This document shows, piece by piece, positions 1 to 64,000 of a stretch of 64,000 bases of DNA (position 1 is the first letter of the stretch; every line of letters starts with the position of its first letter). The stretch comes from an uncultured Candidatus Saccharibacteria bacterium (GTDB lineage Bacteria; Patescibacteriota; Saccharimonadia; Saccharimonadales; Saccharimonadaceae), in NCBI GenBank assembly GCA_938039975.1, contig CALHTM010000002.1:44541-108540 (forward strand). Direction: 5' to 3'. Below the pieces are notes generated by a model that did no database searches, had not been told where the DNA came from, and was given only the letters and a program-made list of their open reading frames with translations. A program made the position numbers and the translations under genes.

Positions 1-35
1 ACTACTGGAGCATCCTTGCGCATTTTTTTTGCCAT
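1..35 (-). CDS. rpsR: 30S ribosomal protein S18, 5' end only (runs off window)
   Basis: ATG at 35 gives MAKKMRKDAPV..., with SD-like AAAGGA upstream; conserved rpsF-ssb-rpsR order. Confidence 0.75.
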   Translation of the reverse strand, partial: MAKKMRKDAPV

Positions 36-57
36 ATTTTATAATCCTTTCTAATCG

Positions 58-501
58 TTAAAATGGGATCTCGCTTAAGTCGATTGGCTTATCGTCGATA
101 TCTTCGACGACCACATCTTTGGTGCTAGTCGCTGGCGGCGGTGTCGATGCTGGTGTATTACTGTCGTTGCGACCGCCAACAAAATTGAAGTCTTCGACAA
201 CCACCTCGACAGCCGACCGTTTATTGCCATCTTTATCCTCGTAGCTACGCTGGTCGAGCCGGCCGCTCACCAAAAGCGGCGTGCCTTTTTTGACATATTG
301 CGAGATAATCTCGCCCGGCTTGCCCCACGCTACGCAGTTAATGAAGCTGGTCTGGTCTTGCTGCTGGCCGTCTTGGTTGCGCCAGCTACGGCTGACCGCC
401 AAACTAAAATTAGCTACGCTCTGGCCGCTCGTCGTCGTTCGCAATTCAACATCTCGCGTCAGATTTCCCATTAATATTACTTTGTTAAACCCCTTTGCCA
501 T
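58..501 (-). CDS. ssb: single-stranded DNA-binding protein
   Basis: NKVILMGNLTRD OB-fold start, acidic C-terminus ending IPF. Confidence 0.98.
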   Translation of the reverse strand: MAKGFNKVILMGNLTRDVELRTTTSGQSVANFSLAVSRSWRNQDGQQQDQTSFINCVAWGKPGEIISQYVKKGTPLLVSGRLDQRSYEDKDGNKRSAVEVVVEDFNFVGGRNDSNTPASTPPPATSTKDVVVEDIDDKPIDLSEIPF

Positions 502-526
502 GATAGATTTCCCTCCTATTTATGGC

Positions 527-880
527 TTAATCTTCGCTGTTTTCAGCCTCGCGTTCAGCCGCGCGCTTCTTGGCCTCCGCCAGAGCGGCACGCGCTTTGT
601 GATCTATCTTAACCAATAAATACCGGATAACTTCGTCGCTAATATTCAGCGCATTGTTAATCTTGAGCGGCGCGTCTGCTGGCAGCTCGACATCCATCGA
701 CACATATACCGCAAAATCTTCGCCTTTGATGCTGTAAGCGAGGCGATTTTTGCCCCAATTGTCCTCGGCCTTAACTGAACCGCCGTTATCGGCGATCAGC
801 TGCTTGACCTTGCTAAGCACCGCATCCAAATTCGCCTCCAAATCAGGCCGAATAAGAACCGTCAGCTCGTATTCTCTCAT
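527..880 (-). CDS. rpsF: 30S ribosomal protein S6
   Basis: MREYEL...WG.NRLAYSI...VIRYL; SD AAGGAGG. Confidence 0.97.
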   Translation of the reverse strand: MREYELTVLIRPDLEANLDAVLSKVKQLIADNGGSVKAEDNWGKNRLAYSIKGEDFAVYVSMDVELPADAPLKINNALNISDEVIRYLLVKIDHKARAALAEAKKRAAEREAENSED

Positions 881-883
881 ACA

Positions 884-940
884 TTACCTCCTTGGTATCC
901 GTACGGATGGTTACGTTGTCTCACGCAACCTTAGGTTTAA
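884..940 (-). promoter_or_regulatory. candidate S6:S18-binding rpsF leader RNA
   Basis: Minus strand: GGTTGCGT/ACGTAACC hairpin, then ATCCGTACGGAT (contains CCG) abutting the SD; position matches the known rpsF leader. Confidence 0.4.
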
Positions 941-1006
941 TATCGCTTAATATTATACACTATCTGCTATGAAAAAGCTAGCTTCATACGTACCCCCAGC
1001 ACGGAT

Positions 1007-1037
1007 AAAGTGCCCGTTACTACACGGGCACTTTTTT
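1007..1037. terminator. intrinsic terminator (possibly bidirectional)
   Basis: AAAGTGCCCGT-N6-ACGGGCACTTT with T run. Confidence 0.7.
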
Positions 1038-1061
1038 ACCTACTCATTATTTTGAAAACTT

Positions 1062-1832
1062 TTAGTTATCCCAACGATCTTTAACCTCAGCAAGCAACTC
1101 ATCTACTCGACATACTGCACCGTCGCCTGAATAGACACCCTCCTTTCTCTTGTCTACACCCTCATCTTTATTTACATAAATAGTCCAGCTCAAATCGCCC
1201 CCACACTCTTTCCCTGGAAGGCATTCAAAAGGTTCAACGCGCCCGTTTCTGTCGGAATCCCAGGAGTAATAAATCCTGCTAACAATAGCATCATCACTTT
1301 CTACAAATTTTATAGCTTTATCATAAGCAACTTTGCCATCCTTTGTTTCTATACTCCTCAATATTGAACCGTCCTCCGAGCTAAAAGTAGCGCATAAATA
1401 CGAAGCGTGACCAGCTTCGCCATATTTAGGGTTTCTTTCTTCTCGTAAACATAGTTCAACACTCATTCCCTCATCTCTATTATAATCCGCAGTTTCACCG
1501 ACACCAGTCCCTGATGTATTGCCAGCTGGCATTCCAGCAGCTACATCAATACGAAGTGATCTGCCGTCGCCAGTTGTATAAGAATCGCCCTCCCTAGAAC
1601 CGTCTTCTCTAATTTCTTCAGCCTTATTCAAAACGACTGAACGCACGTTATCTGTCATATCGCGCATTTGTTCATCGCTCATCGCGGGCTTATGTGCTTC
1701 ATGACAGAGACCAAAAGCTACCGCAACAGATAGAGCAAGAGCACCTAGTTCCCTCGCACGGAGTTTCCACTTTTCCCCTCTGCCAGGCCGTTCAGTGCCT
1801 GCGGTAGAGCTAAACTCTCTAGTTTTGCCCAT
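1062..1832 (-). CDS. hypothetical membrane-anchored/exported protein
   Basis: 256-aa ORF, one N-terminal hydrophobic segment, AT-richer codon usage, downstream terminator. Confidence 0.75.
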   Translation of the reverse strand: MGKTREFSSTAGTERPGRGEKWKLRARELGALALSVAVAFGLCHEAHKPAMSDEQMRDMTDNVRSVVLNKAEEIREDGSREGDSYTTGDGRSLRIDVAAGMPAGNTSGTGVGETADYNRDEGMSVELCLREERNPKYGEAGHASYLCATFSSEDGSILRSIETKDGKVAYDKAIKFVESDDAIVSRIYYSWDSDRNGRVEPFECLPGKECGGDLSWTIYVNKDEGVDKRKEGVYSGDGAVCRVDELLAEVKDRWDN

Positions 1833-2029
1833 ATATTTATCGTAGCCTTTCTAACTACAGATAATTAATTATGTAAATATCTCGATATTATACTCCATAT
1901 TTGATAATTTGTCAAGCATATCGCCGCAATTATCTAGCCATTGCAATACTTGGATGCTTTACCAGAAGATTATAATACTTTTACCATCTAATTTTGCAGT
2001 CAAAATCGCAATTGTGCTATGATGCTAGA

Positions 2030-2836
2030 ATGCATGTCGCAATCCAGGGCCAAGCTGGCTCTTTCCACGACCAGGCCGCCCGCCAATGGTACGGCACTAG
2101 TGTCAAACTCGTTCCCTGCACAACGTTTAGCGAAGTTTTCGCCGCCTACGACGACGGTAGTGCCGACGCGATCGTTACAGCGGTCGAAAACACCCTATTT
2201 GGCAGCATTAACGAAGTTTACCGTTATATCGAGGAATGCAGTGCGCCGATCGTCGGCGAAATCAAGCTGCCTATCGAGCAGACGCTCATCGGTCTGCCAA
2301 ATACTAAACTCAGCGATATTACCGAGGTTTACTCTCACCCGGTAGCCCTTTCTCAATGCCGCCGCTTCCTGCAAAAGCAGCTGCCGCAGGCAACGCCAAT
2401 CGAGTTTTTCGATACCGCCGCCGCTGTCGAGTTCGTCAAGCAAAATAGCTCCCGGCAATGCGCCGCTATCGCCAGCCAGACTGCCGCCGAATTATATAAT
2501 TTGCCAATACTACAGCGTTCCATCCACGACAATCCCGATAATATCACCCGCTTTTTGGTAATTGAACCGTCTAATGCGCCTGCTGATGCTAATCGTGCTT
2601 CTCTGGTTATCACCACCGACCATCAGCCTGGCGCCCTCGTCGAGGTATTACAGATATTCGCCAAGCGCCGTATCAATCTCGCCAAACTACAATCGCAGCC
2701 AATCGTCGGACAGCCTTGGAAATACAAGTTTTTTATTGTCGTCGACTGCGCTGGACAACCGCTTTATCAAGCTATCCGCGACATTGAGCGCAGCAATCAC
2801 GAGGTTACTATCCTCGGCGAATATGTTGGCGCCTAG
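2030..2836 (+). CDS. pheA: prephenate dehydratase with ACT domain
   Basis: AIQGQAGSFH, VENTLFGSI, VYSHPVALSQC, catalytic N-x-TRF, ACT domain; start placed at ATG 2030. Confidence 0.93.
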   Translation: MHVAIQGQAGSFHDQAARQWYGTSVKLVPCTTFSEVFAAYDDGSADAIVTAVENTLFGSINEVYRYIEECSAPIVGEIKLPIEQTLIGLPNTKLSDITEVYSHPVALSQCRRFLQKQLPQATPIEFFDTAAAVEFVKQNSSRQCAAIASQTAAELYNLPILQRSIHDNPDNITRFLVIEPSNAPADANRASLVITTDHQPGALVEVLQIFAKRRINLAKLQSQPIVGQPWKYKFFIVVDCAGQPLYQAIRDIERSNHEVTILGEYVGA

Positions 2837-2841
2837 TAATC

Positions 2842-5100
2842 CTAGAAATCGCCGCCAGCGCTAATCTCGTCCACACTAGATATCAATACCTCGCGCGGCC
2901 GCGAACCATCCGCTGGTCCGATAATACCTTGCTCTTCCATTTCTTCAATAATCCGCGCTGCTCGCGAGTACCCAATTCGTAGTTTGCGCTGCAATAACGA
3001 CGTCGAGGCTTTGCGCATCTCAACGACAACTCGCACCGCATCCTTGAACATATCATCGCTACCATTACTGCCGAAGTCCATCACCACGCCGCCTTTACCG
3101 TTCAATTGCACTGGCTGGCTAACGATTTCGTCATTATACTGCGGCGGCGCCTGCATCCGCAGCTGATCAGTAATTTTGTTCACCTCGCTATCCATTACCC
3201 AAGCGCCCTGAATACGCTTCGGCTTCGGCATACTAGCAGTTTTGATCAGCATGTCTCCCTGGCCCAGCAATTTCTCGGCGCCAGCCTGGTCGAGAATTGT
3301 CTGGCTATCGGTCTGGCTGGCCACTGTAAAGGCAATCCGCGCCGGCACATTTGCCTTGATGAGACCGGTAATCACATCAACGCTCGGACGCTGCGTCGCT
3401 AGCACCAGATGAATACCAACCGCTCGCGCCTTCTGCGCCAAACGAACAATTAAGCCCTCGACATCGCGCTTAGCTACCATCATCAGATCGGCCATCTCAT
3501 CAATCACAATTACAATGTACGGCATTGTACCTTCATCAACTTGCTGTACATTGCCTTTTTCATCGGCAACGCCGATTTTCTTGCCTTTTGCTTTAGCCCG
3601 TTCATTGTAAGTCTTGATATCGCGCACCCGCTCTTCGGCCAGCAAGCTATAGCGACGTTCCATTTCGTTAACCGCCCATTTCAGCGCGCTCATTGTCTTT
3701 TCTGGCTCAACAATCACTGGCGTCAACAGGTGTGGAATATCCTGATACGGCGCCATCTCGACCTGCTTCGGGTCGACAAGAATTAGCTTCATGTCGCTCG
3801 GCGCGTTACGATACAGCAAACTGCTTAGCAGCGTATTAATCATTACCGATTTACCTGATCCAGTTTGACCAGCCACCAGCAAGTGCGGCATTTTGTTAAG
3901 CTCGCCGACAAACGGCAGTCCTGAAATGTCTTTACCAATCGCAAAACTCAGCGGCTCTTTGCGGCGGCGCCATTCAGCGCTTTCTAAAATTGAACGGATA
4001 CGCACGTCGGCCGCTTTCTTGTTTGGCACTTCGATACCGACAGCTTTTTTACCTGGAATCGGCGCCTCCATGCGCAAGCTCGACGCCGCCAGATTCAGCG
4101 CAATATTGGTCTCTAGCGCAGTAATCTTGCTCAATTTAATACCCGCCGGCGGCCGCAACGTATACTGAGTCACTTTCGGGCCGATATTGGCGCCTTCCAT
4201 ATCGACATTAATGTTAAATTCACGCAAAGTGTCTTGAATAATGCGCGCGTTCTGCTTGATATCGCCCGCATCAGCTGGCGCTTCCTTCTTCTCTAGCAAA
4301 TCAAGGCTCGGAAATTGCCAGTTCGGGTCGCTAACCGCCAGCATCGCCATTTTGTCGTCGCGATCAGCTTCGGCTTTTTTAGCTTGCGGTTTGATTTTAA
4401 GCTTCGCACTTTGCTTGCTGTCATCTTGCGACACCGTCGGTACGCCTTCATTGAGCTTGAAATCATCCATCTTGCCGTGATCATCCTCGGCAGCTTTGCG
4501 CATAACCTGGACATTAGCTTCGTTCTCTGCCTTTTCGTTGCTAGATACTGCTGTCTTGAACATTCCTGCGATATCACTAAACCGCAGTTGCAACACAAAC
4601 AATAGCGTAATCGCAATCAGCAAAATATAAATAAAAACACCGACTGGTATATTGACCAGCGACAAGACGACCGAATTCAATCCATCACCAACAACACCGC
4701 CAGTCGACGGCGCACCCTTTTCACGAAACAGCCCGAATAGGCCGCTAAACCAAACAACTATCAAAATTGAGGCAAATTTCATGACTGCTGGCAATCGGTT
4801 GTTTTCGGCGCCAAATATTCTAACAGCTACATACAAACCGACAACTGGCACTATATAAACCGCCCAGCCAATCGTTCGCTTAGACACTTCTAGCATTTGA
4901 TTAAGCAACGGACCGCCCGCACCGAACCACGATACCACCAGTAATGCCGATAGCGCCATCAACAGCACCGCCGCAACCTGCGGCCAAAACCCAGAGGGTA
5001 CTTCATGCTGCGGGGCTGGTGCTTTCGCTGCTTTGCTAGCGCGTGCTGTACGAGTTGTTTTAGTCGATTTTCGAGTTCGCGTCGTCTTTTTCTTTGCCAT
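2842..5100 (-). CDS. ftsK: DNA translocase FtsK/SpoIIIE
   Basis: N-terminal TM helices, PHLLVAGQTGSGKS, DEMADLM, ATQRPS, gamma domain LQRKLRIGYSRAARI. Confidence 0.98.
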   Translation of the reverse strand: MAKKKTTRTRKSTKTTRTARASKAAKAPAPQHEVPSGFWPQVAAVLLMALSALLVVSWFGAGGPLLNQMLEVSKRTIGWAVYIVPVVGLYVAVRIFGAENNRLPAVMKFASILIVVWFSGLFGLFREKGAPSTGGVVGDGLNSVVLSLVNIPVGVFIYILLIAITLLFVLQLRFSDIAGMFKTAVSSNEKAENEANVQVMRKAAEDDHGKMDDFKLNEGVPTVSQDDSKQSAKLKIKPQAKKAEADRDDKMAMLAVSDPNWQFPSLDLLEKKEAPADAGDIKQNARIIQDTLREFNINVDMEGANIGPKVTQYTLRPPAGIKLSKITALETNIALNLAASSLRMEAPIPGKKAVGIEVPNKKAADVRIRSILESAEWRRRKEPLSFAIGKDISGLPFVGELNKMPHLLVAGQTGSGKSVMINTLLSSLLYRNAPSDMKLILVDPKQVEMAPYQDIPHLLTPVIVEPEKTMSALKWAVNEMERRYSLLAEERVRDIKTYNERAKAKGKKIGVADEKGNVQQVDEGTMPYIVIVIDEMADLMMVAKRDVEGLIVRLAQKARAVGIHLVLATQRPSVDVITGLIKANVPARIAFTVASQTDSQTILDQAGAEKLLGQGDMLIKTASMPKPKRIQGAWVMDSEVNKITDQLRMQAPPQYNDEIVSQPVQLNGKGGVVMDFGSNGSDDMFKDAVRVVVEMRKASTSLLQRKLRIGYSRAARIIEEMEEQGIIGPADGSRPREVLISSVDEISAGGDF

Positions 5101-5188
5101 AACCGTTACCTATTGTACTCTGTTTATATCTAAAAGGATATACTACTATTGTAGCATAAATTACTACAAAAAGCAATAGCGCTATCTG

Positions 5189-7306
5189 TTAGTACGAGCG
5201 GCTATCTGAGTGGTCGCGCGGCACTACTGTCTCGGTATCAGGGATTTGTTTACGCGGGAAGCGCTTGTTTGATGGCTGCGGCATTAGCGGCTGGCTAGCA
5301 GCTTTGGCCTGCGGGGCGCGGCCGTGCGCTTTCGCTGCGCCGCCAACTTCATTAACTACTGGAATGACAATCGGCGTTCGCCGCGTCTGATCATACAAAA
5401 TATGCGTTACTTCGTCTTTGATTTCTTTTTTGACCACCTCTATGTCATACTTACCAGAGAAACTGCGCGCTGCTTTCTGCTTGAGATATTGGCGAATCAT
5501 TCCCATTAGCTCTTCATTATCGCGCATGTAAATAAACCCGCGGCTGATAATGTCTGGACTAGTCAAGAGCCGCCCCGTACCGCGCTGAACCGTCAATATG
5601 ACTATAAATATACCTTCTTGACTCATGTGGATACGGTCTTTGAGCACCACTTCGCTGACTACCGCGCCAGCATCATCATACATCGTACCGCCAGAGTGAA
5701 CAATGCGGCCAATTTTGTGCGCGCCATCGCTAGTAAACTCAATAATATCGCCTGGATCACAAACAAATATATTTTGCCGCGGGATACCGCATTCTTTCTC
5801 GGCCAAGCGTGCATTGTGCACTAGCATATGAAACTCGCCGTGATTAGGCAGATAGTACTTCGGCTTGACCGCATTAATCACCCGCACGTGGTCATCGTAA
5901 TAGCCGTGACCCGATAGGTGCAGCGGCCCGATACCAGTTAGGTGTGTTTTGCCATTTTGAATAATCTCGCCGCCCTCGCGCATCAGGCCATCAACTGTCC
6001 GCACTACGTATTTTTCATTGCCAGGAATTGGATTCGAGCTCAGTACTACCACATCCGAACCCTTAATTTTAACGTATTTGTGCGCTCCCGTCGCCATCCG
6101 ATTGAGCACCGCATTGAACTCGCCTTGGCTGCCAGTACAGACGATTGTTATCTTGTTATCAGGCAATTTAATCAAATCTTCCATCTTAACGACGGTATCT
6201 TTCGGCACTTTAATCACACCCGAACGCAGCGCCACTTCTAGGTTCTGAATCATACTAAAGCCAGCGAACGCCACTTTGCGGTCGTGCTTTTTCGCTTCCT
6301 CGAGAAGTAGCTGAATTCGATGCAACTGGCTAGAAAAGCTACTGACAATAATCCGGCTCTTCGACCATTTATCCATCACCTCGCCCATACTGTGCTGAAT
6401 ATCGAATTCGCCGTGCGTATGCGTACCGTCGCTTTCACAGTTAGTCGACTCGTTCATAAACAGCAAGAAGCCTTCTTTCTCGGCGATTTCGCTAATCCGA
6501 TTAAAATCGAATTTCTTGCCATCAACCGGATTTTCTTCAATACGCCAGTCGCCGCTCGAGAGGATATTACCAACTGGCGTCCGCACCACTACGGCAGCTG
6601 CATCTGGAATCGAGTGATTAACGCGTACCAGCTCAACACTAAATGAATCACAAAGTTGTACAGTATCATGATTTTCTGGATTTAATTCGTGGTATTCTGG
6701 CGTGAAAGCGCCGTCTATCTCTTCCATCGTCCGCTGTAGCATGCCAAGCGTGAACTTCGTGCCATAAACTGGTGCTGGCAATTTCGGGATGATATGCCGA
6801 AATGCGCCAATGTGGTCGAGATGGCCGTGCGTAAAGACGTGCGCTCGAATCCGATGCTTATTTTCTTCCAGCCACTGAGTATCAGGAATTATATAATTTA
6901 TACCCGGATAATCACTGCCTGGGAACAAGAACCCCATATCAATGACAATGATATCGTTGTCGTATTCAATCGCCGTCATATTCTTGCCGATACCCATCTC
7001 GCCGACACCGCCAATCGGAATCACCTTCAGCGTTGGCCGTGGCGTCCGCGGACGCTTCGGCTGGTCTTTTAGGCTGAATTGCTTGCCGCCATATCCGTTG
7101 TATACCGATTTATTAACCGGCACATTAATCAGATGCTGGCTAGCCTGCGCATTCACGCCTTCCGACATCCGCCGCTGCGCCCGAAAGACTTCGCCTTTGC
7201 GCGTAGTTGTCGCGTTCAGTACAGTATTGGTTGATTTTTGTTTAACCTGCAAGGGGCGTTTACTAGTATCGTCGCCTTTGGGGGTTGCCAGTCGCCGCTG
7301 ACCCAT
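5189..7306 (-). CDS. rnj: ribonuclease J
   Basis: IGKNM, THGHLDHIG, HSIPD, GSQGE, HLSGHG motifs. Confidence 0.97.
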   Translation of the reverse strand: MGQRRLATPKGDDTSKRPLQVKQKSTNTVLNATTTRKGEVFRAQRRMSEGVNAQASQHLINVPVNKSVYNGYGGKQFSLKDQPKRPRTPRPTLKVIPIGGVGEMGIGKNMTAIEYDNDIIVIDMGFLFPGSDYPGINYIIPDTQWLEENKHRIRAHVFTHGHLDHIGAFRHIIPKLPAPVYGTKFTLGMLQRTMEEIDGAFTPEYHELNPENHDTVQLCDSFSVELVRVNHSIPDAAAVVVRTPVGNILSSGDWRIEENPVDGKKFDFNRISEIAEKEGFLLFMNESTNCESDGTHTHGEFDIQHSMGEVMDKWSKSRIIVSSFSSQLHRIQLLLEEAKKHDRKVAFAGFSMIQNLEVALRSGVIKVPKDTVVKMEDLIKLPDNKITIVCTGSQGEFNAVLNRMATGAHKYVKIKGSDVVVLSSNPIPGNEKYVVRTVDGLMREGGEIIQNGKTHLTGIGPLHLSGHGYYDDHVRVINAVKPKYYLPNHGEFHMLVHNARLAEKECGIPRQNIFVCDPGDIIEFTSDGAHKIGRIVHSGGTMYDDAGAVVSEVVLKDRIHMSQEGIFIVILTVQRGTGRLLTSPDIISRGFIYMRDNEELMGMIRQYLKQKAARSFSGKYDIEVVKKEIKDEVTHILYDQTRRTPIVIPVVNEVGGAAKAHGRAPQAKAASQPLMPQPSNKRFPRKQIPDTETVVPRDHSDSRSY

Positions 7307-7443
7307 ATTGTTATACTCCTTTTTTATTACAATAATCTAAAAACCAGGTAGAGAGGTGCTTTTACTCGCTAGAAATTCCTCTCGTTAGTAGCTTTATTTT
7401 AGCAAACTGCCCGTATTTTGTCAAAAATGACCCTACGCCAACT

Positions 7444-7482
7444 AAAATGCCAGCGCCGTTTTCCCAAAGACGCTGGCATTTT
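7444..7482 (-). terminator. intrinsic terminator after yhgE/pip
   Basis: AAAATGCCAGCG...CGCTGGCATTTT inverted repeat. Confidence 0.7.
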
Positions 7483-7501
7483 CTAAAAGCTTCAAAGAGG
7501 A

Positions 7502-9613
7502 TTAATCGTCGCCATCCACCGAAGTATGAGCGAACTTGCGCTTGCCGCGGTAGATGAAGAAGCCGATCATCAGCAGATTAGCCGCCAGCAAGAATCCAGC
7601 TAGCACCCACATGCTATCGCTATAGAACGAACTGCCTAAGCCTCCAGAAATAGCCTGACGCAACGCCCGAATAGAATAAGTCATCGGCACCAGCGGATTA
7701 ACCGCCTGGAAAAAGCCATTGGCTGTTTGAATCGGGAATGTTCCCTCGCTCGACCCCAGTTGCAATACTAATAGTACCATCGCCAAGAAGCGTCCTGGAT
7801 TATCCAATACAATCACCAGAAGCGACACAATCGACATATAGACAAACGACGTCAAATAAATCGCCCCGATGAAATTCACTGGATGATCTGGCACTAGACC
7901 CAGGCAATAAACCATGATCAGCATCAAGATCGTTGCCTGAACGAAGGCCGCTGCGCCAGTAACCGAAGCTTTGGCCAGCCACCAGCGAAAAGCGTTTTCC
8001 TGCTCGGCAAAAGTTTTGCGGATTGGATAAATAATATTCAGAGCAATCGCCCCGACAAACAAGCTCAGCGACAACACGTACGGCGCTAGCGCATAGCCGT
8101 AATTCGGCACGTCGCCCTGTTTGGTCGTTTCCGACTTCACCGGGTTCGCCATCTGCTGCTGGGTAGCTGCGCCAGTTGGTTGTATTTTGAGTTGCCGAGA
8201 AGCGTCCGCCAACTTCGTAGCCAAAGTATCTGCACCGCCCGCCAATTGCGAGGTGCCATTCGTTAGTATACTGGAGCGGCTATCTAACAGCCGCGCGCCA
8301 TTCGCCAGTTGTTGGCTGCCAGTTTGCGCTTGCGCCAGACCGTTTGTTAGCGATGTCGAGCCGGCCAGCAACCGATTATTCGCTGCTCTGACGCTGTTAT
8401 AACCAATAAGAGCAGTGGTTGCATTCGGTGCCAACTGGTTAACGCCGTTGTTCAGCGTAGAAACACCGGTTTGCAATTGTGCTTGCTGCGTTGACAGACT
8501 TTGAGTGAGCACCTGCAAATCTTTAAGCAGTGCAGCTGCTTGAACGCTAATCGTTTGCGTTTTACTAAGTGCCTGGGAAAGCTGGCTAATTTGCGGTAAC
8601 GTTATGGTTGTCGAACCGCCAGAAGCTACCGCATCATGTCCTAATGTTTGTAGCGTCCCGCCTGCTGCCGTCAAATCCGCTGCTGCCGTTTGCATTGTTT
8701 GCGCCAAAATTTGCGCTTCGCTCTGCACTTTGCTCTGCTGATTAACAAGCGCCGGCGATGGATTATGGACGCTGGTATTTAATTGATTAAGGCCTGCCTG
8801 CAACTGTTTCATACCGTTTGTTAACTGCGCAACTTGCGATTCGCTTGGCAAACCGTTCGACAATTGGCCCAAGCCTGCCTGCAATTGGCGCGATCCATCG
8901 CCGAGCCGCGCTAAACCATTAGCCATCACCCGCTGATTTACCGCCAATTGCCGGACACCGCCAGTATACGTCTGCGCGCCCGCTTGCAGCTGCGTCAAAC
9001 CGCCATGCAAAGTAGCTGCGCCGCCCGCTGCCGTTTCCAGACCATCGCCAAGTTTATCTACATTCTCCAGAACGCCTTTAGCATACGCCTGAGTAATTTG
9101 CTCGGCCACCGACGTTTTGACTTTTTCAGCCGCTTGATTACTGACCAGCGAACCGATATAGTTCTTGGCTGGCGTAGTCGTGTAGCGAATCACCGCTTGC
9201 TGCGGTTGAGCAATAGTAATCGACGCCGCTTTTGCCGAAAAATCCGTCGGAACAGTCACCACCGCATAGAAATGCCCGCTATTGACCCCATCATCAGCCT
9301 GCTGTTTATTCACAAATTCCCAACCCAAATCATGATTACTTTTGAGTTTTTGCTCGACCGATTGCCCAATATTGACCGTTTGACCGTTCAGCTGCGCGCC
9401 TTTATCCTCATTGACAAATGCCACCGGCAAATTTTTCACCTGCCCATATGGGTCCCAAATTGAACCCAAGAAAAATCCGCTATACATAATCGGAATAAAG
9501 GAAATAACCGCCATCGACAGCAGTAATATTTTGTTTTTACAGAGGTGCTGCCACTCAGCTCGCACCATATTGACGCGGCGCCTGCTTGACAGCCGCTTTA
9601 GTTTTTCAACCAT
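7502..9613 (-). CDS. YhgE/Pip family membrane protein
   Basis: WDPYG..NLPVAFVNEDKGA N-terminal domain, L..G..QL repeats, NYG.ALAPY and C-terminal TM bundle. Confidence 0.93.
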   Translation of the reverse strand: MVEKLKRLSSRRRVNMVRAEWQHLCKNKILLLSMAVISFIPIMYSGFFLGSIWDPYGQVKNLPVAFVNEDKGAQLNGQTVNIGQSVEQKLKSNHDLGWEFVNKQQADDGVNSGHFYAVVTVPTDFSAKAASITIAQPQQAVIRYTTTPAKNYIGSLVSNQAAEKVKTSVAEQITQAYAKGVLENVDKLGDGLETAAGGAATLHGGLTQLQAGAQTYTGGVRQLAVNQRVMANGLARLGDGSRQLQAGLGQLSNGLPSESQVAQLTNGMKQLQAGLNQLNTSVHNPSPALVNQQSKVQSEAQILAQTMQTAAADLTAAGGTLQTLGHDAVASGGSTTITLPQISQLSQALSKTQTISVQAAALLKDLQVLTQSLSTQQAQLQTGVSTLNNGVNQLAPNATTALIGYNSVRAANNRLLAGSTSLTNGLAQAQTGSQQLANGARLLDSRSSILTNGTSQLAGGADTLATKLADASRQLKIQPTGAATQQQMANPVKSETTKQGDVPNYGYALAPYVLSLSLFVGAIALNIIYPIRKTFAEQENAFRWWLAKASVTGAAAFVQATILMLIMVYCLGLVPDHPVNFIGAIYLTSFVYMSIVSLLVIVLDNPGRFLAMVLLVLQLGSSEGTFPIQTANGFFQAVNPLVPMTYSIRALRQAISGGLGSSFYSDSMWVLAGFLLAANLLMIGFFIYRGKRKFAHTSVDGDD

Positions 9614-10040
9614 ACATTACCTCCTTGACAACGTCTTCTAACGTTACCGTTTTTAGATACTCGCTCCACTTCTCTTGCGCCTCGGAAAAGACTTTTTCAA
9701 TCATAGTCATGCCAATTTCCACCTGGCGAGGCCGCGACGCAAACACCCGCTCGACAATTCCTTGAGGCTGGAAGAATGGCGCTTCACCTTCAATCGCCAG
9801 TACCACATCATGCAGCGTCACTTGGCTCATTTCCCGCGCCAAAATGAAACCGCCGCCAGCGCCCTGCGTCGAGGTAATCAACCGTGCTACCACCAGCTTG
9901 CGGCTAATTTTCTTCAGATAGGTCGGCGATACTGCCATCTTTTCTGCCAAAGCATCGTTGGTCATCGGCGCTTTTCGCTGCGGGTCAGCCAAAATCGCCA
10001 TGATACAGCAGGCTTGTTCAACAGCTCCCGATAGTTTCAT
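9606..10040 (-). CDS. Rrf2 family transcriptional regulator
   Basis: MKLSGAVEQA, SPTYLKKI, S..GAGGGF.LA, VTLHDVVLAIEG; start placed at ATG 10040 after SD GGAAGGA. Confidence 0.93.
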   Translation of the reverse strand: MKLSGAVEQACCIMAILADPQRKAPMTNDALAEKMAVSPTYLKKISRKLVVARLITSTQGAGGGFILAREMSQVTLHDVVLAIEGEAPFFQPQGIVERVFASRPRQVEIGMTMIEKVFSEAQEKWSEYLKTVTLEDVVKEVMYG

Positions 10041-10062
10041 ATTAGTCCTTCCGTAAATTAGA

Positions 10063-10089
10063 TATAGTGGATATCGATTATCCACTATA
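10063..10089. promoter_or_regulatory. palindromic operator, probably for the Rrf2 regulator
   Basis: Perfect 11-bp arms TATAGTGGATA-N5-TATCCACTATA just upstream of rrf2. Confidence 0.7.
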
Positions 10090-10184
10090 CTACGGTTGCT
10101 TAATTTTGGCAAGAGTTTAATAAACGAATTGGGGATAAGCCCTGGCTTTTAAGCAGCTATCTATAGGTTGCCAGCGTGTCAACC

Positions 10185-10769
10185 TTACGATTCAGGATTA
10201 TTCTGCTGCACAAACGCCGCCGCCCGCATAAAATCGTCAATTAGCGTCTGGCGCATACCGCCATTATATAGCGCTGCTGCTGGATGATATAGCGGAATCA
10301 CTACAAATTCCAATTCATGCAAGCGCACCCGCCGCGGCCGTCCGTGGTCCTGGCTGATCCGCAGCCCAGGGATAAAACCACCGCCGCTGTGCCGCCCCAA
10401 TGTCAGCACTGCTTTTGGCTGAATAATTTCTAATTGCCGCATCAAATACGGCCAAAATTGGCGCTTCTCTTCTGGCAGCGGATCGCGGTTATTCGGCGGC
10501 CGATACTTCACAATGTTGGTAATATAGACGTCCGGGCGCTGCAAACCAGCTGCCGCCAGCATCTCGTCGAGGAATTTCCCCGCCGCGCCGACAAACGGCT
10601 TGCCCTGCAAATCCTCGTTCTTTCCCGGCGCCTCGCCGATAAACACGATATCAGCATCAGCATTGCCATCGCCCATCACCAGCTGCGTCGCTTGAGCCGC
10701 CAATTCCGAACAAATCCCAGCTTCGACAATTTCCGCCGCTAATGCGTCTAATTCAGCTTGCTTATCCAT
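10185..10769 (-). CDS. uracil-DNA glycosylase, family 4
   Basis: FIGEAPG..ED.QG.PFVG.AG, YITNIVK.RPP.NR.P, YHPAA. Confidence 0.95.
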   Translation of the reverse strand: MDKQAELDALAAEIVEAGICSELAAQATQLVMGDGNADADIVFIGEAPGKNEDLQGKPFVGAAGKFLDEMLAAAGLQRPDVYITNIVKYRPPNNRDPLPEEKRQFWPYLMRQLEIIQPKAVLTLGRHSGGGFIPGLRISQDHGRPRRVRLHELEFVVIPLYHPAAALYNGGMRQTLIDDFMRAAAFVQQNNPES

Positions 10770-10787
10770 AATTACATTTTACCAAAA

Positions 10788-10817
10788 TAGTACCCTCTGC
10801 TGATACAGAGGGTACTA
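10788..10817 (-). terminator. intrinsic terminator
   Basis: TAGTACCCTCTG-N6-CAGAGGGTACTA followed by T run on the minus strand. Confidence 0.7.
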
Positions 10818-10832
10818 CCGGCGCGGCGAATA

Positions 10833-11717
10833 TTAACGCAGCGCAGTTAATTTTTGATTGACAACGCTTGAAAAGTCGTTGTAGTACCGATCCATTCCGC
10901 TATCGGTAACTTTACGGCTAGCGTTAGTAATTAACGTATAGCCAGTAGTCGACGGCTCTATTGGACGGCGCGGCCGAGCGCTGAAATTGCCGCTGGTATA
11001 GGCTCTAGCGTATTCGACATAGTATTTCTTCAGCGAGGTGTAGTAATCGCTCCATTCTTTACCGAAATTAGCCACATTGCTATTATTTGATTTGCTCAGT
11101 TTCTGCATCAAGGATGTGCAATCGCCGTATTTTTGACTGATTTCCTTATCAACTTCATCTGGTTTCTTGCTTATATGGCCAAGATAAAATACGTTATCGC
11201 ATTTTTTTCTGACCTCGCTATAAACCTCTACGTACTGCGACAAGCCTTCCATTTCGGGTTTAGCGACGTCGTAAGCTTTCTTGTATTTGTCGTAAGCTTC
11301 TTTGACATCTTTATCGTGCATAATCTTAGATTTCGACAATTTGTCGTTTAACTCGTCGCGACTCTTGATAGCGCTATTAACCGTTTCTTTGTAGGCTTCT
11401 GGATTGCGCACAGACGAATACTGCAAACTGTTCAATTTCGAGCTTTCATCATTCATCCACGAAACAGCTTGACGGTAATCTTCTTTGCTCGGCCCCATAT
11501 TGAGCAGCAAAACAACCACTATTACGATAATCAGCAGTAAAAATCCAACAGAGCCGCCAATTATTCCCCACAAAGCCCCCTTGCTAAGACCTTTTTTAAC
11601 CGGCATTTGCGGCAGCATCGCTGGCTGCTGCTGCATAGGCGGCACAGACATTGGAGCTGGTTGCTGCATAGGCGGCACAGGCTGCGGCGATTCAGGTGGT
11701 TGCGGTTGATTATTCAT
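10833..11717 (-). CDS. hypothetical single-pass membrane protein, Pro/Gln-rich N-terminus
   Basis: PQ-rich tail, one TM helix, helical Lys/Tyr-rich domain. Confidence 0.8.
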   Translation of the reverse strand: MNNQPQPPESPQPVPPMQQPAPMSVPPMQQQPAMLPQMPVKKGLSKGALWGIIGGSVGFLLLIIVIVVVLLLNMGPSKEDYRQAVSWMNDESSKLNSLQYSSVRNPEAYKETVNSAIKSRDELNDKLSKSKIMHDKDVKEAYDKYKKAYDVAKPEMEGLSQYVEVYSEVRKKCDNVFYLGHISKKPDEVDKEISQKYGDCTSLMQKLSKSNNSNVANFGKEWSDYYTSLKKYYVEYARAYTSGNFSARPRRPIEPSTTGYTLITNASRKVTDSGMDRYYNDFSSVVNQKLTALR

Positions 11718-11802
11718 AGACTTCCCCTCTTTTATAAGTGTATCTCTATTAAGTATAGCAAAACTTAAGCTGTCTCGTACAGTATTTGTTTACGTAGAAA
11801 TA

Positions 11803-13929
11803 TTATCGCTGTTCAATTCCCTTCATTGTCAAGCTTAGGCGCCCGCGGTTATCAATCTCTGTTAATTTAACACGTACCGTTTGGCCCTCTTTCAAGACAT
11901 CAGTTACTTTGCCGACTCGTTTATCCGATAGTTGTGAAATATGCAACATACCGTCAATCCCCGGCAAGATATTCACGAACGCCCCAAAATCTTTGATGCT
12001 GACGACTTTGCCTTCGTAGATTTTGCCAACCTCCGGCTCTTCGACCAGGCTTTTAATCCAGTTCAAGGCTTTCTCGATCGACTCGCCGTTCGGGCTAGCG
12101 ATGGTGATCAAACCGTCTTCCTTGATATCAACCTCAGCGCCAGTCTCGCTGGTGATCTTATTAATCACCTCGCCGCCCTTGCCGATGACCGCACCGATTT
12201 TATCTGGATCAATTTTTAGCTTTTCAATCCGCGGCGCGTACGGGCTGAGTGTCTCCCGCGGCTCTGGCAAAATACTTAGCATATGATCAAGGATAAATGC
12301 CCGGCCAGCCTTGCTCTGTTCAATCGCTTGGCGCAGCACTGCCACTGGCAAGCCATGTACCTTCATATCCATCTGCAGCGCCGTGATACCCTTGGCTGTA
12401 CCGGTCACCTTGAAATCCATATCGCCGGCAAAATCCTCAGCATCGGCAATGTCGCTCAGCACGTACGGCGTATCACCGTCCATCATTAGACCCATAGCAA
12501 TACCGCTAACCGGCGCCGAGAGAGGCACGCCAGCATCCATCAACGCCAGACAGCTCGAACAGGTCGCTGCCATCGACGTCGAACCGTTCTGGCTCATAAT
12601 TTCGGTAACGCTGCGAATGGCGTACGGGAAGTCTTCTTCGCTTGGCAGCACCGGCGTCAAGGCTCGCTCTGCCAAGTAGCCATGGCCAATTTCGCGCCGG
12701 CCCGGGCTGCCCATCCGCTTAACCTCGCCAACCGTATAACCCGGCGCATTGTAATGATGCATATAGCGCCGCTCGCCGTCGTTGACCTCCATGGTATCAA
12801 CCAGCTGGGCGTAACTCAGCGGCGCCAGGGTGACAATATTCATACCCTGCGTCACGCCGCGGGTAAACAGGCTCGAACCGTGCGCTCGTGGCAGCAAACC
12901 AACCTCTGAGCTTAACGGGCGAATTTCCGTCAAAGCGCGGCCATCCGGGCGCTTGCCGTCCTCGACAATACCGCGGCGCACATCTTTGTGTAGCGCTAAG
13001 GTAAATGCTTCATCGTATTCGTCGCGTACCTCGTCATATTCCTCAGCGCTCAAGCCCAACTTTTCGGCCATCGCTTCGTGGAATGCCCAGCGAATCTCAT
13101 TGACCACCTCGTTGCGCTCCGGATACGGCCGACGGACTTTCTCGCCCAGCTTGCCATCAACCCATTCGTCAGCCGTCTGCTGAATTGCTTCATCAGGTAA
13201 GACTAATTCATATTCCTGCGGGGTCGGCGCGACTTTGGCTGCCAATTCGCGCTGCAACTGAATCGCCGGCTGCATCATCTGGTGTGCCCAGGCCATCGCA
13301 TCGACGATCACCTCTTCTGATACTTCCTTAGCACCAGCTTCCACCATGGTAATACCGCTCTCAATGCCAGCCACTACCAAATCCAAATCAGATTGCTCAC
13401 GTTCCTCTGGCGTCAAAAAGGCCTTAAACTCACCATTCACACGGCCCACCCGCAAGCCCGCTACCGGCCCGTCAAACGGTGTCCCGGTCAGCATCAAGGC
13501 ACTCGACGCCGCAATCATCGCCACCACGTCCGGGCGGAAATCCGGATCCATGCTCAGCACCGTCGCCACGACTTGCACTTCCTGGCGGTAGCCCTTTGGA
13601 AACAGCGGCCGAATCGGACGGTCGATTAACCGGCCTATTAGCACCGCCTCGTCGCTAGGACGGCCTTCGCGCTTAATAAACCGCGAGCCAGAAATTTTGC
13701 CCGCCGCATAAAATCGTTCTTCATAATCAATCGACAGCGGGAAATAATCCAGCTGCACCGGCCGGCTGCCCACCTGGGCACTGCCCAAGACCACCGTATC
13801 GCCGTAGCGAACCAGCACACTACCAGTCGTCCGAAAACCAACGCGATTGACCTCCAACGTCAACGGCCGGCCGCACAGCTCGGTGGTAACGCTAAAAATC
13901 TCCTTGCCGCTCGGGTTAATAATACTCAT
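11803..13929 (-). CDS. pnp: polyribonucleotide nucleotidyltransferase
   Basis: FIKREGRP, RREIGHG, SNGS-like SQNGSTSMA, GDMDFKV, KH and S1 domains. Confidence 0.99.
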   Translation of the reverse strand: MSIINPSGKEIFSVTTELCGRPLTLEVNRVGFRTTGSVLVRYGDTVVLGSAQVGSRPVQLDYFPLSIDYEERFYAAGKISGSRFIKREGRPSDEAVLIGRLIDRPIRPLFPKGYRQEVQVVATVLSMDPDFRPDVVAMIAASSALMLTGTPFDGPVAGLRVGRVNGEFKAFLTPEEREQSDLDLVVAGIESGITMVEAGAKEVSEEVIVDAMAWAHQMMQPAIQLQRELAAKVAPTPQEYELVLPDEAIQQTADEWVDGKLGEKVRRPYPERNEVVNEIRWAFHEAMAEKLGLSAEEYDEVRDEYDEAFTLALHKDVRRGIVEDGKRPDGRALTEIRPLSSEVGLLPRAHGSSLFTRGVTQGMNIVTLAPLSYAQLVDTMEVNDGERRYMHHYNAPGYTVGEVKRMGSPGRREIGHGYLAERALTPVLPSEEDFPYAIRSVTEIMSQNGSTSMAATCSSCLALMDAGVPLSAPVSGIAMGLMMDGDTPYVLSDIADAEDFAGDMDFKVTGTAKGITALQMDMKVHGLPVAVLRQAIEQSKAGRAFILDHMLSILPEPRETLSPYAPRIEKLKIDPDKIGAVIGKGGEVINKITSETGAEVDIKEDGLITIASPNGESIEKALNWIKSLVEEPEVGKIYEGKVVSIKDFGAFVNILPGIDGMLHISQLSDKRVGKVTDVLKEGQTVRVKLTEIDNRGRLSLTMKGIEQR

Positions 13930-13946
13930 AAAAGAGCTCCTTTCTT

Positions 13947-14037
13947 CGCGGCAAGTAACAGGGATGAAAAATCGTCTTGGCTAGGCTTGGCAATTCAAAG
14001 CCGCGCGCCGCAAATTCTCGTCTCTATCACTTCCGCG
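13947..14037 (-). promoter_or_regulatory. long 5' leader hairpin of pnp
   Basis: About 25-bp imperfect stem with G-U pairs between a TGCTATAAT -10 (near 14055-14063) and the SD. Confidence 0.6.
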
Positions 14038-14136
14038 TTAACAATAACTACTTTATTATAGCAGACAGCAAAGGTTATTTCATCTATATCACGTCATGCT
14101 ATTGCTTTTTTATCATGTTTATGCTATAATAGAAGA

Positions 14137-15051
14137 ATGAGCACGCTTCCTATAGTTCTGCTAAGGCGCCGCCAAGACTTCTGGCAAAAAAGCCAAGAGA
14201 CCGCGAGAGAATTACGGCGAGAAGCGCATACGATCGATCCAGAACGTCCGCAGCGCGGTATCGGGCGAGCTGCGCACAATCTATTGCAATTAATGCAACA
14301 AGTTGAACATCCAACTGCTGAGACCAACCAGCAACAAGAATTTTACAAGCTCTATGGCACCTATCGCGACTGGATTGCTGCCGTAACTGCCGAAAAAACA
14401 GCTAGAGACTCAAATAGGAGACTTTCTCCTAAAGATCACGAAAAAATTGTTAGTGTGCATTCTTCATTCAACGACTCGCTGCGCGAAATTTTTAACCGCT
14501 GGGGCACTGCTATCACGCCAGCTGACACAATGCAACTTCTAAATAATTTTATCCCTATAGCCGACAAACTCCACTACCGCAAGAAAATGGAAACAAGCAT
14601 AAAAGGTGTACGTACAGAATTACTTGCTGAGCTAGCTCTCGAAAACATGGGCTTTAAAGTGGTCCGTGCGACTACCGAACAAGACAAGAGAGGTATTGAT
14701 TATCTTATAACTGACAGCCAGGGAAATCAGACAGCAATAGATGTTAAGTCCTCAAGATTTAAAGCGAACAAAACCAATGATCGAAACGCTAGGTATTATA
14801 ATGACGGTACTATAGCTATCTGTCCATTTTCGCCCGAAACCCTCGAAAGTATTCACACAATTCTGCCTGCCGATCCATACGGGCAAATGCTGGGACCTTC
14901 AAAGGAAATGCTTAAAAACCTATCCGATTCTGGTGTTGTAGATAACGATGAATATGATAGAATTAAGGATAAATTAGAGGAGCAGATAGCAGATATGCAT
15001 GAACGAAATAGCAATCCAACACGCACAGGGAAGAAATTAACTCATGTCTAG
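14137..15051 (+). CDS. hypothetical protein with PD-(D/E)XK nuclease-like motif
   Basis: E...L..MGFKV..A..EQDKRGIDYLI.......IDVKS. Confidence 0.65.
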   Translation: MSTLPIVLLRRRQDFWQKSQETARELRREAHTIDPERPQRGIGRAAHNLLQLMQQVEHPTAETNQQQEFYKLYGTYRDWIAAVTAEKTARDSNRRLSPKDHEKIVSVHSSFNDSLREIFNRWGTAITPADTMQLLNNFIPIADKLHYRKKMETSIKGVRTELLAELALENMGFKVVRATTEQDKRGIDYLITDSQGNQTAIDVKSSRFKANKTNDRNARYYNDGTIAICPFSPETLESIHTILPADPYGQMLGPSKEMLKNLSDSGVVDNDEYDRIKDKLEEQIADMHERNSNPTRTGKKLTHV

Positions 15052-15442
15052 CGAGACTAGCTTCTTTGGGGAGGAGACCGGTTCGCTTACTGAATATCAC
15101 CTAGTCAATCCAGAGAAAGCATGTAGCGATATCGTCAACTCAATTAGGCGCGGAGAAGGAATTATACTATTAGCAAAAGTATCTGCCGGCATGGGAGAAA
15201 CCTCAGTTAAAGATGCTACTCGGATTGAGGAAATTGCGGCTTCGTTTACTGAGTTAAGTCGAGCAAACGAAGCAAGTTTATTTGGGACTGGCGACTCGCC
15301 TCAACTCGAGGCTAGAGGCGTAACCAAACACCCTAACTCTCTGGACTCAAATGATGGTGATAAAAAACCTCTGATCGTTGTTTTCCAGCAAAGCGATGGT
15401 AATAATATTGATTCCGGACACTTTTTCCTGGTAGCCAAATAA
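15044..15442 (+). CDS. hypothetical protein
   Basis: 132-aa ORF overlapping the upstream stop by 8 nt. Confidence 0.6.
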   Translation: MSSETSFFGEETGSLTEYHLVNPEKACSDIVNSIRRGEGIILLAKVSAGMGETSVKDATRIEEIAASFTELSRANEASLFGTGDSPQLEARGVTKHPNSLDSNDGDKKPLIVVFQQSDGNNIDSGHFFLVAK

Positions 15443-15527
15443 TATCCTTGATATTATATCTTAATGCTAGCCCTTGCTAAATTAAGCTAATCGCAAGCTA
15501 TTCAAACTTAATCAACAAGGAGGCCTT

Positions 15528-16025
15528 ATGCCACAAACCGAAAGTCTATATACTGGGCGGCGCATTAATGTCCGCGCTATTATTTATCGCGAAGGAAAAA
15601 TACTCGCCGTCAAACATCGCCGCGGCGACCAAGCGGCCCCTTATTACGCCGTACCAGGCGGCGGTCTCGACCCGCGCGAGTCGCTGGCTGAGTGTCTAAT
15701 CCGCGAATTACGCGAAGAAACTGGCATAACTGCCAAACCTGGCAAATTGCTATTCATCCAGCAATTCCCATCATCGCGGGCTGGCTACGAAGAGGAATTA
15801 GAGTTCTTTTTCGCGGTCGATAATCCTAATGACTTTACCGATATTGACATTAGCCAAACAACGCATGGCGCCCAAGAATTAGCGCTTTGCGAGTATATCG
15901 ACCCGTCGCGGCATGTTCTTTACCCAGAGTTTCTGCAAAGCACGGATATCGCGCGATATATCAACGGCGACCAACCGGTTCTCGTCGTCGATAATTTCGA
16001 CGAACAGCACCAACAACTACTCTAG
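15528..16025 (+). CDS. NUDIX hydrolase
   Basis: PGGGLDPRESLAECLIRELREETG Nudix box; SD AAGGAGG. Confidence 0.93.
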   Translation: MPQTESLYTGRRINVRAIIYREGKILAVKHRRGDQAAPYYAVPGGGLDPRESLAECLIRELREETGITAKPGKLLFIQQFPSSRAGYEEELEFFFAVDNPNDFTDIDISQTTHGAQELALCEYIDPSRHVLYPEFLQSTDIARYINGDQPVLVVDNFDEQHQQLL

Positions 16026-16685
16026 CGTCACGTTTTGCCGCGCCCAATCAACTGCCGCTTGCGCCCGTTTGCGCGCCTCCAAGCTTTTTCGCGGCGGACG
16101 ATCATCGCCCCACCATTGCCGCCAAGCCCAATCTGCCGGGTTGAGGCATTCCAGGCAATCCATGTGGCGCAATCTGCCGTTCACGAACTCTTCATTGCGT
16201 TCGGTATAGACAAGTTCGTAGCCGCACTTCTCAAGCGCTCGCCAGCTCGCCGCGTTGCCGTGGATGACTGCCGACTTAATTCGGTGCAGGCCTAGATTTT
16301 CGAAAGCATACCACGTTCGTGCCCGATGGCAAGCACTGGCAATCCCCTGGCCCCAATATTTCTTATCGGCAATAACTATACCGCTTGTCGCATAATGAAC
16401 GTGATCTTTGGTTATCTCGGTAAGCGCTGTGTTGCCGATCAGCTGGCGCTTGTCGCCATCGACAACCCAAATACCCCAAACCAACTTGGTTTTATCCTTG
16501 ATCATTTCATCATACCAGGCCTGCTCGGTCTCAATCGTCTGCGCTCGGTGCGCTGATAAGTACTGTGTTACCGTGCCGCGCGCAAAACCCTCGACAAACA
16601 CCTCTAGATTATCGCGCGCAAACGGCGCCAGTTCAACCGATAAGCCCCTATCGGTTGTTAATTTCATCATCGGCCCAAACGCCAT
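16017..16685 (-). CDS. GNAT acetyltransferase, RimJ/RimL type
   Basis: YWGQGIAS, LGLHRI, N.ASWRALEKCGY; start placed at ATG 16685 after AAAGGAG. Confidence 0.88.
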   Translation of the reverse strand: MAFGPMMKLTTDRGLSVELAPFARDNLEVFVEGFARGTVTQYLSAHRAQTIETEQAWYDEMIKDKTKLVWGIWVVDGDKRQLIGNTALTEITKDHVHYATSGIVIADKKYWGQGIASACHRARTWYAFENLGLHRIKSAVIHGNAASWRALEKCGYELVYTERNEEFVNGRLRHMDCLECLNPADWAWRQWWGDDRPPRKSLEARKRAQAAVDWARQNVTLE

Positions 16686-16758
16686 CGCGCACTCCTTTCG
16701 CTTAATTGTGTTTACATTATACACAATTGCAGAGGTTTAGTACACAAATAGTTATAAA

Positions 16759-18030
16759 CTATAAACTTTCAATGATACTCTGCAGATCTCTGCGAACTTT
16801 GCCAGCAAATTGCTGCAAAGCCGAGCCGCTGCCTGGTTTGGTTTGCCATACTGGCGACTGCGGGTTAGCTTTTCTCACTAAGTCAGACATTGCTTGAAGA
16901 GTTTCCGCACTAACGTTTAGTCCTCCTTTAGCTTCTAGCCTACCGGCTAGCTCTACCCTAACATTTTGGTCAAGAAATCCGCCATAAGCCCTCAAGAAGT
17001 CTCCCGCCCATTTGTCGGCTCTTTCTTGGTCGAATGGTTGGCGCTCGCCAGGTTTTGTCGTATTTTGCTCTCCAGCGGCCTGTTTTCCGTCTGACTTCGA
17101 TACGTCTGCTTCAGATTTTACCGTATTTTTTTGATTGCCATCTGATTGAGCTTCGACTGGCGATGTCTTATCTTCTGCTGGCTGTGCGACCTGTTCTGCC
17201 GGATTTTTCTCGGCGGTGCGATTACTTGTGGCAGGTTTAGCTTCTGTAGCCTCTACCTTTGGACTTTCGTTTCTAGCGGTTTCTGGCGGCGTGTTTTCTG
17301 TCAACGCTTTAGGTTCAGGTTCGCTAGACGGCTTAGTGGCATCAGTTTCTGCTTTCGGAATTTCGGCACGCGGCGGCAACGGTGTTTCTTGTACTTTGGG
17401 CACAGCATCGCTAGCACTGGTCTCATGCGATACCAGCTCATTTGACTCCTCGCGTATCGCTGGCTGCTCGTATACTGCTTGCTCAACTGGCGGCCGCGAA
17501 GCATATTGAACTAGATTATCGCCTCTATCCCTGTTATGCTCACCACTGACAATACCATCAACCAAATCCTCTGGAACGCCTTTTGCTAACAAATCAGCGC
17601 GCCGATTAAGCATTTCATCAACACTTTGCGGTCCTCTCTCGGCATCAGCATGCGACGGCAACTTACCAGTTATTTTCTCGCCAGTCATGAAAACCCGGCG
17701 AGTAGAAGCACGTTCGTTGGTCGGCGCTATTCCGCCGTCAGTAGCGGCTTTATAAGCCTCGCCGACCAGCAGCTGCCTGCCAGTGTTAGACTCTTGGCGC
17801 GCCATAGCGGGCGGCTTATCGCCGAAGGCAATCGCTACTGCATCGCGAGCATCATTGACTTTCTCGGCCCGGCCAGCTGGCGTCCATTCGTGCGGCGTAC
17901 TAAAATTATCACCATCAAGAGAGTTAGACTTAACTATCGGCTCAATATCGTACTTCTTATAGTCAAACGACTCGCCGCGGCTGTTAGTCACCTCATGAGA
18001 AGATATTGGAAAGCGTTCTTTTGTGATCAT
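16759..18030 (-). CDS. hypothetical protein with low-complexity E/K/P/T middle
   Basis: 423-aa ORF, no recognisable domain. Confidence 0.75.
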   Translation of the reverse strand: MITKERFPISSHEVTNSRGESFDYKKYDIEPIVKSNSLDGDNFSTPHEWTPAGRAEKVNDARDAVAIAFGDKPPAMARQESNTGRQLLVGEAYKAATDGGIAPTNERASTRRVFMTGEKITGKLPSHADAERGPQSVDEMLNRRADLLAKGVPEDLVDGIVSGEHNRDRGDNLVQYASRPPVEQAVYEQPAIREESNELVSHETSASDAVPKVQETPLPPRAEIPKAETDATKPSSEPEPKALTENTPPETARNESPKVEATEAKPATSNRTAEKNPAEQVAQPAEDKTSPVEAQSDGNQKNTVKSEADVSKSDGKQAAGEQNTTKPGERQPFDQERADKWAGDFLRAYGGFLDQNVRVELAGRLEAKGGLNVSAETLQAMSDLVRKANPQSPVWQTKPGSGSALQQFAGKVRRDLQSIIESL

Positions 18031-18145
18031 TTTTGTTTTGCCGTTTACTTACCTTTTTATACTAGCATAGCTTATGCTTTTTGTCAATAATATTACTTAG
18101 ATTAGTAATTTTAGCAATACGGCAGCTGCAATCTACCTTTACAAA

Positions 18146-18178
18146 CCAAAAACCGCCTCGATACGAGACGGTTTTTGG
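18146..18178 (-). terminator. intrinsic terminator after rpsO
   Basis: CCAAAAACCG...CGGTTTTTGG inverted repeat. Confidence 0.65.
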
Positions 18179-18192
18179 CCCAGGCTGCACGT

Positions 18193-18459
18193 TTATTTGC
18201 GCAGACCGAGCTTCTCTAGCGTTGCCTTGTAGGCCTCAAAGTCCGTCTTCTCAAGGTATTTCAGCAGGCGCTTGCGCTTACCTACCATCTGAATCAGTCC
18301 GCGGCGCGCCATACGGTCGTGCTTATTGGACTTGAGATGTTCAGTCACCTCTTTGATACGAGCCGTCAAGATCGAAATCTGCGCTTGCGGGCTGCCGACA
18401 TCGTTCTCGTTGACCTGAGTCAAAGCAATAGCTTTCGCTTTGTTATCCTTTGATATCAT
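18193..18459 (-). CDS. rpsO: 30S ribosomal protein S15
   Basis: DVGSPQAQISILT.RI...HL..NKHD..ARRGL..MVGKRKRLLKYL. Confidence 0.98.
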   Translation of the reverse strand: MISKDNKAKAIALTQVNENDVGSPQAQISILTARIKEVTEHLKSNKHDRMARRGLIQMVGKRKRLLKYLEKTDFEAYKATLEKLGLRK

Positions 18460-18591
18460 AGCTAATAACTTTAGCAGAGATACGCTAATCAGTCAAGATT
18501 AAGCCATAGCTTTGAGCTAAAACTAAACAATACGTACGACATAACATCTCTGCTATTAATCTTACATAATATTGCTAGTGCCAGGACTGGT

Positions 18592-19293
18592 TTATGATTC
18601 AACGCCAAAATCAGCTAGCTTTTGCGCTTGGCTAACTTGCCAATCGGCAATCTGCGTACGGCGCAATTCTTGACAGTAAGCGCCCGTATTTAGCGCTTCA
18701 CCGATATCAGCCGCCAGGCTACGAATATAGGTGCCGCTAGAGACATGGGCTCGAACTTTGAGCAGCGGATAAGCGTAATCAAGCAGCTCCAGCGCATAAA
18801 TCGTCACCGCACGCTCTGGTATATCAACTTTTTTACCGCTGCGAGCTAATTTGTAGGCCCGCTGTCCGTTAATTTTGATAGCGCTGAACGCTGGCGGACG
18901 CTGCTTGATATCACCAACGAATTGCGCTAGGACGGACTTGACGACTGCTATATCCGGCTGTTTGGAGATGGATGAAGCTTGAATATCATTTTGCGGCTTA
19001 CTATTTGCAACGTACGGCATAATTTCGCCTTCCGGGTCGCCAGTTGTACTAGTCTGTCCCAGCCGGAACGTCACTTCATACACCTTATCAAGCTTGGTAT
19101 AACGCATCGCGTTGCGGCATTCCTTGCCCGTAACCAAAATCAACAGGCCCGTCGCAAACGGGTCAAGCGTCCCGCAATGACCGACTTTGACTTTTTTGCC
19201 AGCCCGATGGCTAAGCACGCGGCGAACTCGCGCCACTACCCCGAAGCTAGTCATGCCTGGCGGCTTATCAATCAATATAACCCTGTCATTCAT
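18592..19293 (-). CDS. truB: tRNA pseudouridine(55) synthase
   Basis: DKP.GMTS, KVGHCGTLDPFATG, PPAFSAIK, SSGTYIRSL. Confidence 0.97.
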   Translation of the reverse strand: MNDRVILIDKPPGMTSFGVVARVRRVLSHRAGKKVKVGHCGTLDPFATGLLILVTGKECRNAMRYTKLDKVYEVTFRLGQTSTTGDPEGEIMPYVANSKPQNDIQASSISKQPDIAVVKSVLAQFVGDIKQRPPAFSAIKINGQRAYKLARSGKKVDIPERAVTIYALELLDYAYPLLKVRAHVSSGTYIRSLAADIGEALNTGAYCQELRRTQIADWQVSQAQKLADFGVES

Positions 19294-19370
19294 ACTTCAA
19301 GTATATCAGCATACCCCGTAGCATTGATTCTAAAATCTTTTCAGAGTCAACCTGAAGTCTATCCGCAAAC

Positions 19371-21140
19371 TTAAGCTTGCCCTGGAATCTTGAACTGAGC
19401 CGGATCATTTGATGTTGGTACCGAAACTGCTGGAGCTGGCGGCGGCGGTAGAGTAGATTCTAAAGTGTCAGCTCCGACCCCGCCATTAGCTGGTACTGGC
19501 GGCAAGGATGAAAAATCTGGCAACGGCGGTAATGGCGGTAGTGGCGGCAAATCATCAACCGCGCCAGACGATGGCGCAGCTGATGCTGCCGACAGAGCTG
19601 CATCAACGGCAGACCGCGCTTGGTCTTGATCTGAACTAGCAGGATTTGCGGCTGGCGCAGCTTCTACGCTAGGTGCTGGCATACTCGGCTGTACCGTTAC
19701 CCCTTTCGAAGAAACCGCCTCGGGCGCCGCATCAACTGGCGCAACTTCTGATAAGACATCGCGAACCGTCGGTTCTACCTCGGTCTTATCGGCTACGGCA
19801 TTAAATGGCGATTGCATTGACGGCGGCTGCGACGCCACCGCACCGCGATCGTGGCTTAAAATGACGCGATTATGCATGTCTTTTTCAGCTTTTCTAGCTT
19901 CCTCGGCAGCCTGTTCGGTTGTCGCGTTAAAAGTACCACCAATCGACGGTTCGCCCGGGCTAACTGGCATCGCTAGACCTGGCCCTGGCGCAAATGGAGC
20001 AACTGGCGGCAAAGCTAGATCTTCTTTGGCCGCTTCATCTACTTCTGCTGAGCTGGCAGCAATATCGCGCTGCAAATCGGCGACCGACGGCATATCTCGC
20101 CTATCAGCTTCAGGCTCAACAGCAGGAATTGATGCTAACTGTTCGGCTAATTTCTTTTCGGCGGCAGCGGCGGCATCTCGGCTGCTTCGCTTCTCTAATT
20201 CTTCATTGGCAGCCCTCAGAGCTTCATCGGAATGGCGCCTATCAATTGCATTCTTGACGTCGTCAACATCACCAACTGGCTCGTGCGAAATCGACAATGC
20301 GCCAATGTCGCCAGAATTTTTAGACTCATCCTTTTTGGAGGATTTTTCTTCGTCCTTGCTTTTTGCTTCAGGCACTGGAATTGGCTTATCGTGCGATTCT
20401 TTGAGCTTAGTGGCAATCAGCTGCTGGTTAGCACCATCTGCCATCAATTGAGCAGCCACGGTCATCGCCGCCGAGCTAGTATGCGCATTGCTGAAACGAT
20501 CGGTTGCTGCCACGATACCTGTCAAAAACGCCGTAGCGATTTGTTCGTCAATCAGCCGGCTCTCGCCTCTTAATTCGTTAGCCAACCGGCACAAGACCTC
20601 GCTATAGCAGCTAGCTCGCGGATTACTCCACTCCAGACTACCGAGCTGGGTTGACTCGCCAAGCGATACGCTTGCTACAACCGCATCGTGCAAAATTCGG
20701 CCATGGCTCTCGAGCGCATGATCCAAATCAGCTTCATCTTTGACGCCAATTGCCAACACCATCTCGACATTATAGTCTCCTTGGCTAAAGTCCAAATCTT
20801 TCTGGTTGATTGTCGTACGGTACGGCGTAATAAAAATCTTGACCATATCATCGACAATCTTGTAACGTAAGTGATCAGCCTTTTCCTTATCCAGCGCGAT
20901 GATAAAGTCGCGCAAACTATCAACTGTACTTTCAAACGTTTTCTCGGGCTGTAGAAATTTAATCGCTGGCGGCACTGCCCCGCTAAATACTGCCGTCGCA
21001 TGCTTATTTAACTTATTGATTAGCAGCGTGATGCCCAAAGCAGCGCTCAATTCGTCAACCGACGGATTGGCGCTAACCGTAACGAGAATATTATTACTTT
21101 CTTTGACTTTCTCTACTATCTGGTTTAGCACGTCTGCCAT
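19371..21140 (-). CDS. degenerate DHH/NrnA-like protein with long Pro/Ala-rich tail
   Basis: ILVT...NPSVD, IATAFLTGIVAATDRF resemble DHH phosphoesterase motifs, but the DHH triad is absent. Confidence 0.7.
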   Translation of the reverse strand: MADVLNQIVEKVKESNNILVTVSANPSVDELSAALGITLLINKLNKHATAVFSGAVPPAIKFLQPEKTFESTVDSLRDFIIALDKEKADHLRYKIVDDMVKIFITPYRTTINQKDLDFSQGDYNVEMVLAIGVKDEADLDHALESHGRILHDAVVASVSLGESTQLGSLEWSNPRASCYSEVLCRLANELRGESRLIDEQIATAFLTGIVAATDRFSNAHTSSAAMTVAAQLMADGANQQLIATKLKESHDKPIPVPEAKSKDEEKSSKKDESKNSGDIGALSISHEPVGDVDDVKNAIDRRHSDEALRAANEELEKRSSRDAAAAAEKKLAEQLASIPAVEPEADRRDMPSVADLQRDIAASSAEVDEAAKEDLALPPVAPFAPGPGLAMPVSPGEPSIGGTFNATTEQAAEEARKAEKDMHNRVILSHDRGAVASQPPSMQSPFNAVADKTEVEPTVRDVLSEVAPVDAAPEAVSSKGVTVQPSMPAPSVEAAPAANPASSDQDQARSAVDAALSAASAAPSSGAVDDLPPLPPLPPLPDFSSLPPVPANGGVGADTLESTLPPPPAPAVSVPTSNDPAQFKIPGQA

Positions 21141-21316
21141 ATTTTATCCTATTTGTTTTTATTCGCTATAGACTTTATGTACTATAACATAAGCATCACG
21201 ACAAAGTCAATACTAATTTACAAAACAAGCAAGCGCCACTTTACAAACAGAGGTGTATAAGTTATAATTGAAAACTGATTGTATACACTAAATCAATAAC
21301 AGAGGTAAAGGAATTT

Positions 21317-21667
21317 ATGCCACTCATCAAATCAGCCGTTAAGCGAATGAAGCAAACCGCTAAGCGCCGCCAGCGTAACATCGGTATCAAACGCGATATC
21401 AAATCTGCCACCAAGGAATTTTTGGCCAACCCGAGCGCCGCTACCCTAAGCAAAGCTCAAAGCGAGCTAGATACTGCCGTCAAGAAAGGCCTGCTCAAAA
21501 AGGCAACCGTCAGCCGCCGCAAATCAGCCCTAGCCAAGATCGCTAAAACTGCTGGCGTCAAGCTAGAAAAGAAGGCGGCCAAACCCGCTGCTAGCACCAA
21601 GAAAACCCCTGCAAAAAAGCCAGCTGCCAAAACCACAGCCAAGAAGACCGTAGCTAAAACTGCTTAA
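21317..21667 (+). CDS. rpsT: 30S ribosomal protein S20 with Lys/Ala-rich extension
   Basis: MPLIKSAVKR, LDTAVKKGLL, RRKS. Confidence 0.95.
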   Translation: MPLIKSAVKRMKQTAKRRQRNIGIKRDIKSATKEFLANPSAATLSKAQSELDTAVKKGLLKKATVSRRKSALAKIAKTAGVKLEKKAAKPAASTKKTPAKKPAAKTTAKKTVAKTA

Positions 21668-21683
21668 TTTATAATAAAGAAAT

Positions 21684-21717
21684 TAAAGCGCTTCGCAAGT
21701 CGGAGCGCTTTATTTTT
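21684..21717. terminator. bidirectional terminator between rpsT and holA
   Basis: TAAAGCGCTTCG-CAAGT-CGGAGCGCTTTA plus T run. Confidence 0.65.
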
Positions 21718-22654
21718 GCCGCGAAGCCACCCGAAACAAAAAATCCTCCAACGCCGCCCACGGATCGACTGATGAGGTTTTCATTTGATAATCGCGCTCC
21801 GCCGCTAATTCAGTCAATTCCGCCAAGTCCTTTGGCGACAGCTGCCGAGCAAGCGGCCGCAACTTCTTGGCAACAAACGGATGTATGCCGAGATCAACCT
21901 TATCGCTAGCGCCAGCCGCTTCAGCCTTGGCTAATAACACCAGCTGCGACCACTGCGACCAGACCAACGGCGCCACTTTATAAACATCGTCGCTGCGGCG
22001 AAGTTCATCAAGCGCGCTCCGTAGATTTATCGTCTCGCCGCGTACCGCCAACTCAATGATATCAAACACCGAAAACTCACGTGCTGGCGGCAAAACCGTT
22101 GCAATCGCTGCATCATCAATTTTCATGGCATTTTTCAAGGCAGCTACAGCATGAGTTAATTGTAATTGATCAATTTCGGCAGAACGCGATTTTTCATCGT
22201 CGACAATTGCTCGCGCTACCATATTACTAGCCTGTGTTTTCGTCAACTTTACTCCGTGCTCGCTTGCATAGTCTAGCAGCCACTTTTCGGCCGCTGGACG
22301 CTGGCGATCAGTCAGCGGTGTTGCTTCAATTAGCTTTGCAGTTTTTTGCAAGGTTTTGAAAGTTTTGGTACGCTTATCCGGGCGCGGCTCAATCAATACC
22401 AAGTAGGTTTCTGCCGCAATATCGCTAGACCATTCGCCGAGCTTATCCCACAAGTCTTTTCGTTCCGAGAGCCGTTCAATAACAATCAGCCGCTGTTCTT
22501 GAAATAAGCTCAAGCCGCGCACCGTATCAGCTAATTTATTCAAATCAAGACTGCTTGCATCGATTTTTTCGGGCCGAACGCCTAACGATTTCGCTAACTG
22601 TTGCAGCTCATATTGCGCACGGTAAGCGTTCGTGCCAATAATCAGATAAATCAT
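21710..22654 (-). CDS. holA: DNA polymerase III delta subunit
   Basis: MIYLIIG, SLF...RLIVI, DKRTK..K, HPFV.KK; next to rpsT. Confidence 0.88.
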   Translation of the reverse strand: MIYLIIGTNAYRAQYELQQLAKSLGVRPEKIDASSLDLNKLADTVRGLSLFQEQRLIVIERLSERKDLWDKLGEWSSDIAAETYLVLIEPRPDKRTKTFKTLQKTAKLIEATPLTDRQRPAAEKWLLDYASEHGVKLTKTQASNMVARAIVDDEKSRSAEIDQLQLTHAVAALKNAMKIDDAAIATVLPPAREFSVFDIIELAVRGETINLRSALDELRRSDDVYKVAPLVWSQWSQLVLLAKAEAAGASDKVDLGIHPFVAKKLRPLARQLSPKDLAELTELAAERDYQMKTSSVDPWAALEDFLFRVASRQK

Positions 22655-23619
22655 TTAACTTCCATCTGGCAGACCGGGCAAATATGCGTACCGCGACCGC
22701 CGACTTTTAGCTTGATAATTTCTTGGTCGGGATGGCGATGGCAAGCTTGACCTTCGCGGCGAAACACATGAGCAAACGCCAAATAATTCCCTTTCCGGCC
22801 CTCGGCATCAACGTAATTCCTATCAGTCGAGCCGCCCTGATCGATACTCAATTGCAAGATTTGCCGCAACTCATTAAATAATGTGTTCAGCTGCTGATCG
22901 CTAACGTTTTTTACCCGCGTTTGCGGATGAATCCGTGCCGCCCACAGCGCTTCGTCAGCGTAAATATTACCAACCCCAGCAATCACCGCCTGGTCAAGAA
23001 AAGCTGGCTTGATCATCGAGTTTTGACGGCGGCGAATCCGCTGGATGAAATCCTCGGCGTGCGTCTGAGGATCAAGCGGCTCCGGCCCAACCTTTTGCAT
23101 GAACGGCAAGTTCTTCACCTCATCAGTCGGTAACAATTTTACCCAGCCAAATTTGCGCTGATCGTTAAAAAACAGCCGCGACTCATCAGTAAAATCAATC
23201 TGCACCCGCGTCGACCGATCCGGCAGCTCACCAATCAAGCTATCGTTTGGGTGACCGCCAGCGAAGTTAGGCACCTTGTCATCCTCGAGTATCATCGGAA
23301 AACAATCCGGGTCCCGGTGACAAGCACGCCCAGATTTTTTCCGACGATACATCGCAGGATGACAACTGCGAAATACCAACTGCCCCGTCATTTTCAGATG
23401 TATCACCAACGAATACTGCGTATCCAGATCAATCATCAGCACCTTTGCCCGCCGCCGCACCGCCGTCACGCGCGCGCCATATAAAAATTGTTCAACATCA
23501 GCCAGCGCATTCGGAAAGCTTTTTGGCGAATCAAACACCGTCGCCCGCGCCACCACTCGGCCTGGCAGTAGCTCCGCCAACCCGCGGCGAACCGTCTCGA
23601 CTTCGGGAAGTTCTGGCAT
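22651..23619 (-). CDS. mutM: formamidopyrimidine-DNA glycosylase with ~30-aa insert
   Basis: MPELPEVE, HLKMTG, DQRKFG, GVGNIYADE, C-terminal zinc finger. Confidence 0.97.
   Translation of the reverse strand: MPELPEVETVRRGLAELLPGRVVARATVFDSPKSFPNALADVEQFLYGARVTAVRRRAKVLMIDLDTQYSLVIHLKMTGQLVFRSCHPAMYRRKKSGRACHRDPDCFPMILEDDKVPNFAGGHPNDSLIGELPDRSTRVQIDFTDESRLFFNDQRKFGWVKLLPTDEVKNLPFMQKVGPEPLDPQTHAEDFIQRIRRRQNSMIKPAFLDQAVIAGVGNIYADEALWAARIHPQTRVKNVSDQQLNTLFNELRQILQLSIDQGGSTDRNYVDAEGRKGNYLAFAHVFRREGQACHRHPDQEIIKLKVGGRGTHICPVCQMEVK
23276..23365. repeat. 90-bp palindromic element inserted in frame in mutM
   Basis: About 35-bp imperfect inverted arms TTGTCATCCT...AGGATGACAA. Confidence 0.8.
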
Positions 23620-24198
23620 TTATGCCTCCAACAGAGCGTTCAAACGCTTAATAAGCAGCTCATTATCGGTGTACTGCAACGCCATCATTCCCGCTACCTC
23701 GGCGCCTTCGCAATTTTCGACACGATCGTCAATCATCACGCATTCGCTAGCGACGACACCTAAGCGGCCAGCTGTCAGCGTGAAAATTTCTGGGTTTGGT
23801 TTGGCCAAGCTTTCCTCGTACGACAACACGCGCACATCAAACATTTTTTCTAATTCGCCTGGCGCAAATAGATATTCCAGCGTACCGCCGCCAACGTTAC
23901 TCAACATCGCCATCTTCAAATTAGCGTACTGCTGGCGTAAATTTACGATATAGTTTATCAATTCCTCGTTGCGAATCCGCTTGTGCATCAAGAAATCATG
24001 CGTCTGCTGCTGTGTCCAGCCAAATAACTCAGCAATTCCCGATTCATACTCGCTACCGCTAATGAAACCGTAATCGTGCTGTTTACTGAGGTCGCGCAGC
24101 ATTACCTTGCCCTCTGGCTCGGCCATTCTTATTAGCGTATCAATACTGCCTCCGTACAGTACGCCAAAACAATCGAAAATAACTGCTTTTATTGCCAT
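23620..24198 (-). CDS. HAD family hydrolase
   Basis: VIFDCFGVL, MLSN, KPNPEIF, MIDD. Confidence 0.9.
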   Translation of the reverse strand: MAIKAVIFDCFGVLYGGSIDTLIRMAEPEGKVMLRDLSKQHDYGFISGSEYESGIAELFGWTQQQTHDFLMHKRIRNEELINYIVNLRQQYANLKMAMLSNVGGGTLEYLFAPGELEKMFDVRVLSYEESLAKPNPEIFTLTAGRLGVVASECVMIDDRVENCEGAEVAGMMALQYTDNELLIKRLNALLEA

Positions 24199-24200
24199 GA

Positions 24201-24803
24201 TTAGAAAATATTATTAAATGACGGTTTGAAATCTGGAATCTGATTGACAAAAAGAGCTTGGAGCTTCAGAGTATCAGCGTTAAGCGTACCAGGCGAGTCC
24301 TTGCAAGTTGAAGTCCACAAATTGGTATCGGTATTGTCGCCATCGCGCGTCTCGAATACGTAAGCCAGCCCTTTAGTAGCGCATACGCCGCGAATATCAT
24401 CGTTTGATTTGTTATCAGAGGCCTGAATGTTGACCTTGACTAGCGCATAAGTAAACTGTTCATAAGCATTGCTATTATTAGCATATTCCTTCTTGTCCAA
24501 AACTCTATCCAGATAACCCGAATAAATAACGTATTTACGCGATGTTGGACTAACTGTAATCTGGTAGCTCTTGAATTCTTCATCGGCAACAATCGGACCG
24601 CGCACTGTCCAGCGCACGCTGCGAATTGGGTCTTGATTTTTGATTTTGCTCTCTAGCGACTGTTCGGGAGTTTGCGGCTGCTCGGTCTTTTTGTCCGGAT
24701 TCAGCAATGATCGCACAAGTGTTACCAAAATGGCAATAACAACCACCACAGTAATAATAGTAATGATTATCGGTAAAATTCTCGGTCGGGATCCTCTGTA
24801 CAT
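24201..24803 (-). CDS. hypothetical membrane-anchored protein
   Basis: N-terminal TM helix, Cys pair in exported domain. Confidence 0.8.
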   Translation of the reverse strand: MYRGSRPRILPIIITIITVVVVIAILVTLVRSLLNPDKKTEQPQTPEQSLESKIKNQDPIRSVRWTVRGPIVADEEFKSYQITVSPTSRKYVIYSGYLDRVLDKKEYANNSNAYEQFTYALVKVNIQASDNKSNDDIRGVCATKGLAYVFETRDGDNTDTNLWTSTCKDSPGTLNADTLKLQALFVNQIPDFKPSFNNIF

Positions 24804-24832
24804 GTTTGTATTTTAACACACTTGCCACGCAG

Positions 24833-25525
24833 CTATGCCATCACATCACAAACAGCTGTAGCGCCTAAGTCTAATCCTGCTTGTACACATCGTTCCGCGT
24901 CTGCCCCCAATCCTTCATCTCTAAGAGGCTGCACGATGTCATCGAATCTATCTGAATTTTTCTTCGCTTTTATCTCCGCTTCTTTCTTTGCTTTTATTTT
25001 TTTCTCTGTCTCTGGATCAATTATTTCATCTAGCGGCAAAAATTCATTGCCAGCGAGATCTCCTACTATGAACCCTCTATGTTTGGCTTCAGATTCAGAT
25101 TCAGACATCCAAAAAAAATTAATAGCCCTACCGTCTTCAGGATAAATCGTATCAATAGTCTTGACACCAATTGGCCAGAAAGGATATCTTCCGTGCTCAG
25201 TTTTTTTCGCGCTACTTATTTTTTGAATTTCTACTCTTATTGGTTGATCTCCCTCAACCTCGCTAGACTCACAACGAACCACTCGCCAATTATTAGATCC
25301 TATTCCATGATATCTGTTTCCAATACCCAAAACATTATCATCTGGATCAACAAACAGACCAATTAAGTAACCGTAGCCGTCTCCTTCAAGAACCTTACTC
25401 ACAGCGTCGCGTTGCTCAATGATACGTCTTAGTTGTTGCTCGTCCTGTTTTAACTGCGCTATGCGCTCTTGCCTAGCCCCTTCAGGTTTAGGGTTGCTAT
25501 TTTCTGGTGATATATTCCGTACCAT
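24833..25525 (-). CDS. hypothetical protein (AT-rich islet)
   Basis: 230-aa ORF with atypical codon usage; upstream TATAAT and SD-like AAGGCGG. Confidence 0.65.
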   Translation of the reverse strand: MVRNISPENSNPKPEGARQERIAQLKQDEQQLRRIIEQRDAVSKVLEGDGYGYLIGLFVDPDDNVLGIGNRYHGIGSNNWRVVRCESSEVEGDQPIRVEIQKISSAKKTEHGRYPFWPIGVKTIDTIYPEDGRAINFFWMSESESEAKHRGFIVGDLAGNEFLPLDEIIDPETEKKIKAKKEAEIKAKKNSDRFDDIVQPLRDEGLGADAERCVQAGLDLGATAVCDVMA

Positions 25526-25634
25526 AACATCCGCCTTCTTGCTTAAGCTAACTGTAGTTAGATTATACCACAGTTGCCGTCATTTGTCCATATTTGTACG
25601 GGTTTTCGCTAATTTTCAGCAAATTTTAAGTTTT

Positions 25635-28280
25635 TTACACTTCGCCCCAGTTATTGCCGATTTTGACGTCGACTTTGAGCTTGATACCGAGCTGCGGGTA
25701 GATATTTTCCATAGTCTCTACCAGCATTTTACTGACCACTTCAGCGTTTTGGCGCGGACATTCAACCATAATACTGTCATGGATTTGCAAGATTTGGTAG
25801 CCGAGCGGGGTATTTTTGTCTGTAGATATAGATTTGCTGCCTTCAGAGACCGGCAAATTCGAAAAGAACGAATTCGCCTTGCCGGAAAGGCAAGTCTCTT
25901 CAGGCAGCGAATCTATATCTACTAGTACCAAACCCTTCTCTACCGCCAGCATCGCCAACTTCATCAAATCCGCCTCGGTACCTTGTATTGGCATATTAGC
26001 TGCTGCACGCTCGGCAGCCGAGCGAACAGCAAAATTATTCGATCTAACATCAGGTGTCGGCCGGCGGCGGCCAAACAATGTCTGCACAAAGCCATCTTCG
26101 TGCGCTTGACGGATTGTTTGTTCCATGAACTCTTTGATGTGCGGACGGATACGATAATATTCGTCGATGAAATGCTGCGCCTCGCCGTAACTCATATTAG
26201 CAGCCGCTGCCAAGCCGTGCTGGCTCATTCCGTATAATACGCCGAAATTCACCACTTTAGCGCGGCGGCGCTGTGCTGGTGTCACTTCATTAATCGGTAC
26301 GTTATAAACTTCTGCTGCCGTCTTGGCGTGAATATCAACGTCGGTATTAAAATCTTCAATCATCTGTTTTTCGCCAGCCATCACCGCCGCCAGGCGCAGC
26401 TCAAATTGCGAATAATCAGCATTTACGAAAACATTGCCAGGCGCTGGCACAAAGGCATCGCGAATCTGCCGGCCTAGCTCGGTACGAATTGGTATGTTTT
26501 GTAAATTCGGATTAGTGCTAGATAGCCGCCCAGTTGCTGTTGCGTCTTGATTAAACGTCGTGTGGATATATCCGTTAGCGTCAGTTTGCTCTGGTAAGGC
26601 TGCCACATAGGTATTTTGTAATTTCGACAGTTCGCGGAAACGCTCGACCAACTCAATAATTGGATGTTGCCCGCGCAGCTTATCAAGTTCCTTTTGGTTG
26701 GTTGAATAACCAGTTTTGCCTTTTTTAATACCGGCTGTCGGCAAGAGCAGCTTATCAAATAGCGCGCTAGCCAACTGCGCCGGGCTAGCAACATTAAATT
26801 CGTAACCGACCATATCATAAATATTCTGCTGAACCGCTGCAATCTCTTGCGCTAATGATTTATTCATTTTTTCGAGTTTGCCGGCATCGATTTTGATACC
26901 TCGAAATTCCATTTGTGCTAAGACATTAATCAGCGGAAAATCCATCGTCTGCGCCACCTGCTGGAGGTCAGCCTGCTCAACCAATGCCGACTTTTGTTGT
27001 TCATAAACTACCCAAAGTGCTGCCATCGCCAATCTTGGGTCGTCCAAAGATTCTACGCCCGCCAAATCCACTAATTCGCGCGATTTGCGCAAAGGATTTA
27101 ACAAAAATGAGCCCTGCGCGGTATCGTGTTTAACAGCCGGTAGCCGCTGGCAGCCAGCACCGAGAAGCGTTTTGAGAAACTCCTTTGTGTCGTGGCCAAC
27201 TATCGAAGCTTCTGCTAAAATAGCGCTTGCTTTAGCCAGCGGCAAGCGAGCGACCTTGCCTTTTTCATGGCTCAGCCAAACCATATCACCATCCCAAATT
27301 ACCAGTAATTCTGGCGCCATTACCAACATCGGTATGACTTTATCGCCCGATATTTCAACAGCTGGCGCAAGAATATTATTTGGAGTCACTTCTGAAGCAC
27401 CATCGCGCATGTGTTGTGGTAATTTTCGCAACAATGAGCGAAACTCCAGCTTTTCGAGTAACTCTCGCAATTTCGCCGTGTCTAAGTCGCGCACGTTCAT
27501 TGCCTCTAAATCGAGTTTCACTGGCGCATCGGTGAATAGCCGCGCCAATTCCCTACTCATATAAGCAGATTTTTTGCCAGCTTCTAGTTTGCGGCGCAAA
27601 CTGTCTTTAATCTGCCATAGATTCTCATAAACGCCGTCTAGTGTTTCAAATTGCTGTAGTAATTTGACAGCTGTCTTCTCGCCGACCCCCGGCACCCCAG
27701 GGATATTATCCGACGAATCGCCTTTCAAGCTTTTCAAGTCGAGAAATTGGCCAATCCGAATACCGTAGCGCTTCTCAAACGCTGGAATATCAAATTTATC
27801 GATATTGGTTAAGCCTTTTTTGAGCGCATAAAGATACGTGTTTTGGTCGAGAATTTGCAGCGCGTCCAAGTCGCTAGTAATCAAATATGTTTCGATGTCG
27901 CCGTGCTGTTCAGCCTGCTTGTCTAGCGTTGCCATGATATCGTCGGCTTCATAATCGTCGAACTCGTACAGCGGCCAACTAAAGGCTGCCAACAGTTCGT
28001 GCAAAATCGGAATCTGCGCGTAAAAATCTGACGGCGCTGGCTTGCGCCCGGCCTTGTAATCAGGATAAATCGCCAACCGCCGGCGAATATTCGTTCCTCG
28101 TTTATCCCACGCCACGCAAACATAATCAGGCTCAAGCTGCTTAATTAATTCTAAACTCAGCGCCGCGAAACCATACACGCCGCCTGTCGGCGTCCCGTCT
28201 GCGGTCGACAACCCAGGCATAGCATAGTAGCCGCGATAGAACACGCTTTTACCGTCGATAATCACTAAGCGTTTGACCAT
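25635..28280 (-). CDS. polA: DNA polymerase I with ~33-aa insert
   Basis: 5'-3' exonuclease (IDGKS, EADD, GDSSDNIPGV), TGRLSS.NPNLQNIP, DYSQFELR, QIHD. Confidence 0.98.
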   Translation of the reverse strand: MVKRLVIIDGKSVFYRGYYAMPGLSTADGTPTGGVYGFAALSLELIKQLEPDYVCVAWDKRGTNIRRRLAIYPDYKAGRKPAPSDFYAQIPILHELLAAFSWPLYEFDDYEADDIMATLDKQAEQHGDIETYLITSDLDALQILDQNTYLYALKKGLTNIDKFDIPAFEKRYGIRIGQFLDLKSLKGDSSDNIPGVPGVGEKTAVKLLQQFETLDGVYENLWQIKDSLRRKLEAGKKSAYMSRELARLFTDAPVKLDLEAMNVRDLDTAKLRELLEKLEFRSLLRKLPQHMRDGASEVTPNNILAPAVEISGDKVIPMLVMAPELLVIWDGDMVWLSHEKGKVARLPLAKASAILAEASIVGHDTKEFLKTLLGAGCQRLPAVKHDTAQGSFLLNPLRKSRELVDLAGVESLDDPRLAMAALWVVYEQQKSALVEQADLQQVAQTMDFPLINVLAQMEFRGIKIDAGKLEKMNKSLAQEIAAVQQNIYDMVGYEFNVASPAQLASALFDKLLLPTAGIKKGKTGYSTNQKELDKLRGQHPIIELVERFRELSKLQNTYVAALPEQTDANGYIHTTFNQDATATGRLSSTNPNLQNIPIRTELGRQIRDAFVPAPGNVFVNADYSQFELRLAAVMAGEKQMIEDFNTDVDIHAKTAAEVYNVPINEVTPAQRRRAKVVNFGVLYGMSQHGLAAAANMSYGEAQHFIDEYYRIRPHIKEFMEQTIRQAHEDGFVQTLFGRRRPTPDVRSNNFAVRSAAERAAANMPIQGTEADLMKLAMLAVEKGLVLVDIDSLPEETCLSGKANSFFSNLPVSEGSKSISTDKNTPLGYQILQIHDSIMVECPRQNAEVVSKMLVETMENIYPQLGIKLKVDVKIGNNWGEV
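25822..25922. repeat. ~100-bp GTAG-ended palindromic element inserted in frame in polA
   Basis: GTAGATATAGATTTGCTGCCT..AGAGAC / GTCTCT..AGGCAGCGAATCTATATCTAC with inner hairpins. Confidence 0.85.
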
Positions 28281-28351
28281 ATTTATATTATACGCTATCT
28301 AAGGGCCGTTACTTACAAGCGAATATAGCCATAATCATGTATACTAAGGTT

Positions 28352-28933
28352 ATGACATCACAAGAAAAACCAGCCAAGATTTTGGCATTCGTCGGATTGC
28401 CTGGCGCCGGCAAAACCGAAGCAACCAATTTCGTAGCCGCCAAAGGTTTTCCCAAAATCTACGGCGGCGGCATTTTGTACGACGAAATGCGCGCCCGAGG
28501 CGTTGAAATCACGCCCGAATCGCAAGCCGAATTTCGCAAACAGTGGCGCGAACGCGACGGCAAAGACGTTATCGTCCGCCGCGCCGCCGAGCAATTGCAC
28601 CGCTTAATTGATGCTGGCCAGCATCGTTTATTGTTCGACGGGCTCTATTCCTGGACAGAGTACAAGTTTCTCAAACACGAGTTTCCTGGCGAACTCATCG
28701 TTGCCGCCATTGTCGCGCCAAAACATTTGCGCCACCGCCGTCTCGCAACTCGCCCCGAGCGGCCATTCACCGCCGAACAAGCTAACCAGCGCGACTGGTC
28801 AGAGATTGAGGATATCGAAAAAGGCGGACCAATAGCTATCGCTGATTATTATTTAATTAACGACAGCGATATCACTGCGTTATATGCCAAGATTAATTCG
28901 CTGCTCAGCACAACTGGTTTCGTTAACTTATAA
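28352..28933 (+). CDS. P-loop nucleotide kinase (dephospho-CoA kinase-like/UPF0200-like)
   Basis: VGLPGAGKT, FDGLYS..E, RDWSEI, GGPIAIADY. Confidence 0.8.
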   Translation: MTSQEKPAKILAFVGLPGAGKTEATNFVAAKGFPKIYGGGILYDEMRARGVEITPESQAEFRKQWRERDGKDVIVRRAAEQLHRLIDAGQHRLLFDGLYSWTEYKFLKHEFPGELIVAAIVAPKHLRHRRLATRPERPFTAEQANQRDWSEIEDIEKGGPIAIADYYLINDSDITALYAKINSLLSTTGFVNL

Positions 28934-28948
28934 CACCTAAAACCAAAA

Positions 28949-29926
28949 TTATTGCAGATAAGTATAAAGTTTTTTAGCGTCTTTATGCTTGCGTAATTTT
29001 GCTAGCGCTTTAGCTTCAATCTGGCGAATTCGCTCGCGCGTCACCGCAAATTCCTGACCAACCTCTTCAAGTGTATGGCTCTTGCCGCTATCTAATCCAA
29101 AGCGCATCCGGACGATCTTTTGTTCGCGATCGCTCAGCGTACCTAGCAAATCTTTAACTTGTTCCTTTAACAGCTGGTTCGAGGCCGATTCCTCCGGACT
29201 AATCGTACCTTCATCTTCAATGAAATCGCCCAGCACCGACTCGCCTTCATCATCGCCGTCGCGGCCGACGCCAGCGTCCAAGCTCGAAATGTCTTGCTTG
29301 ATTTTCATGACATATTCGACTTTTTCTGGTTCCATCTCTAGCTCTTTAGCTAGCTCTTCAATCGTTGGCTCGCGATTCAGCTCCTGCGTCATGCGCCGCT
29401 GCGTGCGCAGCAATTTATTGATGGTTTCCACCATGTGAACTGGAATACGAATCGTCCGCGCCTGGTCGGCAATTGCCCTGGTAATCGCCTGGCGAATCCA
29501 CCAGGTAGCATAAGTCGAGAATTTAAAGCCTTTATCCGGATCAAATTTTTCAACCGCGCGCAACAAACCAGTGTGGCCTTCTTGAATCAAATCTAAGAAG
29601 TCTAAACCGCGACCCGAGTACCGCTTGGCGATCGATACCACCAGGCGCATATTTGCTTCGGCCATTTTATCTTTAGCTTTTTTGTCGCCTTCTTTGACGC
29701 GTTTTGCCAATTCTAGTTCTTCCTCGGCGCTCAGCAGCGGGATTTTGCCAATCTCGCGCAAATGCAGTCGCACTGAGTCGTCCGAAATATCATCGAAATA
29801 TTGATTAGCGTTCAGTACATCTTCAGGAGTATCTTCGTCCATCAAATCGTTGATATCAGGCTCATTGATGTCTTGATCTTGTATATTGTCGTCAGATGGC
29901 TTCTGCGCTTGGTCGTCGTTTGTCAC
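28949..29926 (-). CDS. rpoD: RNA polymerase primary sigma factor
   Basis: [46 protein letters not shown]. Confidence 0.98.
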
Positions 29927-31652
29927 GAGCTTTCTCCTTGATTATGTTATTGAGTGCCGCACGCAACTCTCTAGCCGCTGCCTCATCGCCAGCAGCTTCA
30001 GCGTCGCGTAACTTAGCTAATAATTCTTGTTGAGTTTGTTTGTTATGTTTATCCTCTTTATCCCGCAGCAGTTGGCACATCGCGACATAGCGATCGCCGC
30101 TATCCCATGCTGCATAACGCTCCTCAGCGCGCAATGATACCATTTTTACATAAATATCAGCTTTTTGCAACTTTTTAGGGCGATTTTGCGGATCGTCTTC
30201 TTCGAGGAGCACCGTCGCTAATAACTCTCGCTCGGCACTGCTCCATTGCTGGCGGCCGGCGCGGCGCAATTCTTCTAAACACCTAGCATCATAAAGCGCC
30301 AAAGCCAAAATGTTATCCTCCAGCACCGCCTGTTCGTTCTTAATAATCGATGTATTTGCAACAACAGGTTTGAAGGTTTGTTTCTTGACTGGCTCGCCAG
30401 CTAATTTTTGGCGCACCGCCTCCTCGCTAGTATGCGACATAGCAGCTATCCGCTTGATATAGTATTCGCGCTCGACGGGGTCAGCTAGCCCGCGCACTAT
30501 TCGCAGCGCTGCCGTAGTAAAAGTTCGCCGGCCGACCGCTGTATTCAAATCACAGCGCTCGGCATGCTGGCGCAGCACCCATTCGACAGCTGGCTCGTTG
30601 CGAGCTATCGCTTCGCGCCACGTCTGAACACTCGATTTGATCAATTCATCTGGATCTTTAGCACCATCTGGCAACGAAATAATCGTCAGCTCAACGCCCT
30701 CGTGCGAGGCCAGCTCAATTGCCCGCTCGGTCGCTGCCACACCCGCTTTATCGCTATCATAACAGAGGCGAACATCGCTAGTCAGCCGTTTGACCGCTTT
30801 GAGATGATTTTCAGTCATCGACGTGCCAGCAGTCGCTACTGTTTGCGCTACGGCCGCTTGGTGGCTGCTAACTACATCCAAGTTCCCCTCAACCATCACT
30901 ACGAAGCCACTTTTACGGATCGCCTCCTTGGCTTGGCTCAACGCGAAAATATGTCGCCCCTTATCATACAGTAATGTCTGCGGCGTATTCAGATATTTCG
31001 GCGCATTCGGCACATTGCCAATAATCCGCCCGGTAAAGCCAATTACTTGCCCGCCCTGATCCATCAACGGAATCATCATTCGGCCGCGAAACAAATCTTT
31101 GCCATAGCGGTTTAATAGCCCCGCATCGTTGATCTCTCGCTTAGTAAAACCTCTTTTTTCGAGCGCCGCCAGCAACGCCGTGCCGCTATCCGGCGCATAA
31201 CCAATCTGAAAACTTTGAACAGTTTGCCGCGACAATCCTCGCTGCTTAAAAACATATTCAATCGCCTGCTGGCTACGCAATAAACTCTGTTGGAAATATC
31301 GTGCCGCTAGCTCGTTGGCTGCCAACAGCCGCTTTTTGTAGGCGGTGCGCTTCCTGGCACTAGCCGATTGATATTCGCTGAGGTCAACTCCAGCTTTGCG
31401 CGCCAAAAATTCCATCGCCTGGCGAAAATCCATCCCCTCGGCCTCCATTACAAAAGCGAAAACATCGCCGCCTTTGTTGCTCGAGAAATCATGCCAAATA
31501 TTTTTTTCAGGACTTACGAAAAAGCTAGGCGTTTTCTCGCCAGTAAACGGACTTAACCCCTTATAGCTGCGCCCTGCCCGCTTCAGCTCAACATATTCGC
31601 CAATCACATCTTCGATATTGAGCCGCGAGCGAATTTCCTCCTTGGCATCCAT
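29892..31652 (-). CDS. dnaG: DNA primase
   Basis: EKTPSF, FRGR.MIP, PKYLNTP, VEG.LDV, YDSD.AG, KDPDE. Confidence 0.97.
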
Positions 31653-31707
31653 ACATTTTAGTATATCACTCTTTACCTCTGTTATCGGTTGTGGTTAAAT
31701 AGTAAGT

Positions 31708-32610
31708 ATGAATCAGGACCCGTACACCAATCCGCAACAACCGTATTCACAGGGTTCTGCTAATAATTTACCGCCAGAAAACCCGCAGCAGCCAGCCGCA
31801 CCGTACAATCAGGTCTACGGCCAGCAAACACCGCAGCAGCAAGCGGCACCTAATCCGTATTACAATAGCCAAGCCGCCCAGCCGCAGCAGCCGGCATACC
31901 CACAGCAAACATCCAGCCTGGCAGCTAATCAGCCTGATCAACTACCGCAAATTAACCAAACCGCGCCATCGTACGACACAGGACCGCAGCCGCTAAGCAC
32001 CTTCCCGGTTTACGCCAGCAGCTCGGATGATGATTATAATACTGTTGACTACCTTAACCGCATCGCTCCGCAAGAACAGCACACCATCAATCGAATCGCT
32101 ATATTTGCGCTCATTGGCACTGTTATTGCTAGCGTTATCATCATTTTGATTCTAATCATCAACCCTGGCGCATCTGATGCCAACAGTTTAATCCAGCCGA
32201 TCCGCGATCGCACCGATACACTGAACAAAGTCGTCGACGAAAACGAAGGCCGCCTGACGCAGACTGAAATTGCCGAGGCCAACACTGCGCTCAACAGCAC
32301 TCTGACGACCATGCAGACTCGGCTAGACGCCATCATCAAAGAGCGCAAAATCCAGAAAAAATCCTCTAGCACCGAAAAAAGCTACCTAGAAGCCCTGCAG
32401 AAAAAGCTCAACGATTCCTACCAAAAAGGCAAGCTCGACAGTAGCTACGCCACCGCCATGACTTACGAATTAACCATTTTAAAGTCGCAACTCAACAAGC
32501 TTAAAAAGGTTAGCGACTCCAAATCAATCCGCTCGTTCTGCGACGAATCCATTAATAATATCGACGTTATCCTCAAAGCTTACCACGACTTCGCTTCAAC
32601 CAAGCAGTAG
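31708..32610 (+). CDS. hypothetical single-pass membrane protein, Pro/Gln-rich N-terminus
   Basis: QP-rich N-terminus, DYLNRIAP, TM helix, helical C-domain. Confidence 0.8.
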   Translation: MNQDPYTNPQQPYSQGSANNLPPENPQQPAAPYNQVYGQQTPQQQAAPNPYYNSQAAQPQQPAYPQQTSSLAANQPDQLPQINQTAPSYDTGPQPLSTFPVYASSSDDDYNTVDYLNRIAPQEQHTINRIAIFALIGTVIASVIIILILIINPGASDANSLIQPIRDRTDTLNKVVDENEGRLTQTEIAEANTALNSTLTTMQTRLDAIIKERKIQKKSSSTEKSYLEALQKKLNDSYQKGKLDSSYATAMTYELTILKSQLNKLKKVSDSKSIRSFCDESINNIDVILKAYHDFASTKQ

Positions 32611-32613
32611 CAG

Positions 32614-32952
32614 CTATTCCGTCACCAGCCGATAACTTAACCGCGCCAGGTCAAAAAGTTCTTCGTCGCTGAGCTGGCCGCTGCAAATCACCGTAATCCA
32701 GTGTTTTTTATTAAGATGAAAGCCTGGCTGAACCGATTCGTATTTTTGTTGTAACTTTAACGACAATTGCGGATCACATTTCAAGCTAATCCGTAACGGT
32801 TTTGAATTTTCGGCTATCAACGCAAACATTTTTTCGCTTTGGCCAGCATCTTTGCGGCCGACTTTGTACACAGCCACCTTATCGCCAAACGGATAGTCCA
32901 ACCAGGCGCCTGGAAAACTTAGCAAAAACTCTTCAAACTGTTGGTGCGTCAT
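32614..32952 (-). CDS. MmcQ/YjbR family protein
   Basis: DYPFG....YKV...KMFAL, SLKCDP, PGFHLNKKHWITV; ATGA overlap with corA. Confidence 0.9.
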   Translation of the reverse strand: MTHQQFEEFLLSFPGAWLDYPFGDKVAVYKVGRKDAGQSEKMFALIAENSKPLRISLKCDPQLSLKLQQKYESVQPGFHLNKKHWITVICSGQLSDEELFDLARLSYRLVTE

Positions 32953-33815
32953 AGCCATTTGCTCCGTATAAAGTATACCAGCATCAATATCGGCAAAACG
33001 ACCAGCATCGCCATCGTTATCCAAAACATTACATCGCTATGAAACGGCAGCTGCGAAAAGTTCATGCCAGCTAGACCTGTCAAAAACGACATTGGCATAA
33101 ATATCGTTGTTACAATCGTCAAACGCTTCATTACATCATTCATTCGATTAGACACTACCGACAAATACATATCCAGCGCACTAGTCAATAGATCGCGCAT
33201 GGTATCGATTAGCTCGTGCACGCGCCAAGCGTAATCGTAGCTGTCGCGCGCATAAATCGCGCACTTTTCATCAAAAATACTATACCGGCCGTTACTCAAA
33301 CCATTCAGCATATTCATCAGCGGCAAAATCACTTTGCGCAAATCCGCCAATTGGCGCTTATACACAAAAAGCTGCTGCAACTGGTGCTTGCCCGGATCGC
33401 GAATCATTGTATCTTCTAATTGATCGGTTACGTCGTCAATTGAATTAAGAATCGGCATATATTGCTCGACTGTAAATTGAATCATCGTTGCTGCGATTAG
33501 CGACGGCGACAGAGTGCCTGGCCGGTACGCTTCAATCCGCTCGGTAACCTCGCTATCTAATTCGTCGCGGTGCAAGGTGATAACTTTGTTTTTGCTGAGC
33601 AAAATCGTCAACCCTTGCCAATGGACATTGCGGCGTTCAATACTCGGGATTTCCGCCTTAATCAGTAGCCAATCGCCGCCTTCGACCGCTTGCGGCAGCC
33701 AACGGTTCTCAATCAAAATCCGCCGCTGCAACTCCGATAAGTTTAATTTTTCAATTAAGCTTTGCCGTACTTCCAGCGAATCCTCGCTGATATCATGCCA
33801 TATTTTATCTGTCAC
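32949..33815 (-). CDS. corA: CorA family Mg2+/Co2+ transporter
   Basis: N.VMKRLT, GMNF signature, two C-terminal TM helices. Confidence 0.92.
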   Translation of the reverse strand: MTDKIWHDISEDSLEVRQSLIEKLNLSELQRRILIENRWLPQAVEGGDWLLIKAEIPSIERRNVHWQGLTILLSKNKVITLHRDELDSEVTERIEAYRPGTLSPSLIAATMIQFTVEQYMPILNSIDDVTDQLEDTMIRDPGKHQLQQLFVYKRQLADLRKVILPLMNMLNGLSNGRYSIFDEKCAIYARDSYDYAWRVHELIDTMRDLLTSALDMYLSVVSNRMNDVMKRLTIVTTIFMPMSFLTGLAGMNFSQLPFHSDVMFWITMAMLVVLPILMLVYFIRSKWL

Positions 33816-34363
33816 GCCTTCACCTTTTTTAAATAATACTTCAGTTCCATGATGCTGCCGCGGATGTCCTCCAGCGCCCGATGGTCCTCTGGTTTGGCGA
33901 ATTTCTTGCCATATTTGCCCTCAAACACCACTTTCCAAGCGCTGACATCCAGCATCCGATAGTGTAGTCTTTTTGACAACGCAGGCCACCACCCGTCAAT
34001 AAACCGCCGATCTTGATGGATTGAGTTGCCGCCCAGCAAAATCCGCGGTTCGTCCGCAAAGTGCTCGTCGCAAAACGCCAGCAAATCGCGTTCCACCTCG
34101 GCCAGCGGCTTACCCGATGTGTTTTGTTCCTCCAAACCGCGCCGCGCCTCCAGATGTTCATTCCAAAAGCTAGCATTGCGGTCAAGTAGCCGCTTCAATT
34201 TCGCCGGCTCATGCCGCACAACCCCTTCATAGGTCGCAATTTCTGTAAAATCCCAATCCGTCGCAATCGCCGCCACTTCCAAAATCTCATCACGCGCCGG
34301 ATCCAATCCGGTCATCTCCAAATCCATCCACAAAATCTTTTTTGGCTTGAAACTAGCTTTCAT
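33812..34363 (-). CDS. orn: oligoribonuclease
   Basis: WMDLEMTGLD, GNSIHQDRRF, HYRMLDVS, HRALEDI. Confidence 0.95.
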   Translation of the reverse strand: MKASFKPKKILWMDLEMTGLDPARDEILEVAAIATDWDFTEIATYEGVVRHEPAKLKRLLDRNASFWNEHLEARRGLEEQNTSGKPLAEVERDLLAFCDEHFADEPRILLGGNSIHQDRRFIDGWWPALSKRLHYRMLDVSAWKVVFEGKYGKKFAKPEDHRALEDIRGSIMELKYYLKKVKA

Positions 34364-34453
34364 ACTTCTAGTATACTACTTTTTGGTATCGTAGTAATCT
34401 CTAGAAAACTGTTCCGGCACCTGCTGCAGCAAACGCTCTAATACAAAGAAAAT

Positions 34454-34477
34454 ACCCCTCCTGGCGCGAAGAGGGGT
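34454..34477 (-). terminator. intrinsic terminator of the GC-rich cassette
   Basis: ACCCCTC-N10-GAGGGGT followed by ATTTTCTTT on the minus strand. Confidence 0.7.
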
Positions 34478-34549
34478 CTGCCGTCCCGGCGGAAGTTGCG
34501 GCCAAGAAAGGCCAGACAACCTCCGCCGGGGCGGGGTGGGAGGGGGGCA

Positions 34550-34906
34550 TCACCTAAGCGCAGCCGCCCCCTCCCTCAGCCGACGGATGAACTCCCAGGG
34601 ATCGACCCCTGGGTACGTCAACTTCACTTCTGTTGCAGAAGTGGAATTGACGTAATAAATGGCCTTCCGGGGGTTACCATTCCCCCAAAAGACTACTTTA
34701 ATCCTGATGGAGCCGCCCGAAAGCGGCTTCATCAGGATATTCATCTCAACACCAGGACGGCTCACGCCGTCCTGGTAAATGAAGCTCCACCCCCCCTCTC
34801 CTAGGGAAAAACAGGGGGTAGGGAAGATGTCAAGCACCTTCCCTACCAAGTATGGAATAGGGGGGAGCTCCTGCTCCTGCTCCTGCTCCTGCTCCTCCTC
34901 GACCAT
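34550..34906 (-). CDS. hypothetical protein in GC-rich structured cassette
   Basis: 118-aa ORF, strong SD AAGGAGG, own -10 box and terminator. Confidence 0.6.
   Translation of the reverse strand: MVEEEQEQEQEQELPPIPYLVGKVLDIFPTPCFSLGEGGWSFIYQDGVSRPGVEMNILMKPLSGGSIRIKVVFWGNGNPRKAIYYVNSTSATEVKLTYPGVDPWEFIRRLREGAAALR
34871..34894. repeat. (CTGCTC)x4 in-frame tandem repeat encoding EQEQEQEQ
   Basis: Read directly from the sequence. Confidence 0.85.
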
Positions 34907-35182
34907 CTCTGGCCTCCTTTCTGCCCCATCTGGGGCAATAGTGGAGCTTGATCTGTTACCAAGCCCTCTTTAGCGCCGTGAAAACCACCATTTCACAGTA
35001 CTCAAGAGAGCTCGGATTCTGCCGTCTATATTCTAAAATGCGCCAGAGGCCGATCATCAACCAGCCCCTCGTTACTATTATAACACACTGTTGTAGGTAT
35101 TACTAGAATATTTACCAATATAATATCCCGATTTGAATGCATGATAAATACACGTAAGAGCCTCTCGTGTTATACTAAACCC

Positions 35183-35887
35183 ATGACCAAACGTATTCTC
35201 CTCAAACTCTCTGGCGAGCAGCTCCAGGGCGAGTTCGCCAGCGGTTTTGACCCCGCTCGCGCCCGCTGGATCGCTGAACAAATCAAACCAGCGCTAGAAA
35301 CTGGCGCCGAAGTCGTCATCATGGTCGGCGGCGGCAATTATGTCCGCGGCAACCAAATCATCGGCCACGGCATCCAGCCTGTCTCAGCCCATAATATCGG
35401 CATGCTCTCTACCCTGATGAACGCCATAGCTCTAGCTGACGTTTTCAACGACGCTGACTTGCCGACCCGCGCCCTGTCCACCGTCGAAATCAATCAATTT
35501 ATCGACCAATACACCTTTCGCCGCGCCCTCAGCCACATTCAAAAAGGCCGCGTGGTCATCGTTGCCTGCGGTACTGGCCGGCCGTTCCTAACCACTGACA
35601 CTGCCGCCCTGAACCTAGCTTTAGAAATGCAATGCGATGTTGTGATTAAAACAACGAAAGTTGATGGCGTGTACGATAAAGATCCTACCAAATTCCCTGA
35701 CGCCACCAAATTTGATAAGCTCAGCTATCACGACGCTCTAACCAACCCTGATATCACCGTCATGGACAAAGCTGCCATCGGCCTGGCTATGGACGAACAT
35801 ATCCCAGTTATTATCTGCGACTTACTCACCGACGGTAATATCGCCCGAGCCGCCCGCGGCGAGACAGTCGGAACGCTGATCTCTTAG
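35183..35887 (+). CDS. pyrH: uridylate kinase
   Basis: RILLKLSGE, VGGGN, GTGRPFLTTDTAA, VDGVYDKDP. Confidence 0.97.
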   Translation: MTKRILLKLSGEQLQGEFASGFDPARARWIAEQIKPALETGAEVVIMVGGGNYVRGNQIIGHGIQPVSAHNIGMLSTLMNAIALADVFNDADLPTRALSTVEINQFIDQYTFRRALSHIQKGRVVIVACGTGRPFLTTDTAALNLALEMQCDVVIKTTKVDGVYDKDPTKFPDATKFDKLSYHDALTNPDITVMDKAAIGLAMDEHIPVIICDLLTDGNIARAARGETVGTLIS

Positions 35888-35981
35888 CCTACTGAGTATG
35901 GTACGCACCTTGTTCCAGCATAAATCGTTTTACATAAAAATCCGCCGTACTTGTCCGACGGATATGTTTTTCAAAGCCCAA

Positions 35982-36389
35982 TTAATATTTTTTCTTATCT
36001 AATTTATCGAGTTTAAACAGGTGCACAATTGCATACACCACAAAAGCTACCGCCAGCAATGTAATCAACGAGCTAATAAACGCCCCATACAGAAATTCGC
36101 CCTTGCGGCCGGCAAATTCAACCGTGAACGACGCCGCCTGCAAGCCTTTTTGCGAACCGACGATCAACTGTACTAGCGGGTCAATAAACGCTGTCACCAG
36201 CTTCTTCACCGTATCGCCAGCTGCCGTACCGATCGCCAGACCAACCGCTAGGCCGACTATGCCCTGCTCGCGGATAAAATTAACGAAACCGCCCATGTGG
36301 GTGTCTTTAACTATTGTTTGCGCCAATTTTTTGTCGGCTAGCTTTTTGGCAGCTGATTTTTTGGCTTTTTTGACTGTTTCTGATGGCAT
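35982..36389 (-). CDS. mscL: large-conductance mechanosensitive channel
   Basis: F..FI....IVGLAVGLAIG.A, YGAFISSLI. Confidence 0.9.
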   Translation of the reverse strand: MPSETVKKAKKSAAKKLADKKLAQTIVKDTHMGGFVNFIREQGIVGLAVGLAIGTAAGDTVKKLVTAFIDPLVQLIVGSQKGLQAASFTVEFAGRKGEFLYGAFISSLITLLAVAFVVYAIVHLFKLDKLDKKKY

Positions 36390-36476
36390 TTAGACTCCTT
36401 TAACTGTTTGATTATAACCTGGTTTCTTGTGATAAATCGCTCGTATTAGTTTATTCCGCGACCTTACAACGTAACC

Positions 36477-38117
36477 CTACAAGCGCTCCGGCGCCGCGAT
36501 ACCCAAAATCGTCAAACCAGCCTTCAAAATATCCGCGTACACTGCCACCAAACCGACGCGGTGTGCTTCTTTGTCGCTGCCGACGACTTGGTTTTTCTCG
36601 TAGTAGCGGTTGAATTCTTGCGCCAGCTCAAACAGGTAGGCGCAGACGTGATGCGGCTCCAGACTTTCGGTAGCGCGGTTAACCGCCTCGGCGTATTCAC
36701 TCATTTTCCTGACTAACAGCCGATCTTCGTCGAACAATTCTGTCGGAAATGCAACTGCTTGCTCAGATTTTGCCAAAATACCCCGCGCCCGAGCGTGCGC
36801 GTATTGCAAGTAGCTACCAGTGTTACCCGTCAAGCTAACCGCGTCATTGATGTCGAACACTACGTCGCTGCCGATTTTTACCTTCAGGAATTGATAGCGC
36901 AGCGCACCCGCCACCACCTCGTCGGTCGGCTCGCCGCCAGCTTGGGTGATGGCTTTTTTGAATTCGTTGAACAGCCAATCAATAGTGATCACCTCGCCGG
37001 TACGCGAACTCATCTTGCCGGTTGTTAATTTGACCAGACCAGTTGCATAATTAAACAATTTACCTTTCAATTCTGGAATCGCCAATTCACTAGCCGCGAT
37101 CACCCCGCGGAAATACGCTGCCTGCTCCTCACCGTTGACCGTAATCGATAGGTCCAAGTTTGGATAATCTTGATGCTTCAGCTGAATTAGCCCCATATCG
37201 TGTGCACCATATAATCCGTTGCCATGTGAACCGATGAACACATTATCAAACGCACCGTATTGGCTGCCTTTGAAGATATACGCACCATCTGATTTGGTAA
37301 AGACCTCTGGGGTTTTTGCTTTGATCAAGGCCTTGCCTGGCACTTCAGTTTCACTCTCGACATACCGCCGTTCAATTGGCACATTGCCTAGCCGCGCCAC
37401 ATTGGCGTCAATTTCATCAAAGCTCCAGGCCTTACAAATCTCATACACCTGCTTATACAATGGATCGTCCAATACAAACGATTGCTTGGCTAGCTCGTCA
37501 ATTTCCGCTCGTGCCTCTGGCGATTCTTTAGCTGCCCGCGCTCCCTCAACGTACATACGGCTCATAAATTCGTTGCGCTTATCAGCCGGAATAGCGCCTA
37601 GCTTACTGACATCGCCGTCAATTTCGCGAAGAATCGCCCACATGCTCTTGCCGACATGCGTGCCGACATCGCCGTGGTAACTGACCCGATGCACCGCCGC
37701 GCCGTCCACCGCCAGCAAGTTCGCTATGGTATCCGCCAAAATCGAGTTCAGCGCGTGGCCGATGTGCATGGCTTTAAACGGATTTGGACAATTGGTCTCA
37801 ATCACTGCCGTCTTGCCAGCGCGTTTAGTTGCCGGACGCACTTTCAGCGATTCCAGCACTGCTTGGTCGCTCAACTTGACGTTGATAAAACCTGGACCCG
37901 CCACGCTAACCTCGCTAAACTCCTGGCGGCCACGCAACTCTTCGGCAATCGCCTCGGCAATTTCGCGCGGGTTTTTGCCCAAGGGTTTTGCTAACTGCAA
38001 CGCCGCATTCGTCGCAAAGTCGCCAAACTTCGGGTCGGGGCGCGTTAACTGTACATCAACCTGCTGCTGATACAGTTTGTTAATTATTTTCTTCAGTGTA
38101 ATAACACAATCAATCAT
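36477..38117 (-). CDS. argS: arginine--tRNA ligase
   Basis: GDFATN.A, AGPGFIN, HIGH, KMSSRTG, YLQYAHAR. Confidence 0.97.
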   Translation of the reverse strand: MIDCVITLKKIINKLYQQQVDVQLTRPDPKFGDFATNAALQLAKPLGKNPREIAEAIAEELRGRQEFSEVSVAGPGFINVKLSDQAVLESLKVRPATKRAGKTAVIETNCPNPFKAMHIGHALNSILADTIANLLAVDGAAVHRVSYHGDVGTHVGKSMWAILREIDGDVSKLGAIPADKRNEFMSRMYVEGARAAKESPEARAEIDELAKQSFVLDDPLYKQVYEICKAWSFDEIDANVARLGNVPIERRYVESETEVPGKALIKAKTPEVFTKSDGAYIFKGSQYGAFDNVFIGSHGNGLYGAHDMGLIQLKHQDYPNLDLSITVNGEEQAAYFRGVIAASELAIPELKGKLFNYATGLVKLTTGKMSSRTGEVITIDWLFNEFKKAITQAGGEPTDEVVAGALRYQFLKVKIGSDVVFDINDAVSLTGNTGSYLQYAHARARGILAKSEQAVAFPTELFDEDRLLVRKMSEYAEAVNRATESLEPHHVCAYLFELAQEFNRYYEKNQVVGSDKEAHRVGLVAVYADILKAGLTILGIAAPERL

Positions 38118-38147
38118 AGACCATATTATAACACTTTTTTGCTACGG

Positions 38148-38312
38148 TTAGTCTTCCGTGCCGTCAAAATCTGGCTGGCGATACACCGATACTGGCGTAA
38201 TATTACGAGCATGATCCGATTGCAGCACCGCTCGCAACATCGCTGTATCGTCGCTGCTCTCGTCATAAGCTGGCTCGAAATCTTCTACTTTTTGTTTTTC
38301 TTCTTCTGCCAT
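38148..38312 (-). CDS. small acidic hypothetical protein (54 aa, below ORF-track cutoff)
   Basis: MAEEEKQKVEDFEPAYDESSDD...DFDGTED; TG-TAATAT -10 six nt before the ATG. Confidence 0.55.
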   Translation of the reverse strand: MAEEEKQKVEDFEPAYDESSDDTAMLRAVLQSDHARNITPVSVYRQPDFDGTED

Positions 38313-38343
38313 ATTCTCATATTAGCATAACTAGTATAATTTG

Positions 38344-39942
38344 TCAATAGACAGCCGCTCTAATCAATCCAGCAAACAGCGGATGCGGCCGCATTGGCCG
38401 CGAACGAAACTCGGGGTGCGCTTGCGTTGCGACAAAATAGCGGCAATTTAGCGCCTCGACAAATTCGACTAGCCGCCCGTCTGGCGACAAGCCCGACACC
38501 GCCACGCCGCCGCGGGCAATCTCATCTAGAAACTGCTGGTTCACCTCATATCGGTGGCGGTGGCGCTCCTCGGTGTGATCCGACTGATATACTTTGGAAG
38601 CAAGCGACCCTGGCGTGAATACTGCCGGATAATTGCCCAGCCGCAACGTACCGCCAGTCGATTCTTTGCCCTCTTGGCCAGGCATAATATACACCACATC
38701 GTGCGTCGTAGCATCATCAAACTCCGTGCTATTAGCATCGTCGAGCCCAGCTCGCCGCGCTGCCGCAATTACCGCTGTCTGCAAACCTAAGCAAATCCCC
38801 AAATACGGCACATCGCGCTCAAGCGCATACTGCGCTGCCGCAATCTTGCCTTCAATCCCGCGCGGGCCAAAGCCGCCTGGCACCAGCAGAGCATCAACCG
38901 TCTCGAAATCGCGCTCGGTAACTGTTTCGGCATTGAGCCACTTGATATGCAGACCAACATTTTCATGCCAAGCCGCACTCTTGAGCGCCTCGGTCACCGA
39001 TAGATAAGTATCCTTGTTTTCCATATATTTAGCGACTAAACCGACAGTCACGATATCGGTTGGCTTTTTGCTTTGCAATTGAGTTAACGCTTGCCATTTC
39101 GCGAGATTCGGCTGAGCAAAATTACCAGTGAACTTGTCGAGAATGGTCATCAATGGGCTAGCGGCTATCCGCTCGGGAATCATAAATACGGTATCGAGAT
39201 TTGGCAGCATCAGCACTCCCGGCAAATCAACGCCGCCGTACAAAGCAATTTTTTGAGCAACCGACTCAGGCGCTGGCTCGTCGCTGCGGACAACCACAAT
39301 CTCTGGCACAATACCAAAACCGCGCAAATCATTTAAGGCATTTTGCGCCGGCTTGCTCTTGAACTCCTTACTGGTATCAATAAACGGCACATAAACCACA
39401 TGCGCGTATAAGCAGCGCTCCTTGCCGATTTTGTGAGCAAATTCGCGGATCGCCTCGATGAAGCTTAACCCCTCGTAGTCGCCCACTGTACCGCCGATTT
39501 CTACGATGTGCACATCGCTGCCTTCGCCAGCCGCAATAATTGACTCTTGAATGGCGTGCGTTAAGTGCGGGATTAGTTGGACAGTTTTGCCGTGAAATTT
39601 ACCGGCGCGTTCATCGGCAATCAGCTCTGATAATAAGCGTCCCGCCAGCGTGGCGTTTTTCTGCGTCAACTCTATATCTAGAAACCGCTCGTAATGGCCA
39701 AGATCAAGGTCTGTTTCAGCACCATCGCGCGTCACGAAGCATTCGCCGTGCTCTGCCGGATTAAGCAAACCCGCATCCACATTGAGATACGGGTCGCATT
39801 TCTGAATTGAGACTTTGATACCTTTGGCCTGGAGAACCGCGCCGATGCTCGCAGCGGTAATTCCCTTCCCTACCCCCGAGAGAACGCCGCCAGTTACAAA
39901 GATATATTTTGTCTGTTTGCCCATGTATGATTGCTCTTTCAT
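38344..39942 (-). CDS. pyrG: CTP synthase (start may be 39924)
   Basis: YIFVTGGV.SGVGKG, ETDLDLGHYERF, GICLG, ERHRHRYE, QAHPEF. Confidence 0.98.
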   Translation of the reverse strand: MKEQSYMGKQTKYIFVTGGVLSGVGKGITAASIGAVLQAKGIKVSIQKCDPYLNVDAGLLNPAEHGECFVTRDGAETDLDLGHYERFLDIELTQKNATLAGRLLSELIADERAGKFHGKTVQLIPHLTHAIQESIIAAGEGSDVHIVEIGGTVGDYEGLSFIEAIREFAHKIGKERCLYAHVVYVPFIDTSKEFKSKPAQNALNDLRGFGIVPEIVVVRSDEPAPESVAQKIALYGGVDLPGVLMLPNLDTVFMIPERIAASPLMTILDKFTGNFAQPNLAKWQALTQLQSKKPTDIVTVGLVAKYMENKDTYLSVTEALKSAAWHENVGLHIKWLNAETVTERDFETVDALLVPGGFGPRGIEGKIAAAQYALERDVPYLGICLGLQTAVIAAARRAGLDDANSTEFDDATTHDVVYIMPGQEGKESTGGTLRLGNYPAVFTPGSLASKVYQSDHTEERHRHRYEVNQQFLDEIARGGVAVSGLSPDGRLVEFVEALNCRYFVATQAHPEFRSRPMRPHPLFAGLIRAAVY

Positions 39943-39973
39943 GGGCCCTTATTATAGCATAACCGCTTAGAGT

Positions 39974-39989
39974 ACGCTATATGTAGCGT
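39974..39989. promoter_or_regulatory. NrdR-box-like palindrome over the pyrG -35 region
   Basis: ACGCTATATGTAGCGT; first 12 nt identical to a site upstream of nrdA. Confidence 0.5.
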
Positions 39990-39991
39990 GT

Positions 39992-40165
39992 CTATTGGCA
40001 GCCCTCGCACATAGTTAGTGTTGCCGGATCAATTGGCGCTGATGGTACACCGTCAGCTTCAGCTTTTTGATCGGCTTCAGCTTGCGCTTTGGCTATTTCG
40101 CGATCAATTGCCTCGAGTTTTTCCTCGAGCGTCATGTCGTCGTTAATTATCGCTGATGGATTCAT
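39992..40165 (-). CDS. 57-aa acidic peptide ending in CEGCQ; putative stand-alone NrdA redox tail
   Basis: MNPSAIINDDMTLEEKLEAIDREIAKAQAEADQKAEADGVPSAPIDPATLTMCEGCQ; SD AAGGGGG; TTGAAT-N16-TATAAT promoter at 40190-40217. Confidence 0.8.
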   Translation of the reverse strand: MNPSAIINDDMTLEEKLEAIDREIAKAQAEADQKAEADGVPSAPIDPATLTMCEGCQ

Positions 40166-40229
40166 TATTTCCCCCTTTTGCTTATATTCATTATAGGCTA
40201 ATAAACTGCTTATTCAATTACTAAAACTA

Positions 40230-41228
40230 CTACTTTACAGTGTTAACTTCATAATTAGTATTGGTGCTTTCAAAGAAATTGACTAATTCAAGCGTATCGT
40301 TGGCCGCCGCCATCCACTTGGCTGGATTAGGTACGTTGTATTCTTTCTCGAAGCCTAATTCTTCTAAACGGCGGTCGGTCATAAACTTGACATACTGGTT
40401 CACATAATCCGCATTCAAGCCCAAGATACCCTTTGGCAGCATGTCTTTGTTGTAAGCCTCTTCAAGCGCTACCGCCTGCAAAATTAGATCGCGAATCTCG
40501 TCAGCGAATTCTTGCGTCTGCAAATCTGGATTCTCGTCAAGAATTGTCAACAGCAAGTTAATGCCGAAAGTTAAATGCAGATTTTCGTCCTTAGTAATCC
40601 AATCTAGCAAACTGCCAACATTACGCAGCAAATTACGCCGGCGAAAACTCATGCCAACCATAAAACCGCTATAAAACCAAATGCCTTCGAGTACAATATT
40701 ATAAGCCACCAGATTACGCACAAAATCTTTCTTGCCCTCGGTAGTAGTAACGTCCAGCTTATCATTCAACATGCGGCCGACATACTTAGTCTGGAAGTCA
40801 GACTTATCTTTCAAGCTTTTCTTGCCATAGCCGGCTGCATAAATTTCTTGGCGGTCAAACGGAAACGTTTCAATAATGTATTCAAAGGTCATAAAGTGGT
40901 TAGCTTCTTCCCACATCTGTTTCGATAAATACAAGTGCGCCTCGGCGGCATTGACGTATGGATAAATACCAAAAGCTAACGACTTATTAATAAGCAATTC
41001 GTTTGGGTTCAGATAACTGATTACCGTTTTCAGCGCATGTTTTTCGTCGTCGGTCAGCTTCTCGAACGCCGCCAAATCTTGCACTAGTTGTACTTCATTC
41101 GGGAACCAAGTGTTAGCAACTGCCTGATTATACAAATCCATCGCCCATTGGTAGCGTACTGGCTTGAGTTGCAAGCCGTCGCGCAGGCCTGATCCCAAAA
41201 TACCTTGCGGTTGTGTTGTTTGCGTCAT
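40230..41228 (-). CDS. nrdB: ribonucleotide reductase beta subunit, class Ic-like
   Basis: NTWFP, EEANH, LEGIWFYSGF, DENLH, NFFE....Y. Confidence 0.95.
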   Translation of the reverse strand: MTQTTQPQGILGSGLRDGLQLKPVRYQWAMDLYNQAVANTWFPNEVQLVQDLAAFEKLTDDEKHALKTVISYLNPNELLINKSLAFGIYPYVNAAEAHLYLSKQMWEEANHFMTFEYIIETFPFDRQEIYAAGYGKKSLKDKSDFQTKYVGRMLNDKLDVTTTEGKKDFVRNLVAYNIVLEGIWFYSGFMVGMSFRRRNLLRNVGSLLDWITKDENLHLTFGINLLLTILDENPDLQTQEFADEIRDLILQAVALEEAYNKDMLPKGILGLNADYVNQYVKFMTDRRLEELGFEKEYNVPNPAKWMAAANDTLELVNFFESTNTNYEVNTVK

Positions 41229-41261
41229 ATTTCCTCCTTATTATTGTGATTTTAGCAACGT

Positions 41262-43670
41262 TTATGATCGTTTGCGTCGAGCAAAGCCGAAACCGCTTAC
41301 CCTTTTCGCGCTGTCGGTACGAACTTTTTGTACCGATTGCGATGTGACGGTGGTTTGCTCGGATTGATGGCGCGGCTTGACATGCAGATAATATGTCGTT
41401 TTCAAACCGCGGCGCCATGCTTCTGAATAGATTTCGATATATTCATCAATATCGCGTGATTCTAGGTACATATTGCGGCTAATCGCCTGGTCAACCCATT
41501 TTTGCGCTCGCGCCGCCACCTCGATAAAAGCGTACGGGCTCAGCTGAAAACTAGTTTTGTAGACGTCGCGGACTGCCTGCGGAATTTGCTCGAAACCTTG
41601 AATATCGCCCTGATTCGCCAACAAGTCGTCTTTGAGCGATTCCCACAGATTAAGTTGTTTGAGTTTACGCACCAAATTAGCATTAACCTCTAGGAATTTG
41701 CCGTTGAGCGTACTGCGGCTAAAGATTTGGCTAAATTGCGGGTCAAGTCCCGGCGTCGTACCTGCCACATGCGAGATATTAGCTGTCGGCGCGATCGCCA
41801 TCAAAGTTGCGTTACGCATACCTTTTTTGACTTTTTGGCGCAGCGCTTCCCAATCCAAGCGCGATTTACTATCAATTTTTACCTTAACGCCGCGCTCTGT
41901 TGTAAGTTTATCAACGGTATCGATAGGCAGTAAGCCCTTGCTCCAACCGCTGCCAGCAAAGTTCGGATAGCTGCCGCGCTCAGCTGCGAGGTTAGCCGAT
42001 TCATCAATGGCATGGTAGCTGATAAATTCAGTTAACTGGTCAACCAGATCGTAGGCAGCCTCGCTTTCGTAACTAATCTCTAGCTTCTCCAAAACATCCG
42101 ATAACCCCATATAGCCGAGCCCCAGCGCCCGATTATGCTCATTACTATACATAGCTTCGGTAACTGGCGTTTTCGTGATATCAATCAAGTTATCCAACTG
42201 GCGCGTGGCGGAGCGCACTGATACCGCCAAACAATCCCAATCCCAAGTCTTATCAGCGTTGAGAAAAGCCGACAAATTCATACTAACCAGATTACAGGTC
42301 GCAATATTATTTTCGTCCTCGGGCAAAGTTATTTCGGTGCACAAATTACTGAGGTGGATTGTCCCGGTGTTATTGTTGAGCGCCCGCAAATTGATGGCAT
42401 CCTTCCAGGTTAACCAAGGGTGTCCAGTCGCTTGTAGACTACTGAGAATCTGGCGGAATTGTTGGCGGGCTGGCACGACTTCGAAGCGGTTAATTTTACC
42501 GGCTTCTGCTAGTTTGATGTATTCCTGGTAGCGGCGACTGAACGCTTCACCGTATAGTTCATTTAAGTCGCTAACTTCAGCTGGATCAAACAGATACCAA
42601 TCCTGCCCGTCTTGCACGCGCTTCATAAACTCATCCGAAATAAACACCGCTGTATCTAGAAATCGCGTCCGCAAGTACGGATCGCCTGAATTCTGGCGCA
42701 AATCAAGGAATTGCGGAAAATTAAGATGCCAGTTCTCCATATACGCCGCTGCTGCACCCGCTTTCTTACCCTTACGCGATACTGCAAACAGCGCCGTATC
42801 AATCATTTTCATGAACGGAATCGGACCAGTTGACTCGGTATTGGTGGTTTTGACAGGACTGCCGGCGGCTCGCAGCTTATTCATACTAATACCGATACCG
42901 CCAGTACCTTTAGCGATGAACATAGTGTCGCGAATACTTTTGGCTATCGAAGCCATGTCGTCTTGAACCTCCATGACAAAACAGTTGCTTAGCTGCGGAA
43001 ACGAACCGCCAGCGTTAACCCGCGTACTGCCGCCCGGACTATATTCCAGATTAGCCATGTGGCGGTAAAATTTTATCGCCGCCTCGGTCGGATTGACTTC
43101 GTTAAAACTCAAACCCATAGCAATACGCATGTTAGTGAATTGCGGCACCTCGATCGGATCGCCGCTTTGGCGCCGCAGCGCGTAACGATTGCGGTTGGTA
43201 ACTACGCCGAGATATTTGCTAAGTGAATCCTTGCTCGGATCAAGCGCCGCCGCCAGCTTTTTGAGGTTAAATAGCTGCGAATCAGCCATTCGCTTATCTA
43301 GTAGACCCTCTTTAGCGGCTTGGCGAATATAGATAGGGAACTTTTGCGCGTGTAGCTTTTTAAGCTCGATTTCGTTAGTATAATCGCCGAGCACTTGCTG
43401 GTAGATAGTTCGCAGCAGCAATCGCGCCGCAATTGTGTCAAAGTCCGGGTCGTCTTTGACATTTTGAACTGCCGTCTGGATAAGCGCTTCATCAAGTTGC
43501 TCGGTAGTAATGCCGTCAAACAGCGTCAACTGCAATTCGGCCGCTATTTGCGCTACCTTCGCAATTTGATTTGGCAAACCTTCGCTAGCTGCCAGCAGAG
43601 TTAAATTAATTTTGTTAGCGTCAAACGGCTGCTGGCTACCGTCGCGCTTCACAACTGTAATATCTGCCAT
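41262..43670 (-). CDS. nrdA: ribonucleotide reductase alpha subunit with ATP-cone, no C-terminal Cys
   Basis: VVKRDG ATP-cone, LSNCF, SNLCTEI, ATCNL, IAPTA, KTTYYL. Confidence 0.97.
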   Translation of the reverse strand: MADITVVKRDGSQQPFDANKINLTLLAASEGLPNQIAKVAQIAAELQLTLFDGITTEQLDEALIQTAVQNVKDDPDFDTIAARLLLRTIYQQVLGDYTNEIELKKLHAQKFPIYIRQAAKEGLLDKRMADSQLFNLKKLAAALDPSKDSLSKYLGVVTNRNRYALRRQSGDPIEVPQFTNMRIAMGLSFNEVNPTEAAIKFYRHMANLEYSPGGSTRVNAGGSFPQLSNCFVMEVQDDMASIAKSIRDTMFIAKGTGGIGISMNKLRAAGSPVKTTNTESTGPIPFMKMIDTALFAVSRKGKKAGAAAAYMENWHLNFPQFLDLRQNSGDPYLRTRFLDTAVFISDEFMKRVQDGQDWYLFDPAEVSDLNELYGEAFSRRYQEYIKLAEAGKINRFEVVPARQQFRQILSSLQATGHPWLTWKDAINLRALNNNTGTIHLSNLCTEITLPEDENNIATCNLVSMNLSAFLNADKTWDWDCLAVSVRSATRQLDNLIDITKTPVTEAMYSNEHNRALGLGYMGLSDVLEKLEISYESEAAYDLVDQLTEFISYHAIDESANLAAERGSYPNFAGSGWSKGLLPIDTVDKLTTERGVKVKIDSKSRLDWEALRQKVKKGMRNATLMAIAPTANISHVAGTTPGLDPQFSQIFSRSTLNGKFLEVNANLVRKLKQLNLWESLKDDLLANQGDIQGFEQIPQAVRDVYKTSFQLSPYAFIEVAARAQKWVDQAISRNMYLESRDIDEYIEIYSEAWRRGLKTTYYLHVKPRHQSEQTTVTSQSVQKVRTDSAKRVSGFGFARRKRS

Positions 43671-43777
43671 CGTTTCCTTTCTTATTTTTAGCTGCTATTT
43701 TTGAGCGCAAAAAACTAGCTAGACCATCTAGGTCTGTTTTGCGCAATTTATTTGCATATTTGTCTATTTTACTAAAC

Positions 43778-43826
43778 ACTATACATATAGCGTCTGTATA
43801 TCAAGCATAAACGCTAAATATGGATT
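43778..43826. promoter_or_regulatory. tandem NrdR-box-like sites upstream of nrdA
   Basis: ACTATACATATAGCGT (43778-43793) and ACGCTAAATATGGATT (43811-43826), about three helical turns apart. Confidence 0.55.
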
Positions 43827-43886
43827 TTTCAAGCATTTTTGCTAGTAATTTTCACAACTGGTTTGGCCCATGCTATCATGGAAAAT

Positions 43887-44627
43887 ATGGAACCTATTAT
43901 TTCTATTACTCATTTTAAGATGCGTTTCGGCAAGACCGAAGTCATCAAAGACTTAAGTTTTGAGGTCAAACGCGGCGAAACATTTGGTTTTCTCGGCAGC
44001 AACGGCTCAGGCAAAACCACCACCATTCGCGCCCTACTCGGCATTTACCAGCCAACTGCTGGCGAACTGCTAGTCGGTGGCAAACCCTATTCGGTATCAA
44101 GCGGTATCAAACTGGGTTATCTACCCGAAGAGCGCGGCCTTTACAAAAAAGAGCCGGTTATCGACATCATGACTTATTTCGGCCAGCTCAAAGGCATGAG
44201 CCGCCTCGACGCTCGGCAAAAATCGCTTGATTTTTTGAAGCGCGTTGACCTGCTCGACAAAGCCAAAACTCGCCTCGATAAGCTCTCGGGTGGCCAGCAA
44301 CAAAAAGTCCAACTCGGTATCACAGTCATCGATAACCCAGAACTGCTAATCCTCGACGAGCCAACCAAAGGATTTGACCCGGTTAATCGCCGGCTACTGA
44401 TGGAAATCATCGAAGAACACCAGGCCAAAGGCGCCACTGTTATCATGATTACTCACCAGATGGAAGAAGTTGAGCGCCTATGCGACCGGATACTGCTACT
44501 CAAAGATGGGACGGCGCATGCTTACGGCACCGTCGCTAATGTTCGCAAGCAATTTGGCGGCAAGTCGCTCGATGATATTTTTGTTCAAGTCTACAGCCGC
44601 AACAACGAGGAGAAGCAACATGCATAA
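43887..44627 (+). CDS. ABC transporter ATP-binding protein (ABC-2 type)
   Basis: GSNGSGKTT, LSGGQ, ILDEP, H-loop. Confidence 0.95.
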   Translation: MEPIISITHFKMRFGKTEVIKDLSFEVKRGETFGFLGSNGSGKTTTIRALLGIYQPTAGELLVGGKPYSVSSGIKLGYLPEERGLYKKEPVIDIMTYFGQLKGMSRLDARQKSLDFLKRVDLLDKAKTRLDKLSGGQQQKVQLGITVIDNPELLILDEPTKGFDPVNRRLLMEIIEEHQAKGATVIMITHQMEEVERLCDRILLLKDGTAHAYGTVANVRKQFGGKSLDDIFVQVYSRNNEEKQHA

Positions 44628-45834
44628 TTTATCAACTGTCATTCGTTTCGAGGTCGTTCGTGCCCTCAAGAAAAAATCATTCTGGATTCTAGCAATTAGC
44701 TTTCCACTGATGTTTGCGGCAATTTTCGGGATGGTCTTTTTGTCCAATCAAGCTACCAACGACGCTGCCGAAAAGCTCAAAAACCAGTCGTTCAGCATTG
44801 CTATTACCGACGAATCAAAGATGGTCAAACCGCAGCTAATCGCCGCCTCGAAAGCCACCGAAATTAATCCCAGCGACAAGCAAAACGCTATTGACCGCGT
44901 CAAAAACGGCCAGCTTGATGCATACATCTACTATCCAAAGAATCTCGACCAGCAATCAATCGAAGTTTACGGTAAAGATGTCGGTATTTTTGACAACGGC
45001 CGCTACGGCAGCCTGGCTAGCAGTCTATTAGCCACCTCTGTTCGGTCAGACGTTAATCCGGCTATTCAAAAAATTATCCAAGGCAAAATCAACTCAACCA
45101 GCACTATTTACCGCGATGGCAAAATCCACGACAGCGTCCAAGAGATGATTCTGCCGGGTATCTTTTTGATCCTCTTTTATTTCCTAATCACTTTCTTTGG
45201 CAATCAAATGCTGACCAGCACCACCGAAGAAAAAGAAAATCGCGTTATCGAAATGATTCTCACTACTATCGAAGCGCGAACTTTAATCGTCGGCAAAATT
45301 ATCTCGCTAATAATTCTGGCAATAGTTCAAGGTTTGCTGGTGGTCTTGCCGGTGCTTATTGGCTACTTGTTTTTCCACGACCAGCTCAAGCTACCATCAG
45401 TTGACCTCAGCAGCTTGCCAATCGACCCGCTGCGTATCGGCATCGGCTTTCTAGCCTTTGCTAGCAGCTTCATGATGTTTACCGGCCTGCTAGTAGCTAT
45501 CGGCGCCGCCGTGCCGACCGCCAAAGAAGCTGGCAGCTTTTTCGGCGTAGTAATGATCTTACTATTCGGCCCGCTTTATGCCGTTTCAATGTTTATATCA
45601 ATGCCAGACGCACCGCTAGTAAAATTCTTGTCGCTCTTCCCGCTGACATCGCCAATCCCGCTGATGCTGCGCAATGCCGCCGGCAATCTAGGAATCAGCG
45701 AAGCAGTAATCGGTATCGCCCTGCTGGCCGTTTCTGCCGCTATCATCATTGCCATCGCCGTACGCATCTTCCGCTTTGGCGCGCTCGAATACAACCGCAA
45801 ACTCAGCGCCAAAGAAATCTTCGCCCGCAAGTAA
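44620..45834 (+). CDS. ABC-2 type permease (NatB-like)
   Basis: EEKENRVIEMILT, GKI motif, about 6 TM helices; start placed at ATG 44620. Confidence 0.92.
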   Translation: MHNLSTVIRFEVVRALKKKSFWILAISFPLMFAAIFGMVFLSNQATNDAAEKLKNQSFSIAITDESKMVKPQLIAASKATEINPSDKQNAIDRVKNGQLDAYIYYPKNLDQQSIEVYGKDVGIFDNGRYGSLASSLLATSVRSDVNPAIQKIIQGKINSTSTIYRDGKIHDSVQEMILPGIFLILFYFLITFFGNQMLTSTTEEKENRVIEMILTTIEARTLIVGKIISLIILAIVQGLLVVLPVLIGYLFFHDQLKLPSVDLSSLPIDPLRIGIGFLAFASSFMMFTGLLVAIGAAVPTAKEAGSFFGVVMILLFGPLYAVSMFISMPDAPLVKFLSLFPLTSPIPLMLRNAAGNLGISEAVIGIALLAVSAAIIIAIAVRIFRFGALEYNRKLSAKEIFARK

Positions 45835-45942
45835 TACTCGCCGCTTATTAAGCAGACTATTGCCAAAATTCTCTTTACGTTGTAAAGGAGCGAAGTTGTA
45901 GTAACCGCTGTGACTTCGCTACTTTACAGAGAGGATGACACC

Positions 45943-47048
45943 ATGTCTCGTCAGCGAGACGCTAAGCTTGACCGTTTGCGGTCAGCTCCGAGTCTGCCCG
46001 CCAGCGACAGCAGGCAGCCTGGCAGGCTCAGCAGGTCGCTTGGCAGCGCCGCTCCTCGGCTCGTGCGGTCATGAACCGTGCCTACGAAGTCAAGTAGGCC
46101 GCCTGCGCGGATCAGCAGGCAGCCTGGGAAACTTATACGTCTGTCAAGCGGGCCAACGGCCCGCGAATCGACAGCTTGAATGCTCAGCAAGAGCGGGCGT
46201 ATCAGAACATGAAGTCGGCTTTCGAGTCGGCTTCGTTGGCTCACGATATGCACGACGGCGCTAGCGCACGTATGTACGCAGATCAGGGACATGCTTACAA
46301 AGCAGAGTCTCAGACCTGTGTTGCCGAACGGAGGCAGCTCGTCGCGGGAATTCGCACCGCACGCGAGCGGTTCGATGCCGTCAAGCCAGCTTTCCAAGCG
46401 GCTAAGAGCGAGTTTGCCTGCGCACGGCAGGCATTTCAGTCTGCCAAGGCAGAGCACGAACGAGCGCAGAAGGACTTCAAACGTGCCAAGACCGAATTTG
46501 ACTCATGCGCCAAGGCCTTTCAGGCTAGGCTTAATGAGCTCAAAGCAATGAACCGAAAGCGGCGTGAAGACAAAAAGTCGATCGCCGCAAAGGCTAGAGT
46601 TCCGCTTCAGTACCAGGACAACGTCTAGATCTCGACAGATTCAGACGGCAACACCAACATCTACTTCGGTGGTGTTGGCAAGCCTGACGGGCCCGGCCAC
46701 GGACACTACGTCATGGATCCGGGCGGAAACGTGACGTATAGGCGCGATCCGTTTGACCCGCATGGTGCGCAGAACTTCGAGCCTGGCGGAACACTGTATG
46801 ACCGCCGCGCCCGGAGAGATACGCCGCCACTCGGTGTACGAAACCGCGACAACGACACCAATGATCGCAGTGGAGTGTTCTACGATAGGAGTCGTCAGAT
46901 AGACCTGCATGTGACGCAGTACTATGGAGATAACTATCGCGTCTCGTGGGATACTGACGGAAACTCTGACAGGAGTTATCACTGGACAGACCAAAACCTT
47001 CCGTCTAGCCATCCCCGCAGCCATGTTCCGCCCGAAGATGCTCGGTAG
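45943..47048 (+). pseudogene. disrupted coiled-coil protein gene with Gly/His/Asp-rich C-domain
   Basis: Frameshift near 45988 and in-frame TAG at 46095 and 46626; ORFs 46176-46628 and 46713-47048 share a frame and the gap is open. Confidence 0.75.
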
Positions 47049-47065
47049 ATAGAAAGGAAACGACC

Positions 47066-47105
47066 GTCCCAGACTAATACTTATGTTATTAGTCTGGGAC
47101 TTTTT
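47066..47105 (+). terminator. intrinsic terminator
   Basis: GTCCCAGACTAATA-N7-TATTAGTCTGGGAC-TTTTT. Confidence 0.85.
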
Positions 47106-47126
47106 CATGTTATATAATTATAAAAT

Positions 47127-47720
47127 ATGAATAACGGCGAGAATCAATACCCTCAAATGACCTACAAACAAGCAGTTGAATACTGCAAATACTGGGCGGA
47201 CAAAATTAGGTATAAAGGACTTGATTTATTAACTACTGATTACAGTGAAGTTATTGGAATTTCTTATCAGTTAGCTTATGCGCTATATATGCAGACTTGG
47301 ATTGATCCGCAAAAATATTATCATTTGTATCGAGTTCGTACATATGCTATAGACATTGACTATAATAATTACACCGACAGAGCTTCGTGGGAAAAGTTAT
47401 TGGAACTAATTGATGATCTGCCAGAAGAATACGGTAAAAATAATCAATACCCTCAAATGACCTACAAACAAGCAGTCAAGCATTGCAAATATTGGGCAGA
47501 TCAAATTAGGCATGATGGGCTTGACCTATTGACCACTGATTATGGTGCGGCTATTGGAGTTTCTGATCAGTTAGCTTATCCACTAGATATGCAGGAGTGG
47601 ATCTCAGCCCCAAGATATCCAGATATTTATGCAATACGATACTATGCTGGCGTTGTCGATCGCGACCACACCGACAGAGCCTCGTGGGAAAAGTTACTCG
47701 AGCTAATTGATAAATTATAA
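47127..47720 (+). CDS. hypothetical protein made of two tandem ~95-aa domains
   Basis: NQYPQMTYKQAV...TDRASWEKLLELID occurs twice, 300-bp period, AT-rich. Confidence 0.8.
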   Translation: MNNGENQYPQMTYKQAVEYCKYWADKIRYKGLDLLTTDYSEVIGISYQLAYALYMQTWIDPQKYYHLYRVRTYAIDIDYNNYTDRASWEKLLELIDDLPEEYGKNNQYPQMTYKQAVKHCKYWADQIRHDGLDLLTTDYGAAIGVSDQLAYPLDMQEWISAPRYPDIYAIRYYAGVVDRDHTDRASWEKLLELIDKL

Positions 47721-47875
47721 GGCCAAAATATTATACGTTCCGCATACGCAGCGCGATATGTATGATCTGCAACAAAATAGACGATACTAACACGATTAAA
47801 TGTCTCAATATTTGTAAGCAGTCAATCTAGAAATTTATTCCAAGAGCATGATAGCTTAAAAGTTAGCGTCATCCT

Positions 47876-47965
<90 letters not shown>

Positions 47966-48007
47966 TTGCATAGGTAATTATACCCTACGCTGCTCATTTT
48001 TGCTAAT

Positions 48008-48057
48008 ATGTTAAAAATATGTAAACTACATACATATACTTTACATATTTTTTACAT
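48008..48057. promoter_or_regulatory. AT-rich inverted repeat upstream of fic (candidate operator)
   Basis: 18-bp arms ATGTTAAAAATATGTAAA / TTTACATATTTTTTACAT, one mismatch, 14-bp spacer. Confidence 0.55.
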
Positions 48058-48092
48058 TATGCTACCATTATGATGTCAAATATATACATATT

Positions 48093-49433
48093 ATGGAAAA
48101 AGATTTTGTAATCATCCGAGAACAGCCTACTATATCTACGAAACGCCGATTAGATTTAATCGACATGTATTTTAATGAGTCCGCGGCCGCAGCTCCCTAC
48201 TTGCAAGCAGTCAACGAATCAAAATACCTTTACTGGGATAAGGCGCGCTTTATTGATCCGATTCCTAAGCTTACCCCAGCAGAGTCGTGGCAGCTAGCCC
48301 ACACTGTTAGGCGTTTTAACTCGCAGCCGACGCCTATTCACGCTAAAAACGGCGCTCATTTCGGCTGGGTTAGACAAGAGAAAGTTGACGAAGCGCAGCG
48401 AACTGTCGATATGTATGCTGGCGGACAATTTCTTACAAATACGCCGGCAATTACTACCCGATCTGAACGGCAAAAATATATCGCAAGAGGTATCCTCGAG
48501 GAGGCTATCGCATCAAGCCAGCTCGAAGGCGCAGACACTTCTCGGCGCTACGCTAAGCATATGATAGCCGACAACATCAAGCCGCGCAACAAAAGCGACT
48601 GGATGATTCTCAATAACTATCGAACTTTATCGAAAATCGAAGAAAATTTCGTCGAACGCAGTCTATCGAAAAATTTACTCTTAGAATTGCATCAAGAGCT
48701 AACCCGCCACACGATTCCCGACGCCGATTCAGGTAGATTTCGCAAAGACAGCGATAATATAGTCGTCTGGTTTAACGAAAAAATCGCCCATGTGCCGCCA
48801 AACCAAAGTTTCGTCGAGAATGAGCTTGATCGCTTGGTAGAGTATGCCAACGACAACAGTAAGTTTATCCACCCGTTAGTCAAAGCAACTGTGCTACATT
48901 TTTGGCTAGGATACCTACACCCCTTCACTGACGGCAATGGACGTTTAGCGCGCAGCTTGTTTTATTGGTACATGCTGAAAAACGGTTATTGGGCGCTAGC
49001 TTATTTTCCAATTTCTACAGTCATTAAGCGAGCGCCAGCGCAGTACGCCTACGCTTATATTTACGCCGAACAAGATTCGTATGATTTTACCTACTTTTTT
49101 AATTATCACACCGAAAAAGTTCTGGAGGCTATCAAGGAATTTCGAGATTATACTAAAAGAACCGATGAAGAAAATAGCGCTATAACCAAGAAACTTCACT
49201 CTATCAAAAACCTTAATGACCGGCAAAAACAAATCATATATTATCTAATATCCGATGATAGCCATTACGCTACCATTTCCTCGCACGCAGAATTAAACGC
49301 CATCTCTCGCCAAACTGCTGATAAAGATATAAAAGGCCTCTTGAAGCTAGGTTTAACCTTTTCTGTCAAGCAGGGGGCTTCCGTGCTGTACTACGCGTCT
49401 GATAAACTAAAAACTATGATAAACAAGGAGTAA
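48093..49433 (+). CDS. Fic family protein (class II-like) with C-terminal HTH
   Basis: HPFTDGNGRLAR; N-terminal inhibitory-type SSQLEG; C-terminal ISRQTADKDI. Confidence 0.93.
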   Translation: MEKDFVIIREQPTISTKRRLDLIDMYFNESAAAAPYLQAVNESKYLYWDKARFIDPIPKLTPAESWQLAHTVRRFNSQPTPIHAKNGAHFGWVRQEKVDEAQRTVDMYAGGQFLTNTPAITTRSERQKYIARGILEEAIASSQLEGADTSRRYAKHMIADNIKPRNKSDWMILNNYRTLSKIEENFVERSLSKNLLLELHQELTRHTIPDADSGRFRKDSDNIVVWFNEKIAHVPPNQSFVENELDRLVEYANDNSKFIHPLVKATVLHFWLGYLHPFTDGNGRLARSLFYWYMLKNGYWALAYFPISTVIKRAPAQYAYAYIYAEQDSYDFTYFFNYHTEKVLEAIKEFRDYTKRTDEENSAITKKLHSIKNLNDRQKQIIYYLISDDSHYATISSHAELNAISRQTADKDIKGLLKLGLTFSVKQGASVLYYASDKLKTMINKE

Positions 49434-49435
49434 TC

Positions 49436-49843
49436 ATGGACGATTCAATTTTTACCAAAATTATCAAAGGCGAGATTCCCTGCCGCAAGGTTTATGAGGA
49501 CGACATGGTTATCGCCTTTCTCGATATCAACCCACTCAGCGACGGGCATGTGTTAGTGGTGCCCAAAGAACAGGTTGATTTAATTTGGGACCTCGACAAC
49601 GAGACTTACACTCACCTCTGGCAAACTGCCAAAAATATCGCTCAGGCTATCCAGGCCGAACTCAACCCCCTGCGCGTCGGCGTAGTCGTTGAAGGCCTCG
49701 ACGTACCGCACGCCCATATTCATCTAGTGCCGCTGTATGACCGCGACACCTTGCAGCTCCATCACGACTACCCTGTTGATATTTCAGATGAACGGCTCGA
49801 TAATATCGCCAACAGTATCAAAGAGCGCTTAATCGCCATATGA
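49436..49843 (+). CDS. HIT family hydrolase
   Basis: SIFTKIIKGEIP, GHVLVVPK, HAHIHL triad. Confidence 0.95.
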   Translation: MDDSIFTKIIKGEIPCRKVYEDDMVIAFLDINPLSDGHVLVVPKEQVDLIWDLDNETYTHLWQTAKNIAQAIQAELNPLRVGVVVEGLDVPHAHIHLVPLYDRDTLQLHHDYPVDISDERLDNIANSIKERLIAI

Positions 49844-50295
49844 TCACTGTTGTCGCCGTTGGTAAAAAGCATGAAGATTGGGTATCCAACGGCATCAAAC
49901 GCTACCAAACGCGCTGCAAGCAGCCTTGGAGTTTTGAGTGGCAATTGATACCGCATAGCAAGCTAGATGGCCAGCAGGCCCGCCAAGAGGAGTCTGAGCG
50001 AATTTTAGCGCGTTTACATCCCCAAGATTTCGTAATTCTGCTCGATGAGCACGGTCAGACGTTTGACTCGCCTGCCCTATCGCGCCAGCTAAACGAACTC
50101 TTTGTGCAAGGTAAAAATATCACGATAGTTATCGGCGGCGCCTTTGGCGTCAGCGTAGCACTGACACAGCGTGCTAACCTGGTTTGGTCACTGTCGCCAT
50201 TAGTCTTTCCACATCAGTTAGTGCGACTGATCCTCGCTGAGCAGCTATACCGAGCGCAAGAGATTGCTCGCGGCGGCAAATATCATCACCAGTAG
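49840..50295 (+). CDS. rlmH: 23S rRNA m3psi1915 methyltransferase
   Basis: VAVGK, IGGAFG, SLSPLVFPHQL.R..L.EQLYRA..I..G.KYH. Confidence 0.96.
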   Translation: MITVVAVGKKHEDWVSNGIKRYQTRCKQPWSFEWQLIPHSKLDGQQARQEESERILARLHPQDFVILLDEHGQTFDSPALSRQLNELFVQGKNITIVIGGAFGVSVALTQRANLVWSLSPLVFPHQLVRLILAEQLYRAQEIARGGKYHHQ

Positions 50296-50453
50296 ATAGC
50301 CAACCTGCGCGCTAAAACCTAGCGGTAATCTGTTTATGAACCGTCCGAACACTGCCTCAGACTAACTTATAATCTTATTTTATGACATACTATTGACTTT
50401 TTATCATACTTGTGCTATATTTGTAAGCACAATACCTTAAAACAAACATAATT

Positions 50454-50807
50454 ATGACATATTTTACTTACATCATTAACACCTTATTCGCCACGCTCAG
50501 CTTGCTGATAGCTAGCGGCGTTGCTGTCCACGACGGACATTTCGGGCATGCTATTGATATCAGTTTGACGCATGATCATTCCATGCAAAAGCTCAGTTCA
50601 CAAGATTTGCGAACCATCAACGAGTCGCGAATGCAGCACACTCATTCCGAGCATAATCTCTCGGAAGACATGCTCAGCAATAGTTTTCGCTACCAATCGC
50701 CTAGTATTTCGCCAGATCGCCGTCATCATCACAAAAACATTTTAGCCTTATTAGAAGAAGGCGGCCGGCACGCTTTTGATAACGCAAATTTGCCAGTTAT
50801 CGACTAG
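50454..50807 (+). CDS. His-rich exported hypothetical protein
   Basis: Hydrophobic N-terminus, many His; TTGACT-N17-TATATT promoter at 50393-50421. Confidence 0.65.
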   Translation: MTYFTYIINTLFATLSLLIASGVAVHDGHFGHAIDISLTHDHSMQKLSSQDLRTINESRMQHTHSEHNLSEDMLSNSFRYQSPSISPDRRHHHKNILALLEEGGRHAFDNANLPVID

Positions 50808-50810
50808 CTT

Positions 50811-53366
50811 TTACTTATTCGACACAACTTGCAGCTCGTTCTGTAGCCGGGTAATTAGTTCTTGTTTTTCACGGAGTGTCTTGCGCGACTCCTCGACCAG
50901 AGCCGCTGGAGCTTTGGCTACATAGTTATCGTTTGCCAAGCGCGTCTCGAGCGTCCGGATATGCTGGCGTTCTTCGGCTAAACGTTTCTCGAGGTTAGCT
51001 TGATGCTCGTAAAGCGTTTCGTCGTCAATGTCTAGCCAAACGTCTCGCCCGCTAGCCGCCAAGCGCAATCCCCTAGCCTGGTCAACATGTTCTACCGAGG
51101 TAACGCGCGCTAGCTTCTTGACAAGTTCGATATTATCAGCCACCAGCGAATCGTCCATATACAACAGACCATAACGTTTATTGCCCGGCAGTTCGCTAAC
51201 TACGTAGCGTGCTTCTGATACTAAATCTTTCAAGCGGCCGAATGCAGCAGCAGCGATATCGTCGTACTCTAGGCGGTCTGGCATAGTTTCGCTAGCCAAG
51301 ATCGTATCGTGCCACGGCAAAGCCTGCCAAATTGTTTCGGTCAAGAACGGCGCGAATGGGTGCGTTAACCGCAAAATTGTGTCTAAAACATACGCGTTCA
51401 TGTCGATATTTTGCTCAACTTTGCTAGCCTCGATGTACCAGTCGGCTACATCATCCCAAACGGTGTGATAAATCGTCTCGCCAGCCTCAGCGAAATGATA
51501 GGTCGCAATCTGCCGGTCTAGCGACTGCGCCGCCTCATCTAGTTGGCGAGCAATCCAATAATCGGCTAGCGATTGTAGTTGCGGACTGACCGCTGGCGTG
51601 CGGTCGCCAACCAAATTTTCAGTATAGCGAGCAATATTCCACAGCTTGTTGCAGAAATTGCGGGCTGCTACTACCTTGCCAGTATTAAACGCTTGCGGCT
51701 GAGCAGCACTGCGGCTAGCAATGATACCCATACGTAGCGCATCCGAGCCATATTTCGCCACTGTCTCCATCGGATTGATGACATTGCCCTTGCTTTTGCT
51801 CATCTTGATACCCTTTTCATCAAGCACTAAACCATGCAAGTACACATGCCTGAACGGCACCTGGCCAGTCCGATACAGGCCCAGCATAATCATTCGCGCT
51901 ACCCACGCAAACAAAATGTCGCCCGCTGTTTCCATGACGGTATTCGGGTAATACTTGGCTAGCTTGCCAGTATCCAAATAATCGGTAGTGATATACGGCC
52001 ACTGGCCGCTGCTGAACCAAGTATCAAGCGTATCCTCCTCGCGGCGATACGTTGTACCATCTACAACGATTTCTTTCTTATCAACTTCGGTGCTGTAGCG
52101 CCAATCGTCTAGATTGGTTTTGGACTGAAACATTGGAATCGGAATGCCCCACGGTATTTGGCGGCTGATATTCCAATCTTTGATATCTTTGAGGTACTTA
52201 ATGACAACATCGCCTTTATTTTCAGGGGTAAACGTCACTTCCTTGCGCTCAATCGCTGCGATAGCGTTATCGGTCAATTGGCGCATTTTGACGAACCATT
52301 GCTCTTTGGCGAGCGGCTCGATGACCGAACCGCATTTGTAGCAATGTCCAACTTGGTGCTCGATATCTTTTTCGCCGCGCAGCAATTCGTCTATTTCGAG
52401 CGCTGCTAAAACGCGTTTACGAGCTTCTAGCGCCGTCATACCAACAAATTGACCTGGCACATTGATCATTTTGCCGTCGAAATCAATTACTTGAACTAAT
52501 TCCAAGTTGTGGCGCTTGCCTACTTCGAAATCATTCGGATCGTGTGCTGGTGTAATTTTCACCATACCAGTGCCGTAAGCTGGATCAACATAATCGTCAG
52601 CGATGATGGGAATTTCGCGCTTGACAATCGGTAGCAGCGCTTTGCAGCCGACAAGGTCTTTGTAACGCTCGTCGTTTGAATTAACCGCTACAGCTACGTC
52701 GCCAAACATCGTCTCGGGACGCGTCGTAGCGATAACGATTTCGCCAACTTTATCGATTAGCGGATAAGCGATTTCCCACAACTTCCCTTTTTCATTCTTG
52801 TGAACAACCTCGTAGTCCGAAAAACTCGTCTGATGCTGCGTACAGTAATTGACAATGCGTTCGCCCCTATAAATATAGCCGTCCTGCCACATCTTTTCAA
52901 AAGTATCGTAGACAGTTTTGATAACTTTATCGTCGAGCGTGAATACCAAATCGTCCCAATCAGCGCCCACGCCAATCGCCCGCAGTTGTAATTCCATATC
53001 GCCGCGGCGTTTAGCTACGAAATCCCATACCTGCGCGTATAATTCTTCGCGATTGAAGTCAAAGCGCGTCTGGCCGTGCTTTTCTAGCTCGCGCTCGTAA
53101 ACTACCCAAGTTTCAAAGCCAGCATGGTCAGCCCCCGGTATATATACAGCATCATAGCCTTGCATACGGTGATAACGTACTAAAATATCTTGAATTGCCG
53201 ACCCTAAAGCGTGCCCGACATGCAAATTGCCGTTAGCATTTGGCGGCGGCATCACAATCGCGTACGGCTGGCCCTGCCCTTTCGGTTTAAATACGCCAGA
53301 TTCTTCCCACAAGGCGTAAATTGACGGTTCATATTCGTTCGGAGTATAAGTTTTAGCTAAGCTCAT
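50811..53366 (-). CDS. valS: valine--tRNA ligase
   Basis: PPPNANGNLHVGH, ATTRPET, DWNISRQ, KMSKS, C-terminal coiled coil. Confidence 0.98.
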   Translation of the reverse strand: MSLAKTYTPNEYEPSIYALWEESGVFKPKGQGQPYAIVMPPPNANGNLHVGHALGSAIQDILVRYHRMQGYDAVYIPGADHAGFETWVVYERELEKHGQTRFDFNREELYAQVWDFVAKRRGDMELQLRAIGVGADWDDLVFTLDDKVIKTVYDTFEKMWQDGYIYRGERIVNYCTQHQTSFSDYEVVHKNEKGKLWEIAYPLIDKVGEIVIATTRPETMFGDVAVAVNSNDERYKDLVGCKALLPIVKREIPIIADDYVDPAYGTGMVKITPAHDPNDFEVGKRHNLELVQVIDFDGKMINVPGQFVGMTALEARKRVLAALEIDELLRGEKDIEHQVGHCYKCGSVIEPLAKEQWFVKMRQLTDNAIAAIERKEVTFTPENKGDVVIKYLKDIKDWNISRQIPWGIPIPMFQSKTNLDDWRYSTEVDKKEIVVDGTTYRREEDTLDTWFSSGQWPYITTDYLDTGKLAKYYPNTVMETAGDILFAWVARMIMLGLYRTGQVPFRHVYLHGLVLDEKGIKMSKSKGNVINPMETVAKYGSDALRMGIIASRSAAQPQAFNTGKVVAARNFCNKLWNIARYTENLVGDRTPAVSPQLQSLADYWIARQLDEAAQSLDRQIATYHFAEAGETIYHTVWDDVADWYIEASKVEQNIDMNAYVLDTILRLTHPFAPFLTETIWQALPWHDTILASETMPDRLEYDDIAAAAFGRLKDLVSEARYVVSELPGNKRYGLLYMDDSLVADNIELVKKLARVTSVEHVDQARGLRLAASGRDVWLDIDDETLYEHQANLEKRLAEERQHIRTLETRLANDNYVAKAPAALVEESRKTLREKQELITRLQNELQVVSNK

Positions 53367-53512
53367 TTCATTCTCGATTCATTTCACGTGAAAATTAGCA
53401 AAATAACCAAGCATAGCAATTCCACAGTTTGCTATTCCTCACCTCTTGCTGTTTTTTATTCCACGTGTTTGTGTTCTATCCTATTATAGCACAGACGATG
53501 TATACTAAACAT

Positions 53513-54499
53513 ATGATTGATACAATACTATGCGACGAAAAAGCTGCCTGGGACAAGACTGTTGCTAAGTTTGGCGGGCACCCGCTGCAGCTCTGGGGAT
53601 GGGGAGAAGTAAAAGCGGCGCACAATTGGCGCGTTCAGCGAATTACTATAGCTGACGGCAACGAAACAATTGGTGCTGCGCAAATATTACTGAGAAACCT
53701 GCCTAAACCGCTTAATCAGTTAAGCTACATTCCTCGCGGGCCAGTTTACAAACAAGGTAGGGAAGACGATGTTTTGGCGGCAATTGTTAATTACGTTAAG
53801 CATAAGCTGCCATGCGCTGTGCTAACTATTGAGCCAGATACTGAACATCCGCTCCGCACCAAAGGTTGGCGCCAATCGCCAAACAATATTCTGCTATCGC
53901 GTACTTTGATTTTGGATTTGACTCATACAACCGACGAACTATTGGCCGCAATGACCAAAAAAACCCGCCAGTATATCCGTAAATCCGGCCGGGCTGGACT
54001 TGATATCAAACCGGTAAAAACGCGCCAAGACATCACTGCTTGCCTCGAAATTTACCGCCAAACTGCTAAACGCGCTAAATTCGCTCTGCATGACGACCAG
54101 TATTATTACGACATTCACGACAAACTAGGGGAGAACTCGCAGATTTTTGCTGCTTACGAAGATAACCACCCGGTATCATTTCTCTGGCTAGCAACTAGTC
54201 CCGAAACTTCATTCGAGCTATACGGCGGTATGAACGATCGCGGCCAAGCTTTGCGCGCTAACTACGCGCTAAAATGGCACGCTATCACCGAATGTAAGCA
54301 GCAGGGAATTAAGCGTTACGATATGAATGGCCTACTCAACGACGGCGTTAGCAACTTCAAGCGCGGCTTCGCTAGCCACGAGAATAAATTAGCTGGTACT
54401 TACGATTATCCGATGAGTCAATCCTACCCAGTTTGGCGGCATGGATTACCGCTAGCTAAAAGAACCATCCGCAGCATCAAAAAATTACTTGGTAAATAA
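53513..54499 (+). CDS. FemABX/MurM peptidoglycan bridge aminoacyltransferase
   Basis: LQ..WGEVK, YIPRGP, RQYIRK, NYALKW.AI, FKRGF. Confidence 0.9.
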   Translation: MIDTILCDEKAAWDKTVAKFGGHPLQLWGWGEVKAAHNWRVQRITIADGNETIGAAQILLRNLPKPLNQLSYIPRGPVYKQGREDDVLAAIVNYVKHKLPCAVLTIEPDTEHPLRTKGWRQSPNNILLSRTLILDLTHTTDELLAAMTKKTRQYIRKSGRAGLDIKPVKTRQDITACLEIYRQTAKRAKFALHDDQYYYDIHDKLGENSQIFAAYEDNHPVSFLWLATSPETSFELYGGMNDRGQALRANYALKWHAITECKQQGIKRYDMNGLLNDGVSNFKRGFASHENKLAGTYDYPMSQSYPVWRHGLPLAKRTIRSIKKLLGK

Positions 54500-55078
54500 C
54501 CGATCAATATCAACAGCCCCGCGGCGAAATATAATGATATTTGCATGCTCATCAAGGCTGATAATAGTTGACGGCTGATTATTAGTTATAGTACCGCCAT
54601 CGACATAAAAATCGACCTTGTCGCCGAAATAGGCTTTAGCTTCAGTAATTGTCGACGAAATTGGCCGGCCTGGCACATTAGCGCTAGTAGTCATCAGCGG
54701 GCCAGTCCGCGCCAAAAGCCGCGACAGCGAAGGGTCATCGGGAATACGCACGGCTAAGTTATCTCGCGTTTGCTTGAGATAAGTAGCGACATTATAGGCA
54801 TTAATAACAACGCTAATTTGACCAGGCCAAAACTTGGCTGCTAACGATAATTGGCTAGAATCTAGTCCTAATTTCGCCAAATCATTAATTGAACTAGCGA
54901 TTAGCGTTCCTGGTTGGCTAGCGCGCTTCTTGGTGTCGTACATTTTTTGGATCGCTGCTGGATCAGCGGCCGGTGCTACAAGTCCATAAACTGTGTCGGT
55001 AGGCAGTACGCCAATACCGCCGCCATTCAAAATATTGATCAACTCATCATTATCAACAGAGGTAAATAGTTGTGCCAT
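54485..55078 (-). CDS. tsaC: L-threonylcarbamoyladenylate synthase (Sua5/YrdC)
   Basis: PTDTVYGL, FWPG, AVRIP, TSANVPG, PSTII. Confidence 0.93.
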   Translation of the reverse strand: MAQLFTSVDNDELINILNGGGIGVLPTDTVYGLVAPAADPAAIQKMYDTKKRASQPGTLIASSINDLAKLGLDSSQLSLAAKFWPGQISVVINAYNVATYLKQTRDNLAVRIPDDPSLSRLLARTGPLMTTSANVPGRPISSTITEAKAYFGDKVDFYVDGGTITNNQPSTIISLDEHANIIIFRRGAVDIDRLFTK

Positions 55079-56176
55079 TTACAACGCTCCTACCTTGTTC
55101 CAAACAGTTTTCGTCATTGATAGGCTAGGGATTACCTCGAGAGTGTATGGATCAGCTGGATCGCTCAACCGAGCTTGCTGATAGCCTAGCGCCGCAATCA
55201 TTGCCGCATTATCGGTACACAGCTGAATCGGCGCGTACTCAATGTTAATCGGTAGTTTCTGGCGCAGTTGGCGGCGCAGTTCTTGATTGGCAGCCACGCC
55301 GCCAGCAATTACCACTGATTGCGGTCGAAAGTCCTGAAAGGCGCGCAAGGTACGCTCAACTAGCGTTTCGACGGCTACTTTCTGGAAGCTAGCTGCAAAA
55401 TCGTGCTGCTGCGAGCTCGTGACAAGCCCTGGGAGCTCGTGCGATGGAAAAGTGAAGTCTTTGCCCACTTCACGCTGTACAGCCCTTAGAACGGCTGTCT
55501 TGAGGCCTGAGAACGAAAAATTGTACGGATTATCGAGCTTAGCTTTGGGTAAATGGTATCTATCAGGATTACCCGACTCAGCCGCGCGCGTAATCGACGG
55601 ACCGCCAGGGTAGGGCAGGCCGAGAATTTTGGCCACCTTGTCAAAAGCTTCGCCGACAGCGTCGTCTTGGGTTTGCCCCAGCAGTTGATAATCACCGTGG
55701 CCGCGAAAGAGCACCAACTGCGTGTGTCCACCAGAAACAATCAAGGCCAAAAGAGGAAAGCGCGGCTGAGATTTTGGCAAGGCAAGCTGAACAGGCCCGG
55801 GTGCTTGCTCGGTAATAAAATTGGCGTAGACGTGTCCTTCGACGTGATGCACCGGGTAGAGCGGTTTGCGATGTAAAATTGCTAACGTTCGCGCCGCCAG
55901 CGAACCGATTAGCAGCGAACCAATTAAACCTGGCGCATAGGTCACGGCGATAGCGTCAATGTCGTCCCAAGTACAATCCGCTTGAGCGAGAGCTTCGTCG
56001 ACGACTGGGCCGATAGCCTCGATATGGCTGCGCGCCGCGATTTCGGGCACCACGCCGCCAAAATGCGCGTGAATATCAATTTGCGATTGCACCACATTTG
56101 ACAACATCCGAAAACCGTCCTCAACTACGGCTGCCGCGGTTTCATCGCAGCTTGATTCAATTCCCAAAACCTTCAT
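55079..56176 (-). CDS. tsaD: tRNA t6A threonylcarbamoyltransferase
   Basis: GIESSCDET, HHVEGH, VSGGHT, DDAVGEAFDK, TDNAAMI. Confidence 0.98.
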   Translation of the reverse strand: MKVLGIESSCDETAAAVVEDGFRMLSNVVQSQIDIHAHFGGVVPEIAARSHIEAIGPVVDEALAQADCTWDDIDAIAVTYAPGLIGSLLIGSLAARTLAILHRKPLYPVHHVEGHVYANFITEQAPGPVQLALPKSQPRFPLLALIVSGGHTQLVLFRGHGDYQLLGQTQDDAVGEAFDKVAKILGLPYPGGPSITRAAESGNPDRYHLPKAKLDNPYNFSFSGLKTAVLRAVQREVGKDFTFPSHELPGLVTSSQQHDFAASFQKVAVETLVERTLRAFQDFRPQSVVIAGGVAANQELRRQLRQKLPINIEYAPIQLCTDNAAMIAALGYQQARLSDPADPYTLEVIPSLSMTKTVWNKVGAL

Positions 56177-56222
56177 CTACTTAATTGTACCACCGCCAAG
56201 AGGTCGATGCTATAATATCGGT

Positions 56223-57521
56223 ATGAATTCACTCAAGAAAACTTTGAAAAAGGCCATTCCCGCTAGTTTATACCAATCAATTGAACCAACTTATCATCTA
56301 TTGACAGCTACTGCCGCTGCTACCAAGGCCGGTTATCCAGCGCACAATATGCGCGTCATCGGCGTGACTGGCACCAACGGCAAAACCTCGACCTGCTTCA
56401 TGATCCACAAAATGCTAACTGAGGCTGGCCTCAAAGCAGGGTTGATGACTACTGTCGCTTACGGTGTCGGCAATGATATTACGCCGCAAGTTGCTCATAT
56501 GACAACAGTTTCAGCGCCGCTGCTACAAAAACGCTTAGCGGAATTCAAGAAACAAAATGTCGAATGGGTAGTTTTGGAAGTGACTAGCCACGCGCTAGCC
56601 CAGCACCGTACCTTTGGCGTACCAATCGAGATCGCCGTCATGACTAACGTTACGCACGAACACCTCGACTATCACAGAACTTTTGAGCGCTATTTAGCTG
56701 CCAAAACCAAACTATTTAAACTAGCCAGTCGCGTCGGTGTCATTAACGCCGACGATCCGTCTGCTGAAACTTTTCGCCAGGCCGTCAAACAATCGGTCAG
56801 CTACGGCCTCAAATCTGGCGATTGGCGAGCCCAAGATATCAATTTGAGCGCCCACGGCAGCGATTACACAGCGTTAATTGATGGCGATTCTTACCACATT
56901 CATGTTAATATTCCCGGCGAATTCAATGTTTATAATAGCCTAGCGGCGGCTGCCGTTGGCCGCGAGGTTGGCTTAACCAAAACCCAAATTGAGCGCGGAA
57001 TTGCCGCTTTAGCGGGCGTAGAAGGCCGCATGACAGTGGTCGACGCTGAACAGCCGTTCTCGGCGATTGTTGATTTCGCGCACACGCCAGACTCGTTTGA
57101 ACGGTTGCTAAATGATGTTAGAAACACAACGAAGGGCAAGCTAGTGGTATTGTTCGGCTCGGCTGGCCGCCGCGACGAAGCTAAACGCGCCATTCAGGGC
57201 GAAATCGCTGGCAAATACGCCGATGAGATTGTCTTAACCGAGGAAGACGATCGCGATATCGATGGCAATACCATCCTATCACAAATCGCCTCAGGCGCCG
57301 AAAAAGCTGGCAAAAAACGCGAGAAAAATCTCTTCCTAATACAAGACCGCACCGCGGCCATTAATTTCGCCGTCTCGCGAGTATCCGGCTCGAAAGATAC
57401 TGTTATATTCCTGGGTAAAGGACATGAAAAAACCATTGAGCGCGCCGACGGAGCTCACCCTTGGAACGAAATCGAAACAGTGCGGCAAGCTATTTTGAAA
57501 AAGCTAAGTAGCGATGATTAG
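56223..57521 (+). CDS. murE: UDP-MurNAc-L-Ala-D-Glu ligase MurE
   Basis: GVTGTNGKT, EVTSH, HLDYH, VDFAHTPD, GKGHE. Confidence 0.93.
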   Translation: MNSLKKTLKKAIPASLYQSIEPTYHLLTATAAATKAGYPAHNMRVIGVTGTNGKTSTCFMIHKMLTEAGLKAGLMTTVAYGVGNDITPQVAHMTTVSAPLLQKRLAEFKKQNVEWVVLEVTSHALAQHRTFGVPIEIAVMTNVTHEHLDYHRTFERYLAAKTKLFKLASRVGVINADDPSAETFRQAVKQSVSYGLKSGDWRAQDINLSAHGSDYTALIDGDSYHIHVNIPGEFNVYNSLAAAAVGREVGLTKTQIERGIAALAGVEGRMTVVDAEQPFSAIVDFAHTPDSFERLLNDVRNTTKGKLVVLFGSAGRRDEAKRAIQGEIAGKYADEIVLTEEDDRDIDGNTILSQIASGAEKAGKKREKNLFLIQDRTAAINFAVSRVSGSKDTVIFLGKGHEKTIERADGAHPWNEIETVRQAILKKLSSDD

Positions 57522-57544
57522 GGCTAAGAATGCTTCTAAGCGGC

Positions 57545-58576
57545 CTAATAGTATGACTCATGATGACGCATGAAGTATAATCGGCGCACTAATCGTTCGA
57601 TATATTTGCTCCAAAGCCGCGACTTAATAGGCGAAACTGGAATCTCGAAAGCGCCAATATAGTCAGTGATATGCTTATTGAAGCTAGTTTTGAAGCGCCC
57701 CAGACCATAGCGCGGATGGTTTGGGTTACTCATTTCGTCAGAAGCTGGCGTACCACAGAGGTCGTGTTCGAGCGAGCCATGCTCTTTAGCCCATTTGATT
57801 ACTTCCCATTGCAGGCGGTGGCTAGCGCCGTAGGCCGTACGTTTGCGAACCGAAGCGCCGTCTTTGTAAGTACTTTTAGTACCCAGAATCACCGCAAAAG
57901 CACCAGCTACCAGCTGATCCTGATAATAGGCAAAAAATAGCTGGCCTTGGTTGGCATCAGCGTATTGCTGGTAGAATTCGCGGTAGTATTGCGGCGAACG
58001 AATCGTAAAGCCAGCGCCATCGGCCGTTTCTTTGAACAAATCATACATCGCCTGGCAAGTTTCATCATTGACTGGCACCCGCTTGATGATAACACCGTCG
58101 CGATCAGCGCGGCGAATAGCGTGGCGACCCTTTTGCGGCAGGTCCTTAAGGATTGTATCAAGATCACTATGTAAATCGACTATCACGGTCGAGGCATTGT
58201 ATTGAATCGGCCGAGTAGGCAATAGTTCAATCGCAGAAATATCGGTGCCACGCAGCAATTCCGGCTCAATTTTGATAGTAAAAACGCCTTGCTGGCGAGC
58301 AAAATCGCGCAGCACCGGCACTATTGAAGCTAACTCGCTAGCGGTTGCTACGCCCGGACCTTTCGGGATATACCACACTTTGCCGAACAGGGGAATATGC
58401 TTTTCGATAGCGCCAATTGCTAACTCGCCGCAGATAATAAAACGCGGCCGCCAGTTAGCTAGCCGTTTCAAATTTAAAAAGACCGACCCTTGCAGCATAT
58501 TGCCGCGATCGCTATTATGAACCACTAGATCATCCCAGCGGTTGATTTCATCATCAGTTGCAAAACGAATAGTCAT
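57545..58576 (-). CDS. FemABX/MurN peptidoglycan bridge aminoacyltransferase
   Basis: YIPKGP, IKIEP, RHAIRRA, LQWEVI, GLGRFKTSF. Confidence 0.9.
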   Translation of the reverse strand: MTIRFATDDEINRWDDLVVHNSDRGNMLQGSVFLNLKRLANWRPRFIICGELAIGAIEKHIPLFGKVWYIPKGPGVATASELASIVPVLRDFARQQGVFTIKIEPELLRGTDISAIELLPTRPIQYNASTVIVDLHSDLDTILKDLPQKGRHAIRRADRDGVIIKRVPVNDETCQAMYDLFKETADGAGFTIRSPQYYREFYQQYADANQGQLFFAYYQDQLVAGAFAVILGTKSTYKDGASVRKRTAYGASHRLQWEVIKWAKEHGSLEHDLCGTPASDEMSNPNHPRYGLGRFKTSFNKHITDYIGAFEIPVSPIKSRLWSKYIERLVRRLYFMRHHESYY

Positions 58577-58644
58577 AACTATAGTATAACACCTCCGAGG
58601 AGGGCTTACGGAGGCGTTATCGCGTGGTTAACAGAGAAAATCTA

Positions 58645-59106
58645 TTACGGCTGCGGGTTTGATAAGAAATCAATCTCTTTAATGACATCAAGCAAAGCCT
58701 GAGCGCGGCGAGATTCATCAGCAATATTTTTGGCGGCTTCATGCGCCGGCGCAATCAAGGTTTTATCGTCCGTCGAGCGGATCAATAGCAAATAAGTGTC
58801 AAATTTTTCTTCGGCAGAGATATTGAGCTTGTCCACCAGCGGTCGAAGCTCTTTGATGGCTTCGTTCTTGACGCTATCAAGATCACTGTTGGCTGCTGGC
58901 ACAACCGTGTTTGACGCTTTAGCTGGCTTTGGCTGTGCCATTGGTTCTGGCTCCGGCGCTGGCTCTGGCGGCAAATCAGGCAGCGGCGGCAACGGTGCTG
59001 CCGGCTGCGCGCTCGTTGCACTCGCGCCGTTACTTACGCCAGCCAAAACCTTAGCGAGATCCTGATCGTCGCTAATTGGCTGCGTTGTTTGCGGTTTTAT
59101 ATCCAT
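58645..59106 (-). CDS. hypothetical protein, Pro-rich linker plus helical C-domain
   Basis: 153-aa ORF with SD-like GAGGGTG and a downstream hairpin. Confidence 0.75.
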   Translation of the reverse strand: MDIKPQTTQPISDDQDLAKVLAGVSNGASATSAQPAAPLPPLPDLPPEPAPEPEPMAQPKPAKASNTVVPAANSDLDSVKNEAIKELRPLVDKLNISAEEKFDTYLLLIRSTDDKTLIAPAHEAAKNIADESRRAQALLDVIKEIDFLSNPQP

Positions 59107-59195
59107 GTGCCCACCCTCTTCATTACTTTTATGCTTTATTTAGTATATACTGTATCATAGTTATAGGAAATATCGCAAGAGAAAGGTGATTTTAC

Positions 59196-60239
59196 ATGCT
59201 AGATGACTCTAATATTTTGAAGCAAAGAGACAACGGGGGCGCTCTCGAAGTTGCGGCTAAACTCTATCAACAGGCAAATTTTGACTGCCAACTGCGCGAT
59301 GCCGAGCACGACGGCCGCGAACTGCGCAACATCATCGTCGCTGGCATGGGCGGCTCGGCGCTAGCGGCCGACCTCGCTAAGTCGCTGCTCAACGACACGC
59401 TATCAATTCCGTTCAACGTCGTCAAGGACTACGATTTGCCGCATTACGCCGATCACAATACCTTAGTTATCGCTAGCAGCCATTCAGGAAACACCGAGGA
59501 AACTCTATCATGTCTCAAGCAGGCGATTGAACATGGCTGTCAAATTGCTATCATTGCTACCGGTGGAGAGCTTAACGAGATTGCTCAACGAGAACATATC
59601 CTATCAGCACTCATTCCCAAAGATTGCCAGCCGCGCATGGCCGTTATTTATTCGCTGCGAGCGCTATTTGAGGTGCTTAATGCTTTCAAGTTGATTGACC
59701 GCACCTACATTGACGAACTAGCAGCTATTAGCACTTGGCTAGAGAAAGAAAGCGCGCTCTGGACCAAAGATGTACCGACCAAGCAAAACTACGCCAAGCA
59801 GCTGGCCTTAATCGCTGTCGGCAAAACGCCGGTTTTCTACGGAGGTAGTTTGATGGCGCCGCTAGCTTATAAGTGGAAAATTAGTTGGAACGAAAATGCT
59901 AAAAACGTTGCTTTCTGCAACTATTTGCCAGAATTCAGCCACAACGAATTTATTGGCTGGACTAGCCACCCGGTCGAGAAGCCTTTCGCGGTATTTGATT
60001 TGCTAAGCGATCTCGAACACCCGCGCATCCTCAAACGCTTCTCGCTCAGCGATCAGATGCTATCTGGCAAACGCCCGAAATCAAATGTGGTACCACTCGC
60101 AGGCAAAACACCGCTACAGCAGATGCTGTGGGGTTGTATTTTAGCAGATTTTGCCAGTATTTACGTGGCAATTCTCAATAATGTCGACCCGACCCAGGTT
60201 AATTTGATTGAAAAGTTCAAAAAAGCCCTCGAAAAATAA
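59196..60239 (+). CDS. bifunctional phosphoglucose/phosphomannose isomerase
   Basis: GMGGSA, SHSGNTEETL, QPR, NENAK, PEFSHNE. Confidence 0.93.
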   Translation: MLDDSNILKQRDNGGALEVAAKLYQQANFDCQLRDAEHDGRELRNIIVAGMGGSALAADLAKSLLNDTLSIPFNVVKDYDLPHYADHNTLVIASSHSGNTEETLSCLKQAIEHGCQIAIIATGGELNEIAQREHILSALIPKDCQPRMAVIYSLRALFEVLNAFKLIDRTYIDELAAISTWLEKESALWTKDVPTKQNYAKQLALIAVGKTPVFYGGSLMAPLAYKWKISWNENAKNVAFCNYLPEFSHNEFIGWTSHPVEKPFAVFDLLSDLEHPRILKRFSLSDQMLSGKRPKSNVVPLAGKTPLQQMLWGCILADFASIYVAILNNVDPTQVNLIEKFKKALEK

Positions 60240-60259
60240 ACGCGCGTTAAGATAAGTAA

Positions 60260-60296
60260 AAACAAAATAGACAGTCTGGTGCTGTCTATTTTGTTT
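60260..60296. terminator. bidirectional terminator
   Basis: AAACAAAATAGACAG-N7-CTGTCTATTTTGTTT between convergent genes. Confidence 0.75.
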
Positions 60297-60322
60297 ATTG
60301 TCTATCGGTAGAAATTCAGCTT

Positions 60323-61552
60323 CTAATGGTATTGCCGCAGCGATTCAATAGTGTTCTTGCGCGCCGCTTTCAGGGCAGGGTAAGTACCGAAGATTACGCC
60401 AGAACCAACCGCCATCAACAACGCCGCAATCGCTGTTGACCAGGTCATTGTCGGCCCAAAGCTCATTTGTGAACTAATGATCACAGCTAACAAACAACCA
60501 ACCAGATAACCGCAAGTGCCGCCCAGCAGGCTAATCATCAGCGACTCGACTAAAAATTGCCCGATAATCGTCCGCTGGCTAGCGCCAACTGCTTTGCGGA
60601 TACCAATTTCGCGGGTGCGCTCAGCCACGCCAACCAGCATGATATTCATGATACCGACGCCGCCCACTACCAGCGAAATCGCTGCAATGGCCGCCATCAC
60701 CGCTGTTAAGGCACTAAACAATTCGCCAGTCGGCCGGCCAATATCAGCGCCACTTAGAATAGTAAAGTTGGCTTCACCTAGGTGTTGTTTGAGGATTTTC
60801 TCTTTCAATTTATCTTTAACAGCCGAGACATTATCCTTGTCCTTTACCAGAACGTTAATTTGTTGAATCTGCGTACTGCCTTTGTGCAGCAATTTACCTT
60901 GATTATAAGAGACAAAAATCGCATTACCATAATCAACGGTATTATAGTTAACAGGGTTAGCGCCAGTCTTGACAACGCCGATGACCGTAAACTGCTGGCC
61001 GTACATCGTGAACATCTGGCCGACCGAACGATCGGTATTGAATAGTTTAGTTGACAGCTCGCTGCCGATCACCACCGCTGAATCGTCAGTTTCTTCGCCG
61101 AGAAACTGGCCGGCGTTCATTTTGATATCTGCCGTCTTGATAAACGCAGGAGTAGTAGAAAGTACAACATTATTAGCCGCCTCGGCTCGAGAGGTTTTAG
61201 CGGTAGCATTCAAAATCATTAGCGGCACCACTGCGTCGATACCGTCAATTGACTTAGCAGCCTCGATATCAGCCTCGGTTAATGAGCTAGTGCCGAATAA
61301 CTGCTGTCCGGCTGGATTGAGATAGGCATTCAAATCGCGCGTCTGCGCGCCCGGACGGACGATCATTAGCTTGCCGTCATAGGTATTAACTTGGTTAGAG
61401 ATCATTCCGCGAGCACCGTCGCTAATCGCCAAAATACACGTCACGCTAGCCACGCCGATAGCAATACCCAGCGCGGTCAGCACCGTACGTGCGCGGCTGC
61501 GCCGCAATGTTTGATAAGCGTCGGTGATGTGTTCAACTGTCATTAACCTCAT
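60323..61552 (-). CDS. MacB/FtsX-type ABC permease
   Basis: LTALGIAIGVASV, GIMNIMLV.V.ERTREIGIRKAVGA, YPA.KAA. Confidence 0.95.
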   Translation of the reverse strand: MRLMTVEHITDAYQTLRRSRARTVLTALGIAIGVASVTCILAISDGARGMISNQVNTYDGKLMIVRPGAQTRDLNAYLNPAGQQLFGTSSLTEADIEAAKSIDGIDAVVPLMILNATAKTSRAEAANNVVLSTTPAFIKTADIKMNAGQFLGEETDDSAVVIGSELSTKLFNTDRSVGQMFTMYGQQFTVIGVVKTGANPVNYNTVDYGNAIFVSYNQGKLLHKGSTQIQQINVLVKDKDNVSAVKDKLKEKILKQHLGEANFTILSGADIGRPTGELFSALTAVMAAIAAISLVVGGVGIMNIMLVGVAERTREIGIRKAVGASQRTIIGQFLVESLMISLLGGTCGYLVGCLLAVIISSQMSFGPTMTWSTAIAALLMAVGSGVIFGTYPALKAARKNTIESLRQYH

Positions 61553-62442
61553 TTTTCGTCGTCCTCGCTCTTTTTGGCTGTCTTTTTAGGCTTATCTTTG
61601 GTAGCTTCTTTTGTTTCTTCTTTGGCTTTTTTAGTGTCCTTATCCTTGGTATCCTTAGTATCTGCGTCATTCTTGTCTTTGGAAGCGTCTGATTTGTGCA
61701 GCGGGATTGCTACTTCCTTTGATTCGGTATGCGATTCAACCGTTACACGGCGGTCGCTGGCAACCTTGCCGTCAAGCATGTTAATCACGCGGCTAGCATA
61801 GCTAGTCAAATTCGGGTTGTGAGTCACCATGACGATAGTATTGCCTTTTTTGTGCAAGTTAGCCAGCTCCTCCATGATAACGTGGCTAGAGCGGCTATCA
61901 AGGTTACCAGTTGGCTCGTCGGCTAGAATGATGCTCGGCTTATTCACTAAAGCCCGCGCAATTGCCACGCGCTGCATCTGGCCGCCCGATAGCTGCCACG
62001 GCATGTAATATTCGCGCTCCTGCAGATGGAACGATTTTAGAATGCTACTAGCCATTTCCAGACGCTTGACGCGCGGTACGCCTTTGTAAATCAGCGGTAA
62101 AGCGACATTTTCGAGCACTGTCAAGCGATTAATCAAATTAAAACTCTGAAAAACGATGCCAATCTTGTTAGAACGAATTTTGGCGTACTGCCGCTCTGAT
62201 AGGCGAGCGGTCGAGTGCTCCTCGAACAGATATTCGCCCTGGTCAGGCCGATCCAAAAAACCAATGATATTAAGCAAAGTCGTCTTGCCGCAGCCGGACG
62301 GCCCCATCACAGCGATGAACTCGCCCTCGCGGATGGTCAGATCAATTTCATCGAGCGCATCGTGCGCCGCGTCGCCTATACCGTATATTTTTGTAAGTTT
62401 TTTAAGTTGAATTATCGGCCTTGCTGTCTTTCGCGCTGTCAT
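61549..62442 (-). CDS. MacB/LolD-type ABC ATP-binding protein with K/D/E tail
   Basis: [32 protein letters not shown]. Confidence 0.95.
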
Positions 62443-62579
62443 ATTAATCTATTATAGACAAGTGACGTTTAATAAATCAACCGATGAAGATTGTGTAAAA
62501 TACTACATTTTTAATTAGTCGGACGCAGAGTGAAGCGCAATTCATATTTCTGGCGTTTTCTGGTAGAATTGTAAGCGAA

Positions 62580-62669
62580 GGAGAGGTGACCGAGTGGTTG
62601 AAGGTGCACGCCTGGAACGCGTGTGTGCGAGCAATCGTACCCAGGGTTCGAATCCCTGTCTCTCCGCCA
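62580..62669 (+). tRNA. tRNA-Ser(GGA)
   Basis: Long variable arm, anticodon loop CTGGAAC, TTCGAAT, encoded CCA. Confidence 0.95.
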
Positions 62670-62673
62670 AATA

Positions 62674-63159
62674 TCACACCGCTTGGCTCGACGCCAAATC
62701 AGGAAACTTTGCTTCTAGTCGGCGCAAGCGCTTGTCTAACGAACCATACAAAGTATCGTCCACCAGCTCGCGGCTGCCAGATTCGTGATAAAGTTCAAGT
62801 CGCAGACTAGCAATCTCGGCATGAATTTTGCCGTCTTCAGCTTTTAGCTCATTGAAGCCCTTATCCATTCGCAAATCCATATCTTTCACGATATCAACCA
62901 ACGTTTTATGGTCGTTGCGAATATCGGCGAGCTGTTCATCAATACTGTTGAAACGTTCGTCGATCTGTGCAAACTGCTCGTCGTTTTTTTCAAAGCGTCT
63001 GTCTATTTGGGCAAAGCGCTTGTCTATCTGCTCAAAGCGCCTATCAATCTGAGCAAAGCGTCTGTCGATTTGCTCAAACCGTTCGTTCATCGTTTTCGCC
63101 AAATTGGCAACGATATCACTTAGTTTTTGTATCTGATTGGATAATTCCTCATTAGTCAT
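62674..63159 (-). CDS. heptad-repeat coiled-coil protein
   Basis: About 7 copies of RF(E/A)QID(R/K); degenerate 21-bp DNA repeats at about 62951-63084. Confidence 0.8.
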
Positions 63160-63287
63160 ACTTCTATTTAATCACAAACATCAGCAGCATAGCAACTGTC
63201 TACCAAACGAAAAGCGCCCGCCCAGCAGGGTAGCCGCTCTCAATTATTAGACACGAACCATCCAATCCAGGCTCGTATAAAAACATG

Positions 63288-63364
63288 TGGTACACCCGGC
63301 GCGATTCGAACGCACGACCTCTGGTACCGCAAACCAACGCTCTATCCAGCTGAGCTACGGGTGC
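63288..63364 (-). tRNA. tRNA-Arg(GCG)
   Basis: Cloverleaf; anticodon stem TTGGT/ACCAG, loop TT-GCG-GT; encoded CCA. Confidence 0.9.
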
Positions 63365-63397
63365 TAACTAGCTGATAATAGCATACTCAAACACTTT

Positions 63398-64000
63398 TCA
63401 CAAGTGAAGCTTGGCTAGTATCCGATCGATAAAATCTGGCTTGACCTCTTTCATCGGCAGGCGCGCCGCTAGCATGTCAACGATTTTCTCGCCTGATTCC
63501 TCAGGAAAGTAAATATTCTGCCCTAATTGGAAGCGCTTGCGCGGAATTAACGCAATATGATGAACATTATTGATAGTGACAACATCAAACGATTTAAACT
63601 GATCATACAGCATTAGCCGGTCGCGAACATACAGACCCTTGCGGGTCAAGGTATAATCAATAATCTCTGGCGGCCGATGCGCGTACACGCCCAGCGCCAC
63701 CGCCATCACTGGCAACAAAATGGTGAATGTCAGCGAATTAAACGCAAAATAAGCAATCGCCATCATTATGAGCGTCGCTAGCGCCAAAGCTGCATACCAC
63801 ATCATTGAACGCTCGCTATAGAGATGCTCTGGACCTTGCCAGCGCACAAGAATTTCGCTATCGTCAGGCTCGACCGCTGGCGTTACATCATCGCCAAATG
63901 TTGGAGCATTGTCCTCTACTGAATTAAGATCAGTTGGAGCAGCTGAATCTGCCACCTCGGCATCAACTGAAGCTGGCTGGGCCGATTCTGCACTCGTATT
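63398..64000 (-). CDS. conserved hypothetical membrane protein (DUF5673-like), 5' end outside window
   Basis: W..PE...ERS..WY, two TM helices, Y.L...G; frame stays open to the window edge. Confidence 0.75.
   Translation of the reverse strand, partial: NTSAESAQPASVDAEVADSAAPTDLNSVEDNAPTFGDDVTPAVEPDDSEILVRWQGPEHLYSERSMMWYAALALATLIMMAIAYFAFNSLTFTILLPVMAVALGVYAHRPPEIIDYTLTRKGLYVRDRLMLYDQFKSFDVVTINNVHHIALIPRKRFQLGQNIYFPEESGEKIVDMLAARLPMKEVKPDFIDRILAKLHL

Follow-up and report, generated by a model that had tools for sequence, protein, structure and literature searches.

The class I ribonucleotide reductase (RNR) encoded in the window, a 64,000-nucleotide stretch of Candidatus Saccharibacteria DNA, is split: its alpha subunit, NrdA, lacks the C-terminal redox tail, and a homologue of that tail is encoded as a separate 57-residue protein. 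From the sequences compared, we consider it likely that fission of nrdA produced this protein, which would act in trans as a dithiol shuttle for the NrdA active-site disulfide. The idea of a redox tail turned into a separate trans-acting polypeptide was the core of a preliminary description of this DNA, and was supported by conservation, linkage, co-occurrence and homology to the tail. The coordinates and translations given there for nrdA, nrdB and the 57-aa ORF were reproduced (Table 1). So were the start of the peptide gene 64 nt past the nrdB stop and the charge count of the peptide (13 D/E, 4 K/R).

Table 1. Features of the split RNR locus in the window
Feature	Position	Strand	Basis or remark
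nrdA, class I RNR alpha subunit, 802 aa	41262..43670	-	one ATP cone, C230/C444/C459, Y760-Y761, C-terminal Cys pair absent
NrdA C-terminal stub without Cys, from KTTYYL to stop	41265..41402	-	comparison with tailed relatives
nrdB, beta subunit, 332 aa, class Ic-like by sequence	40230..41228	-	E77/F115 aligned to PDB 1syy
Candidate sigma-70 promoter TTGAAT-N16-TATAAT	40190..40217	-	10/12 match; not above regional chance
SD-like AAGGGGG, G-rich, 5 nt before peptide ATG	40171..40177	-	sequence
Detached redox-tail peptide gene, 57 aa	39992..40165	-	translation, homologues, alignment
Peptide residues 44-57, P-x-DP-x5-CxxC-Q	39995..40036	-	homologous to fused C-terminal tail of closest tailed NrdAs

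NrdA and NrdB of the window

The three genes run in the order nrdA, nrdB, peptide gene, all on the minus strand. NrdA matched PF02867 (E 1e-162), and its best family was the class I model PRK06539 of NCBIfam (1275 bits, cut-off 988). The RNR barrel, the thiyl Cys, the redox Cys pair and the YY dyad of a class I alpha subunit were all present, with a ferritin-like beta gene adjacent, and C230, C444, C459, Y760 and Y761 were invariant in 43/43 aligned NrdA sequences. The Cys pair that a canonical class I alpha subunit carries at the end of the same chain was absent. Translation confirmed the Cys set and YY pair described earlier: NrdA has four Cys in total, C230 (SNCF), C444 (NLCTE), C459 (TCNL) and the non-conserved C480, and none after residue 480, including everything past KTTYYL. 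The chain stops just past an R/K-x-GFGF motif, where in tailed relatives a linker and a DP-x5-CxxCQ tail come next. Eight of its last 21 residues were K/R, the same number as counted before. This NrdA is the sole class I/II RNR of the genome. A class III NrdD is also encoded, and therefore the class I enzyme is not necessarily essential under all conditions. Thioredoxin-like, TrxR-like and NrdH-like genes were found in the genome by motif, at C24:51923-52261, C4:13801-14736 and C3:28500-28805, respectively.

The nrdB gene (PF00268, E 9e-71) starts 33 nt past nrdA. E77 and F115 of NrdB aligned with E89 and F127 of 1syy (E 3e-71), which we take to be C. trachomatis R2c; these two are presumably the Glu first ligand and the Phe at the radical-Tyr position of a class Ic beta subunit. 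With both residues in place, NrdB appears to be a class Ic (Mn/Fe)-like beta subunit. The position of 1syy Y222 is occupied by Trp. A class Ic-like beta subunit agrees with the NrdAz/NrdAq subclass (PMC9669993).

The peptide gene and its conservation

The peptide ends in IDPATLTMCEGCQ. It had no Pfam or NCBIfam match at E<=1, the PHROGs scan returned solely unknown-function families, and the ESM Atlas search gave just hypothetical-protein clusters of 57 aa. The thioredoxin fold and N-proximal CxxC of NrdH or glutaredoxin were not found in it; with the CxxC at the terminus and no redoxin-family match, the earlier statement that it is neither of these proteins stands.

There were 150 homologues at E<=1e-3, and the DP-x5-CxxC-Q/E terminus was present in 113/120 homologues among the matches listed. 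Both Cys, and the whole of this terminus, were invariant in 33/33 aligned peptides. The N-terminal part was also conserved, with K16, L17 and I20 invariant and L13 and A19 nearly so. Purifying selection acts on both parts: among 28 distinct 57-codon genes, pN/pS was 0.17 in the last 15 codons, 0.27 in codons 7-20 and 0.62 in the middle (pS ~0.7, near saturation). The identical peptide was present on 276 contigs, and in the NrdA cluster of 956 members 15/15 of the members listed were 802 aa long. Because of these contigs, the uniform NrdA length, the 150 homologues and the pN/pS values, the gene is neither an assembly error nor a chance ORF. An unconserved ORF, an unlinked one, or an error hiding a Cys tail on NrdA, each of which the preliminary description had named as refuting its reading, are contradicted by the conservation, the linkage and the recurrence on contigs.

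Most relatives are small; in the profile search 130/136 newly listed representatives were <=110 aa. Scoring of 7998 candidates, which weighs lightly as evidence, turned up no fusion of the entire peptide to NrdA or NrdB and only three extended ORFs (138-188 aa). Candidate and profile searches found no NrdA fused to the N-terminal segment. Genes of the family (21-77 aa) either have no annotation, are listed as 'hypothetical' or bear the wrong label 'ribonucleotide-diphosphate reductase subunit beta'.

The gene had also been credited with its own promoter and SD. Both sequences are present, but sites of the promoter type were no commoner in the region than expected from shuffling (6 found, 6.5 expected), so that an own promoter is not established.

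Homology to fused tails

Alignment of the peptide end to NrdA tails, proposed in the preliminary description, gave a clear separation. The last 14 residues matched the tails of 69/69 closest tailed NrdAs (DP-x5-CxxC) and of 0/18 more distant ones. With the Cys columns left out, tail match scores averaged +18 for the close NrdAs versus -13.6 for the distant ones. The peptide thus carries the clade-specific upstream motif of a redox tail as well as the terminal CxxC. In a blind search of 401 genomes of the phylum, the C-terminal matches of the peptide profile outside the family were the tails of exactly three NrdAs, the closest tailed ones (G515, G667 and G306). Other matches were dropped as chance: 12 helix-only matches in this search, a match in G272 (E 0.005, positions 14-42) with no Cys part, and a second match in G098, a Fur-like protein.

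Co-occurrence and linkage

The peptide tracks the Cys-less NrdA, as the earlier reading predicted. The same 10 of 251 Saccharimonadales genomes hold both, all ten NrdA tails lack Cys, and the peptide gene is always <=1.5 kb from nrdA, often directly behind it. In many relatives the order is nrdA-peptide-nrdB, with gaps of 8-175 nt. Among genomes of the same genus the peptide was present in 36/36, and all 27 nrdA ends read were Cys-less. A counter-case is a Cys-less NrdA on another branch (L209, in a 0.7-Mb genome for which completeness is not given), where two patterns found no motif copy.

In Microbacteriaceae, the motif was found in 72/72 genomes with this NrdA and in 0/79 without it, and 71/71 NrdA tails read were Cys-less. 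The copies are 21-40-aa ORFs, often several and dispersed; one was adjacent to nrdA in 66/71 genomes, and only distant copies occurred in 5/71. The DNA pattern used here also permits TGG as last codon, and at least one of the matches listed (G755:C24:19163) was spurious; that genome has four other matches. The counts are not independent events, because kin share gene content, and only about 2-4 state changes were placed on the 107-row FastTree tree. A single origin of all split forms was rejected by the AU test (p=0.0185; 32 chosen rows, LG+G4).

Mobile copies and fusions

Phage copies of the motif were found at 41 loci, with nrdAB nearby in none. At 15 of these (17 motif matches before L070 and L071 were dropped), the motif gene lies directly before an NrdH-like CxxC gene. 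The 57-aa peptide itself had no match in annotated GenBank phages. Plasmid copies also occur without nrdAB, and the motif also stands fused at the ends of unrelated PurC-like, cytidine-deaminase-like, GNAT-like and NrdH-like enzymes.

We give roughly even chances to a wider proposal. The RNR redox tail may have become a modular dithiol micro-shuttle that diffuses freely and adds a new step to the path from redoxin to enzyme. Its origin would lie in a single NrdA clade shared by Saccharibacteria and Actinomycetota, through repeated fission or through one fission followed by re-fusion. It would since have been amplified to several genes per genome, grafted onto enzymes, and taken up by phages and plasmids that lack any RNR gene, where an auxiliary gene of 60-170 bp would tune the host's dNTP supply.

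Proposed mechanism and alternative explanations

In class I RNRs, NDP reduction oxidises the active-site Cys pair. Here each reduction would leave C230-C459 oxidised. The DP-x5-CxxCQ end of the peptide, if expressed, would enter the active site as a fused tail does, and C53/C56 would take over the disulfide, after which the peptide would leave. Electrons would come from the genome's thioredoxin or NrdH-like redoxin, which, with TrxR, would re-reduce the peptide. The N-terminal segment (K16, L17, I20) is likely a helix, judged from its sequence, and may, through contact with NrdA, with a redoxin or with another copy of itself, raise the local concentration. Against such a shuttle, the lost tethering should lower the effective concentration.

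The peptide might instead be a stable, stoichiometric third subunit, clamped onto the basic C-terminus of NrdA by an acidic helix. This sub-case of the shuttle explanation, with the same chemistry, seems to us possible but doubtful. The peptide is acidic, the last 21 residues had a net charge of +2 to +7 in all 32 Saccharibacteria NrdAs read, and the split phage NrdA-a/NrdA-b is assembled through complementary tails (PMC3045599). However, the residues that never vary in the N-terminal part are a Lys and hydrophobic ones, not acids, and tailed relatives share the invariant GF motif (G793, F794) close to the end of NrdA. In addition, the Microbacteriaceae peptides have no counterpart of the segment, and their NrdAs mostly carry 2-3 K/R among the final 21 residues. 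The docking put forward earlier thus finds no backing, and the accompanying term 'third subunit' may overstate the case. A diffusible shuttle fits better because copies are dispersed, phage-borne and fused to enzymes.

A present role of the tail-derived peptide in regulation or metal binding (for instance a Zn/Fe CxxC, or a competitive active-site plug), with NrdH/Trx or a small thiol re-reducing NrdA directly, is unlikely. In its favour, a metal could be bound by a terminal CxxC in a peptide this acidic, and RNR active sites can be reduced without a tail by small dithiols, DTT among them (PMC4520616, PMC5704485). Phage and plasmid copies exist without nrdAB, and the multiple copies per genome and the fusions to unrelated enzymes are unneeded for a 1:1 subunit. 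However, such a role would leave the buried disulfide without a known physiological reductant, and purifying selection preserves the entire DP-x5-CxxCQ spacing of the fused tail. The absence of the motif from Microbacteriaceae genomes without this NrdA also speaks against it, and its position directly before an NrdH-like gene at 15 of the 41 phage loci is that expected for an electron relay.

Recoding that re-fuses the tail to NrdA as an ordinary tailed enzyme, by stop read-through or -1 frameshift, is very improbable: the Microbacteriaceae nrdA/peptide junctions would permit it (57/65 out of frame, mostly -1; 8/65 in frame with a single stop), but they look like ordinary overlaps of translationally coupled genes (ATGA/GTGA or TAATG/TGATG, with purine-rich SD-like codons), only 1/66 has an in-frame slippery heptamer, all three stop codons are used, five genomes have distant copies only, and in the window recoding is impossible because nrdB sits between the two genes.

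Comparison with known systems and implications

In E. coli, the tail Cys pair is C754/C759. The pair of B. subtilis NrdE is C695/C698 (PMC11903788), and the class I alpha tail consensus is CXXC (PMC9669993). The peptide resembles such fused tails in its terminal CxxC-Q behind a flexible linker; it differs in being a separate gene, here downstream of nrdB, with a new N-terminal segment. The literature searched (mostly open-access papers) held no class I RNR with a detached tail, in line with the preliminary description, which knew of no example but missed a class II precedent.

That precedent, apparently the closest, is the split NrdJa/NrdJb of Pseudomonas aeruginosa, where the catalytic chain lacks C-terminal Cys and a second product performs thiol-disulfide exchange in trans (PMC4520616). 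Inter-subunit transfer by the class II Cys-rich domain is a further precedent for action in trans (PMC5704485). However, that enzyme is class II and B12-dependent, and NrdJb is a folded IscU-like and zinc-finger protein (PMC9669993, PMC5704485), in contrast to the 21-77-aa CxxC peptides. NrdJ models scored below cut-off on NrdA, and the peptide has two Cys only. The two splits are of independent origin. The texts consulted held no report of dispersed or phage-borne NrdJb copies.

Class I nrdA also occurs as two polypeptides, NrdA-a and NrdA-b, in a phage that is reportedly Aeh1. There the catalytic part is broken by insertion of the mobE homing endonuclease and assembly tails are needed (PMC3045599), whereas the present split leaves the barrel whole and detaches the redox tail alone. 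NrdH-redoxin and glutaredoxin are separate CxxC proteins feeding electrons to class I RNR, as the peptide would be. They have a thioredoxin fold and an internal CxxC, and act on the tail; the peptide corresponds to the tail itself. In Facklamia ignava, a glutaredoxin is fused to NrdB (PMC6187632).

Of the two halves of class I RNR turnover, re-reduction is less well understood, since the tail is tethered and disordered. A shuttle of this kind would show that the tether is dispensable and would account for class I NrdAs that seem catalytically incomplete. It would bring to light a family of 21-77-aa genes and suggests one of the smallest phage auxiliary metabolic genes. A separate, titratable tail would allow tail binding, the tail-redoxin handoff and half-site asymmetry to be measured directly, and the Microbacteriaceae that carry it are culturable.

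Ribonucleotide reductase genes of the window

The minus strand of the window carries nrdA, nrdB, a 57-codon ORF and then a gene that, from its sequence, we take to be CTP-synthase-like.

Ribonucleotide reductase (RNR) features of the window
Feature	Position	Strand	Length
nrdA	41262-43670	-	802 aa
nrdB	40230-41228	-	332 aa
Peptide ORF	39992-40165	-	57 codons

NrdA combines an ATP cone with the RNR barrel, and class I PRK06539 is its top-scoring model in family scans. Its only cysteines are C230, C444, C459 and C480. All four precede Y760-Y761, so no shuttle pair lies beyond these tyrosines, as the preliminary description had stated. The solved structure nearest to NrdB is PDB 1syy (E 3e-71), and NrdB E77 and F115 align with its E89 and F127, the class Ic signature. 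On this alignment NrdB is class Ic-like. It has Trp in place of Y222, which is conserved among R2c proteins (PMC4118035). The host genome has one class I/II RNR and one class III NrdD, and Trx-like, TrxR-like and NrdH-like genes were identified there by motif. In another genome (G019) nrdA appears as two ORFs (L017:10-1484), probably through a sequencing frameshift or nonsense change.

The peptide ORF is a true gene, and the truncation of NrdA is not an error. A sequencing error hiding a Cys tail had been considered beforehand; the NrdA cluster has 956 members, and each of the 15 listed is 802 aa long. The identical peptide occurs on 276 contigs and has 150 homologues at E<=1e-3, those with names being Saccharimonadales hypothetical proteins, so the ORF is conserved. 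Residues K16, L17, I20, D46, P47, C53 and C56 were invariant in 33 diverse members, and pN/pS across 28 peptide genes was 0.17 in the last 15 codons versus 0.62 in the middle. The 64-nt gap after nrdB and the charge counts (13 acidic versus 4 basic residues in the peptide, 8 K/R in the last 21 aa of NrdA) had been given correctly. The promoter proposed for the ORF, TTGAAT-N16-TATAAT, is present, but such sites occur at chance level in the region (6 found, 6.5 expected).

Homology to fused NrdA tails

Outside the family, the nearest NrdAs in a set of 401 genomes of the phylum were those of G515, G667 and G306 (51-57% identity). They share KTTYYLH-x-K-x-RH-x-AEQST...GF with the window NrdA, and past GF they run via a linker into P-V-D-P-x5-C-x-S-C-Q; the Cys-less NrdA is split directly after GF. 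When these 401 genomes were searched blind with the peptide profile, the three tails gave the only C-terminal matches outside the family (E 7e-5 to 4e-3). Alignment of the peptide end with NrdA tails found the same [D/E]P-x5-CxxC-x end in 69/69 close NrdAs with a C-terminal Cys pair (tailed) versus 0/18 more distant ones. Judged by these alignments, the peptide is the missing tail of NrdA.

An extra 38-aa ORF behind nrdB in genome G403 (L115:5011-5127) ends nearly like the NrdA of that genome, which is tailed, belongs to a more distant clade and ends GDPNLNICEDCQ. This ORF looks like an independent tail duplication, and possibly an intermediate towards fission.

Distribution of the split

The peptide profile matched 10 of 251 Saccharimonadales genomes at E<=1.2e-8 (one draw, with genome G276 entering only the denominator). 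An eleventh, partial match was set aside as chance. NrdA at 68-100% identity was found in the same ten genomes, in every case Cys-less and with the peptide gene within 1.5 kb, in agreement with the predicted co-occurrence and linkage. The remaining 241 genomes gave another RNR match in 237; of 20 read, 18 were class II-type with a Cys-rich tail and two were class I ending in CxxC. Within the genus, the peptide is present in 36/36 genomes, and each of the 27 nrdA ends that were read lacks Cys. Two gene orders occur: nrdA-peptide-nrdB, in mixed frames and with gaps of 8-175 nt, and nrdA-nrdB-(x)-peptide, the type seen in the window. A 110-131-aa gene separates nrdB from the peptide gene in some same-genus genomes (L016, L024, L026-L030). 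Most sampled Saccharimonadales have a class II-type RNR of ~930 aa and only 10/251 the class I enzyme of the window, a pattern that suggests replacement within a single family and sporadic transfer to other families.

The split extends beyond the scope supposed in the preliminary description. A set of 80 GTDB loci of close NrdA relatives comprised 67 tailed and 13 Cys-less forms, and since they were ranked against a tailed query, tailed forms are over-sampled. A small DP-x5-CxxC ORF directly follows nrdA in 11 of the 13, seven being of Actinomycetota type. We sampled 151 genomes of Microbacteriaceae, the family of one Microbacterium record. NrdA of this type was present in 71, plus one more cut by a contig end, and all 71 tails lacked Cys. 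The tail motif followed by a stop occurred in 72/72 genomes with this NrdA (1-5 copies each) and in 0/79 others; the reversed pattern, as a control, gave two matches in total. An adjoining tail ORF of 21-40 codons was found in 66/71 genomes; in most of them it overlaps the stop of nrdA, the arrangement of translationally coupled genes. In 5/71 the sole copy was distant and stand-alone. The 20 distant copies fetched were mostly short stand-alone ORFs; the others formed the C-termini of an NrdH-like protein without its own CxxC, or of frames that we take to be GNAT-like, PurC-like and cytidine-deaminase-like.

Such tail-ended larger frames (L330:662-958, L335, L228, L337, L338) occurred only in split-NrdA genomes. 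In three Microbacteriaceae genomes a 27-aa stand-alone tail gene lies 5' of the same dehydratase-like/murB-like run (L224:1456-1539, L229:1456-1539, L329); GenBank labels such ORFs 'ribonucleotide-diphosphate reductase subunit beta'. Two Cys-less NrdAs, at L194 (G670) and L209 (G671), fall elsewhere, in a branch whose other Patescibacteria enzymes are tailed. The former has no adjoining tail ORF and a 38-aa copy elsewhere (L227:1089-1205); for the latter, a genome search found no tail copy, adjacent or distant.

Mobile elements also encode the peptide. At 41 IMG/VR loci, examined up to 5 kb per side, no nrdA or nrdB was found near it, and in 15, from two lineages, an NrdH-like CxxC gene lies immediately downstream. 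The short form of the peptide was found on six phage and 19 plasmid records, every plasmid from Microbacteriaceae genera, where it is unannotated, hypothetical or mislabelled RNR subunit beta. Two phage loci (L039:5168-5308, L040:313-480) carry different tail peptides in tandem, a 55-aa Saccharibacteria type and a second with an Actinomycetota-type end (DPMDxLQCDSCQ).

Evolutionary history

Trees were built from the catalytic core, excluding the tail (FastTree, 107 rows; IQ-TREE, 32 chosen rows). One clade, nested among tailed enzymes, united 22 split NrdAs (14 Saccharibacteria, seven Actinomycetota-type, one other Patescibacteria) with five tailed Actinomycetota, with IQ-TREE support of 100/97 on the 32 chosen rows. 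A single clade of split forms alone was rejected on these rows (p-AU 0.0185). The trees thus point either to several fissions or to one fission and re-fusion, and the co-occurrence counts accordingly represent few independent events.

Proposed function

In the class I cycle, the active-site pair oxidised in turnover is reduced by the Cys pair of the alpha tail, which thioredoxin reduces (PMC11903788). Class II offers a precedent for action in trans: NrdJb serves NrdJa as a mediator of thiol-disulfide exchange (PMC4520616), and in a class II Cys-rich domain electrons move from one subunit to another (PMC5704485). Docking of the acidic helix on the basic NrdA end, as first proposed, is possible in Saccharibacteria, where NrdA ends are net +2 to +7, but it is unsupported and cannot be general. 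We infer the peptide's entry into the active site, its redoxin partner and the role of its N-terminal segment.

In the openly accessible papers covered by our literature searches, no detached class I tail was found. The accessible text of family-wide RNR analyses gives CXXC as the class I tail consensus and mentions split forms only for class II (bioRxiv 10.1101/2022.04.23.489257; PMC9669993). The detached class I redox tail is real and, in the literature covered, undescribed, and on the simplest reading, which we consider likely, the peptide performs the work of the NrdA tail in trans.
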